DNA from: Adineta vaga
Lineage: Eukaryota > Animalia > Rotifera
Direction of reading: 5' to 3'
Length of the DNA: 64,000 nt
Assembly (NCBI GenBank): GCA_021613535.1
Contig: CP075496.1
Coordinates: 14,384,001-14,448,000 of the forward strand
The position numbers and the translations under genes are program-made. Below are positions 1 to 64,000 of this stretch, piece by piece. Below the pieces are notes generated by a model. The model saw nothing but the letters and a program-made list of their open reading frames with translations. It made no database searches and was not told the origin of the DNA. Numbering within the stretch: the first letter of the stretch is position 1; each line of letters starts with the position of its first letter.

Positions 1-1089
1 ATATCTAAGTAAAAGTAACGATGAGAATATTTGTCAAATCTGACGTTATTTTTTGATGATTTTAATATCAGATTAAAACGTAAGAATGACTACATGACTT
101 ATTCAACAAACAACCAACTTTATATTGAATAGATATTATTTTAATATATAAAATGATATACAGTATATAGTTATTTTTCTTGTGATTCACAAATGAATAT
201 ATCAACTTCAATGTTTATTAAGTAGGCTCAAAAGTTACACACACGATTCCCGGTACTGGTGTATATTTGTTAATGGTTTTCATATGCGTAGGAAACTTTT
301 CGACAGAATCGAAATCTTCATATCCATAAAAAAACGAGCAATTCTATATATATTGATTTAAATGAGTAGCTTACTCTACAAGTCTATGGTGAATTATATA
401 TCAAATTGACTTTTGAAGAAAGAACGATGTTATGTTCGAGGTGTGAATAGAGAAGACGTGAGTGGATTTAGTCAGTTAGAACATAACTCTTTTTCTTTTG
501 ACTTTCCAATAACTTATATACAATAACAATAACAAAGAGAGAGAAAATTATAACAGATTTCACAATCGTTTAACTATAACAAACGATTTTCGTATATAAA
601 AGTAGTGGAGACTGAGGAACTAACGAATTAAAAACTCTTTAACAATGAATATAGAAAGAGATATGGACTTTCGTACGACTTCAATACTAAAGTTGAATTC
701 AATGCAATCACCTCGAATTATCTATTGCCCTTTCTCTTAGTTGAGACTGAAATATAACAGACCATTGTATGCAATCCTCACGGTCGAACAAATGAAAAAC
801 AAGATTTTATTATTTCTCAACCAACAACGAAAACTTAATTCATTTTTTTCCAAATCTTTTTTCTTGTCCTTCAGAAAGTGAAAATCCTCGCGCCATCATT
901 AGTTGTAATCAATAGCTTTAGTTTTTTAGGTGGATAATGTCTACTTCGTAAATAAAATATAAATTCTAAAAAATTTATTCTTAATACGCCCTTAATTTTT
1001 CCTTTCTTTAAAAAAAAACTTATTCTTAATAATAATAATAAAAAGAATATCTAATTATGTAGAAAAAAGATGTGAGAAAGTAATATCTT

Positions 1090-2020
1090 TCATCCAACTG
1101 TTTGATTATTAATAGCTGTTGTAATTGTTGATTGATCAGCACTTCCACAATACATTGCACCCGTTTCTATTCAATTTATTTAGAAAAAAAAAACAATTTA
1201 TTTCATTTTTAATAAAATAAAATAAAAACAAAACTTACGTCCATAATTTGCAAATGTTAATGTTGTTATATTATAAACAGTAACACTTGTACTCCCAATG
1301 ATTACTGTTGGTACATTTGTATATTGAGTTGTTGATGTTGATCCCAAAGCATTATTAATTTGTTTCATTCGTGAGATTCGACATGCACTATTTCCTGTTG
1401 ATGATAAACTATTATTTATACCTGAAGTTATTCCTTGATCAATACATCGAGTAGAATAGTAAATAATCGCTGGACATAACAAAAATATTGATGTGGGTGT
1501 ATTTGTTGCTGTTGTTGTTGTATTTGTTATACAATTGGATAATGAACATAAAGATATTAATGTATCACTTTTATAGTTTTGTAATATTCGGTAACACTAA
1601 GTTTAGAAAAAAGAAGAATTTATTTCGATTTTCAATCATTTTCTTCATTTACCGCTTGATTTAATGGATAACCTGTTGATATTGATGCACCAGCTGTAAT
1701 TGCAATAGATGAATTAATAGTAGCAAGCATTTGTAATTGATTAATACAATATTCTTTAAAAAAATGAATAAAAAAATTAAATTATATTAAATAGAACAAA
1801 AGAGACAAACTTTCTCCCAATGGAGTTAAATCTTGTTTTGATAAATATGTTGGAATAAGAGATACAACAACTGCTACAGCTATTCCAATAAATAATGTAA
1901 AGATTAAACATGCACCTGCTGAGAGAATTAAATTTGAATAAGATGAGCTAGAAATAGAATTGAAAAGATTCAATTGAATATATTACAATATTTTACTTAC
2001 AGTTGTCCTATTGAACGCAT
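1090..2020 (-). CDS. Spliced gene (about 5 exons), uncharacterised type II membrane/secreted Cys/Thr/Ser-rich protein
   Basis: ATG at 2020 (MRSIGQ) and short GT-AG introns. Hydrophobic segment LILSAGACLIFTLFIGIAVAVVVSLIP is followed by a Cys- and Thr-rich region. TGA at 1090-1092. Confidence 0.65.
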
Positions 2021-3040
2021 TTTCGAAATCGAAGTTACAAGAAACAAATTGTGAAAAAGATATTTCATTTGTTCGGAATATTTATATCGATCGATAAAAG
2101 GAGACACTATCTCATTATTTTCATAGATATCAAAATAAGTTTATGATTGATTAATTTATTTCAATGTTTTATATTTAGAAAATGATTTCAAATATGATAT
2201 TAATATATCCTATTAAATATAATTAGATATTTAACTCATTAACCTTCAAAATAAAATATAATGATCAACCTTCACAAAAGACAATGACTATTTTAATTGA
2301 TCAATTGACGATTTTATTTGTCTATTCTAACAAGGATATCAGACAAATGATAACTTTCGTGTTATTTACAAAGACAAATTCAAAGTCTCATTATACTATG
2401 ACTTAATACAACATTTCTTTAGAAGTATACCTACGATAATTGTTTGCTTGGCTGTATGATGGTTACAGCTGTCTGAATTCTCATGACTCGTGTATTTTTA
2501 CTAGTAGATTGAGTTCAGATAATGTACTTTGCCTAGACTGACTCTTTTCGAGAAATTTAAATACAAAATCGAATGATATAATTTTTATAAACATGATCTT
2601 GATCTTGACAACATTTAGCTTATGCAGCTATCTGTAATATTCGTCGTATTTTGTACTGTATTGCTAATTAAATCATATGAAGGAAATGAAAAATTCTATC
2701 TCAAGTTTCAAAACTCAACGAATTCATTGTATGAAAATTTTTTTTAAAGAAAGAAGATACTGCCCTCTATAATATTTTGGTATAAATCTAATTGAAATAA
2801 ATAAATAAATGCAAAGTAAAAGATTATTGAATTTCATTAATAAAAATTAAAAATAAATAAAAAACTAAAAAGTAAATAAATGAATGCTTAAACTGAGTAA
2901 CCAAGTTAGTAACACGATTATAATGGTTCTTTTGGTTGCTAATATACAATCAAACATCGTTTGTTATTGTTGCCATTTGTAGTGATAGTTAGAAACGTTG
3001 AATAGATTTTTCATTAGTTGTCGTTCTTTCGTCTGTCATC

Positions 3041-5458
3041 ATGAGCCAACGACATACATTACAAGGTTCTTTTTTCTTCTTATTATTAAGTTTAATTATA
3101 ATTCAAATTTTAATATAGTCTTTGAACAATATCAAAAAGCTCGTTTAGCATTTGTACAATCTGTTGCTGATCTTGCGACTCGACCACAAAATATTGAAAC
3201 ACTTCAAAATGCAGGTGTTATGGCTTTACTTCGTCCATTATTACTTGATGTTGTTCCAAGTGTTCAACAAACAGCTGCATTAGCTTTAGGTCGTCTAGCT
3301 AATTATTCCGATCATTTAGCTGAATCAGTTGTTCGTGGTGATATACTTCCTCAACTTGTTTATTCATTAGCTGAACAAAACGTAAAGAATTTCGTTTGAT
3401 TTTTCTTCAATGAAAAGTTTCAATTTCTAGAGATTTTACAAAAAAGCTGCTGCTTTTGTTTTACGTGCTGTCGCAAAACATTCACCACAATTGGCACAAT
3501 CAGTTATCGATTGTGGGGCTCTTGATGCACTTGTTGTCTGTCTAGAAGAATTTGATCCATCTGTTAAAGAAGCAGCAACATGGGCACTTGGTTATATTGC
3601 ACGACATAATGCAGGTATTTATTATTTTATTAAGAAAAACAAATAGATAACAATTGAATTATTTACAATTAACTAATTTCGAAGAAAAAAGACAAGTTAA
3701 GATATTATGACAAATAGGAGTTTGAAAACATTTGATTGTATGACGATCAAGACGTGGAAGAATAATTATTGGTTCTTTTGGAACAAATGAACCATCAGGA
3801 ATAATCATAAGTCCTTCGAAATTCGATGGAATTCCATTTGTAGAATGAAATTTCGAACTAGTAATAAGAATGATCAAGATCAGAAGTTTAGTTGACATTG
3901 TCAATTTGAATAATAGAATAAACGATCGATTGTATTTGTATATTCATATGGGAGAAGAAATTGTTTATGACCTTTCTTTCTTTCTTTGAAATCATTTCTT
4001 CTTTTTGATTGGATATCTTTGAAGACGCGGAAAGAAATGAATGAAATTTTTGATGTTTTTTTAGAACTATCTCAACATGTGGTTGATGCAGGTGGTGTTC
4101 CATTACTTGTTTTATGTTTACAAGAACCTGAAATTGCATTAAAACGTGTCGCTGCATCAGCTCTATCTGATATTGCTAAACATTCACCTGAATTAGCTCA
4201 AACAGTTGTTGATGCTGGAGCTATTGCACATCTTGCTCAAATGATTCTTAATCCTGATGCACAACTTAAAGTATTTAATCAATTTTTTTGTTTTATTTAT
4301 TTATTTTCTTTCTTCTTCTCGAATAGCGACAAGTCTTTTCAGCATTAAGTCAAATTGCCAAACATTCCGTTGATTTAGCTGAAATGGTTGTGGAAGCAGA
4401 AATCTTTCCAGCAGCTTTCGCATGTTTAAATGATACAGATGAATATGTGAAAAAGAATTGTGCGACATTAATACGAGAAATTGTTAAACATACACCAGAA
4501 GTAATAAAATCAAAAGAAATTTCTTCTATTAAATTCATTTTCTCTTTGTTTAGTTAGCACAAATGATTGTCAATGCTGGTGGAGTTGCTGCGGTTGTTAA
4601 TTATGTGGCATCAACTCGTGGAAATGTTCGTTTACCAGGCATTATGATGTTAGGTTATACAGCTGCACATACAGAAAGTTTAGCTATGGCTGTTATTGTC
4701 TCGAAAGTAAAACAAAAACCAACAATTTTAATAAAAAAACAAAATGAATTGATTTCTTAGGGTATTAATCAATTATCCATTGCACTTAATGAAGAAACAG
4801 AAGATCATATTTTAGCTGCAACAGCATGGGCACTTGGTTTGTTAATTGAACAAAAAAAAAAAGGAATCGTTATATTGATCATATAATTTAGGTCAAATTG
4901 GTCGTCATACACCTGAACATGCAAAATCAGTTGCTGTTGCCAATGTTTTACCCAAATTACTTCAATTATATATGCGAACAGATATGTCAGAAGATTTACA
5001 AACAAAAGCGAAAAAAGCTTTAAAAAATATTCTACAAAAATGTGTTTATTTACCTGTATTAGAACCTTTATTACATGAAGCATCACCAAATATTCTTAAA
5101 CATGTTGTCGCACAATTTTCGAAAGTTCTTCCACATGATCCAAAAGCAAGAAGATTATTTGTTACAAGTGGAGGATTGAAAAAGGTTTATTCTTTTTCTT
5201 GTTTCATTTTTTATAAATAAAAAATTTTCTTATTTAGATTCAAGAAATCAAAGCTGAAGAAGGTTCACCATTAGCTGAATATATCAATACAATAAATAGT
5301 TGCTTTCCAGAAGAAGTTGTCAAGTAAATTATTTGATTAACAATTTTTATTCTTGTATTTTGTTTTTAAATATTCAAATCAATACTTTTAGATATTATTC
5401 ACCTGGTTATGCTGATGAATTACTTGAACGTGTTGAAACTCATGCAAACAGAGCATAA
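3041..5458 (+). CDS. SPAG6: Sperm-associated antigen 6 (PF16), armadillo-repeat axonemal central-pair protein; multi-exon
   Basis: MSQRHTLQ/VFEQYQKARLAFVQSVADLATRPQNIETLQNAGVMALLRPLLLDVVP..., KVLPHDPKARRLFVTSGGLKKV and YYSPGY match SPAG6 closely. Confidence 0.95.
3659..3904 (-). CDS. Small secreted Cys-containing peptide nested antisense in a SPAG6 intron
   Basis: 81-aa ORF with a signal-peptide-like start (MSTKLLILIILITSS) and 4 C-terminal Cys. A minus-strand AATAAA lies at 3618-3623. The ORF fills the unusually long (450 bp) SPAG6 intron at 3615-4064. Confidence 0.6.
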   Translation of the reverse strand: MTMSTKLLILIILITSSKFHSTNGIPSNFEGLMIIPDGSFVPKEPIIILPRLDRHTIKCFQTPICHNILTCLFSSKLVNCK

Positions 5459-6041
5459 GACAATTTATTCCCGAATATCAACGTTTTCTTTTTTTCATTT
5501 CTTTTTCTTCTTGAAATTCAATCATTTTTCAAATATATTCATTAAAATATCAAATTCAATTCTATCTTTATTATAGGATATAGAATTTACTTTTTACTTT
5601 CATTTTATTTGTATTTCAACGAGAAAATACAAAAGTTACTATTTTATAAAATGATCAGAACGATCTTAATATCGATATTTAGACACAAAACTCAAGTTTA
5701 ACGTAAATCTCGAATAACATGTACACGTATTGGTAAAGATTGATTTCATTTTTAGCGGATAAATCAGTTTGAAAAATATCGAGATATTTAACAAAATATA
5801 AAATCGCGTGTACATTTTTGTTTCTACTGTGTATAAATTTACACCTGACGGGTAAAAGAAATCGTTCTGTTGATAACACATAGTAACGACATCTATAATC
5901 GATAGTGGCTAATGTCAATTGTTAATGGCTAAAATGATATATTCTTCTAGATTTCCTTTTCTTTGATTGATGATAGATATTTGTCTTTTTTATTCATTCA
6001 ATCTACGTCTTAGTTATAACTAGATCTGACGAAAGTATTCA

Positions 6042-8254
6042 ATGGCTCCAATTGTTTTGGATGATTTAAATGTCTTTACATTTCCTCATAGTCGAATGAG
6101 AAAATTAATGAATTGTTGTACATTAAAAGTAATAAAAATGATTATCTTTTGAAATTTTTTTTATTTCCATTTCAATTAGGTTGGTCATACTGATTTTACA
6201 AGTTTAGATGATTTTGAACAATTATTAATTCGTTTACAACGTACATTTACTGAATTTATGGCTCATGAAGAAATTGAAAATCATTTTGTAATGAAAAAAT
6301 TAAAACAAAAATTAAAAGAAGAATCAATAAATAATACTGATTTAGTTTGTAATTGCCATAAAGTTGATCGTTTTAGTCCTTTAATGAATTTATTTCGTGA
6401 TGGTTATGCTTTTATACGTCGTGGTAATGCTGATCGACTTTCTTATGGAATTAAATTACATAAAGCAATGCTTCGATTTTATGAAGATTTTCTTCCACAT
6501 ATGTATGAAGAAGAAAATGTTTGTTTATTTCCTTTTCTTTTCTTCAGAAAAACTAATTTTCTTGTTTGTTTGTTTTTTGTCTTAAGGATATTCAACCATT
6601 ACTTTCGAAACATTTTACAGAAATGGAATTGAAAATCATGAGAATTGAAGTGATTAAAATGACTTTACAAAAACGAGAAAATTCCGCGAATAATTTTGTT
6701 TATCAAATTGAAAGACCTTTGAAAATTTATGGTAAATCATATTTTGAAATTTGATAAAAACAAAAAAAGGAATTTATTGTTTAGTCATATCATACGAACG
6801 ATTAATATCAATAAATAATTTTTCTAATGAAATTTTACAAAATATTCTCAAATATTTATCAACAAAAGAAATCAAACAATCATGTCTTCGAGTAAATAAA
6901 CAATGGAATTATTGTTCATCAAAAGGTTTGTCTTTTTGTTTTGTGTTTATTTGAAAATGAAAATATATTTTTGTTTCAATTAGTTTTGAAAGATCGTTCT
7001 CCAATATCTCAAATTCCAGATGAAATTTTATTACGTTTATTTACATTTTATTTAAATCCATTGGATTTATTAACTTCTTGTATTCAAATTAATAAACAAT
7101 GGAAATCAATTATGAAAGAGAAAATCATTTGGAAAACAGTAAATCCAATTAATTGGACAAAAGGTAAATTTAGTTCAGTTTTTGTTTTGAATCAGTTTGA
7201 GTTTTTTTTTCTTTATTAAAGGTATTTGGAATTCAAATATTCCATTAGAAGAAATTCCTTCGGATGAAGATGAAAATTATTTAGTTTTGGTAAAGAATGA
7301 AGAATAGAAAATGAAAATTTGAATTTATTTATTTTAGAAAAACAATGAAATAAAAATGTTCACAGGTTTTATTAAATATTTTCTACCAAATTATGGATTT
7401 GCAATTGAAAATTTAATTTTATATGGAAGTTTAACAATTAATGATAATACAGTTACATTTAAACAAATATCTTTTCTTTTTCTCTCTTTTAATTCATTTA
7501 TTTCTTTTTAGGCAAGAAAAATCTTTGATCTTTGTCCAAATTTAAAACATTTAAATGTTGGAATGACAAAATTAACATCCAAAGCATTTATACAGTAAGA
7601 TCATTACGAACATAGTTCATCTCTTATGTAATTGAGAACTACTGTAAACTTCTCAAGCTGAGATTGAAACTCCCGATCCATAAAAGAAGACCCGCGGAGA
7701 TTTTTAAAAATGTTTTATTTTAGTTTTCGTTGGATAAATTCGTTGGAAAGTTTAATATTAGAAGGATGTGATTTAATTGATGATAATTTATTTATTTATT
7801 TAATTTCTTCATTAAATATAAATCAAATAACAATTGAAGATAAACAAGATTGTTTAATTGAACATTTTTGTTCATTAGAAAATTCTTTTAATAAATGTCA
7901 TTTATGTCAACAACTTTCGTCAAAATTTCAATTAAAATATTTGAATTTATCTGGTTGTTATTATTTAACTGATTATGGATTAAAGTAAATTGATTTATTT
8001 TCGAAAATAATTTGTTTATTTTGTTTTTAAGTTTATTGATTGAAAATGGTTTAACAAAATGTTTAAAATATCTTGATTTATCTGGTTGTATTTCAATAAC
8101 ATCTGCTTGTATATCATTATTAATTTCATCGAGTGAATCATTTTCATTTGAAAATCTTTATTTATGTGATAATCTTCAATCATCTTCATCAGCGAATTGT
8201 TGTCGAAATGTTGAAAATAAAAATGGACGTTTTTGTTGTCGAGAAAGAAATTAA
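6042..8254 (+). CDS. FBXL5: F-box/LRR protein 5 (iron/oxygen sensor); multi-exon
   Basis: N-terminus MAPIVLDDLNVFTFPHSRMRKL and hemerythrin motifs AHEEIEN, CNCH, FLPHMYEEE. F-box(es), LRRs (LKYLNLSGC, LKYLDLSGC) and a C-terminal Cys cluster YLCDN...CCR...FCCR follow. Confidence 0.9.
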
Positions 8255-8313
8255 ATTTAAAAAAGAAATAAAAAAACCAAATTCTTCTTTTCATTTATTG
8301 TTTTTAGATAATA

Positions 8314-11300
8314 ATGTCATTAAATTTTGCAAGAGAATTATTAAAAATATCTTTGAGTCAATTATGTGATCGAATTGGATTTGATTCGACATCAGAAATT
8401 GCGATGGATATTTTAATTGATGTTTGTGAAAAAGAATTTGTTAATTTAATTAAACAAACAACAAATCTTTGTCAAATTACAAATCGATCACAAATTAATT
8501 TTCTCGATTTTTTATCGATTTATTTCGATAATAATCAAGAAAATTTTCATCTTTTTTATGATTATATTAAACAATTTCAATCATTACCATTTTCTCAACA
8601 AATTATTCAATTTCCATTTAAAAAAAAAACACAATTTTATCTTCGAATTCCACCACAAGATTCACAACAAGTTTTACAAAGAGATTCAAATCAATTAACT
8701 GAATATATCTATGATTGGTTACCTTTATTTCCTGATCGTATTTATCTCTTTCTCTCTCTTTTTCAAATCTAATCTTTTCCTTTCTAGAAGAAACACCTGA
8801 ACATACAACAACGATTCATGTTGATACAACTTTTGATACAATTATTGATAATGAAGATCAAGACAAAAAGATTGATAAGTATGAATTGATTTCTCATTTA
8901 TCGATCTTATACAACAGATTTGAATGATATAAGAAAAAGAGGCTTGAAAAATTTCTTAGAAAATTAGTATATTCAAATGAATTATGGATTCAATGCGAAA
9001 TTCTGACCCACTTTGGTCGAAAAGCAAAGGAAGTAGACTGGAATTCATCGTAGAAAAATCCCGCAAATTTCCGATTGACATACTGTTTTTACTTCTGACA
9101 TATATCCGATGACTTTTCCATCTGTTTCCTACAAGATCTATAAAAATATATATAGGACGTTTTCTTAAGAAAGTTTTTGATTGATATTGAATGAATATTA
9201 ATTTAGAAGTGATTCTCATCATCCATTAACACTTTTATCATTTCTGAGTAAAAATGGTGATGAATCAAATCCAATTCCAACTGGTAAACGACCTAATCGT
9301 TCATTACCATCAATACTTTATCGTCCACGACGAATTATTGAAATGGAAACAGCAATTGCAGCTGCTGAAAAAGCGAAAAAAGATCAACTTGAAAAGGTAA
9401 TTTTTGTTGATATTTTCAATTAAAACTCAAAGAATTTCTCATTCATTTTTAAGGAAAATAATGATAAAGATCAACAAGTAGGTCCTCCTCCACCTCTTCG
9501 TTTAACAATATCAAAACCACTTCCAACAACAAATGAGAAAACATCTCAATCAATTAAAAAATCTTTAACAACATCAACAATTGATGGAATAAATACGAAA
9601 AAATCTTCAACTAATATTTTATTAAATAATAATAATTCACCAACTGTTAATCTTGGAAAGAAAGTTCTCATTAGTCCAATTATTAATGAATCAAATGAAT
9701 CATCACATTCACAACCAAATTTATCAACTATTGTTCGTCGTTTTTTATATTCATCATCAAAATTCGTCGAATTTTTCATTTATTTAGACATCGGAAACTA
9801 CTTTCGATAAAAGTAACGATATGGTCTTAGATTTATCAAAAACATCAACAATTCTCACATCACAACCAACAACAAAACTTCCAACATTAAAATTGAATTT
9901 CAAAAATGTTAATAATAATTCAGTACGTTGATTTTCTTCATTAAATTATCTTCTTTACTTGTTTTTTTCTTCAAGGAAATTCCTCTAACTGCACCAAAGA
10001 AAGTTTCCAAACCACCACTACCACCACCACCACCACCACCATCATCAACAACAACAACAACTACACTACACATGAAGTTAGATAAAGTTTAATAATAATA
10101 ATAAAATGTTGTTAAATTTGTTTAGAAAGTAAATTTAAAAATTCGTACATCATCATTACCATTATTTGGAGTAACAAGTGGAACTAATGAATTAATCTCT
10201 CAAATAAGTCCATCATTAAAAATTTCAAATGAAAATCTTTCAACTTCTATTGATCAAAATTTATTATTAAATGAAAATAAATCTTCAACTGAAATGATTG
10301 ATTCAACAAATCGTGTTGAACAATTATCAACTGAAGTAAAAAGAAAAGTTTAAAGAAAAGAATTTGATTTTAAGTTGAAAAATTTAGAATTCAATTATTG
10401 AAGAAGAAAAAAAGAAGAAGAAAAAGAAAAAACATCATGATCAAGAAATAAAAGAAGAAAAAAAAGTTAAAATTGAACAAGAAAATCAAAATAATACAAT
10501 AAATATTGAACCAATTCCTTCAATACCAAATGAACCAATTCCGGTAAGTTTCTCTCGTGAATTTTTTAATTCATTTTTTATCAATTTTGTCTTTTAAGCC
10601 ACCAACAAATCCATCAAATAGTGGAACTATTCGTTTAAAAATTAAATTAGGTAAACCATCAATTCCATCTGAAGAAATTTCAACTTCAATAAATTCGAAT
10701 CAAAAACAACAACCAATTCAATCCGAGTAACTTTTTTTCTATTGAATATTATTCTTTCTATTCGATTTCTTTAAGAAAAAAAGCTGATTCACTTGTCTTA
10801 AAATTACCTTTAGGAGGTAAATCTTCATTAAATCGTCCAATTCAACGACAAAAATCTACTAAATTAAAACGTTTATCTCAGACAAATGTGATCAATTCGA
10901 TTTCTTCTCATTCTGATAATGCATTTCAAGAAGATAATACAAATTCTATTGATGATTTACCTTTAGGAGAACGAACATCACCAAATAAACCAATTGTTCC
11001 ACATGATATTCATTTAACACAATCAATTCTTACAACTCCAATAAAAAAGAAATCAAATTCAATAAAGAAAAAATCTAATCAGAAAAAAGTGAATAATATC
11101 GTTGGAGTTGCCGTTATTGAAGAAAGAAGAGTAAGAACATTATTTCATAGAAACATACTTAAAAGAAAAAAACTAATTCTAATTGACAACTCTAGAGATT
11201 CTATTCAATTTCTTCTTTGTTAAGAACAATTTCATTAAGATAAAATCCTTATTTATTTATTAAGATTGATCATGATTCTCAAGAGAAAATATGGATTTGT

Positions 11301-11657
11301 CCATCATGTAATATTCCAGATAATGGTCAAGAACCAATGATACAATGTGATTTATGTGATGATTGGTATCATTGGTATAAAATTCTTATTTATTTATTTT
11401 TATAAGAATTTTTTTATTGAAAATTTTTTTAAAGGGAATGTGTTGGAATTGTTGAAGAACCACCTGAATCGATTTCATGGTTTTGTCCTAAATGTCATCG
11501 ATCAAATTCTTCTACAGCATCAGCACAAGGAATAAAACCATCAGCATCAAGTAAAGCAAAACGAAAACGAGCTTCAGCTCTTTATCAGCAAAAACAACAA
11601 CAGCAGCAACAACAACAACAACAACAACAACAAACTCAACAATATCCTTTAATCTAG
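8314..11657 (+). CDS. TAF3: TFIID subunit 3-like (N-terminal histone fold, low-complexity middle, C-terminal PHD finger, polyQ tail)
   Basis: FARELLKISLSQLCDRIGFDS histone fold and EYIYDWLPLFP. PHD finger WICPSC...MIQCDLCDDWYHWECVGI...WFCPKC. Confidence 0.85.
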
Positions 11658-11822
11658 TCTTTTGTCAGATTAGTTTTGTTTTATTTGAACAGTTGATATC
11701 TGTATCAAAATCGAAAATAAAATATTTAACAAAACTAATTAATACTTTGAAAAAAAAACACAAATATTCAATTGATTTATTATTTTCTAGAAAACGAAAA
11801 CGAATTCATTTCGATTATTCAA

Positions 11823-13143
11823 ATGCATTTAGTCAATACAAATGATTTATCAATTCCATCAGATGATTGGAAACCATCTTTTGTTACATTAGATACATCG
11901 TAAGTTTAGAAATGAATTTTAATTCAAAAAAAAATTTTTTTAATTTTTTTTTATTTAGAATGGGAAAAATGATTGTCGAACTTTATTGGGATCATGCACC
12001 GAATACATGTCGAAATTTTGCGGAATTAGCACGACGTGGTTATTATAATTCAACAAAATTTCATCGAGTTGTTAAAGATTTTATTGTACAAGGAGGAGAT
12101 CCAACAGGAACTGGACGAGGTGGTGCTTCAATTTATGGAAAATATTTTAATGATGAAATTACACCACTTTTAAAACATACAGGTAACGAGATTTGATCTT
12201 TGAAGAAAATCATTTTGTGTGAAGTATAATTACATATAGATTTGTTTGAAGTTGATAGAACTTGTGAAGAACTATAAATGTGATGATCAATCATAAGAAT
12301 ACATATAATGCTTTTAAGGTTTCTTTAATATTACATTTCTCAAGAACTCATGTATAGTGAAGTTCATAAAATCGTTAATTTCTATTTAGTAAATGAAATA
12401 AGATGAGAACTCTTGTTTTGAAAAGAAAATTTTTTTGTTAAAAATCTCGTTAATTGAATTTCTTCGTCTATTGAAATAAAAAAAGAGAATATTTTTTTGT
12501 TAATAAAATTACATATTCGAATATATTCTAATAGAGAAAAATCATTTAAGCCTTTGGAATAATATCTTGTATAGTTTCGAAGAAATTCAATCTATTAGTC
12601 GTTCGCAGAATCTTTCTAATCAATTTTTGTCCTATGAACTAAAAAAAGAAAAGATTCTTTAGAAAATAGAATTTCATATTTTTCCTCAGAAATGATTTCA
12701 ATAATCCTATCTAAAAGAAAAGAAAACGAGTCGATTTAATTATTGTAATTGACTTCAACAAGTTTCTATTCGAAATGAAATCTTCGAATGGTTTTTTTTT
12801 GTTTCTCTTCTCTTTCCAGAAAGCAAAAAAAAGCCCAAGTAAATTAAATAAAAGAAAAATCTCGATCAATAATAAGATTAGATAGTAAAAAAAACTCAAT
12901 TTCTTTTTCTTAATAGGTGCAGGAATCTTATCCATGGCAAATGCAGGTCCAAATACAAATGGTTCACAATTCTTTATAACATTAGCACCAACTCAATCTT
13001 TAGATAAATTACATACAATTTTTGGACGTCTTCATTCTGGTATTAATATTTTACAAAAAATTTCGATGATTCAAACAACAGATAATGATCGACCAATTGA
13101 TGATATAACTATTTTAAGAGCTTATATTACTGAAACAGAATAG
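11823..13143 (+). CDS. PPIL1: Peptidyl-prolyl isomerase-like 1 (spliceosomal cyclophilin); 3 exons
   Basis: [44 protein letters not shown]...[17 protein letters not shown]...[19 protein letters not shown]. Confidence 0.93.
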
Positions 13144-14930
13144 TTTCTTCTTCTTCTTCTTTTTTTTGTTGTTATTGTTATTCAATTATTTGTGATAAAA
13201 AGAATGAAGAATTTCTCATAGAGATCGGATTGATATTTTCTTTTTCCTTGAAGTTTAACTGGTTTAGTTTGATCAAAGAAAGATATGAAAAAGAATAATT
13301 GATACTTTATTTAGATTATTTTTTCCTTCTCGTGTAAGAAAACAAGATTGATAAGAAGGATTTTCTTCTTGAAATAATAATAATAATTATTAATTAATTA
13401 AAAAGAAAAGATTTATTATGAATATTTGAAATATGAAAATGAAATCATTTTTCTTTCTTTCTTTCTTTCTATGATAAATAACTCACGTACTGATAAAACT
13501 TCCTATTCAACCATTATGATAGATAAATGAATGTGAAATAGTAAAAGGAAGTTAGTGTAAGAACGGAAGAAATCTCATTTGTAGACATTTTACAAGAGAA
13601 GAAGAACCTCTCTGTTTTTTTCATATTTGGAATATAAAAAAAACATCCGGAAACATGCAAATAGTCAAGATAATATTGACAAGATGTATGTGTTTTTATA
13701 TTCCTTATTTCTCGAATAAATCATTGATTTAATTAAATTAATTTTGCCCTCGATAAAATCAAATTATATTACAAGATTCACTTTTTGTCTCTTGAAAACT
13801 TATCAAAAAAAGAAAAGAAAGTCAAAAATGTTAAATAATCACATTGAATTAATATAATGTAACTTTTTCTTTTTGATAATTTCAAGATAATACATTTGAA
13901 AAATGACATTCACCTGCTAGTTATATCTTGACATTTTTCTTGATTAAAAATAAATATTTATTCTTTCTTTTTTTGCTAAAAAGAAAGTTTTATTTGAGAA
14001 TTTTCTTAGTTCGTTAACTCTAATCGTTTTGGTTTCTTTTGACATGTCGTTATTTTCTATATAAACAAAAAGAAAAAGAAGATTGTTAACAACAAGAGAC
14101 AATAATAGAAAATATTTTCTTCGTTTTAATCAGTAAAAGAAACTAAAGATATCACAATCGGTGAAATATCCAACTGACAGATATTTCTTTCGTCTCTGTT
14201 GACATTAATATATCAAATTCTTTCTTTTTTGTTTTGTTTCTTTTATCAATAAATGACACTACAGGGAAAACATCATCTTATCCAAAATATGTTTTCCTAA
14301 TCCATTGATAGAAATAGATTTTTCTTCTTAATCTATAGTTTATTATATTGAGTTCTTTTCAACATATTTCTCAGCAGGATGTTTTATAAATATAATTCCT
14401 TTTCTATCATTAAAACTAATTGAAGATGTGATCGAAAAATAGGCAACAGAGAATAAGGAATAAAGTAAGGTCATTAACATAAAACCATCACATATCATTA
14501 TGTTCTATTAAGTAGAAAACGACATCGAATAATAATGACAATAGATGTTTCTAAATAACACATTCTTATTATAATGTCTTTTCATTTTCCAGTTGATGAA
14601 AGAGTGTCTATATATGAACTTTAGAAGTCGAAGTGGAATAGAAAGAACGACAATAAGGGAAAGAGAGAGAGAGAGAGAGAGAGCGAAAGGCATGAATGAA
14701 AGAAAAAATGGGTTTCTTATTGTTCTGACAGTCGGTTTTTTTTCTCTTCTGTTAAGAAAGAGAAAAAGAGGAAGTAACGCACTCGTCATACTCTTGTATT
14801 TCTTTAACAAACATCGACACGCACATCGTTAGATCTATCTAAAGGTTCACACATTGATATTCTTAGATAATGTTTTCATTTTAAACGAACAATTTCTTAT
14901 TTAAAAAAAAATAAACAAAACTCATTGAAA

Positions 14931-16735
14931 ATGAATTGTACACAAGAATTTCAACGAACTAATTATTCATTTCGAATGTTAACTTATGCAATGGATGATG
15001 ATGCTGGTTCATGGTGGTGGTGGATCAATATTATCGGTAATAATAAAAACCTTTTTTTCTTTGTTTTCCTATAAAATAGAAAATAGAACGAAATGATTTG
15101 ACATTATTTTTATGATAATCATATCGTTGACCTTAGGAATAATAGATATTCTTGATTGTCAAAGAACAAAAAAGAAAAAAGAGAACAGCTTTTCGTATTA
15201 AAAAGTAAATGCAAATGTTTCTGTTTTTTTCAAAGGCAAATTAAAAGTTTTTATTCTTTTTTTTTCTTTTTAATACAATTAGTTAAAAAACAGTAGGAGA
15301 GTCTGTCATAGTAATTGACATTATTATTTCATTTAGTAGTGCCTCAAGCATATGCCAGGATATTCTAATCATCGAATAGAGAAAGAACATGTCTGTTTAA
15401 TACATGACATTAGATGTCTTAAAGAAAAGACAAAGCAGATTTATCACAAGAGAAGATTTCTTGTTTAAAAAAAGAAAACGAAATTTAATTTTAATAGGTA
15501 CATTGTGTTTTGGTTTAATTGGTTTAATTGGAAATTTAATATGTTTCTTGGTTGTTTGCCGTTTTGCTTTACCACAACATTCATTTGTTCAATATCTTCG
15601 TGCATTAGCCATTTTTGATTGTTTAACTTTATTATTTGAATGTTCACAATCATTAAATAATCTTCTTGTTTATTTATTTTCATTGAATATTTTAAATTTT
15701 CGTTCAACAATTATTTGTAAAATTTATGAATATTTCAATCATGTTTTTGTTTTACTTGCTTGTTGGACAATTGTTGGTTTAACATTTGATCGATTAATAT
15801 TATTATGTGATCCATGGGCAAAACAATGGCCAAATTTATCACGAAAAATTTGTAATTTACAATGTGCAAAACGAATTATTTATTTTTTAATTTTACTTTC
15901 ACTTATTATTAATATTCCACATTTAATTTATCAACAATGGATTTGTCGAAAATCAGGTTATCGTTATAGTGCAGCTTTTAGTGGAAAATTTGATATAAAT
16001 GAAACACAAAAAAGTAATTCAACAGATTATTTAACATGTCAATGTCGAATTTCACCATCTCATGAACATTTTACTGTTTTATTATTTGTTCAATGGAAAA
16101 TTTATGTTTTTCATCTTCTTTGTTATACACTTTTACCAGCTGTTATTCTTATTGCAAGTAATGCAGGTAAATAAGATAAAAAAGACATCTTTTCTTTGAT
16201 TTCTTTTCTTTTCTTTTCTTTTCAAGCAATTTTACAAGTTCTTCATGCACCTCGACAAATTGTTGGACAACAAAATGAACATCTTCGATCGAAATTAACT
16301 CGAACATTAACATCAGTTTCATTAATGTTTTTAATTTTATATTTTCCTCATGCAATTGTTGAAACTTTATCATTAATTTTAGTACCAAGTTTTAATTTAC
16401 GTTGTTCAATTCGTTCATTAATTATTATTCGTGTATTAAAACGTTTAAGTGAATTATTAAATATTGCTGCATTAGGAATTAATTTTTTCATCTATATCTT
16501 AGGTGTTAATCATTATCGTTCTGCAGCAATACAAATGTTAGGTTTACATCATTTTGATATGTTTTTACCTTATTTAACTGTTGAACATCGAAATTCAATT
16601 GGTTCATTAGCATTACATACGAATTCAAATCAACGACGAAATACTCAACCAGATGGTTCAAGTATTCGATTATTAAAAATGGTAAATAATGGAAGTCCTT
16701 CTTCATCAGGATATAAATCACGTTTATCAAGATGA
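14931..16735 (+). CDS. Class A (rhodopsin-like) GPCR, peptide-receptor type; 3 exons
   Basis: GLIGN (TM1), LAIFD (TM2), FDRL (DRY equivalent), NIPH (TM4), YFP (TM6) and INFFIY (TM7). Exon 1 MNCTQEF...WWWWINIIG starts at 14931. Confidence 0.85.
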
Positions 16736-19150
16736 TTTATCCTTCGTCAATTTTTTTTCTTTTCCTGTGATATTTTCCTTCTTTTTGTGGAACTCACACA
16801 TATTTTTTTCAAAGAAAAATAAGTGAGCGTCAATTTTAAGTCGAGAAATTTTGTATCCCTCCCTTCCCTTCACTACAGACAAGGCACCGTTCATGGTGCT
16901 TGCGAATCAACACTCACCTCCCCCATCTTCCGTTACAGAGAGAATTTCATTATACGCATAACCCAGTTTCAAGCAAAACCTTATTACGTGCACGTTATTA
17001 TCGCAAATAGACTATGTGAGTTTCACGTTTTAGTCCCAAAGGGGCTGCATTGAAAAGCTTTTTTTTCTTTTTCTCTTTTAATAAATTAGAAATTGAATTT
17101 AACATTAACAATTGATATTTGTTTCTTTCTTTCATATGGAAGAACAAAAGGCATTCTGAATAAATTCTATTTGAGTTGAAATTTACTAATTATATGACAA
17201 CAAAACATAGTTTATAATAATTTTTTTTAATGAATACTTTTCATTTCGAACATTATAATTAGTCTAAAAGATAATTTGAACTTTGTTTTTAATGTTTTTT
17301 CATAAAATTCATTTTCTAAAAATAATTTTGACAATGTTTCATTTCTTCACGTGGTCACGTCTGTTTTCTCAGTCAGATAGAATTTCTATTGAATCTTGTT
17401 TTGAAAAGAAAAAGAAATAATTGAGGATGTTTGTGACATTTCATGTGTTTTCAAATTGATTCAATAGAAAATATTCTAAAAGACTTTTCTTTTGAATTAA
17501 ATAATCTTTCAAGGAAATCAATTTTGTATTTCTTTAACTTATCTTTGATTGGAGAAAAAAGTGATTTTATATTTATTAAAAATGACAGATATATCTTTGA
17601 AAGAACTATTCTCACGAAATCAATCAATCAAATCTTTTATTTCATATTTAATGAAATAATGACATTTCATTATTATTCTTTAAACTTCTTAGAATTCTTT
17701 CTAATCAATAATCACTTTTCATTTATTATTTATCAAAAGAAAACTTTATTAATTATTCAAGAAATTTTTCAAATTATATCAAATGAATTGATAATAAATC
17801 ATCTCATGATTGAACAACAAATCAGATAAGGATATTGAAATATCATTTCAAGAAGATTTATATTCTTTTTCAAAATAGATAATCAAATTTACTCGTTTAT
17901 CTTTCCTATACTTTGACAAAAAAAGATAAAAAATCTTTCAGGTATTTAACAGTAAACAAATTCTTTTCGTCATTTGTTTATTCTTTGATTTAATCAACCA
18001 AAAATAAATTTGAGTTTAAAGATAGAATAGAGAAAAAGAAAAGACTAAGATTTACTATATGATCATCTTTGTAAAAGAAGATTTCTTTTCAGACATATTA
18101 GAGACAAAAGAAATATAAAAATAGAAATGTACTATTGCGAAGGTTATTTTTCACACTTGATTTATATTCAATCAAGAGAGTTTCGTAACCAAATGGATTT
18201 GATCTACGTAATGATCGTAGGCGAAATGGTTCAATCAAGCAAATCTTATGTCTAAAAAATAATCTGAATAAATAATAATATTATAATAAAATCAGTATTT
18301 TGTATTCTATCCTTTTTCTTCTTTAGATGAGTCTATATGTCACTATTTTGTATGAGAACAATATGATATATGATATGAATAAATAGAAGAAAGCGTCTAA
18401 GTTCATCAGTCCTCGAACTTCTTCTATTGAAAATTGTCATAAATAATGATTTTAGTCAATAAAATCTAAATGAAACAAAAGTTGTAATTATACAATAAAT
18501 AACTATAATTAAAGAAAAAGAGAAAAACAACTTAATTTTCTGGGTCAAAGAAGAAGAGGAGAAAAAAACCAAAAATACAATTAAGAAAATGAAACAACGT
18601 AATAGAAGAAGATTATCATATTCTTGCATGATAATCAATAGAACAATATATATAATCCAGAGAAAAGTAACAACCATTGACACTAATAATATTGATCATA
18701 TTTTCAGTGGCATATCGTGTGTGTCAAGGGCAGAAGGGAGGAGCAGGACAAAGTTTTGTTAACATTGCTTCTTTTATCTTTTACCATAATATAAAAACGC
18801 AACAAATTGATGTTAATAACTTTTTCTTTATTTTTCCTATACGATCAGCGACATTTATTGTTCTTTTGAACGCAAAATGAATGATATGATTTTTTTTCTC
18901 CTCTTACTTGTAACATAGAGACATCTATCGTAAAAACGAAATAAAATTATATTTTTTAATTGAATTGAATTTTCGATGAATAATTTCAATAAAACTTTTC
19001 TAAAATTATTTGAATTTTTTTCAAAATAAAATATAAATGAATAATCATTGGTTGAAAAATTCACCTTTTACAAAAAAATATTACAATGGGAAAAGAAGAA
19101 AAGCTTGTTAAATAAAAAAGAAGACACTTATTTATTTTCTTCTTCCTAGA

Positions 19151-20628
19151 ATGGTAACAAATACAAATAATTCATCAAATGAATTAATTCAATTACCATC
19201 GGAATTAATCGAAATTGTTTGGGCAAATGATATTGAATTATCAATATTTGAACGTTGGTCACAATCATTTCAATTTTCAACTGATGAACCATCAGCTTTA
19301 ATTCAACATGAAGGTGGACCATGTTCTGTTTTAACAACAGTTCAAGCACATTTATTAAATGAATTAATATTTTGTTCTCGTTGTAATCAAAATTGGCGTC
19401 AAGCATCATCAGATGAAATTGATCTACATTTTTTAAATGCACTTGTATCAATTCTTCATCTTTTATCTTCAACAAATAAGAAAATCTATTTAGCCAATTA
19501 TTCTAATGAGAAAAAGATTTCATCAATAAAAGAATTTCATGAACAAATTCAATTTTCTTTATGTCAATCAAATATTGATTTAAAACAACAAATTTTCTCA
19601 CGTCTTCATATGTGGAAAAGTTCTTATGGTGTTTTACTTTTTCTTTATTCATGTTTAATGACAAAAACAATTGATTTATTAAAAAAAGAAATCGATGATG
19701 AAACAACATTACCATTAATTGATATTGCACATGGACATGGAAGTCAATGTTTAACGAATTTATTAATTACAGGATTTGCTACTCCACATTGTTTTGATGG
19801 AGATAAAGATATTTCAGGTTTAAAATTATATGGAATTCATCAACAAGCTTCAATTGGTTTTTTATCATCATTGGAAATTTATCGTTTATTAGAAGTTGGA
19901 TGGTTTTTAAAGAATCCGAAAAGTCCTATTTGGATTTTAGGATCTGAAACACATTTAACTGTTATTTTTTCAAGAGAACAAGCTTTAGTTGAACAAGATA
20001 ATGAAACACCAATGAAAAAAGCATTGAAAAGTATTAGAATTTTCTTTAAATTGAGAATTAATTGAAAATTCTTTTTCTTTTTTTTTAGTATTTCATAAAT
20101 ATGATACAGAAAAGAATGGTTTTATATCAAATTCACTTCTTGATCAAGTTATTACTGAAATAATTCAATTATCAATATTAACAACAGCAATTCCATCAAT
20201 AAATCAATTAAAACAACGAATGGATCCTGATAATTTACAAATTATAACTGAATCTTCATTTCTTCAAGAATTATTTTCTCAAGAAAAACATTTAAATTCT
20301 TCCAATGAACAATTTGGTCCATTAAATGGTAAACCATTTATTCTTTATCATTATAATGGTCTACCAAGATCAAATAAAGATAAAAAAGTTCGTTATGCTT
20401 CTTGTCAAGCTATTATATCAGATTTTGGTTATGGAAATGATACACCTGCTTCAGCTGTTGCTCCTGTTCAACCAGGTTAGAATTTATTTCATTTCTTTTT
20501 TTTTTGATTCAATTTATTTTTCGTTTGATTTCAAAGGAAGTTATTTACCAATAACAGGTGTTTTAAGAACAAAATGGCCAACAATTGAATTGCAATGGGA
20601 TGATGATGTTAAACCATCTTTGAATTAA
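19151..20628 (+). CDS. MINDY3: MINDY-family deubiquitinase 3 (FAM188A)
   Basis: Catalytic QHEGGPCSVL, HGHGSQCLTNLL, LKNPKSPIWILGSETHLTV, EF-hand-like YDTEKNGFIS, HYNGL and LRTKWP. Confidence 0.92.
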
Positions 20629-21389
20629 TTTATAAACTTTGTTTAAAATCAAGAGATTATATTTCGTTTATTGTCAAACGTTCTCTTTTTTAATCTATAA
20701 GATAAATCATTATGACGTTTTCTCTTCTTTTTTCATATTCAACTCATTTTTTTTAAATAAGAAAATCAATGGACTTTTCAGTTCAGCTTTTCCTCATAGG
20801 ATATAAAAATTCGACAAAGACAAGTGTTCAGAATTCGTTTTATCTTCTGGAGTTTTAGTACATACGCCATGAATAGAATATCTTTAGAAGAAAAAAGTCT
20901 TTTGATTTCAATGACAAAAAATTCTATATAAAAGAAATCTTTTATTTCACTACGATCTATCTTATACGAAGTCATCGATTTGAAAAGTATTTTATCCGTT
21001 CTTTCTAATCAAGAATATCAATGATGAGAAAAATATTACATTTGTTTTATTTCATAAAAATATCTTTTCTTGATTTTAGATAAAAAAAAAATATAATCGA
21101 CATTTACGTTTCATTGAATAAGCTGATCTTTATTGTTGTAAGTACATTTCTTTGATCGAGATAAGAATAATCTAGTCAATAGCCAAAACAAATCGACTAA
21201 AATTCTCGACTGATTTCTACATGACGAAAAAAAAACAACGAAATTATTTAAGGAGAAAAGAGAAGAACATAAAAGAATGTAATGTACTCGTGACCTTAGT
21301 TTATTCGTCTCAAATAGTAGAATCAAACACGACGAAAAGAATAGAATAAATATTGATTTTATTTTAGAAAATGTCCTTGTAATTAAATA

Positions 21390-24174
21390 ATGAATTCATC
21401 CAATTCCAAATCAAAACGAACACTTTCAAAGTAGAATTTTCCGAAGAAAAAATAAATAAATTTATGATTTTTTGGTTTCTAGTGAAGATGCAAAACGATC
21501 ATCATCGAAAAGGTTTAGAAGAATATTTTTTTCTCTTTCTAATAAAGAAAAACTAATTGAATTTGTTTATTTTTAAAGAAAATTTCGCAATGAAAATGAA
21601 AAACGTCGTCGTGATTTATTTAGTCAATTGATTATTAATCTAGAAAATATTCTTAATATTGAAAAAAGTTCATCATCAACTGAACAAACAAATAAATTAG
21701 ATAAAGCATCAATTTTACGTGAAACAGCAATTTATTTAAGAAAACATCAAGAACGTAATGAAAACAAATCATTTTTTTCTAAAAAATCAGAAGAAAGATC
21801 TTTAATTTATTTATTTAAGATTTAACACATGAAATTAATTTTTCAAAAATGAATTCTCAAACAACAAATGATGAATCATTGGATATTTCATGGCAACCAC
21901 CAACAAATTTAGTTTCAAATGAAGAATGGATTCAAACAACAATTGAAGTAAATAATTCTTTTCTTTAACTTCAATTTTAATCTTTTTTCTTTTAGTCAAT
22001 GAATTGTTTTTTTCTTGTGGCAAAATCCGATCCACATAATGGACAAATTGTTTATGTTTCAAGAAATATTAGTTCATTACTTGATTATTCTCAAGTAAAT
22101 TATATTGAATTTTCTAAAAAAAACAATTTGAGAATGAACGGCATATATTCATCGTCTATCTAATAAATAGTTAATGATTAGTTGAGAGAGATATTCCAAC
22201 TGTTCACTCGACTTATAGGCGAAGTATGCGCCCTAAGTCGAGTGAACATTTGGGATACCTCCCTCGTAAGTTTTTCGGATAGGCGACGATGATAAATTTT
22301 CAATTGTAGAGAAAAGATTTGTTTGATAAATTTTAGAATGAATTATTAAATCGTTCATTATTTGAATTAATTCTTCCACGTGATCATGATCAATTACGTG
22401 ATTACCTTTTAAAAGATCATAAAGGTTTGAAAAAAAAACCTTATTATTTTATTATTTTTTTGTTAAATTAGTTCTTGAAAAATGTCATTTATCATGGAGA
22501 AGAGCAACAGTTGATGAATATGAACAATGTACAATCATTGGAGCATTTCGACAAAGTGAAAATTCGTTTCTTTTGCTTTTTAAAATAACAAATAATTTCA
22601 TTTTATTTTTAGTTAAAAAAAAAGATGAAGAAACCGATGAAAAATATTTAATGTCAATTGTTCAAGTAAATACATTAGATCGTTCATTAACAATAACAAA
22701 TGATAATTCAATAAATGAATTTACAATTCGTTTAAATCTTCAAGGACGATTTATTCATGTTGATACAAAGTTTGTTTTATATAAACATTTTATTTTTTTC
22801 TTTCTTATCTTCATTGATTTTCTATTGAAGTGCTCGACACTATCTTGGTTATAGTTCCTATGAATTAATTGGTCATACATTTTTTAATTTTGTTCATCCA
22901 GATGATTTACCAATTATTGTTCGAGCACAACAATTATGTTTGTTTTCAAGAATTTATCTTTTTTTTGTTTGTTTTATAAGATGAATTGTTTTTAGGGAAA
23001 GAAACTGGAAATGGTAAAAGTGATCCATATCGATTTTTAAGTAAAGGACAACAATGGCTTTTTCTTCAAACACATTGTCAAGCACAAATTAATTCGTGGA
23101 CGGGAAAACCTGAATCTTATCTTTGTATTACAACTCCTTTACAAAAGTTGATTAAACATATTTTCTTTTCATTCTAAAACCAATCGTTTGTGTTTTTCTT
23201 AGTTCAACGGATTTTCTTCAAAAAAATCCATCAAATAAATCCTTATCTTCTCAAATGCTGAGCACTTCTGGTAAATCAAAACAATATTTTAATTTCCATG
23301 TGATATTTCTTCTTTAAAATATTTAGTTCAATCTCCACTCACGACGAATACTGTTGTACTTTTAAATTCTCCTGGACCAATCTTTTCACCTGAAAGTCAA
23401 ATAACAGTAGGAATTGAATGTGAAAATAAACTTAAAAAACGAAAATATTTTTTTTTAGTCATTTTTATCTCAACTTGATAATGATTCATATCGAATAAAT
23501 ATGAAAGAGAAATTAAATGAACGTCGTTTATGTAAACAAGCAGAAATTCGTGTAAGAGAAGAAGAAATTAATGTTATTGAAGATCTTATTCAATTTATTA
23601 ATGAACATGAAACAAAACGTTTGATAAAATCATCAACAACAACAAATACTACGGGATATCATTCAACAACAATATCTTCATCAAATCAACAAGGTTTTTA
23701 TTTTCTATTTTTTAAGATAAATAAAATCAAAGTTTTCTTTTCTCTTTAGAACCAATAAATGTATTAGAAAATCGTTGTGATCCATTGATAATTCAATTAT
23801 CATCAATTGAAGATTCATCTTCTCGTTCAACAATAAATGTTTTACAAAAAGATGAACCAATAATCGATCCATTATTATCTTCAGGATTATTTTCTCCTCA
23901 ACAAGAACCATTTAGTATATCATCACCAACAACACCATTTTCTAATCCATCACGTCCTTCTCCAATAACTTCCTTACCATTATCAGTATCTCCAACTCCA
24001 TCATCACCATTTCCTACTTCAACAAATGAAATCAATAGTATGATTCCATTATCAACATCATCACCATCATCTTCTTCATCATCGGCAGCAACAAATACAA
24101 ATCCTATACCAACAGATCAAAATCGAAGAAAATCTTCTTTTAATCGTTCATTACCACATAGTCTTGTTTCATAA
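21390..24174 (+). CDS. CLOCK: CLOCK/NPAS2-like bHLH-PAS transcription factor; multi-exon
   Basis: bHLH RNENEKRRRDLF...KLDKASIL and PAS-B/PAC GKSDPYRFLSKGQQWLFLQTH...W.GKPE. The coiled coil LNERRLCKQAEIRVREEEI resembles the CLOCK exon-19 region. Confidence 0.78.
22150..22292. repeat. Intronic foldback hairpin / small MITE-like insert in the CLOCK-like gene
   Basis: Perfect 15-bp inverted pair TGTTCACTCGACTTA / TAAGTCGAGTGAACA with imperfect outer arms. Confidence 0.7.
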
Positions 24175-26038
24175 TTATCATTTTGTATATAATTAACCTT
24201 TTCTTTTCTTTTCTTTTTTTGTTTTTGTTTCCTTTCTTGTTAAATAAACAACGATTTATCAACTATTATCGAAGAATTATTTCATTTCTTTCATTGATTT
24301 AAAAACGAAAGAGAATAGATCGGTGAAACAGTGAAAATAAACAAAGATGTTCTCATAGAATTACGTAAGAGAGTGCAAAATAAAGGTCAACAGGAACTCT
24401 TTTGCCTATTTTAACCTTAAAATTGACCTTATATGACGAAAAGAAACGAAAAAAAGAGTAGAATATTCATTTTATATTTCTATATATGATAAAAATAGTG
24501 AAACATAGAAAAGTATGATGAATGTCATATAAAAATACTAATATTTTTCTTTCCGTAATATAATTCTAAGTAAATATAATTGAAGAAAAACAACTATTCG
24601 ATAATAATGATATAATCAAGCCATAGAAAAAGTTTCGTTTAAAAAAACAAATTTAAACTTTTCTTTTCTTTTTTCTTTTAATCGAAATGATAATTATCGT
24701 TCTCGAAGGTCTGTCAAAAGAACAACACTTAATGTCAATGAATTGATATATGTAGAAGTGTTGGCGTCATTCTTCAACATTGTTTAATTGAATTGAATAG
24801 AAAAGAAATCTTCTTTCTTTTTCTTTTTTTATCAACAACATCATTTCTATATGAATCAGATTTTTCTTTTATCGTGATGTTATTCAGTACAATTTCAAGA
24901 ACAATAGAACTGCAATGATGCATAAATATTAATATAAATATAATTTGATCATTGAAAGAATAAAATATTTCACCGTATGATATTCTTTTTATAGAAAATA
25001 ATGTGTTTATCGGTATATTTAGAAAAGTGTTTTAATCTTTTCATCATCTTTGTTGTTGATTTAGTTTTGTTTTCGTAGAATTCCATGGAACTGTTGATGG
25101 AGGGTAAAAGTTCTTGTTGTTTTCATTTTATTGAATTATTTTAGACCAATTCGAAGTGAACCTCGTGGAATAAGATAATTTCTATTTGTATTTTTTTTTG
25201 AAAAAAACAAAATAAATATGAATTTTGATCGCGTGATTTCAAGTTGTTAACAATTTTTTTTATGACAATCTTAAGAAGGTGAGAAATTGGTGTCATATGT
25301 GATTTCTCATTTCTAAATGAACAAACATCTGTCGAAAGCGAGAGAGACAGACAGATTCAATATGAAATTGACAATATATTCATTGTAACAAATCAATATT
25401 TATATCAGACTTTGTTTCATTGACAGAGAAGAAAAAAAACAACGACGACGGTCAATTAAGAAAAGTTGTTTATCTATCAAACTGTATGTGTGTTATATGT
25501 TCGTTAGTTTAGTATAGAAATCTAATCGATACCGACCGACATTGATCATGTATGACATGATCAGAAGAAAAAAGAAAATCATGGTGACAATATTGATTGA
25601 TCGATGTTATACTATATTGTCTTTATACACACATTCGAACAATGTAATTCGACACGCGAATATAATTCAATGTTTGTTCATTTCCTTTTTTCACACTTCG
25701 ATTTTTCTAAAGAAATGAAACAATTTCAGTATTTTATGATGAAAATCTCGTTTGAAAAAGAAGACATTGGTACAATTGCTAATCGAATGATGTCATTTGT
25801 TTTGATTTGATTTGAATATTATTATTGTTGTTGAACATATGTTTAGATTGTTCAATGTTTCTTTCGATTCAATGAATATTCAAGTGGATAATTGTTCTAG
25901 TCGATCACCATCACTATGTCATTTGATTAAATCATAAGAGATCGTTGTTGTTTCTTTTTGACGCCTATTTCAAGTTTTCATTTGAGATTTGAAAGTTTAT
26001 TTTTTATTTAAAAAGAAAAGAAAGAAAAAGAACGCGAA

Positions 26039-26287
26039 TTACAAAAACCAAATTTGAAATGATGAATGTCTTTGTTTTCGAATATTTTTATAGAAAAGTC
26101 GATGATAATCAATTTGATGAATTTGTTTTTTCTTTTTTTTCTTCTTTCTTAAACGTTGATTTAAAGGAAGTTTTTGAGATAATTTCGGTGTTGATGTTCG
26201 TGGTTGACAAGTTGAATCTTCTTTTCGTATAGGAGTACTTGCACGATCCATTGGACGATGTATCCACATATCATTGAGATATTCCAT
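26039..26287 (-). CDS. Possible small basic protein (82 aa, poly-Lys)
   Basis: Single ORF with coding-like composition, two STP motifs and a Lys run. No recognised family. Confidence 0.4.
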   Translation of the reverse strand: MEYLNDMWIHRPMDRASTPIRKEDSTCQPRTSTPKLSQKLPLNQRLRKKKKKKKQIHQIDYHRLFYKNIRKQRHSSFQIWFL

Positions 26288-27654
26288 CAGTTGAACAATT
26301 TAATCAAATGAAGAATAAGATGAACGATTTTATTTCTTTTCTTTTCTGTTTTTTTTTCGTTCAGAAAATGTTTGTATTGGAGAAAAAGAAATGAACCAAT
26401 GAAAAGACGAAATATTTTTCTTATCTCTCCACATAGCAATGACATTCTCATGTGTCATTTCATTTCTCACATTAACTTCTTTTCTTTTTCGTTTTGTTAG
26501 AAGAAAGACAAATCAACATAATTACATTCTCGTGCTCATCAGAGATAAAAAAATATAAAATATTTTTATGAACAATTATCTCAACGATTTGCAAATTATA
26601 TTCTCAATTTTTTCGTATTTTAAATATCAAATTCAAATCATTAGATAAAATGACATCAATTAGTCATTATTCAGATTTAGAATAATGATAGAACTCTACG
26701 AAACTTAACAAAGTAAATCTATACTGTGTCAATGATTCGTTTTGAAAGATTATTTAATTGAAAATGACGTATCGATCATTTAAATTCTTCTTAGTGTGAA
26801 ATTGTTTCAATTAGATTCTGATTAAAAGATAGAGATACTAATTTTAAGAAATCATCTTGCTAATGATCGATATGAGTTACGTCAAATCAATGTAATTAAA
26901 ACTGCAGGTTAAAATTCAACTGTTTCATGACAATTAAAATAATGTGTAAAAGAGGGTGTGGTAACATAAGGTATATCGATTCATTTTTTATGTTCAAATG
27001 ACCAACAACAAAACAGAGACGGAAAATATTCTCAAGTGGCTAATCTTCTCGACAATTCTTTGATCAATACGGTTAACGTTCAACCATTGACAATTAATGA
27101 GCTCTAAACACACACACTATTTAATTCACCTTTTGTTTGCACACTATGATGGTGATGATGATGATGATCATCAAAAAGACTAACCTAATCATCCATAGAC
27201 AGAAAAAGAGAAAGATCAATGAATAAATGAATTCGACTTGTTTTTGTTGTTTTTCATTGTAGAAAATGTTTTTGAGTAAGATTTATTTTTAAAAAGAAAA
27301 ATGCTTTAGGCGTGAAATGATTTCCATTAGGAAGAACGAAAACATGTTTTAATTGTATCTGTTTATTTATCATTCGACACGTTCGGAATTTCCGTTTGTT
27401 GTTACTTTTGTTTTTTATTGACATAAATAGTTCATCGATCAAGCGAAATTTCAATATTAACTTTTCTATCATCACATTTGCTATTCGAAGAAAAAAACAA
27501 AGACTTTTGATATTTACTAAAGATTAGTCATCACTGAACTTTTCTCTTCTTCTTCTTCTTCTTCTTACTCGACAAAGATTAGTTATTCAACATATCATCG
27601 TTCTTTCTTTTACACCATTACTTTTATTCTTTTCAAAAAGATATTTTCTGAAAT

Positions 27655-29590
27655 ATGTCATTCAATCTTGATTGTTTGAATAATTTAAATGAAATTCCAT
27701 TAAATACGACCAAATCAAAAGAATTAATTTATCCAAATTTCGAATTATCCAATGAAAATCTTTTATCAAAATTTTCTTCATTATTAATTGAAAATACATT
27801 TTCATCGAATGATTTACAAAATTTATTAAAAACTTGGGAAATAAAATCATCAAAATATATTTTATCATTAATAACTTATTTAATTATTAATCATTTAATA
27901 TTAATTATATTTTCGATTGTATTTTATATTTTAACGTATTTTTATTTAAAAAAATCGAAATCTTTATGGAAATTAATATTAATTTCTTTATTTTTCTTTC
28001 TAATTTTACTTCAAATGATTTTTCTTATTGAAAATATTTCTCAAACAAAATTTTATTTAAATAAATCAATGGATGAAATCTCATTTCAATTAACGAAAAA
28101 ACATTTTCTTAATGATTTATTAAAACAATTTCAAGAATTTACATCAAAATGTAAAATATATTTTCTTTTTTAATCTTTTTCTTAAATCATTTTCTTTTAG
28201 CAACATCAATAATTATTCATAATTCAAAATCTTTAATAAGAAATTCATTTAGTGATTATTATTCATTGAAAGAATTAAATAATTTATTAAAAATTATTAA
28301 TGAAAATTATAAATCATTAAAATTAATTTTATTCAAAAATGAAATTTTCAAAAAATTTCTTAATGATTTTGGAAAACTATTTGATTCAAATAATGATTTA
28401 TGTTATTTAATTGATAAACAAAATGAAAATGAAATAAAAAAACATTTTTTAAAAATCATTTCATTAATTGATGAAGAAATTCGTTTTTTTATTCAAATAT
28501 TTAATGAACAAATTTTAAATCGAATTTATCTCAAATCAAATCTTTCAAATCAAATTCGATATTTCATTTCATTTATTTCAATTTTATCATTTATTATTAT
28601 TCCATTGATTCTATTTTTTCCTCTTCTATTTATTCTTTTACTTATAAAACAATATTTTTCTCGTCAATCAATTCAACTTCAACAACGTTATCCAAGAAAT
28701 CATCATCGATCATCACGAAAACGAACTAGAAATAAATCATCATCTCGTTATGTTCTTTGTTCAATACGAATATCGTTTGGTATTCTTATTATTCTATGCA
28801 TTATTCTTTTATTAATAAGTACGATTGTTTATGGTTTGAATATGTTTCTACAAAGTTCTTGTCATTTAATTCATCATAATCAACCATTTATAATTTCATA
28901 TATAACAGGTAATGAAAAAGAAATATTTGAGAAAAAAGAATTTGTTTTTTTTTTAGAAAATTTTCTTAAATCAATTGATGAATTTAATGTGAATATAACA
29001 TTAATTAATTTAATAAATGATTGTAAAAATCAAAAACATTTTAGTAAAAATTATTTTAAGAAATTTTCAAAAAAATTAAATAAAGAATTTCTTCCAATGA
29101 TAAAAAATATTAATGAAAAAATTTATAATGAATTTGAAAAATCGAATCGAATGAAAAGATTTTCATCAAAAATTCAATTAATCAATGAATTTATTGATGT
29201 TATTCCTTCGAAAACAATTCAAAATCATTTAAATCTTATTCAAAAAACTTTTCAACAAATTGATTTTTTATTTACTAAAGTTCTTCAACAAAATTCACAA
29301 TTATCAAATCATTTTATCAATAAAACATTCAATCAAGTAATTTAATTTGTTCATTTTGTGTTTCAATTTTTTTATTTTAAATTTAGTTTGAATTATTTTT
29401 TGAAAATATTATTCAATCAAGTTTTGATTCATGTCCATTACCAATATCTGATATAATTAAATTAGATCAATTAATTTGTCATAGAACACTTAATCAAATC
29501 AATGGTTTATGGTTAAAAATCATCTTTTTTATTTTTTCAACTGTATTTTTTCTTTGTATTTTTGGTTTATATATCTTTAAAAAAGTTTAG
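27655..29590 (+). CDS. Divergent prominin-like multi-pass membrane protein
   Basis: Several TM segments separated by helical loops. Cys pattern SSCHL, NDCK, SCPLP...LICH...INGLW before the last TM resembles the prominin C-terminus. Confidence 0.55.
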
Positions 29591-30675
29591 TAAAATAATT
29601 TTTGTTAATGTCATCAAATTGACCAAGATCGAAGAGAAATTGGATGAGAAATTCCTTCAACAACAAATATTTCGTTTTTTATTTATTTCTATAACAACGA
29701 AAATTAATCGAGAAGACTAATCGTATGAAAACATGTTCGAAATGTATTAAGAAACCGATGAATACCATCAAATGAAGTTATTTTTGAGTGCATTCGAATA
29801 AGAAAAATATTTTCTGATTAGTTTTGATATAAATAAAATGTAATCGAAGATAGAAATCAGTATTTTGCTTATCTATTCAATAGTATAAAGAAAAGTAATC
29901 AATCAGATTATATTTCATTGTATTCGCTGATTTTTATCTTCAAATATATCTCTTCATATTATTCATAATGATTTAAAACGAAAAAAAAACAAAAATATTT
30001 TTCTTCTATTTTATGAGTATATGTATATATTATCAGGGATTTTCGAGATAAACTATTTAGTTTTCATTTTATAATCATCAATCTTATTTAATTTCAAAAT
30101 AGATAAACATTTTTAATTTTGATTAAAAATTTAGAGTATAAACGCAATCCATGTGCATATTGTGGTGACAAGGAGATTGGTTGTCGCCTATGTTATATAC
30201 AGTGTACTCCCGCAACTAATAAATATTCGGCTGCAAATTCGTTTTGTCCTTAATACGTTTTTAAAATTTTCTGCAAGAAGATTAATCGACAAAAATGACC
30301 TTTATTTTATTATTTAACTGTAGATCTTTTCTTTTTTCTAAATTTTTTATACAACAATTCTAACAAATTTATCTTCGTCTAATAAAACAAATTCAATTAT
30401 TCGAAATTCTTCATGTCATTATCTTTAATTCAAAATAAATCTCTGAAAAACATTCAAATAAAAAAAGAAATTTTGATTTCATTATTTTCGAAGTGAAAAA
30501 CATATTGAAGAACGAAAAATATCATATAGTTATTTTTCTTTTCTAATACGTCGTTGATAGATAATTAATCCTTGATCGATTTACGACGATGAAAGTAAGT
30601 GCAAATTTTTCATTTAAGCAAAATGTCTTCCGAGAAAAACAAAAGAAATTTCTTAAAATTGAATAAAAGTTCAAC

Positions 30676-32043
30676 ATGTCAATTCAATCGATCAATATTG
30701 ATAATTACAATTATGATCAATTGGATATTAATTATAGAAAGTGCAACATTCCAAATCTAGATGATTTCCAATTACGACCTGCAACAAATCAAGCTGAATT
30801 ATTAGATCGAGTTGAAAAACTTGATAAAATTTTACCAAAACTTGGTGTGAAGAATATTCTTGAACAAGCTAATCGTCAAGGTACAAAAAGTACAATACTA
30901 CAAACATGTAATCCAAATGCAACATTGAAAAGAAATTTAACAAATCCAAGTTATTGTTTTAATCCATCGGATAGTGGAACAATTAATGGAAATGTTGAAT
31001 GGATGCCACAAGGTGTAACAACAGTAGCTGATGCTCGAACAAGTCAAATATGGAATACAAAACAACCAATATTAATAACATGGTATGATAAAAAACCATC
31101 GAAACTAACAAATACTGATGCTGATAAAATTAAAGGTGCTCGTATTACATTTTTTGATCCTGAAACATCAAAATATCAACATGTTTTATTAGTTTATCCA
31201 TATATAAATAATAATGATAATATAACATATATGAGTTTACGTACAACACAAAAAGATGGTTATGATTCATTACATGCCGGTGGAATTGTTTGGTATGATA
31301 ATTATTTATATGTTGCTGATACAGCACGTGGATTTCGTGTTTTTGATATGAGATTTATTTTTGATTTGAATAAAGCAACAAATGGTGATACAAATGATAA
31401 AAATTTAATCGGATTTCAAAATGGAAAATATTTTGGACATGGTTATCGTTATATAATGCCACAAATTGGTGCATGGTCAAGTATTATTCCTCGAGATTCA
31501 AATAAAACATGTACAATCAATGCAGGATCTGCAACATTTTCTTTTGTTGCTCTTGATCGTACTGGTTCTGATCATTTAATTTCAGGAGAATTTTGTGGAG
31601 ATAAAATTGCTGGAGGTAATATTGATAAATCAGGTCGTGTAGCACGTTGGCCTCTTGATCAAACAACTGGTCAACCAAAACTTATTGATGGTATTTGGAA
31701 AGCTAATGCCGCTTATCGTTTACCAATATCAAATATACAAGGTGCTGTTTCATTTGAAAATAAATTCTATTTAAGTCGAAGTCAAGGAGCAAAAAATGGT
31801 TTCCTCTATAGAACAAAATCAATGAATTCATCTACAGGAATTTTAGAAATTGAAAGTACTCATTATGCTGCTGTTGGTCCAGAAGATTTATCACATTGGC
31901 CAAAACTTGATGGAAATTCAGGTGATCTTTGGACTGTTAGTGAACATGCTGGAAAACGTTTATTATATTCATGTAATATTAATAAACTTAACAATCGTGA
32001 AGAAATTGGAAATATTTGTGGAGAAAAACTTGATCTGGTCTAA
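30676..32043 (+). CDS. Intronless bacterial/fungal-type uncharacterised protein (probable beta-propeller-like fold), HGT candidate
   Basis: 455-aa uninterrupted ORF. Motifs WMPQGVTT, ITWYD, KGARITF, YQHVLLV, HAGGIVWYDNYLYVADT, YRYIMPQ, FSFVALDR, GPEDLS and LWTVSEHAGKR recall an actinobacterial/fungal secreted-protein family (from memory, not searched). Confidence 0.7.
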   Translation: MSIQSINIDNYNYDQLDINYRKCNIPNLDDFQLRPATNQAELLDRVEKLDKILPKLGVKNILEQANRQGTKSTILQTCNPNATLKRNLTNPSYCFNPSDSGTINGNVEWMPQGVTTVADARTSQIWNTKQPILITWYDKKPSKLTNTDADKIKGARITFFDPETSKYQHVLLVYPYINNNDNITYMSLRTTQKDGYDSLHAGGIVWYDNYLYVADTARGFRVFDMRFIFDLNKATNGDTNDKNLIGFQNGKYFGHGYRYIMPQIGAWSSIIPRDSNKTCTINAGSATFSFVALDRTGSDHLISGEFCGDKIAGGNIDKSGRVARWPLDQTTGQPKLIDGIWKANAAYRLPISNIQGAVSFENKFYLSRSQGAKNGFLYRTKSMNSSTGILEIESTHYAAVGPEDLSHWPKLDGNSGDLWTVSEHAGKRLLYSCNINKLNNREEIGNICGEKLDLV

Positions 32044-32249
32044 TTGATTCGATTCGATTAAATAAAATGAAATATTGATGAAAAGATATTTTTTATTTTT
32101 TCTACAAAAAAACGAAAATCACGAAATATAAAACTAAATCTTTTCTGTATCACAATCTAAACTAATACTGGAATAGATAAATCTATAAGGTCGTTTGGTA
32201 AACAAATATCTATTTGTTCTGTTTGTAATCATCTGTATTGATAAGATTT

Positions 32250-35018
32250 TTAATTTATTTTTTTTCTTGTAAGTTCAATATTTAATCCTCCTTCTGGTGC
32301 ATTAACAACATCAGCAGCTGCATAACAAGATTGTAATGTCGCTGTTTCTCTATCACCTAAGACATGATCTAAATTATGATTCATAAAATTGGTCATATCA
32401 GCTTCAGCAAATCTTCCAAATTCATCTGATTCTTCTCGAATTGTTAATTGTTGAGCTAAATTTGAAAAACTAATTTTTAATGGTGTACCTAAACTAAAAT
32501 CATCTGTTGGTTCTTGATCTAAAATACATTTTTGAACTAATTTAGCTACATCATAAGCATAAAATTCTAGCCAAGCTAATGTTGATTGATTAGAATTTGT
32601 TGCATCTCGTTTTGGATTAAATTGATCAGCTAATTTTCTTAATTCATCTTTATTTGGACGTGTTTCACCAATCATTGTTTGCCATGCAAGATCAAAATCA
32701 GTCATATGTAAAGATAAAGCTGTATTACGCATAAAATCTCTTGCAGATTTTCCACAAAGATACATTGCATGAAGTTCATCATATTTAATACTTTTTAAAC
32801 CTTCATAAACACTTAAATAAGTTAAAAAATGTGTTCCACTATGTGCTGAAATACGTTCAACAGTAATCGCACGATTATTTAATAATTTTGGTTTATCACC
32901 ACGAATACTTCGAACTGTTATTTTATCTGAATTTGATCCTCCACCACCACGTTTTGATGGACGAGAACTTAAATTTCCCAAAATAACCGAAACCCAAGGT
33001 GCATTTGCAAATAATTGATTAAAACTATTATTTCCTGATTCAGTATCATTATCATCATCAAGATCACCCATAAAATTAAAATAAGTTTCTCTCATAACTT
33101 GACAAGCTTTATGAAAATTTCCAATATGATAATCTTGATCATAACCTTCAGGTGCATGACGTGGTGGAACATAATGTGTTCCATCTGCTTTTAATTCTGT
33201 TTGAACACGTGCATGAAGATTTTGTGCAACTAATGATTCTAATGTATGTAAACAAATCGATGTTGGAGAGAAAAGTATTTGCATTTGATGACCTTGAAGT
33301 GTTAATAATGATGGACCAAGAGTTTTAGCATGAAAATATCTTGCAACACGTCCATTATTATGTGGAACTTCAGTAACACGTCCACCACCACGTTGTAAAG
33401 CTGCACCACCACCACTAAAACCATTAATTGTTAAAGTTTTTAATTCAGGATATTTCGCACGAAATTGATCAACCATTGCATAAACTTTTCCTAACGCTTC
33501 TTCTTGTGATGATTCAGCACCACGACCATTTCTTCTTACTGTATCACTTTTAGCAATCATTGGAATTAATTTTCCTCGAAAAGCTAAATGTTTTCGATAA
33601 ATTGGATCATCAACTAATTCAGAAATAAGATCAGGTAATTCTTGTAAATCTTTAACTGATTCACTTAATGTAACAATATCAAGAACAGTTTCTTTTTCAG
33701 CCACACAATTTCCACTTGCTTTCAATAGAAGAAAAACAGCTAAAACATTAACAATTGATTTTGTTTCAGCAATAATTAATTTATTAAATATATCCAAATC
33801 ATTTGGTATTAATTTTAATCGACCAAATATTCTTCCAGCTGTTTTACTCGATTTTGTTAATTCATCTTGATTTGTTAATTTTAATTTTTCAATTATTTGT
33901 TCATCATTTAACCATTGATTTATTAAATTTTTCTGTTCTTTTAATGATAAAGATAAGAAATCATCGTGTAAATGATTGATTTTTAAAAGATGTGTTAATG
34001 TATCCATAATATCAATAGCATTATGTCGAATATCAATCTGTGCGTAATAAAAACCAAATGTTCGAATTTTATAAATTAAATCTTCAGTATTTGGAAGAGA
34101 TTTGAGATCATCAATAAATTCTTCGGGTGTTTTATAAGAATTTGAATTGAATTTTTGTTCAATCGAATTGTTTTCCTCTGATGAAATTTGTTTTAAATCA
34201 ATTAAATATAATTCTTTAATTCTTTGTTTTAATTGTTGAATAGCTTTTTCTAAAGCTTTAATATCAGCATTTTCATTTCCATCACCATCACCAGCTGACC
34301 AAATTGATGCTTGAATTTTTGGTATATTAACATCAATAACTTTTTTATATTCTGGAAAATCTTCTAAAGTTTCAATTAATTGTTTTCTTAATTTTGGTGT
34401 TGTATGATAAATCATATCAAGAATTGCTAATGTTTCATTAACTTCTTCTTCAATTGTTTTCTTTTTTCCAGCTAAAGGTATATTTTGAATAACTTTTAAT
34501 TGCTCGGAATAATCGATATTATCATCTAATAATTTATCAAAAACAATACCACCTTGAATTGTATATTCCATTGATGTTGGATTTGTTGGATGCATTGTTA
34601 AACTAAATATTGCAAATGCATTTTCATTGAAAAATTTTGCAACTATTTCTGGTTCAACATTTTCTTCTTTCATTCGTGTAAAAACATAATCAAATCGATC
34701 AGCTGTTGCTGTACTATTTGGATTTTCAATTTTTTCATTATAAATTTTTGCATTAACAAATTTTCGAACACGACGTTCTAAATCCATTATTTTAGCATAA
34801 TATTCAATTAATTTTTCACGTTCAACACTTCCAAATGATAATTCATCTAAGATTTTTTGATAAACATCAATTCGTTTTTCACGATTGGAATTCGTTGAAA
34901 TATGAAAGATTTTTCGTAAATAACCAGCAATTTTGTTATTATCTTTCGCGATTTGACTAATAAATCGATTTCGAACGGTTTTTTGATCATCGGATAATTC
35001 TAAAATTTCGTCTTCCAT
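32250..35018 (-). CDS. ppc: Divergent phosphoenolpyruvate carboxylase (PEPC family), intronless CDS, HGT candidate
   Basis: 922 aa with PEPC motifs in the correct order: LTMHPT, WSAGDGDGN, FG...IDIRH, TLSES, MIAKSD, FSGGGAALQRGGG, TLQG, NLSSRPSKR, NRAI. Confidence 0.88.
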   Translation of the reverse strand: MEDEILELSDDQKTVRNRFISQIAKDNNKIAGYLRKIFHISTNSNREKRIDVYQKILDELSFGSVEREKLIEYYAKIMDLERRVRKFVNAKIYNEKIENPNSTATADRFDYVFTRMKEENVEPEIVAKFFNENAFAIFSLTMHPTNPTSMEYTIQGGIVFDKLLDDNIDYSEQLKVIQNIPLAGKKKTIEEEVNETLAILDMIYHTTPKLRKQLIETLEDFPEYKKVIDVNIPKIQASIWSAGDGDGNENADIKALEKAIQQLKQRIKELYLIDLKQISSEENNSIEQKFNSNSYKTPEEFIDDLKSLPNTEDLIYKIRTFGFYYAQIDIRHNAIDIMDTLTHLLKINHLHDDFLSLSLKEQKNLINQWLNDEQIIEKLKLTNQDELTKSSKTAGRIFGRLKLIPNDLDIFNKLIIAETKSIVNVLAVFLLLKASGNCVAEKETVLDIVTLSESVKDLQELPDLISELVDDPIYRKHLAFRGKLIPMIAKSDTVRRNGRGAESSQEEALGKVYAMVDQFRAKYPELKTLTINGFSGGGAALQRGGGRVTEVPHNNGRVARYFHAKTLGPSLLTLQGHQMQILFSPTSICLHTLESLVAQNLHARVQTELKADGTHYVPPRHAPEGYDQDYHIGNFHKACQVMRETYFNFMGDLDDDNDTESGNNSFNQLFANAPWVSVILGNLSSRPSKRGGGGSNSDKITVRSIRGDKPKLLNNRAITVERISAHSGTHFLTYLSVYEGLKSIKYDELHAMYLCGKSARDFMRNTALSLHMTDFDLAWQTMIGETRPNKDELRKLADQFNPKRDATNSNQSTLAWLEFYAYDVAKLVQKCILDQEPTDDFSLGTPLKISFSNLAQQLTIREESDEFGRFAEADMTNFMNHNLDHVLGDRETATLQSCYAAADVVNAPEGGLNIELTRKKIN

Positions 35019-35573
35019 TTTCGAAATTTATCTAAAAAGAAAATAGGAATCAAAACAAATGAATTCTTTGTTAATAATCAGTCAATTATCATTGGTGAAT
35101 TTTATGTCTCAATCAATTTCTAAGAAATTGATTTTCTTTTCTTTTGAATGAATCGATTTAAAGAAATCAATTGATTTCGATACAAATTCAATTCAATAAC
35201 ATTTTAATAAATAAAAATTTAAACAGAGGGAGCTATATTCTTCAACGATAGACCATACAAACCTATTCTTGTAGAATTCTTTCGTCTTATAACTGTTTCT
35301 TGTCTTTACTTACTTGTTTTTCTCTTCTTTTCTTTTTTCATTTGTTGGGTGCATTTCATTGAGTATATAAATCTTTCGATAAGAGTACGAATATGAAGGT
35401 AAAGGTTAACTTATTCTCGTTTCTAGATAAAATTCAAAAGAAATAAATAATCACTCATGCAGATCATCTCGTCAATCTTTTAATAAAATCATTCTTCGTT
35501 TTTATGGATATGAAACCGAATAAATACAACTCATGTAAAAGATATTTCTGAAAAAGTAAACTATTAAGTACTT

Positions 35574-35666
35574 TCAATATTTGGTTTTTGATAAAGAATA
35601 GTACTTATAAGTAACTAAAAAAGGTTCGTCTATAAGTACTATGCTCTATTAAAAACCAAATATTGA
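35574..35666. repeat. Inverted repeat (36-bp arms, 3 mismatches, 21-nt loop)
   Basis: TCAATATTTGGTTTTTGATAAAGAATAGTACTTATA pairs with TATAAGTACTATGCTCTATTAAAAACCAAATATTGA. Confidence 0.8.
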
Positions 35667-38610
35667 CGGTGAAAAATAGTACTTTTTTCGTACATGGAAC
35701 TTTTCTTAATCAGATCAAAATAACATATGGAAAAAAATCCGATATAAAATTTTGTCAATATTTGTAGAAACGAAATCATATCGAATAAGTCATTTCATTG
35801 AGTCAAATCAAATTTTTATCAACAATGAATTCTTTTTTCTCTTTTAAGTTTAATTTATTTTTTATTCGAAATAACGAAACTATATAATAAAGATCATATC
35901 ATATTTGCAATGAGAAAAGACAAGTTTAATTCTTTGTTTCCCAATGTTCACTCCGGTAAACATTGGAAAAATAGTCGTGAAAAACGTTGGGAATACTTGA
36001 CTCATATGATCGACAATTTCGTAGAAAGACGAATGTGCTGTGAAAATAATTTGCTATTTTTAACCAATGATAGAGGCAGCAGCTCTTTAATTGCTCTTCT
36101 TGATTTATTGTAAAAGTACCCACAGCCATCTATTTTTCGACAGACAGTAGTTTTGAAATAGCTGTCTCAAATTTTTAAAATAAAAATGTTGGACGTGTTG
36201 GTTGATAAGAGTTCTTTTTCATCTTCGATGAAACTTTTCTTATTTATGGTTGTGAAATAAATGAACATTACCTCAAAAGAAGAAAAAAGTTGTGTGAAAG
36301 CGCGCCTCCACGGGGATTTTCTAATCAGGGAGAGTCTTCTGTTGTGGGTGGAGAGTTAATTGTTTAACTTATTAACGTATTTCATTGTCGCTTTGTCCAT
36401 AAAAAGATTAATTGGAAGAATTTTTTCACTTCTTATTTCCAAATTATTCTGAACTAAATAAAATCTCAACCTGATTCATAGATAGCTTGATTAAGCAAAT
36501 AAAATGTTTCTTTTTTGTTTCGAAAGATTTCTTGAGAATTTTCACATTGACGAATCATTTTTAGATAAGATTCTGGACAAAATGTTACCAATAGATTCCA
36601 ATAAGAATTCAAAATCCTTGTCTCTAAATCGGATGATTATGTGTGCTTGAAAAAGTACAGATGATACAGATAATTCGAAAGAGTTAAACTTTATTTCATA
36701 ACTAGCTACATTCAAATAATATTATTCATTAAAAAAAAAAGTCTATTATAAATCATTAGCATTTCATATACATGTTTATTTCAAGAGGGAAAAGGCAGAC
36801 TTCTGTACTTCTAGACTTTTGAAGTCCTGCTTCTTCTGTCTTGGTTTATTTTCTTAATAATCTCATCATTCATTTTTGTTTTTGTTCGAATTCTATGTTA
36901 ACAACATCTACAGATTTTCTGTACTGATAAAAACGAAAAAGAAAACTTATACATGGCCCTGTATTACAGCAATTGAATATCTAAGGTTGTCTCCATATTA
37001 TAGTAAGATATTACTCTTTTCGAAATGTTTTTTTGACGTTTAAACTCCGAATAGAGAGATGATTTTTTGTGTGTAACTCATAAAGGATACGATTGATGAA
37101 ACATAACTATGAAGAGACGCTCATAGACTGATTCTACGATGTGTTAAGTACATAAAGATAGTATTAACCGTTCGTTCTGCTTGATTTATTCAATAGAATC
37201 TTTTGTTAATATACGATGACCTTTTCACCTCTTTTACTTTTGCTTTATTTTGTATGAAAATATGTTCAATAAATAATTTCAATGAAGATATTATTCATTT
37301 ATTTCAATAATATTTATAAGTATATTTTTTTTCTTCACATTTCAAATAATATTTGATTCACCTTGTCAATTATTATTTATCGTGATAAATTATATTTCTG
37401 TGATTTTTCTATCGAAGAAAAACAACAAGGTATAAGATTGTTTCAAGGTTATATTTATATGATTGAATGTTTGAGACGAAGAAATTCTTATTAAATCGAA
37501 TAAATAAAAATGTCAATCGATAAATTCTAAAAATAGTAAATGAGTTTTCTCATTGAAACGATTGACAAAAAAAAAGAGAACGAGAGAGAGAGAGAAACAT
37601 TATGTAGTGATATAACATAAAGATGAAATGATCGGTTCGATAATTTTTCTCGTTCTTTTTCTTTTTTTTTCATATTTTATAATTTGCTTCTGATTTACAA
37701 ACGTGTGCTTAGAACATATAAAAAAAACTCGTTGTCGTCGTCTCACCTCGAATTATTTCTTCATGTATATTCAAATGAATATTTAGAAAGAAAGAAGAAA
37801 ACGTGAACAAATGTTTTTATTTAATTCATCTTCTTCAAAATATGTAAGTGGAAATTAATTTGAACAAAAAAAAACGAAAGTGAAATGGAAATTTGTTTCT
37901 TTAAAGAATTTAATATTTGATCAAGTTGATAATGAAATTCAAACGAAAAATATTTTTTTACGTCGATGTTTTATTATTTTAATTGTTTGTTTATTTTTAT
38001 TTCTTTTGCATTCAAAATCAATTGATTATTAATGTATTGAAATCTTATGTAATAAAAAGAACATTTTCTTTTTCCGAATTTAATCATTTGACAATGAGAT
38101 TTTTAGTTAACGTTATTCTTCCATTTACAAATCGATCCTTTTATTGGAGAAACAGTTCAATGACTCGAAAACGCATCAAATTCGAGTGTTGAGTTTTATT
38201 TCTCGAAGATCTGAAGAATGTGAAAAAAAACAAAAATTTTTCTGGAATTCGAGTCCTGAATACATTGGTATGAATGTATAGAATAATGGTTCTGGTTTTC
38301 TTTTTTTTCTTATCGAAAAATGTGTAAATGAATGATTAATAAGAGTTGATTGATACGAATATAGATTAGAAGTTTGGATTGTCTTGTGACACATCGATGT
38401 TAGAGAAAGAGAAAAAATGAACAGCCATCTATTTGACCGATAGAGAGGGAGAGAGGAATGCCTCTTGAGATTATCAGTCAGCTGAGTGAAACTAGCAAGG
38501 AGAGAAAGAAAGAAAGAAAAAGAAAAAGAAAAGAATCCGAGGTCATTCTTTCTCGTATTTTTCATCTGACCTAAAACACCAATTTATTGTTTGATTAAAA
38601 GAATATTCAA

Positions 38611-39225
38611 ATGGGTGGAACAATATCCGATATTGTTAAAGTTGTTGATGATGCTGTTAAACAAATTATTTTACAAATTGATCCATCAATAATTAAAGTT
38701 AGAAATACTACAATAACAATTCTTGATCATATTGAATCAAAAGTTCAATCAAATAGTTCTCATGCAATAGATTCATTACGTCGAAATTTACTTGTATGGC
38801 TTTTTTTAACAATTATATTTACAATACTTGTTTTAATCTTAATACGTTATTTAATTGATATTTTACATAAATTACAATTTGGTCTTTTAACACGTCAATA
38901 TTCAACTTTATTTGTCTTAACAATAATTATTATTTGGATCTTTTTATCTTCAATATTTGGTGTATTTTTAACAGAAGATATTGATTGGTCAATATTAAAA
39001 ATAATTATCTTTAGTGTCTTATCTGCATGTCTATTATTATTAATATTGATTTGGTTTCGTTTTGCTTCAATGTATCAACGAAGAATTGGAGTAAAATTGA
39101 AAATCTTCTTTTGTCAATGGAATTTTTCAAGAGAGAAAAAGAAATGTTTACAACAGTCAACAATGACTTTACATATGTTAGCAATTAAAAAGAAAACCAT
39201 TAATGATGATATTAATCAAATTTAA
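38611..39225 (+). CDS. Intronless uncharacterised membrane protein (about 3 TM)
   Basis: 204-aa ORF with an amphipathic N-terminus and three hydrophobic segments. Confidence 0.65.
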   Translation: MGGTISDIVKVVDDAVKQIILQIDPSIIKVRNTTITILDHIESKVQSNSSHAIDSLRRNLLVWLFLTIIFTILVLILIRYLIDILHKLQFGLLTRQYSTLFVLTIIIIWIFLSSIFGVFLTEDIDWSILKIIIFSVLSACLLLLILIWFRFASMYQRRIGVKLKIFFCQWNFSREKKKCLQQSTMTLHMLAIKKKTINDDINQI

Positions 39226-39518
39226 ATATTCATATTTTCTCTTTGCTTTCTTTGTATAGTCAAAATTTCTGTGAAGAATAAATTTATCTTTTAAATATTC
39301 AATTGATTTTTTACCAACGAATATATTCATGATTGTTTGTATCTAAACATATTCACCAGAAGTACAGAATATGAATATCATTTTTTCTCACGTCCTTGAT
39401 TTTCGATGTTCGATAAATATATAACAACAAAATCTTTCAATTTCAATTCAGACATGCTTATATTATCGGGACACATAGTATATGCATTAGTAAAGATGTT
39501 TCATTCTTACACAATTCA

Positions 39519-40373
39519 AAGTCAGCAGTTTTTCTTTCATCATGAACTTATTTATAAGTAGGTTTGTGATGAAATCATGTCTGTCTTTATTCAATATTTT
39601 CGAAAGAAAAATAACGATGACAATAAAAAGAATGAAAATTAAAACAAAAGATCGAAAAAACCAGTTGAAGATTCATCGAAGTCGATAACGAGTATATTGC
39701 ACAACACCGGCAATAATTGCTCCAAGACAAACCAATTTCAGTGACAACGATGCATAATTTCCAAATGAAGAATGACGAATCGGTTTATCATCAAGTGTTC
39801 TAAAATAAAAGCCAAAAAATGAAAAGATTACTTTCGAAATTACAACGTACAATTTCATCAAATGTTGAACATCATTTAATGGTGGTAGATTCCATTGTTT
39901 AACAATTCCTTGTACATGACCAATTCCAACAACACCAACAACTGTTGATGGAACAAAACCACTCTCGTTGGTTTCGATTGGAATTCGTTGTGTACATTTT
40001 CTCAATGAATATGATAAAAATTGATCACGTTCATTGATAAAAACACGTGATAATTCGGGATATTCACCACTCATTTCTAATAATAATTTTTCTAACATAT
40101 CATGTTCCATACATTTCTCAACATCTTCATTTGTTATTTTATCTTTTGATGTTAATAAAGACCAAGCTAAACGAATTCGTTTCCATGTTGATAAAGAATT
40201 AATTGCTCGTTTTAATGTGATACCAACTGGACGATCACCAAGAACAATTTGACAACCAGGAACTTTTTGTGCCTAAAATTATTTTCTATTTATTTAAATC
40301 AAAGAATAAATCTAAACGAACTTCACGAAAAGCTGTTCGAAATTCTCCGCCAGGTGCCATTCCTAATTGTTTT
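39519..40373 (-). pseudogene. TRABD: Near-identical partial (3') duplicate of TRABD, including introns and 3' UTR
   Basis: Direct repeat of 42462-43316 (offset 2943 bp) with only about 3 visible substitutions. It is truncated mid-exon at its 5' end. Confidence 0.9.
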
Positions 40374-40548
40374 ATTCTTCCATGATTAATTTACTTGTGA
40401 TATGAAGAAAACTGCCTGTCAATACCCTTCAACATTCACTAATATGTAAAAATGAATCGAGAAGTCTGTTAAAAATGTTATTTAATATAAATAAAAAATG
40501 CGATGAATGACAATAAGCAAATAAACAAAGAATATGTAACGAGAAGTT

Positions 40549-41445
40549 TTATTTTATATCATCTTTTTTTTTTCTTGTCACAACTCTTTTTAATTTACTT
40601 GGATGTTGATCGAGTGCAAGTATCATGTTCGTAAAATCTTTTACATGATCGGTATATTCATATTGATCAGGAAATTCAAAGTTCTTGCATTTCAGCAGAA
40701 ATACTCTCTGATTTGGAACAGACTTTACGTCATCATGCACTAATGTGTGGCGTGTCTTGCTAATTTTTCTAAGAACACATAGATTGACTTCACGTCCAAG
40801 CATCAACTTTAATTGAACTTCAATAGGACCAAGTATTGTACGAATCAATTGATGATTTTGAATGTACTCATTGTCCAATGGATCATCAATATTTTCATCG
40901 TCCATATTTTCACTTTTTATGATAATTTCTTCTTGATTGGTCCATTGATCTAAATTATCAGAATGAATTTAATATAAGAATTATTTTCAAAAATACAAAC
41001 TTGTTAGATTATTCCAATCCCAAGTAGGATGTAAACAACGAATGGCTGGTTCGACGAAATAAAATAAAAATAATCTGAACATATCATAACTAATACAATT
41101 TGCTTCCTTTAATTTGATTTTATCTTCAAGAGCACAAATTCTAGATTTAAGACATAAATTATCATTCTTTAAAATGTTGATTTCAGCTATAATCTGTTTA
41201 AAAATGTTGTCCAAGCTAATTTTGGAATCATTATCAATACTAAGAATATTCATCAGTTGTAACAATTGTTCATTTAAATTTGAGTTATTTTCTTGTATTT
41301 GTTTGATAAACGGTAAGCAATCTTCATAAGCTTTTTCTTCTTTTTTCTTTTGTTCATCTGTATTCATATCTTCTCGTAGTAAACCATTTTTTCGAAATAC
41401 ATCAAGTATTACTTCAAAAAGTTTTGTATTTGTTATGTCATTCAT
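40549..41445 (-). CDS. Two-exon coiled-coil protein with a C-terminal HEPN-like RHxxxH motif
   Basis: ORFs 40987-41445 and 40549-40905 join through a ~50-bp GT-AG intron (..NNLT/NQWTNQEE..). Heptad region INILKNDNLCLKSRICALEDKIK and motif LRKISKTRHTLVH. Confidence 0.65.
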
Positions 41446-42615
41446 CTAAAATGTTCAATCGGTATATAAAAACGAAATATGTCACTGGCAATTAAAAGTC
41501 GTTTTCAATATCGCAGTACATACTGTAAAAAATTAAGACTTGAAAATATTATAACACAATGCTTCGTTTATTTCGATAAGACATTTGTACCATACTCTTA
41601 TAGATTAATATAAGTGAAATATAGACACTTGCGTGCCAACGAATAACAATTAACATTAACATTGAAGCAATACGCCGACATTACTGTTAATTTGTACATC
41701 CGTATATGTTCTTCTCACGACTACCGGCTTGTTAGAGGGCGCTAGTTACCAACACGTTTCATTCCAAAGTGCTACCAGAATTCATTAGTTGTGAGTATAT
41801 CAAACAGAAGATCCTAATATACGGAATATATTAGTTGAAATGAGTTGTCTTGGGCTCTTGTCATAAATTTCAAATTCAGTTTCAAGAGGCGCATTGTTAC
41901 TCTGTAATTTGTTCATTTTAGAGATACTATTATTGAATCACAATCAACATCAAGAATTTTCACAAGTTCTATTAACTGCTCATGTAAACTTGTTTTATTT
42001 TCTTGTATCTGTTTGATAATTGATAAACAATCCATAGTTATGCCATTAGTTGATGCTTGTTTGTATCAAGTCATGTTCTTCAAATACACGAAATACTACT
42101 TCGAAAATTGTTGTGTTTGTTACATTACTCATCTAAAATGTCTAATTGATGAACAGAAACGGAATATGTCAATTGCTATCAAAAGATGTTTTCATTATCT
42201 AAAATTCCGATTTGGAATGCATACACACATGAAAAAGCAACATATCGACATTAATCTTGATTTGTGCATGTGTCTTCAACAGATTTTCAACTCGTTAGAG
42301 AATGCTAACTACTAACACTTTACATTCCAAATTTCAAAAAAACGTTTTTAGTTGTAAATGTATAAAGTAAAAGGCCAAAATGTATAGAATATATTCGAAA
42401 AGATAAATTACCTTTACACACTATGCAAATTAGTGAATATGTTTAATTTCTATTAAACTTGAAGTCAGCAGTTTTTCTTTCATCATGAACTTATTTATAA
42501 GTAGGTTTGTGATGAAATCATGTCTGTCTTTATTCAATATTTTCGAAAGAAAAATAACGATGACAATAAAAAGAATGAAAATTAAAACAAAAGATCGAAA
42601 AAACCAGTTGAAGAT

Positions 42616-43976
42616 TCATCGAAGTCGATAACGAGTATATTGCACAACACCGGCAATAATTGCTCCAAGACAAACCAATTTCAGTGACAACGATGCATAA
42701 TTTCCAAATGAAGAATGACGAATCGGTTTATCATCAAGTGTTCTAAAATAAAAGCCAAAAAATGAAAAGATTACTTTCGAAATTACAACGTACAATTTCA
42801 TCAAATGTTGAACATCATTTAATGGTGGTAGATTCCATTGTTTAACAATTCCTTGTACATGACCAATTCCAACAACACCAACAACTGTTGATGGAACAAA
42901 ACCACTCTCGTTGGTTTCGATTGGAATTCGTTGTGTACATTTTCTCAATGAATATGATAAAAATTGATCACGTTCATTGATAAAAACACGTGATAATTCG
43001 GGATATTCACCACTCATTTCTAATAATAACTTTTCTAACATATCATGTTCCATACATTTCTCAACATCTTCATTTGTTATTTTATCTTTTGATGTTAATA
43101 AAGACCAAGCTAAACGAATTCGTTTCCATGTTGATAAAGAATTAATTGCTCGTTTTAATGTGATACCAACTGGACGATCACCAAGAACAATTTGACAACC
43201 AGGAACTTTTTGTGCCTAAAATTATTTTCTATTTATTTAAATCAAGGAATAAATCTAAACGAACTTCACGAAAAGCTGTTCGAAATTCTCCGCCAGGTGC
43301 CATTCCTAGTTGTTTTGTTAAATGAGCTGTCATACTTAATAAAAGTACATGAATTATTCCATGAATAACTCCATTCTAAATTTAATTTAAAAAGTAATTT
43401 ATAATTAAAAAATCTTTTCTTTTTACCGCTTTGATAATCGTTCGAAATTTTTGCATATTCATTTCTGATGCTTCTTTCATTAATGTTTGTTCATCTAACG
43501 AAAGAATATTTACCTAAAATTAAAATAATTTTATTTAAAAAACAAGAATCTTTTCTCAATTTAGATCTTACTCGACTTTGACATAATTCAACCATAACAA
43601 GATCTGGTTGAGTCATTTGAATAATCTTTAAAAAAATAATAGAAAACGAAATCAAATTTTGCAAGATCAAAATTCAATTAAATACTTCAGCAACTTCACG
43701 TTGACTTTTTTCACTAAAATGAGCTGTTCCAACAAGATAAATGATTCCTTTAGTTGTTTCATCTTTAAGAATAGTTATTGTTTCAGGTAATTCAGTTTGT
43801 TGAGGATGTTTTCGTTTTGATATTGGTTGAGCTTTAATGAAATGATCATAACTTGTTATTGATGGAATTAATGGATTTACTGGTTCAACTTCTTCCTCTT
43901 CTTCTGGTTTTCTTTCACTTAAATGTTCATTAATTTCTGATTCAATTACATGTTCTTCAGGAACATATGTTTCCAT
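42616..43976 (-). CDS. TRABD: TraB domain-containing protein; multi-exon
   Basis: IYLVGTAHFSEKSQREV, VMVELC, LGMAPGGEFR, VLGDRP, FINERD, VVGVVGIGHVQGI and a C-terminal TM anchor. Confidence 0.92.
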
Positions 43977-45316
43977 TTTAATCCAAATCTACAATAGACA
44001 AATTAAAAAAGACGAAGAAAAATTTGATTCACTGTCCAATTTGGCGACACATAAATGCAATGCACAAAATAATTTCGTCATAAATAAAAATTCAAAATGC
44101 TTAGTCATATCGCACGATTATCTATTCTTTTCTAAACAGTTAATTTAACTAGCACTGTATTACTTAAATGATATCTTCGAAAGTCAATATGTATTTTAAA
44201 ATTATTTTGTATTATTTTTTGAGAAAATCTTTTATTTTTGTTTAATCTCAAAGAAAAAGTCGTCGTTGGTACTTATGCGGACCAATCGATCACAGTCGAC
44301 ATGTGAAGGGACGGATAGATTTAATAACTCCCGTAATAGATGTCAGTATAAAGTGAGAAAAAAGTACGCCCTCATGTTTTAATTCAACAATTCATTAATC
44401 TCTGTATCTATATTGAAATAAATAGATATAACTTATCATCTTTCCTTACTATACTGTTTGATTCAAGATATCAATTGTCAAATGTGAACAAAAGTTGTCA
44501 TGAGCAAAATCATCGACTACTTGTACTCATATATTGTTTCGTATTTATATTATGATGAATACTATACATCCTACCAGCTCGGATCTGAAGCACGAAGATC
44601 TAAGCCAAACAATGTGTTGTTCCAACTACTTTTTGTTTTATATTCCATAAATGCACAATATCGTATAGAACATTATGAATTAGCAATGGATATCAAAGCA
44701 AAATATATTTTCAGTTAAACAGATAAAGATTTTGCTATTCAGACATATCATTGACTATTACACTTTAAAAGGGAATATATCGTTCTTACCTTGTATCTTT
44801 TCTTCTCAATACATAAGGTTTATCTTGGCGACTTCTCATTCTACATGGTATTAATGATGAACATGTATCAAATATACAATTATCTCTTGTCATCAGATGA
44901 AATTCAATAAAATATTTCGAATTTAAACTAAACGAACGTTAAACTAATTGAGAAAATGCTAAATATAGATAAATGTTAGATAATAAACGTTGATAAAAGA
45001 AATATGATCTAATAAATCGTTCATTATAATGGAATATAAGGACTACATCACATCTACTAAATTTAAAGTGAATTAAACAATATAGTTTTCATCGTCATAC
45101 AGACATATAGCAATCACATTGAACTTTTAGTGAATTCATTTGTTTTTCATTTGATCTCCAACGAGAAATGTTCGATAGAAAGAAGAATAACATCGGTCAA
45201 CTCGTTGCAGCCTAACATTATAAAATCAACATTTATGTTTCCTTATTCTGACAAACGGCACTGGAAAATGCATGGATATATATACATACGTAAAAAAAAG
45301 TCTAACCATGTTAGAT

Positions 45317-46461
45317 ATGAATATTTCAAATAGAAATCACTGCAATATGCTGTCATTACTAGATGAGATGTTACTTACTGTTTTTAATAAACTTAATGTG
45401 GTTGACGTTCTTTATTCACTTGTCGATGTTAACGGACGATTTAATCGTTTAGTATTTAATGCATGTGATCTTCATAATCTTAATTTAGTTAACGTGAAAA
45501 CGAAATCATGTTTACCTCGTTTTTCTGCACTGAAAAAACATGTTCTTAATAGAATATGTGATACAATTGTACCTCGAATACATGAACAAGTAAACAAATT
45601 AACTGTTGAGCAAAGTTCTATGAAGAATGTTCTTTAAGCTGCAGAATTTTTGCACCTTCACTCGATATCGCTTATAGATTTTCAAGCAGAAACACTTTTG
45701 AAATATTTAAAAGGTATGAAATTTGTTTATTTTACAGTTAAAAAAGATGATAAAATTATGAAAATATCAATTAAGAATCGTTTCTATTTTTATTCAAGAT
45801 GATTCAATTCTTCCTGAACTTCTTACTTCCCGAGTTTCGAATCTTAGTATCGATTACTGTTTGCAATGTAAATGTTAATATTAGTCTTTCATCGAATGCA
45901 GATATTCAAAATAGTTTTATCGGAAAAATATATGGTCAAGTTGGCTCATATGTTGATACGTTTTCAATGGGACCTGAAGGTAGATCTCATGTGTATTCGC
46001 TTCCATATAAATTCCATTATTTTCTCTATCTCGACAATTCTTTTCAACGTGGCACATTTGATAAAGTCATATATTTGAATATGACAGATATTGATCCCTT
46101 CGAATATGAATTTTTCAAAGTTATTTCTGAAGATTTTCCTTTTCTCAAATATTTATCAATTGAAAACGATGAATCACAAACAACTGAGCAATATTCATCA
46201 ACATTAATTGTATTTCCTCATCTTATTTGTCTGAATCTATTAAAAGCCCACGTGAATTATGCGGAACAATTTCTTTACGATAAAAATACTTCTATGCCTT
46301 GTCTACTGATTCTTGAAATTACATATGAATCACTTATATTGACAACAAATAATTTTAATAATGATAAATCGCGTCTTAATTGCTCTAATTTAAGACAACT
46401 CAAGCTAGATGTATCGTTTGTGCGTCCACAAAATTTTCATCAGTATTTTCCTTTATTATAA
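45317..46461 (+). pseudogene. F-box/LRR-like gene of the expanded bdelloid-type family, disrupted
   Basis: F-box MLSLLDEMLLTVFNKLNVVDVLYSL, an in-frame TAA at 45635-45637 and an apparent internal deletion. The C-terminal HVYSLPY...PFEYEFFKVISEDFPFL segment is typical of the family. Confidence 0.7.
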
Positions 46462-47152
46462 ATAAACTATTTGTTACAAATTTTTTTCGATAAAACAAAG
46501 TTAATTCGTCAAAATAAAATTAACATAATAAGACAGAAAACATTCTTCATTTTGTTATTGTTCTTGTTTTCATTTCTAATTCTATATTTATAGCTTAAAC
46601 AATAACAAAAAACCTTTAATAATTTAATTTTTCATAGTATAAATCCCTTTTCTTATGTTATTGATAATTAGTAAAAATATCAAAATGAGATTGTTTTTGA
46701 GATTCAGAGTTATTTTCAAAATTTATTTAATTATTTAACTTCTTTCAAAAAAATCCACCTTTCGGCATACAACATATCTAACATACATGTTTGAGTTATC
46801 ATCAAACCTTTGAATAGAAAAGAATGAAACGTGAAACATGTAATCGAATCTAACTGATTCAAATCAGCCAGAATAAGATATATACACTTGTATAAATATA
46901 CATGTTTTTAACTTATATTCGAGATAGGATCAAGGGTTTTCTTTAATAAACACAACATTCGATGAATTTTCTTCGACTGATGTCAACAGTTGTTTTCGAA
47001 TTTTCGTCCTTCGACGATATTATATGTTTTTAGCGTTCTCTTTCCTTCTCGTCAGTTGGACATGTTTAAATAAACGAGTTGACTATAGAATTCGTCATTG
47101 TACATCTTCGTATCGGCTCGAATCAATAGTCAAATCAAACAATAGTAAGAAA

Positions 47153-47630
47153 ATGAGTGCAAAAGGCTTCATAGTAAGTTGAGAATTATATTTTATTTCG
47201 ATTAAATTACCGGAATATATGAATTTAGATGTTAGGTGTCGCAAAAGAAGAAATTATGGTGAAAAATGAAGGAGAAAAATTAAAAGAACAATTAGAAAAA
47301 GCTATAGCTACACATAAATCAGAAAACGAAACACAAATCATCACGAAAAAATTAAAACAAAATGAAATAAAAGCAAAAGCATTGCGTTCTATGATGGAAT
47401 CAGTTCTGACGATGTATGATTCTTGGACGGAAGATTCCGAAGAAGTTGCACAAAAACATGGAAACGTTGCTGGAGGTGGTGTACACGATCATTCATATTT
47501 ACAACAAACTGCTAAACATGAAGATTTGGAAGGAGATTGTGACACCGAAAACGTTGATGTATCAGAAGATAGTACATATAAAGATAATAATGTTGGACAT
47601 CGTGGAAAAAACAATGAATTCAATGTTTAA
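47153..47630 (+). CDS. Small two-exon coiled-coil/acidic hydrophilic protein
   Basis: ATG at 47153 (MSAKGFI), a GTAAGT...TTAG intron, then a 133-aa in-frame exon. Confidence 0.6.
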
Positions 47631-47869
47631 TAATTGAAAAACATGAGTAATTCAAACAATTGTTGTTGAAGAACCATTTTCATTTGTTTGATACGTGCTT
47701 TGTGTAATATTTCCATATAACGATCTTTTAAATTTCAATCAGAATTTTAACGAAAAAAATGAATCTTAATTAAAACTGAAATGGGAGGACTAGCGGATTT
47801 AAGAAAACACACATTTTTGTTATTCGTTATATAAAATGTTTTGTTTACAGCCTCTATTAACATGATAAG

Positions 47870-48040
47870 TCGCGATAATTGAGAAGACTAGGAGAACTAG
47901 GAGGACTAGAAGGAGTTATCATATCCAGAACATCAAAGCGATATCACGTATACATGTATGGCTTCTTTTGATTGAAACCTTCAAAGATGCGAACTATCTC
48001 GCAATTTTCTTAGTTCTCCTAGTTCTCCAAGTCCTCTATA
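47870..48040. mobile_element. MITE-like element with inverted arms made of GGAGAACTA subrepeats
   Basis: GACTAGGAGAACTAGGAGGACTAG pairs with TAGTTCTCCTAGTTCTCCAAGTCCTC. Confidence 0.55.
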
Positions 48041-49508
48041 TTGAGGGTGCGTGGAAGGTGTTGAGGGTGTAATGTAATAACTGAACAGTTGAATAAATAG
48101 GTAACTAAATAGTTGAATACTTGAATTCTAGTTTTGAGCACTATACTACGGGTATGGTTTCCACTCTAATATTGATTCCGTACGAAATGTAATATCTCTG
48201 ATGGTAGCCGTTGTGGAACGTGTTGTTCCGTTAGATCTCCAAGTCCCGCGGTATATGTTTAAATGGGGTGCGATATTTTTTTAAATTCAATTTGAAATGT
48301 AAAAGACCATAGACTCGAAAATTCGATCAACCAATTCATCGATTGAATTAAAGACTATAGGATCAGAATTATGTGTTCCAATAACCAAAAGTACTTCTTC
48401 AACTGTCTAAAATTAGAAAAAAAAGAGATCTTTTTTTTATTAAAATACGAATTGATTGTACTTTATTATAGTTGATCATTTTGAGAATTTTTGTAATTGT
48501 ATTCTTCAAAATACCATTATTTATTATGCTATTCGATTTGACAGCGCCGTGTGCTGCAGCTTTTATTGGAGCCTTTACATCGTCGTATTCGTTTGGATCC
48601 TAGAAAAGAAAGAGAAAATTATAATATTATGTTATTTTATGAATTTGAGAAGAAAAAAATACCTCAACTATAGCCATAGGGAAATGAGAAGTACAATAGA
48701 AAATGAAACCAACGAACAGGAAGAGAACATACAATGACCTACCATTATGCTCACTGTTGACCAATGATAGAGAAATGATTCAAGACAATATATCACGAAA
48801 TTCGATCAGATTGAATATTGTACCGCTATTTCAGCTAGAAATGAATAAATAAAATTCTAAATGAAAAAAGAGTGTATTATGCTAATGTTTATCCACTAAC
48901 AAACGACGGATAAATGAAAGAAATGAATAAAACAAAGAATACTTTGGTAATTTATGTAATGGATTCTTTTTATCTATTCTCTACATTTCTTATAAACCAG
49001 ACGAACCAGTCGACGAGGAGTGAATAACTATATTATATATTATATAAGTTTTGGAAAATGCAGTGTAGATAATGTCTTCCATTAAACAAGAGAGAGCTAT
49101 TATACGTAAAACTGAACTACTTCAAAATCCTCCTCGGTATGAGCTATAACTATCATAATCCGACCGACTTTTTTCCTTATAAAAGATATTTCAAAATTGT
49201 GAGTAATAATGAAAAAATATCAAACGAACTCTTTTTTATCATTGATCAGAATACTCGTAAATAATTGATTGTTCAAAATGCATTATTTTAAAATAAAAAA
49301 AGAAATCAACGTCCATTCATTGATGTTTCATTTCATCTAAACATTAGAATAAAAATCAACTTTTGTATGCGTTTTGGTACAGAGGCGTTTTTTTCGTTCG
49401 ATTATCAGAACAGTGTTAATAGATGACGATTAGAAAAGGAAAAACGCCAAAATTTTTAATAATTTCTTTTTTCTGTTTGGAAATGGCCGGAAAAAAACTG
49501 CTTCCAAA

Positions 49509-49760
49509 CCCAGGTCGATCAATCCGATACTCGGATCCGATCGGATCCCATGCCGGATTCTACCGGTTGCGGATCCTATAGGATCCAACACACGATCCTA
49601 TAGTTTCCAAAAACGGATTTCGACGGATCCGATAGGTGGCCATAGGACCGTAATAAAATATAGCTAAAAAGAACGCTCATAAAATATGCAGCTTCCGACG
49701 GAAATTTTACTGACGGAATCCAATACAGATCCGTCACCAGGAATCCATACATGTATGAGT
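49509..49760. mobile_element. Partial MITE (CCCAGGTC-ended family) rich in GGATCC/GATCC palindromes
   Basis: Starts CCCAGGTCGA, like the elements at 50281 and 54457. It forms a GC-rich island, and no right end was seen. Confidence 0.55.
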
Positions 49761-50053
49761 CGAAATGACATTTCAACTATTCAACTTTTAAACTTGAGGT
49801 TGCCTGCCAGTGCGGATGTAGAGGGCAACACGGAAGTGTGGGTGTGGGTGTGTAGGGGGTAACACGGACGTGTAGGTGTAGAGGGTGACGAAACAAACGA
49901 ATAGTTTTTGCGCGATCTCCGCTACTTAACTTTTCACAAATTTATAAGATTAGAAGTTGAATAGTTTAAAACTCGAAGCTTCGACTTCTAAATATTTGAT
50001 TTTAATAGTCGAAGAAGAAGTTTAATACTCGAACCGAGTTAACGATTTCTACA

Positions 50054-50661
50054 CTACTCGAACTGTAGCTTGAGGAGATGCATGATCATTTTAAGAGATG
50101 TATAATCATTTTTAAGAGATACATTATCGTTTTTTAAAGCATTGATTTGAGCTATGATTTGTTTAAAAAGATCTTCTAAGTTGATTTTGCAGTTGTTATC
50201 AATCTGAAGAATTTTCATTAATTCTAACAATTTTTGATTCAAATCATCAGCATTATTTTCTTGAATTTTTTTAATAACTACCCAGGTCAAACAATACGGG
50301 CCGGTTCCGGCAGGAAAGCACCAGAAATCGCTGGAACATTGAAGCAGTATTCCGACCGAAAATTTTCGGATTTTTCCGGTAAGTTCCGGTCAGTTCCCGC
50401 TGGAAAGCACAGGAAATTCATTGGAATTCACCGGAAAAATCCGAAAATTTCCGGTCGGAATACTGCTTCAATGTTCCAACGATTTCCGATGTTTTCCTGC
50501 AGGTTCCCGCGGGATCCGGACACCGGAACGTTCGACATGGGTATAATACATTCTTCATATGCTTTTCGTTTTTTCGTTTTCATTAAGATTTTCTTGAAGT
50601 AAGCCATTGCTTTTGAATATATCAAAAATTGCTTCGAAAAGTTTGCTATTTATGTCATTCA
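50054..50661 (-). pseudogene. Decayed paralogue of the 40549-41445 gene, frameshifted, MITE-interrupted and 3'-truncated
   Basis: KAYEEC..IKKIQENNADDLNQKLLELMKILQIDNNCKINLEDLFKQIIAQINALKNDN aligns with the intact copy. Upstream DNA is also homologous. Confidence 0.8.
50281..50541. mobile_element. Foldback MITE with TA target duplication
   Basis: TIRs CCCAGGTCAAAC / GTTCGACATGGG, long internal inverted arms and TA on both flanks. Removing the element plus one TA restores colinearity with the paralogue. Confidence 0.85.
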
Positions 50662-53199
50662 TCTAAAACATTCAAATAATATCTGAAAAAAAACTCTGTT
50701 ACTGGCGATCAAAAGATGTTTCCATTATTAGAAGATAAGCTATAACAGTTAAGGCACATAAGTAAAATAACTATGTTTCGTCTATTGCGATAATTGAAAT
50801 ATAGATACTTGAAACATTGAAGCAACATATCGACATGATTCTCCATTTGTATATCGATCCTTTCGCAATGATTTCCTAGTCGTCAGAGGGCGCTAGTTAT
50901 TAATACATTTCATTCCAACATTAAGGGAATTTAACAGTTGTCGATATATGAGAAAAAAACAAAAAGCAAATGAAATTATTATTTAAAAAAAAGAAACAAA
51001 ATCTTTACTTGAAAAAGAGAAACAGAAAGATTAAAGATAAGTTTAGCTGATCGATGAACATGATGATGACGTGGATTATATTTGATTGCACTGTATAACA
51101 TTAAATAAACATCTCGTTTAAAATATTCTCTATTTTAATATTCATTTGACCAAGATTTTTATGAATTGTATCAATAGCTAGTGGATGTCGAATAAATTCA
51201 TGATATTTTGGTGCAATTCAATCGGTTATTTCATGTTCAAATAAATAGCCTTGTCTAAAGTGCAAGTAACGCTCATCCTTTGGATGGGTACGCTGACCCT
51301 TTTCTGAAAGAATTATAAAGATGATCAAGACATTCATATTCTCTTAGTAACCAAGATTCAGTAGAAAGCTATTCTTAGCATCTACTGTCATTTCGTCTCA
51401 TGATGTCATGTGAATGTTCGTTGATGATAGTATGACACTTAGAAACGTCAACTTAGTGGGTGATAGAATATTTATACTATACAAAGAAAAAACGATTATG
51501 TTAATACAACAGTAGTTAAGATGAAGATAGAGACAGAATAATCAGTAGCAGTCAGTACCACTTATTGATGAAATATTGTAATTGAGTTTAATGCGGTGCC
51601 AGGATAGATTCAAATAAAACCAGTAATTTTAGTTGAAGCAAAAACTATACTTAGAAGAACATACTATTTAAATCACATAGATATCAACGTTAGCGTATAA
51701 ATCGAACAGTATCTCATAGTAACTCAAAATATACTCGATCCGGACTGTTTATTAGAATGACTAGTTGTTCGTCGGCGTCTTTCTGAGAGCGCCACTCACG
51801 ACTAGCCGCTCCAACCGCAATGCTTATTTCTAATCTGTTTCATTAATGTACCACAGTCAAACACCGCTGTCCTAGCTCGAATATATTGTGCCGTTGCAGT
51901 TTTTAAAATCGACTGATTTACTGTATTACTTGGATGAGGATGTTACGTGTAGAGATACGTTTGTGCACCATTCGTTGTTTGAATGTTTACAAATGGTTTA
52001 AAATACACTATTTCTTGTTCTTGTGTTGTTTCACTGTCAAAATTAAGTAGTACGTTGGTTAATACCACATATGCTGGAGCAGTTTCTTGAGTTATACAAC
52101 TGTTTTGTTGGTGATCCATACTATTATGGACCAACCGATTAGAATGAGACATTTTCACTGTTTCACCAATACAAAACTTGTATTAATATGAGACAAGTCA
52201 ACAAAATGGTAAAGGATGATGAATAGAAAGAAAAGAGTAAATATGTTTTATCACTAGAGTGTGTTGACGAGGAATAAAATAAGAGTATTTATTGAACAGT
52301 TATTTGCGTTTGAGTCATTTATATTATTTTGATCATCAGTGCACGTTATTATGATAAAAAAAGAGATTAAAAAGTTGGATGTTACAGTATTATCTGATAA
52401 TCATCGTGAAGGTCAATAGTTTTACCAAATTATTGTCTTTACTAGTCAACGAAAAGATGCTGGAACGAATTGAGATGTGAGATGATTAGAGAGAGAGAGA
52501 GACAGATGATCTTCAACATTTTTCTTCTGTATATATAGATCGATTTTGTCATTCATGGTGCTGATGATAAAACATCGATTCGAATATTTATTTATCTTCA
52601 CCGTTGAATTCTTAAACGTGGTGGTATTGATGCTTTTCTGATGAGTGTTTCAAAGTCGTTAGGATTATTAAATTGTATTCATGTTTAGCATGGTAATAGT
52701 GGAAAAGATTCATGATCATTATGGTTTTTGAAATATTTGATTATTTGTGATTTACAAACGATGGAAAAGTTTCATTTTATTTGTCAACGATGGTTTACTT
52801 TTGAAAAAGATGATGGAAAAAATTGAACGTATTTTACAGGAGTGCGAAACGAGGAAATATTTCACTGCTTCGACTCACTTCGCTTCGGTTTTTAAAGGTA
52901 TAGGGTGTCCAGTCAGTCACTAGAGTTGGACAAGACATTTGAATATTTTCATGACTTTTCAACCAAATGAGTTGAACTTTTTTTTCGAAAGGTAGAGGAT
53001 AGGTAGCAGTTTTTATTCATGGTGGAATAGGTCATTTATGAGGATGAACTCTGCACATTTTTCTTCGATATTTAATAATCTATGCACAAACATTTGTTGT
53101 TCATAGCTATAATGCAATACTGTACGATAAGCTTTTCTTTATTAATCAAGAAACATAGTTGACATGTAATGCGATATTATTAGTATGAAAGAAATTGTC

Positions 53200-54194
53200 C
53201 TTCGTTGTTGAAGCAGTCACGAAAATGTTGCAGAACAGAGCGACATGCTTTGCGACACATTTCTTCTGTTATCTCGTCGCAAGCTTGTTCAATTCTTTCT
53301 TGAAGTCCTGTAATATTAGCGAATGGCTCTTTAAACACAATGTTTTTCAAATAGCTCTAAAGAAAGAAATCACAGGGACAAATTAAATCTGGTGAACGAG
53401 CTGGTCAGTCGAATGGACCACGTCTACCTATCCACCGATCTGGGAATTTCTTATCCAGCCATTTTCGAACAACAATAACATAATGAGCTCCAGCTACATC
53501 ATATTGAAAGTAAAAGTTTTTCTTTTTCAACCGAGGCCATGCATAATTAACCAGCATTTCTTTGTACAATGGACCAATAACGATATCATTGAAAAAATAT
53601 GGACTAACGAGTCCATTAGAACTTATTCCGCATCAAACCATGATCCCTTGCTGCGTATTTGGCACTTCAAATTTGAAGTGTGTATTTTCTCTTGACCAGT
53701 AAGTGCAATTATGTCGATTGACGCTTGTATTCATATTAAATTTGGCTTCATCGGTCCAGAATAGGTTGTCGATTAGACCAGGATCTTCCACGAATTTCTC
53801 GATCCATGATTCGCAGAACTCGCTACGACGATCGAAATCATTGTCATTAAGCTCGACTATGAACGCAGGACGGTTAGGTTTAAAGCCAAGTTGTTTCATT
53901 GCTACTTAATAACTGCTTTTGCTTATACCTGCTCGATCAGCACCTAAACGAACTGATAATTATGGATTGCTAGTGATCATTTCTTCAATCTCGTCTAGTT
54001 TTTCTTCAGAAAGTATACTTGACGGTCGACCACTGCGTGGTAAACTTTTTATTGATTGACAAAATTGTGATTAGTTGAGGTAGAGTTGTATCAAAATAAT
54101 TGGTCCATACTCTTTGTATGTTAGTTGCATTTCCAAACTTTGAAAAAAGTCGTACAATCGCGGCTCTTTCATCAGTGATACGAGCCGCATACAT
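53200..54194 (-). pseudogene. Transposase pseudogene (stops and frameshifts)
   Basis: N-terminal HTH region (ERAAIVRLF...), LFWTDEAKF, NRHNC.YW, FQYD..GAHY, RWIGRRG and PARSPDL..PCDFF. About 41-42 residues separate the 2nd and 3rd Asp. Confidence 0.85.
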
Positions 54195-54456
54195 ACTAAA
54201 GAAACGTAAGTGATATAAGTAATACGATGTGCAGTATCACCACATGGATTATCTTTTATACCATTGTTTTTCATCTTTTCTTTATCTCTAAATCTGCGTG
54301 CTTTGACTTACGTGAATGATGTACATATAGATACTTCTGTATCGGCTACATGTTTTAAAACGAAACAAAGTGAGATAACGGCCAAACTTAACAATTGATC
54401 TGATTTTAGCACGAGACACAATAATAAGGCTACTTTGAATGATAAACAGGTCCTCA

Positions 54457-56436
54457 CCCAGGTCAACCAATACTACGATCGTAAACGGCCGTAAAAAACC
54501 GTTATCTTCGAAATTCCAAAATCGCTTCACTCGAATTTCAATAGGATTTCACGACGATTACACCAAATCTTGCAATCCTTTTTGCATTTCATTTGCAAAA
54601 GGTCTATATACTTATATAGACCAATATCTGCAAAAAAAAAGATGAATGTAATTTGCACAAAATCCAGATTTCGGATATTTCAATTACTGCTGTTCCGTCG
54701 GAGAGTAAAGAAATTTACACAGTGATGAGATGTTTAGGAACGAAGACTATTGTATATATTTCTTGTATGTCATTGTGATTATATCAAAAGCCCTTGTGTA
54801 CGGTGAAATGTTGTTTAAATAGAACTTGAATCAGAGTGCGTTTGTCATAACTATAGCCGCTTGAAGTTTAGTTGAGTCTTGAACGATCCAGAGTTATAAA
54901 CAGTTTCAGATACATGAGTTTGGAGTTTTCGAGGCTCATCACATTATCAATGACGCTGCTCAGTGGATCGAGAAATTGTCTCTTGTATTCAATAACTGCT
55001 AAACTGGAAGGAATCTCGATATTGACCCATATGTATTTGAACTTCTGATGGACCGATGTGATATATTGTGTAGATTGTAGAAATGCTTTTGCTTTGGATA
55101 TTGCTTTGTTGAATATGATAATCTCTAGACGGATTTGAATTAGGTGTGCATAGGATTTCTGATATCCTGTAGGGTAGTAAAATACTGTTAAGCGATATGA
55201 TATTAGTAATATATTGAAGTCAATAAGTGTCTGATATTGAAACACGTCTTTTCAGAAGAAAGATATATCGCATATGTCAACAAGGAACCAACAAAAAGTG
55301 TTAATATAAGGTATCATTCATCCATAAGAAAGCAATCGAACTTGGTTTAAATGCGATAAACATTCAAAAGAATCAAAAAATGGCGTCTGAAATAGAATTG
55401 TATTTTCTTTGGCTGCTTCTAATCTTGCTATGATTGCACGAAAGTTGCAGGTTTCAACAGGATTTCATCGGATTTGCGATAGAATTTCACCAGGATTTCA
55501 ATAGGATTTGATTGGGATCTCACTAGATTTCATCAAGATTTATCTTAAGTTCTGCTGAAGTATCAGAATTGGATATACTGTGTTACATAAATCGAAAAGG
55601 ATTACGTACGTCCGCGAACAAATTCTTACTTCGTATGTAAAGAATATAGTGAATTATATAGACGAATATCCGTAAAACAAAGAAGTGAATAGAAGCTGAA
55701 CCAAATGCGAATTTCAAGATCTTGATAAACAGTGTTGCTAGACTCTTTGACGTATACCAGTATTGGCATTTTGATTCATAGGGTGTTGAGAATGCTTTTT
55801 CGGTAATGATGAAGCTAACCACTAATTGAACCCTATATCAAGTGAATGAAAGACGACCACCATCTCAGTACAAAAGTCATCTGATTGATAGTTTTCTGGA
55901 TGTTGTAGAAGACAAAAATAACATTAAATGTGTTTATTGTATTTTTGTATAGAGTTATTGATGTGTGTTTTTATTTTATCATGGTACGACGATGAAGCTG
56001 AAATCACGAAAATATTTTCGTAGAAAAAGACACATATATCTTACAAACAGGAATATATAATGATGATGCGATAGAGAATAAGAGGAATCCATAATTGTGC
56101 AGCCGAACAAAACTTTTAGTAAGAAAATTTGAAATTTGAAAGTTTTATTTGGTTGATTTGTTAACAGAAAATTTAAAGGCAGTGTTTGTGGCGGCTACAA
56201 AGCATAAAGAGTTGTATTGACCTCAGCAGATTTTCTGAATTATTTTTTCATATTACGAAATTTTGGAAGGGTTTTAGGAAACTGAAGTCTTCTAGAGGCA
56301 AAATCCTGATTTCACCAGTATATTTTATAGAATATTTAGTTCATTATCGTAAACGACTGTCTTGAACAGTCACTGTAAACAGCCACCATTTTTCGTCGTA
56401 AATCGTCTGTGTACGGGCGGGCGACTTTGACCTGAG
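54457..56436. mobile_element. ~2-kb non-autonomous element nested in the mariner copy
   Basis: Ends CCCAGGTCAA ... TTGACCTGAG, CA on both flanks, and subterminal CGTAAACG-type repeats at both ends. Confidence 0.55.
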
Positions 56437-56777
56437 CATCATAGCTGACTAGCCATGTATCGAAGAAAAGTGTACAGAGTTCATCCTCATAAATGACCTA
56501 TTCCGTCATGAATAAAAACTGCTACCTATCCTCTACCTTCCGAAAAAAAGTTCAACTCATTTGGTTGAAAAGTCATGAAAATATTCAAATGTCTTGTCCA
56601 ACTCTAGTAACTTAGTGGACACTTTGTATCAGACTTGAAACCGATCTGACTTTTTCTGACTGGATCGGACCGCCCGATCTGGTTCCAAGTCTACTCTGTA
56701 TTTGACTGGTCATGGATCAGCGACTGAACGGTGCCATAAAATTTTTTGTTATTTGATCTTTGACCTTTGATTCTAAC

Positions 56778-57124
56778 CAGAGATGGGCAAGTCAAGTCAA
56801 GTCGGACTTGACTTCAGTTGACTTGGGACTTGGACCTATGTAACAAGTCAAGTCAAGTCCAAAAATATATCGTGTAAAAATCTTTTATGTACTTCAATTG
56901 TGCTTTCTAGTTTGAAAATGTAACAGGAAAATATAACCAACATCAATAATTATTTCCTCAGAGTAGATGTATCTTGAAATAAAGACAGGATTCGGATACG
57001 TTAGAAGTCTTTTTCAGTTTTCATAGGTTATCTGACTTTCCAATCAATTAATTTTAATATGACTTGGCTTGAATCCTGACTTGACTTGATTTGAGGCAAA
57101 AAGTCGCTGACTTGCCCATCTCTG
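56778..57124. mobile_element. hAT-type MITE
   Basis: 17-bp perfect TIR CAGAGATGGGCAAGTCA / TGACTTGCCCATCTCTG and 8-bp TSD ATTCTAAC (56770-56777, 57125-57132). CAAGT/GACTT subterminal repeats are present. Confidence 0.92.
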
Positions 57125-57534
57125 ATTCTAACACAAATGTACACAAACTAATTTTTTTCCATATGATCCTGTCTACAGTCGAACGAACAATATCTGCGAC
57201 TGTTCCAACCAGATAAATTGTTCCTTTAGTTCTTTCATCTTAGAGACTCTTTAATGTCTCAGGTAATTCTGATGATGACGAAGAATATTTTCGTTTCGGC
57301 ATTGGTTGTGCTCTTAGACAACGATCCTAACTGATCACTGGTGATATTGATAACTTATGTTTTCATTAGAATAAACAAAGAATTTGAATTTTTATTTTTC
57401 TATTAAATTTCACAGAAAAAATATCATTCGTTTTTGTTTTATTCTTCTATCAAATATATTTTACACACAAATAAGAAAAGGAAAAAAGAAAATAATTGTT
57501 TATCATTAATCAATGATCGGAAGAGATATTTGAT

Positions 57535-59743
57535 TTAAACTCGAGGTTGTAATTGTCTTAAGCGTTTGTTTTCTGCTCGAAGTCGTTCGATTTCATCGAT
57601 TAATTGTGCATTTAATGAATGAGATTCAATCTGTGTCGTTAAATCATTCTAAAAAGAGGAATTTTATTTTCTCGTTCGTTTCAAATAATTGTGTATATAT
57701 ATTATTTACTCGAAGTTTTTCTAATTCCACAATAAAATTCATTTGCATTGAAAGTTTAGTTCGATTAAGATCATCTTTAAAATCTTCACGTAAACAATTT
57801 ACACGATTATCTAACATTGTTTTTAATGATTCATCAATTTCATTTGTTTTATCTAATTGATTTTTGTTTCAAATGGTTATTTAAATAAAATACGAAACTT
57901 ACTATGACCATTTTCAATGGGAGTACGTGCAGAAATACCACATAATTGTGCAAAATCTTCAAAACTCATACAATCATTTGTATTTCCAATAAAATTTGAC
58001 TAAAATAATTCATTGAATGAAATCTATTTGAAGAAAACAAAAACATTTACTGTTTGTTCTGGACGATCATTAAGATCTAAAATATATCTCGAAGAAATCA
58101 AATGAGACAAATCAAAATCAATAATCAACTTACGTTGTCGTGGAGATGATGAACCTAAAACAAATAATAACAAAGAATTATGTATTTTTATATAGTTAAG
58201 AAAAAGATTACTTTGATCATTAATTGTTGAATTCATTGATGATATTGTTGGTGTACTGGATTTATTTGTTGTAGATGAAAGTGAAGAAAGTGTTCGTTCA
58301 CGTGATTGTGCTGTTCGTGGTTGTGTTCCATATGATCGATTTGTTGTTGTTGTTGTTGTTGGTATTGTTGTTGATTCAACAGTTGTCGGAGATTGGATTG
58401 AAGAAGATGAGGTATGACGAGAACGTGTTGTTTGTTGTGCAAATGTACTCATACCTTTACTTGTCTACAAAGAAATATATATGATTTAAATTCATTTAAA
58501 TAATGAAAACTAAACAAACCTCTTGTGAAATTGTTGTTGGTCTTTGAAGAGTTGATGTTTGTGATGTTTCAAATCGAACTGAATAAACATTTCCATGATC
58601 TGAATTAACTAAATGTGCTAATTTATTCTTCGGATCACGTAAATCATAAACAGCTGCATTTTGTCCCATTGTTCCAACAGCAACTAATGAACCATTAGGA
58701 TGAAAATCAACACTTGTTAATGGTGCATAAATACTTATTGTTGATAAGATTCTTTGAAAAAGAATATTAAATTAATTTAGAAAAATCAAAATTAAATTTA
58801 CTTTTGTTGAACAACATCGAAACAACAAAGTGATCCATCCATTCCTGCAGTAACAAGAAATGCATCATGATGTGGTGAAAAAGCTAAATCTGTTGCTGGT
58901 GCTTTATGTGAATGTATTGATATGATTAATTCTTTTAAACGATAATTCCATAATGATAATAAACCATCATTGGATGTTGTTGCTATTAATTCTTTATGTG
59001 GTGACCATTTGATGGATGACATTGCACCTAACTATTTCGAAAAAAAACGAGATATATTTATTATTTTATTCTATAAAATCAAAATTACTTTATTTCCATG
59101 TTTCATTGTAAATGCAGAAAAACTTTGTTTTGTTAATTGATTGTAGAGAAAAACATTTCCTTTTCGTGTTCCACATGCAACATATGAATCTCCATTACCC
59201 CAACAAATACATTCCATTGGTGATTGATCAACACTCTTTAATAACAGAAGAAGAAATATTTCTCTTTATGAAAAAATACTTTTATTTTACATTAAATGTT
59301 TGTGCAACTCTTCCTGAATTAACATCCCAAATTTGTGTTTGACAATCTTCATTTGTTATTCCAAGATATTTTCCAGATGTACTAAATGAACACCATTGAG
59401 CTTTCGTCTAAGAATAAAGAAATAAATATATAAATACTTTACTATTTATTAAATCAAATGTAATCATACTGTTGAAAGTTCAACTGATTTATTCTTCTGA
59501 ATATCATATAACTGAACACGTCCAGTTTGTCGATATGTAAAAACAAGATAATTTGCTAAAATAAAAATAAAATAAAGTAAAATGATGAACATCGTTTCTC
59601 AATTGATTTATACAATTATCTTTTTTCCAATCAATTGATTTAATTGTATCGGTTGATGGTAAATGATCCTGACCAAATTCATTAACAAGTGTATAATCTT
59701 GACTATTCCATAATTGCAAAATAGTACTACATGTTGCTAACAT
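57535..59743 (-). CDS. NEDD1: NEDD1/GCP-WD (gamma-tubulin ring complex targeting WD40 protein); multi-exon
   Basis: WD40 repeats with HKAPATDLAFSPHHDAFLVTAGMD, a Ser/Thr-rich linker and C-terminal LIDEIERLRAENKRLR. Confidence 0.85.
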
Positions 59744-61505
59744 TCTTTTCTTTTTCGTTCATATGATGATGACTCAATTCTCAATCTCAATCGATTTCAT
59801 CCAAATCCACGATTTATTCATTTCGTTTTTTTGTCGAGAAAAATATTTCTTTTCGTTTAAAAATTATTTTGTTTTAGAAAAGAAAAGTTTTTAATGAAAT
59901 TAAAAATGAGATTTATGAAAATAAAGTGACATCTATTGAATATTTCATTGGTAAGTGCAATTTTCAATAGCACAATCTGACTGTCATTGCAAACATCTGT
60001 GAGAAGTGATACATTCGTTAGTTTTAAAGTCGTTATTTGTACAACTGTCGGACTTCAACGAAATTTGTATAATTTCTTCATAATTCTTTCGAATTTTTAT
60101 TGATAAATTGTATATGTTAATGCCTTTTCTGTACAATCCACTCATCTTCTCTTACAAAACTGAAAGAGAGAAAGAGAGAGTTTTAATTGTTACGATTCAA
60201 TGAATTATTTTTTCTTTCACTATACAGTAAACATATTTTCGAAGGAATGAATCGTTGTAATCAATGGCTGCTGTTTGTGTCATTTATATTAATGAGAAAG
60301 TAAAGAGATGCAATAACTTAGAACTAAAGCTATAAAATCCACGAAAAATCGAGATTGAGATAGAAGTTCTTAAGCTACATTAAAGCAATTAGAAAATCAT
60401 GCAAAAAGTTAACTTACTCTGATTTCTTCCTAGAGATAAGATTAGTTTTAAAATAGTGTGCTATGTTTAAAAATCACGAATGAAAGTGTAGAAATCCTAG
60501 AAAAGCGTATAATGCCAAATTACTACTGTAAATCTTGCTTAAAAATAAATTCGAAAAAAACCCATAGATGATAAATCACACTTGAATCTTTTTTTCAATC
60601 AATTAATTTAACTGTATCGGTTGATAGTATCAACGTCCTTTTTTTACTGGCAAACTATCAAATGGAATTACATATCAATATGAACGAAGAAAACTTCATC
60701 CACCATTACCCAGCTTTAAGATGAAAACATTGACCACTGCAATTAATCAATATCGATGAGTAGCTATCGTTAATAATAAGTCTTAACCTGAATGAAAAAA
60801 TATTTGAAGAGCGATGTATAGCTGATAAAAGAACGAACGGACCTTGATAAGAACAATACAAAATATATTTAAAGCGAATAAAATGAAAAGAATCAATCTT
60901 GAATATTACAGATCTGTTCACTAATGGTAATGAATTTATCTATTTATTAAATATTTTTTCCAATTAAAATACGAGTTATTATAAACAAAAAGAAATGGTT
61001 ATATGCTGCAGTATGATTTTTTTTATTATCATATTGTGACTGGTCACGTTTTTTTTTATTTCTTCGCATTTCTTTCTTTGCAGTACGTTCGTGGATATTA
61101 TTCGAATTATCGTGTTGGCTGCTAAGTGCATCAGAATATCTTCCAAAATTTCAACCTTAGATGATCCTGTGATGATCAGTTTCAAATACAACCACGTACA
61201 CATCACTGATGCGACTTTGATCTTGAATATTTCGTCGAACACCTTATAGAAATGTGATGCTTTCATCAAAAAGATTATCAGCAGTTATCGAGGAATTTTT
61301 CCCCATATCTATAAATTTGTTGAAGACGAATTATTTCGTGTATACAACAAAAGAAAAAGAATCAAGTGACATCTGTAAAACATTTAAAAAGATCTATTAT
61401 TGGTCAATAGAATGAGTGATGACCTTCATCGTATCGTTTCATTCTGTTTCTTTCTTTTTTTTATGTCATTCAAAATTGAATGAAAAACGAAAGTCAAAAT
61501 CGAAA

Positions 61506-64000
61506 ATGATCTATTCGTCGATTTTATTTCTTATTTTTATTCAATTAACATCAACTCAATTTAGTGTTTAGGGTCAAACAATCATTCCATTTAGTATTTA
61601 TAATACAGATGGAAATCCTAATAATATTATAACAAACAGTAATAACATTTATATTAGTTCTTATGAAAAGATAAAATCATAAAAATTCTTCTTCTTCTTA
61701 ATTTTAGTTCGTTGGTGTTGTGTTAATGAACGTGAATTTGAAAAATGTTCAACATGGGCAAATGCATTATTATCATCGAATATAACTCGTTCATCACTTG
61801 CTTGTATTGCTGGATTAGATAAATTTGATTGTTATCGAAAAATATTTAATGATGAAGCTGATTTAATGACTGCTGATTCAGGTGAAATTTATACAGCTGG
61901 AAGATATTATAATCTTGTTCCAATTGCCAATGAACTTTATTCACCTGTATTTAATGGTCCAACTGCTAATACATATTATTCTGTTGCTGTTGTTCGTGCT
62001 GGTTCAACGATAAATCTGAATAATTTACAAGGTGCTCGTTCATGTCATTCATCGGTTGGTTCATCATCTGGATGGAATCAACCTATATCACAATTATTAC
62101 GTGATCGTCGTTTAAATATTATCGATTGTAATAATCATGTTAAATCAGCTGCATTATTATTTGGTTCAATGTGTGCACCAGATGCATTAAATCGACAATT
62201 TAATCCCACAGGTGATAATCCATCAACTGTTTGTGATCTTTGTCAAGGTTCAACTGGAAATACATTTTGTACAAATCAAGATCCATATGCTGGAAATATA
62301 GGTGCATTAATGTGTTTATATAATCGTGGTGATATTGCTTTTGTTCGACATACAGCATTAATTGAATTACAAACACGTGATCCATCATTTCCTATTGATC
62401 AATTTCAATTATTATGTACAAATGGTCAACGTGTTCCTTGGCAACAATTTCAACAATGTAATTGGGTAAGGGAAATTTCTTTTAATTAAACAAAATATAA
62501 ATTTGAAATTCTTATTTAAAAAAGGGTATTGCACCAGCTTCAGCAATTCTCGTATCACATCGTCGTCCAAAACAGTTACGTGATATTTATCGGAAACTTT
62601 TATCTGATTCAGCAAGATTTTTTTCTGCACAAAATCCAACATTTCAATTATTTAATTCTCAACGTTTTCAAGGAAACGATTTACTTTTTTCTGATGCAGC
62701 TATTGATTTTAATTTACTTGATGATAAAACATCCTATACAAATTATCTTGGTAAGATGATTCTTTTCGTGTCACATCTGTTACTAATCGATTATTAAACA
62801 AAACATTTCTTTTTGTCCTTAACATACATCATTAGAAATGATTCTTTTTCTACTAGAAAATACGCATAAGTTCAGATTATTAAAAAGATTTTTCTTTTAG
62901 GAGTTGAATATTTGGGAATGTTATCTCGTTTATATGAATGTCCATTACGTGTTTTACGTTGGTGTGTATTATCTGCTTATGAAAAAGAGAAATGTCGTTT
63001 AATGAAAAATGCATTTGCACGTAAAAATATTAAACCAGATGTTGATTGTATCTCAGGTAAAAATGCAATGGAATGTATGTCGAAAATTCGTCAAGGTATT
63101 GCTGATATAATAACACTTGATGCAGCTGATGCATATCGTGCACAACGTTATTATCAATTGGTTCCATTAGCTGCTGAAGATTATGGTGTTGATATGGAAT
63201 CGAATGTAATGTATGCTGTTGCTGTTGCTAAACGAACAGATTTAACAACTAATTTATGGAATTTACGTGGTAAAACAATTTGTTCAACAGCAATGGGAGA
63301 TTTAGCTGGTTGGCATGTTCCTGTTGATTATTTAACGGCGATTAAAGAAACTTATGTAACAAGTTGTCATATTAATAAAGTTGCTGGTTTGTTTAAATTA
63401 AATTTGAATTTCTTTTCTTTTTTTATAATAATTTCTTTTAAGGTGAATATTTTGGACGAAGTTGTGTTCCAGGTGCTCTTGATTATGATTATAATCGTTT
63501 AAAAACAAATCCACGTGCTTTATGTTTAAAATGTTACTCTAAAGGATCAGATTATTGTTCACGTTCACAACGTGAAATGTTTTATGGAAGTTCAGGAGCA
63601 TTTCGTTGTTTAACCGAAGGTAAAATAATAAATCAAATCAAATATTTAAATAAAATTTTTTTCTTTTTTTAAAAAAAAAGGAACTGGTGGTCATGTTGCA
63701 TTTGTAATGCATACAGCTGTTTTATCAAATACAGATGGAAGAAATGTTGATCAATGGGCACGTCCATTACGTGCAATTGATTTTGAATTATTATGTAAGA
63801 ATGGTACAAGAAAAACCATTGAAGCATATAAAAGTTGTCATATGCTTAAAGTTCCTGCACGAGTTTTAATGACTTCAAGTAAATAGATTTTGTTCTTTTC
63901 TCTATTTTCCTTTTATTTCTTTTTAGCTTTATTACCTGACTTAGATAAACTTTATATATGGAATATGCTTAATTTTGCTCAACAATTATTTGGATCTGAT
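61506..64000 (+). CDS. Transferrin/melanotransferrin-like bilobal protein, runs off the window end
   Basis: IRWCCVNEREFEKC, YYSVAVV, GARSCHS...SGWNQP and GDIAFV in lobe 1. Lobe 2 has LRWCVLS..EKEKC, ITLDAAD and GAFRCL. The signal-peptide exon has an in-frame TAG at 61569-61571. Confidence 0.88.

What the first reader, a model, noticed from the sequence alone, without database searches (positions are those of the whole stretch)
32250..35018. A phosphoenolpyruvate carboxylase in an animal genome, with a remodelled active site
Established: PEPC occurs in bacteria, plants, algae and some protists, while animals use pyruvate carboxylase/PEPCK. Seen: an intact, intronless 922-aa ORF with host-like AT-rich codons among intron-rich metazoan genes. 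By manual alignment to E. coli numbering, H138 (MHPT), R396 (DIRH), E506 (LSES), D543 (KSD), R587 (QRGGG), R699 (SRPSKR) and R713 (NRAI) appear retained. Normally invariant positions are changed: GDRDGNP to GDGDGNE, GYSDSxK to AKSDTVR (K546R), FHGRGG to FSGGGA (H579S, R581G) and RAIPW to RAITV. The C-terminal RNTG of the aspartate/malate inhibition site is absent. Inference: a domesticated foreign enzyme, possibly feedback-insensitive or with altered chemistry, giving an ATP-independent CO2-fixing/anaplerotic route that may matter in hypoxia or desiccation recovery.
Basis: partly seen in the sequence, partly recalled or inferred. Interest (0 to 1): 0.85.

Follow-up and report, generated by a model that had tools for sequence, protein, structure and literature searches.

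The report
Bacterial PEPC-like enzyme gene in rotifer
A bdelloid rotifer chromosome carries an intact, conserved gene taken long ago from Rickettsiales-like bacteria; it encodes an uncharacterised, deeply divergent relative of phosphoenolpyruvate carboxylase, and the same genome also has an ordinary copy of that enzyme.

Summary

The interpretation needs three corrections.
- **The "remodelling" is inherited.** GDGDGN, AKSDTxRR, F(N/S)GGGxALQRGGGR and RAIT are hallmarks of a whole bacterial clade (Micavibrio and Rickettsiales MAGs). The bdelloid genes nest inside it, next to an ankyrin-rich bacterial contig.
- **It is not the animal's only PEPC.** The genome (Adineta vaga, 6 chromosomes) also has a canonical PEPC with introns and all classical motifs on another chromosome. 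That PEPC-family genes occur in bdelloids was reported in 2012.
- **Carboxylase activity is unproven.** H138, R396, E506, D543, R587, R699 and R713 are kept. R581, H579 and K546 are replaced, as are two of the four aspartate/malate-site residues.

The gene is truly integrated: metazoan genes flank it on a 15-Mb contig, and its codon composition is host-like. It is present in all bdelloid lineages sampled and under purifying selection (omega 0.09). It is probably transcribed. Its duplicate on another chromosome carries two frameshifts.

Best reading: a divergent, aspartate/malate-insensitive PEP carboxylase, with about 55% confidence in that activity.

The parts
32250..35018 (-). Intronless 922-aa ORF for a divergent PEPC-fold protein of the Micavibrio/Rickettsiales-type clade
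   Evidence: ORF. Pfam PF00311 at 113 bits. AF2 pLDDT 92.7. Foldseek TM 0.71-0.75 to PEPC structures. Nested in a bacterial clade. Omega 0.094.
34584..34598 (-). TMHPT motif holding H143, the equivalent of the E. coli catalytic base H138
   Evidence: Alignment: H in 23/23 canonical, 37/37 clade and 6/6 bdelloid sequences. Translation check.
34272..34292 (-). GDGDGNE in place of canonical GDRDGNP (R253G, P257E)
   Evidence: GDGDGN is invariant across the 25-sequence clade alignment A1.
33531..33554 (-). AKSDTVRR in place of GYSDSxKD. Metal ligand D492 (=D543) is kept, K546 becomes R, D547 becomes R.
   Evidence: MIAKSDTxR is a clade hallmark.
33378..33419 (-). Gly-rich catalytic lid loop FSGGGAALQRGGGR in place of FHGRGGxxGRGGxP. 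H579 becomes S, R581 becomes G, R587 is kept as R543.
32949..32969 (-). SSRPSKR, the counterpart of canonical GSRPAKR, holding R686 (=R699) and R690 (=R703)
32859..32873 (-). RAITV in place of RAIPW. R716 (=R713) is kept; P716 and W717 are lost.
32079..32249 (-). Probable 3' UTR, with AATAAA at 32092-32097 about 13 nt before the end of the longest transcript-like contig
   Evidence: Contig pieces 32079-35033 (run X15) and 32165-34949 (run X1). Sequence. AATAAA is common by chance in DNA this AT-rich.

Best explanation
SHOWN:
- The gene is a horizontally acquired bacterial gene, fixed in the bdelloid lineage before the sampled lineages (Adineta, Rotaria, Didymodactylos) diverged.
- It belongs to a deeply divergent, experimentally uncharacterised clade of the PEPC superfamily. 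This clade is found in Micavibrio and Rickettsiales-like Alphaproteobacteria, and its nearest relative sits on an AT-rich, ankyrin-rich bacterial contig.
- It is integrated among metazoan genes, has taken on host codon composition and has stayed intronless.
- It evolves under strong purifying selection, while its duplicate on another chromosome has picked up two frameshifts.

INFERRED mechanism:
- It is still a divalent-metal-dependent enzyme that uses PEP and works through the PEPC route: phosphoryl transfer to bicarbonate, an enolate held on the metal, and carboxylation to oxaloacetate.
- The reason is that it keeps the metal ligands (E453, D492), the Arg residues R331, R686 and R716, the His base H143 that E. 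coli mutagenesis ties to the carboxylation step, and the lid-loop Arg R543.
- The lid loop and the presumed bicarbonate site are rewired (R581G, H579S, K546R, plus new Arg at positions 547 and 591). Half of the aspartate/malate site is gone.
- It is therefore expected to be insensitive to aspartate/malate and kinetically distinct from the canonical rotifer PEPC. The acidic N-terminus gives no sign of a presequence, so it probably acts in the cytosol (judged by eye only).

Confidence by part: HGT and clade membership about 0.95; carboxylase activity about 0.55.
For: - Fold and homology.
- Retention of catalytic, metal and Arg positions in 37/37 bacterial and 6/6 bdelloid members.
- Clade hallmarks invariant across 25 sequences.
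- Bacterial hosts named, including the complete Micavibrio aeruginosavorus HCB189 genome.
- Tree: bdelloids (SH-aLRT 100) are sister to P0027/P0028 (100), then to the Rickettsiales MAG pair P0031/P0032, all inside a bacterial clade separated from canonical PEPCs by long branches.
- Bacterial gene contexts.
- In five bacterial genomes the divergent gene is the only PF00311 match. None has pyruvate carboxylase above cut-off or ATP-PEPCK, and all have PPDK.
- In the order of the Rickettsiales MAG, 33 of 81 sampled genomes carry only low-scoring divergent-type matches and none carries a canonical PEPC. This fits the clade being these bacteria's PEPC.
- Integration.
- Intronless orthologues at 68-84% identity in A. 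ricciae, A. steineri, Rotaria and Didymodactylos.
- Omega 0.094 under GY+F3X4.
- Transcript-like contigs bounded by the ORF, with nothing over 35162-35900 in four runs whose contigs total 18-28 Mb for a 101-Mb genome.
Against: - R581, H579 and K546 are near-invariant in canonical PEPCs (22/23 each) and lie in or beside the catalytic lid. Their clade-wide replacement could mean a different substrate or phosphoryl acceptor.
- No clade member has been assayed, and no paper on it was found.
- The NCBIfam PEPC equivalog threshold is missed by a wide margin.
- The rotifer keeps a canonical PEPC as well, which argues for a non-redundant role.
- Predatory and intracellular bacteria that feed on amino acids may not need anaplerosis. 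Most Micavibrio-order genomes sampled (52 of 61) have no PEPC-family gene at all.
- The runs are only guessed to be RNA, so expression is not proven.
- No conserved operon partner was found to hint at a pathway.
Confidence: 0.6

Rival explanations
1. The clade is a neofunctionalised enzyme on the PEPC scaffold. It still binds a metal and PEP or a similar enol or 2-oxo acid but catalyses a different reaction. Candidates include another electrophile or phosphoryl acceptor, PEP hydrolysis, or oxaloacetate decarboxylation. Bdelloids would keep it beside canonical PEPC because the two are not redundant.
For: - Clade-wide loss of R581, H579, P716 and W717 and the change of K546, against 21-23 of 23 conservation at each position in canonical PEPCs.
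- About 15-20% identity to canonical PEPCs and long separating branches.
- Both types coexist in the rotifer.
- Some bacterial genomes carry two divergent copies.
Against: - H138 is retained in every member, and from recollection E. coli mutagenesis ties it specifically to the carboxylation step.
- R587, both metal ligands and the Arg residues at 396, 699 and 713 are also retained in every member.
- The new Arg at positions 547 and 591 may compensate for the loss of R581.
- No canonical PEPC was found in any genome that carries the divergent type.
Confidence: 0.27
2. The protein is a non-catalytic or regulatory PEPC-like subunit. One possibility is a hetero-oligomer with the canonical rotifer PEPC, by analogy with plant class-2 PTPC/BTPC complexes.
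For: - PEPCs are homotetramers, and hetero-octameric class-2 complexes exist in plants (review PMC8100219).
- Two PEPC-family genes are present in one genome.
Against: - Catalytic and metal-binding residues are invariant across a clade whose members are only about 30% identical to one another.
- In bacteria the protein occurs without any canonical partner.
- The two rotifer genes come from different donors.
Confidence: 0.07
3. The active site was remodelled after transfer into the animal.
For: Only H579 to Ser (Asn in most bacterial members) and the Glu after GDGDGN look specific to bdelloids.
Against: Every other substitution is present in 30-37 of the 37 bacterial members.
Confidence: 0.03
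4. The ORF is bacterial contamination or a misassembly.
For: It is intronless and of bacterial ancestry.
Against: - It lies inside a 15.2-Mb contig with MINDY-3/4 and transferrin exons in the same window.
- GC3 is 6.9%, like the host exons, against 26-54% in bacterial relatives.
- A second copy lies on another chromosome.
- Orthologues occur in at least six independent bdelloid assemblies, with the same neighbouring gene in A. ricciae.
Confidence: 0.01

Closest known systems
Bacterial/plant-type phosphoenolpyruvate carboxylase (bpPEPC; Pfam PF00311; E. coli Ppc, PDB 1FIY/1JQN; maize and Arabidopsis PEPCs)
   Same: - Full-length fold (TM 0.71-0.75) and similar size.
- TxHPT with the catalytic His, DIRH/Q Arg, the Glu and Asp metal ligands, the Gly-rich lid with R587, SRPxKR and RAI with R713.
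   Different: - Only about 15% identity, and far below the NCBIfam equivalog cut-off.
- Clade-wide R253G, G540A, Y541K, K546R, D547R, H579N/S, R581G, P716T, W717V, K773M and N881V, with no QNTG/RNTG C-terminus.
- No member has been assayed.
The canonical PEPC of the same rotifer genome (C6:4821669-4824746, minus strand)
   Same: Also a foreign-type PEPC-family gene in the same animal; both have AT-rich host-like composition.
   Different: - The C6 gene has several introns, is about 37-67% identical to E. coli Ppc exon by exon, and carries every canonical motif including LRNTG.
- The window gene is intronless and divergent, from a different bacterial source clade.
Archaeal-type PEPC (atPEPC; Pfam PF14010; C. 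perfringens 3ODM)
   Same: Another strongly divergent PEPC lineage that lacks the bpPEPC inhibitor-site residues (review PMC8100219).
   Different: atPEPC is 55-60 kDa. The window protein is 922 aa, and the clade profile matches 3ODM only at E 0.34 against 1e-34 to 1e-38 for bpPEPC structures.
Plant bacterial-type PEPC (BTPC) of class-2 complexes
   Same: A second, divergent PEPC paralogue kept beside a canonical one in a eukaryote, with altered regulation.
   Different: BTPC is grouped within bpPEPC in the review and is described as a catalytic subunit. Nothing here shows that the two rotifer proteins interact.

Membership tests
PEPC superfamily (Pfam PF00311 PEPcase) | Sequence match above the Pfam gathering score | tested here: met
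   113.1 bits against a cut-off of 22.4, but only residues 311-629 align. The clade profile against PDB PEPCs gives E 1e-34 to 1e-38. hhalign gives prob 100, E 2e-59 over 702 columns.
PEPC superfamily (Pfam PF00311 PEPcase) | Full-length PEPC fold | tested here: met
   AF2 pLDDT 92.7, pTM 0.93. The top 50 Foldseek PDB hits are all PEPCs, TM 0.65-0.75, E about 1e-27.
Canonical PEPC enzyme (EC 4.1.1.31; NCBIfam equivalog NF000584) | Score above the equivalog cut-off | tested here: not met
   107.3 bits against a cut-off of 815.
Canonical PEPC enzyme (EC 4.1.1.31; NCBIfam equivalog NF000584) | Catalytic His138, lid Arg587, metal ligands Glu506/Asp543, and Arg396/699/713 | tested here: met
   All are retained in the window protein (H143, R543, E453, D492, R331, R686, R716) and in 37/37 bacterial clade members.
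Canonical PEPC enzyme (EC 4.1.1.31; NCBIfam equivalog NF000584) | Near-invariant motif residues R253 (GDRDGNP), K546 (GYSDSxK), H579 and R581 (FHGRGG), P716/W717 (RAIPW) | tested here: not met
   They are G, R, S, G, T and V in the window protein. H579, R581 and K546 are each 22/23 in canonical PEPCs; R253 is read from the motif consensus.
Canonical PEPC enzyme (EC 4.1.1.31; NCBIfam equivalog NF000584) | Aspartate/malate allosteric site (E. coli R587, K773, R832, N881) and C-terminal (Q/R)NTG | tested here: not met
   R587 and R832 are kept. K773 is Met (supported by both MAFFT and hhalign). N881 is Val and NTG is absent (the C-terminal alignment is less certain). Site definition from PMC3586729.
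Canonical PEPC enzyme (EC 4.1.1.31; NCBIfam equivalog NF000584) | PEP plus bicarbonate to oxaloacetate plus phosphate activity | not testable with these tools
Divergent Micavibrio/Rickettsiales-type PEPC-like clade (defined here) | Hallmark motifs GDGDGN, MIAKSDTxRR, F(N/S)GGGxALQRGGGR, SSRPxKR and RAI(T/S/G), and placement inside the clade | tested here: met
   Invariant columns of A1. The bdelloid clade is nested with SH-aLRT 99-100 on the relevant forks.
Horizontally transferred gene domesticated in a bdelloid | Linkage to metazoan genes, orthologues across bdelloids, nesting in a bacterial clade, host-like composition, purifying selection | tested here: met
Horizontally transferred gene domesticated in a bdelloid | Transcription | tested here: inconclusive
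   Contigs of runs guessed to be RNA cover the ORF discretely and leave the upstream intergenic DNA uncovered. The library type is not on record.

The most novel reading that the evidence does not exclude
The Micavibrio/Rickettsiales-type clade is a fifth, unrecognised PEPC lineage whose rewired lid loop and bicarbonate site give it a different chemistry or substrate from PEP carboxylation. Bdelloid rotifers captured it and keep it beside a canonical PEPC because it supplies a metabolic step that no other animal has.
Probability: 0.25. Interest if true: 0.7.

Novelty: new variant of a known kind. Interest (0 to 1): 0.45.

Why it matters
- **For PEPC biology.** A 2020 review recognises four PEPC types (bacterial, BTPC, PTPC, archaeal-type) and states that animals lack PEPC (PMC8100219). 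This gene points to a further, uncharacterised lineage. It is common in Rickettsiales-like bacteria (33 of 81 genomes sampled in one order) and in Micavibrio. In that lineage residues treated as invariant in PEPC (R581, H579, K546) are replaced, while the residues tied to catalysis by mutagenesis are kept. Assaying one member would show whether those residues are dispensable for carboxylation or whether the scaffold supports new chemistry.
- **For rotifer biology.** Bdelloids hold two independently acquired PEPC-family genes of very different type. One has gained introns and one has not. The intronless one has a decaying duplicate. This makes a tidy case of parallel domestication and differential retention.
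- **For annotation.** Public records call these proteins simply "phosphoenolpyruvate carboxylase", which goes beyond the evidence.

Tried and rejected
- **Genome-collection scans.** The first scan, with the rotifer protein alone, found nothing. The scan with the clade alignment worked.
- **Conserved bacterial neighbours.** ORFs of 50 loci were clustered. No partner is shared beyond closely related genomes, so there is no operon clue.
- **Co-occurrence test in the Micavibrio order.** 5 genomes had the divergent type only, 4 the canonical only and 52 neither. That is too few to call mutual exclusion.
- **dN/dS by Nei-Gojobori.** It gave 0.23-0.61, and YN00 failed on most pairs. I judged these unreliable because third positions are about 93% A/T, and used an ML codon model instead (omega 0.094).
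- **Literature.** Searches for R581 and H138 roles and for Micavibrio or Rickettsiales PEPC gave nothing usable. The stated roles of H138, H579, R581, R587 and K546 therefore rest on my recollection of E. coli and maize mutagenesis and structure papers (Terada and Izui; Yano; Kai; Matsumura) and should be checked.
- **Boschetti 2012 supplements.** They list one EC 4.1.1.31 contig, but it is not possible to tell which of the two genes it is.
- **ESM Atlas.** It added nothing beyond "PEPcase".
- **Contamination and rotifer-specific remodelling.** Both were considered and rejected (see rivals).
- **Not done.**
  - Complex prediction was not used because a PEPC dimer exceeds its size limit.
Full report
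**1. Observation**

Window 32250-35018 (-) is an intact 922-aa ORF. It matches Pfam PEPcase at 113 bits against a cut-off of 22.4, but only across residues 311-629. It scores 107 bits against the NCBIfam PEPC equivalog, whose cut-off is 815. phmmer against PDB sequences finds E. coli Ppc only at E 1.5e-4. So this is a PEPC homologue, but a very distant one.

An AlphaFold2 model built on a 68-sequence alignment is confident (pLDDT 92.7, pTM 0.93). Its top Foldseek matches in the PDB are all PEPCs over the full length (TM 0.65-0.75 among the top 50, about 15% identity).

**2. Whose genome**

The assembly is 100.8 Mb in 6 contigs, and the window is C4:14384001-14448000 of a 15.2-Mb contig. The second copy of the gene lies on a 16,930,519-bp contig. 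That is the contig length recorded for the NCBI protein I4U23_027244 of Adineta vaga, so this is a chromosome-level A. vaga assembly.

The window holds few long ORFs. Among them are exons of MINDY-3/4 deubiquitinase and transferrin. GC3 of the ORF is 6.9%, like those exons (6-17%) and unlike the nearest bacterial homologues (26-54%). Contamination is excluded for practical purposes.

**3. Relatives and origin**

Intronless orthologues at 68-84% identity occur in A. ricciae, A. steineri, several Rotaria and Didymodactylos carnosus, and in unnamed metagenome or Logan contigs. No other named eukaryote appears among the hits.

Below 55% identity all relatives sit in bacterial contexts.
- P0027/P0028 (53-54%) lie on a 34%-GC contig packed with ankyrin-repeat genes.
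- P0032 (45%) lies in an uncultured Rickettsiales MAG beside topA and lpxK.
- P0039 lies in a 599-kb bacterial scaffold.

A pattern scan of one genome per bacterial species found 48 loci. They are Micavibrio (including the complete M. aeruginosavorus HCB189 genome), many Rickettsiales MAGs and other Alphaproteobacteria. An exhaustive HMMER search found 82 clusters at E<1e-30. Canonical PEPCs appear only at E about 1e-10 to 1e-15.

In an ML tree of 77 sequences the bdelloids form one clade (SH-aLRT 100). It is sister to P0027/P0028 (100), then to P0031/P0032 and P0033. All of this lies inside the bacterial divergent clade, which is separated from canonical PEPCs by branches of 0.9 + 0.9 substitutions per site. 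The reading is a single bacterium-to-bdelloid transfer before the sampled bdelloid lineages diverged, from an AT-rich, ankyrin-rich and therefore probably host-associated alphaproteobacterium.

**4. The "remodelled active site"**

I aligned E. coli Ppc (L007), 23 canonical PEPCs, 37 bacterial clade members and 6 bdelloid proteins. I checked the result with a profile-profile alignment.

The substitutions, however, are clade-wide.

| E. coli position | Bacterial clade members (of 37) | Bdelloids (of 6) |
|---|---|---|
| G540A | 37 | 6 |
| Y541K | 31 | 6 |
| K546R | 36 | 6 |
| D547R | 24 | 6 |
| H579 | Asn in 25 | Ser in 6 |
| R581G | 33 | 6 |
| P716 | Thr/Ser/Gly in 35 | Thr in 6 |
| W717 | lost in all | Val in 6 |
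| K773M | 31 | 6 |
| N881 | Val in 16; never Asn among the four commonest residues | Val in 6 |

H138, R396, E506, D543, R587, R699 and R713 are invariant, and R703 and R832 nearly so. The clade alignment shows GDGDGN, MIAKSDTxR, GGGxxLQRGGG, SSRPxKR and RAI as invariant or nearly invariant blocks.

The rotifer therefore inherited this active site. Only Ser at position 579 and Glu after GDGDGN look bdelloid-specific.

**5. It is not the animal's only PEPC**

Searching the whole genome with PF00311 finds three loci.
- The window gene.
- A second divergent copy on C5.
- A multi-exon gene at C6:4821669-4824746 (-), whose six matched exon segments together score about 870 bits.

Compared exon by exon with E. 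coli Ppc, the C6 gene is 37-67% identical. It carries TAHPTE, GGDRD/GNPNVT (split by an intron), GYSDSAKDAG, FHGRGG, GSRPAKR, RAIPW and LRNTG. I did not build or search a joined spliced model.

An anaplerotic PEPC route in this animal does not depend on the window gene. A eubacterial PEPC among A. ricciae foreign transcripts was already reported by Boschetti et al. 2012 (PMC3499245). Their supplement lists one contig for EC 4.1.1.31, and it cannot be told which gene that is. Another first-stage note in this scan (s1-482779) says a PEPC elsewhere in the genome gained a presequence-like first exon. This probably refers to the C6 gene, but I did not test it.

**6. Selection and the duplicate**

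An ML codon model (GY+F3X4) on A. vaga C4 and C5, A. ricciae, A. steineri, Rotaria and Didymodactylos gives omega = 0.094. Nei-Gojobori ratios of 0.23-0.61 are unreliable here, because third positions are about 93% A/T.

The C5 copy is 91.6% identical in DNA. It has a +2 insertion at nt 499 and a +1 insertion at nt 2201, which put codons 167-734 out of frame. It also has an in-frame +3 insertion. The public gene model (885 aa) bridges the shifts with 53-nt and 40-nt "introns".

Polarised with A. ricciae and A. steineri, the C5 lineage has 32 synonymous and 70 nonsynonymous codon changes, against 23 and 23 on C4. Its branch is three times longer. For this analysis only, the inserted bases were dropped from the C5 row. 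The C5 copy is most simply a decaying duplicate. Assembly error or real splicing is not excluded.

**7. Expression**

Eighteen public runs hold the sequence or part of it. I laid four of them, and all are kept as contigs. Run X15 has a 2955-nt contig at 32079-35033, and X1 a 2785-nt contig at 32165-34949. The neighbouring gene has separate contigs, and none of the four runs covers 35162-35900.

The contigs of these runs total 18-28 Mb for a 101-Mb genome. This pattern looks like transcripts, but the library type is not on record, so expression is probable rather than shown. AATAAA lies at 32092-32097, about 13 nt before the X15 contig end. That is weak evidence in DNA this AT-rich.

**8. What it does**

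No clade member has been characterised in the literature I could search.

Evidence that fits PEP carboxylation:
- All residues that I recall mutagenesis and structures tying to catalysis are kept. These are H138 for the carboxylation step, R587 in the lid, E506 and D543 for the metal, and R396, R699 and R713. These roles are from memory of the work of Kai, Matsumura, Izui and colleagues and were not re-read here.
- In five bacterial genomes the divergent gene is the only PEPC-family match. None has pyruvate carboxylase above cut-off or ATP-PEPCK, and all have PPDK.
- In the order of the Rickettsiales MAG, 33 of 81 genomes have divergent-type matches only, and none has a canonical PEPC.

Evidence against:
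- R581, H579 and K546 are replaced.
- The two types coexist in the rotifer.
- There is no operon clue.
- Most Micavibrio-order genomes sampled have no PEPC-family gene at all.

The aspartate/malate site is defined as Flaveria R641, K829, R888 and N964, which correspond to E. coli R587, K773, R832 and N881 (PMC3586729). Half of it is lost here, so insensitivity to feedback is a reasonable prediction.

I put about 55% on a genuine but kinetically and regulatorily distinct PEP carboxylase. I put about 27% on a different reaction on the same scaffold, and about 7% on a non-catalytic role.

**9. Comparison with known types, and novelty**

A 2020 review lists four PEPC types and says animals have none (PMC8100219). 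This clade is none of the four. It has the size and fold of bpPEPC but lies far outside it, and it is not the 55-60 kDa archaeal type (E 0.34 to 3ODM).

The bdelloid gene is a member of this uncharacterised clade. Databases label it simply as PEPC. I rate it a new variant of a known kind. The HGT itself is ordinary for bdelloids, and a PEPC-family foreign transcript in bdelloids was already published.

**10. Verdict**

Interest is moderate (0.45). The value lies in the unrecognised PEPC lineage and in the two-PEPC situation in bdelloids, not in "an animal with PEPC".

Noticed in passing
window 30676-32043 (+): The 455-aa intronless ORF lying tail-to-tail with the PEPC-like gene is a second foreign gene from a different donor. 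Its best non-rotifer relatives are actinobacterial 'secreted proteins' (Streptomyces and others, 45-60% identity; one is labelled LVIVD repeat). It has no Pfam match. The pair is syntenic in A. ricciae (L068) but the ORF is absent beside the C5 copy.
   Followed up: partly
G000:C6:4821669-4824746 (-) (L060): A canonical PEPC gene with about six introns and all classical motifs, about 37-67% identical to E. coli Ppc exon by exon. One intron splits the GDRD/GNP motif. Its donor and its 5' exon were not examined.
   Followed up: partly
G000:C5:16587398-16590163 (-) (L061): A duplicate of the window gene with +2 and +1 frameshifting insertions 1.7 kb apart. It is publicly annotated as an 885-aa protein by way of two tiny 'introns' (53 and 40 nt) that exactly absorb the shifts. 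It also has an excess of nonsynonymous change.
   Followed up: yes
bacterial genomes G070, G074, G106, G133: Some Rickettsiales-order genomes carry two separate divergent-type PEPC-like ORFs, some as long as 1200-1360 aa. This hints at sub-families or extra domains within the clade.
   Followed up: no
window 28001-30000: The lowest-GC stretch of the window (18.8% GC), just upstream of the two foreign genes.
   Followed up: no
L039: One clade member is filed under a Verrucomicrobiota MAG (Lentimonas sp.) but groups tightly with Rickettsiales MAG sequences. This could be a binning error or a transfer between bacteria.
   Followed up: no
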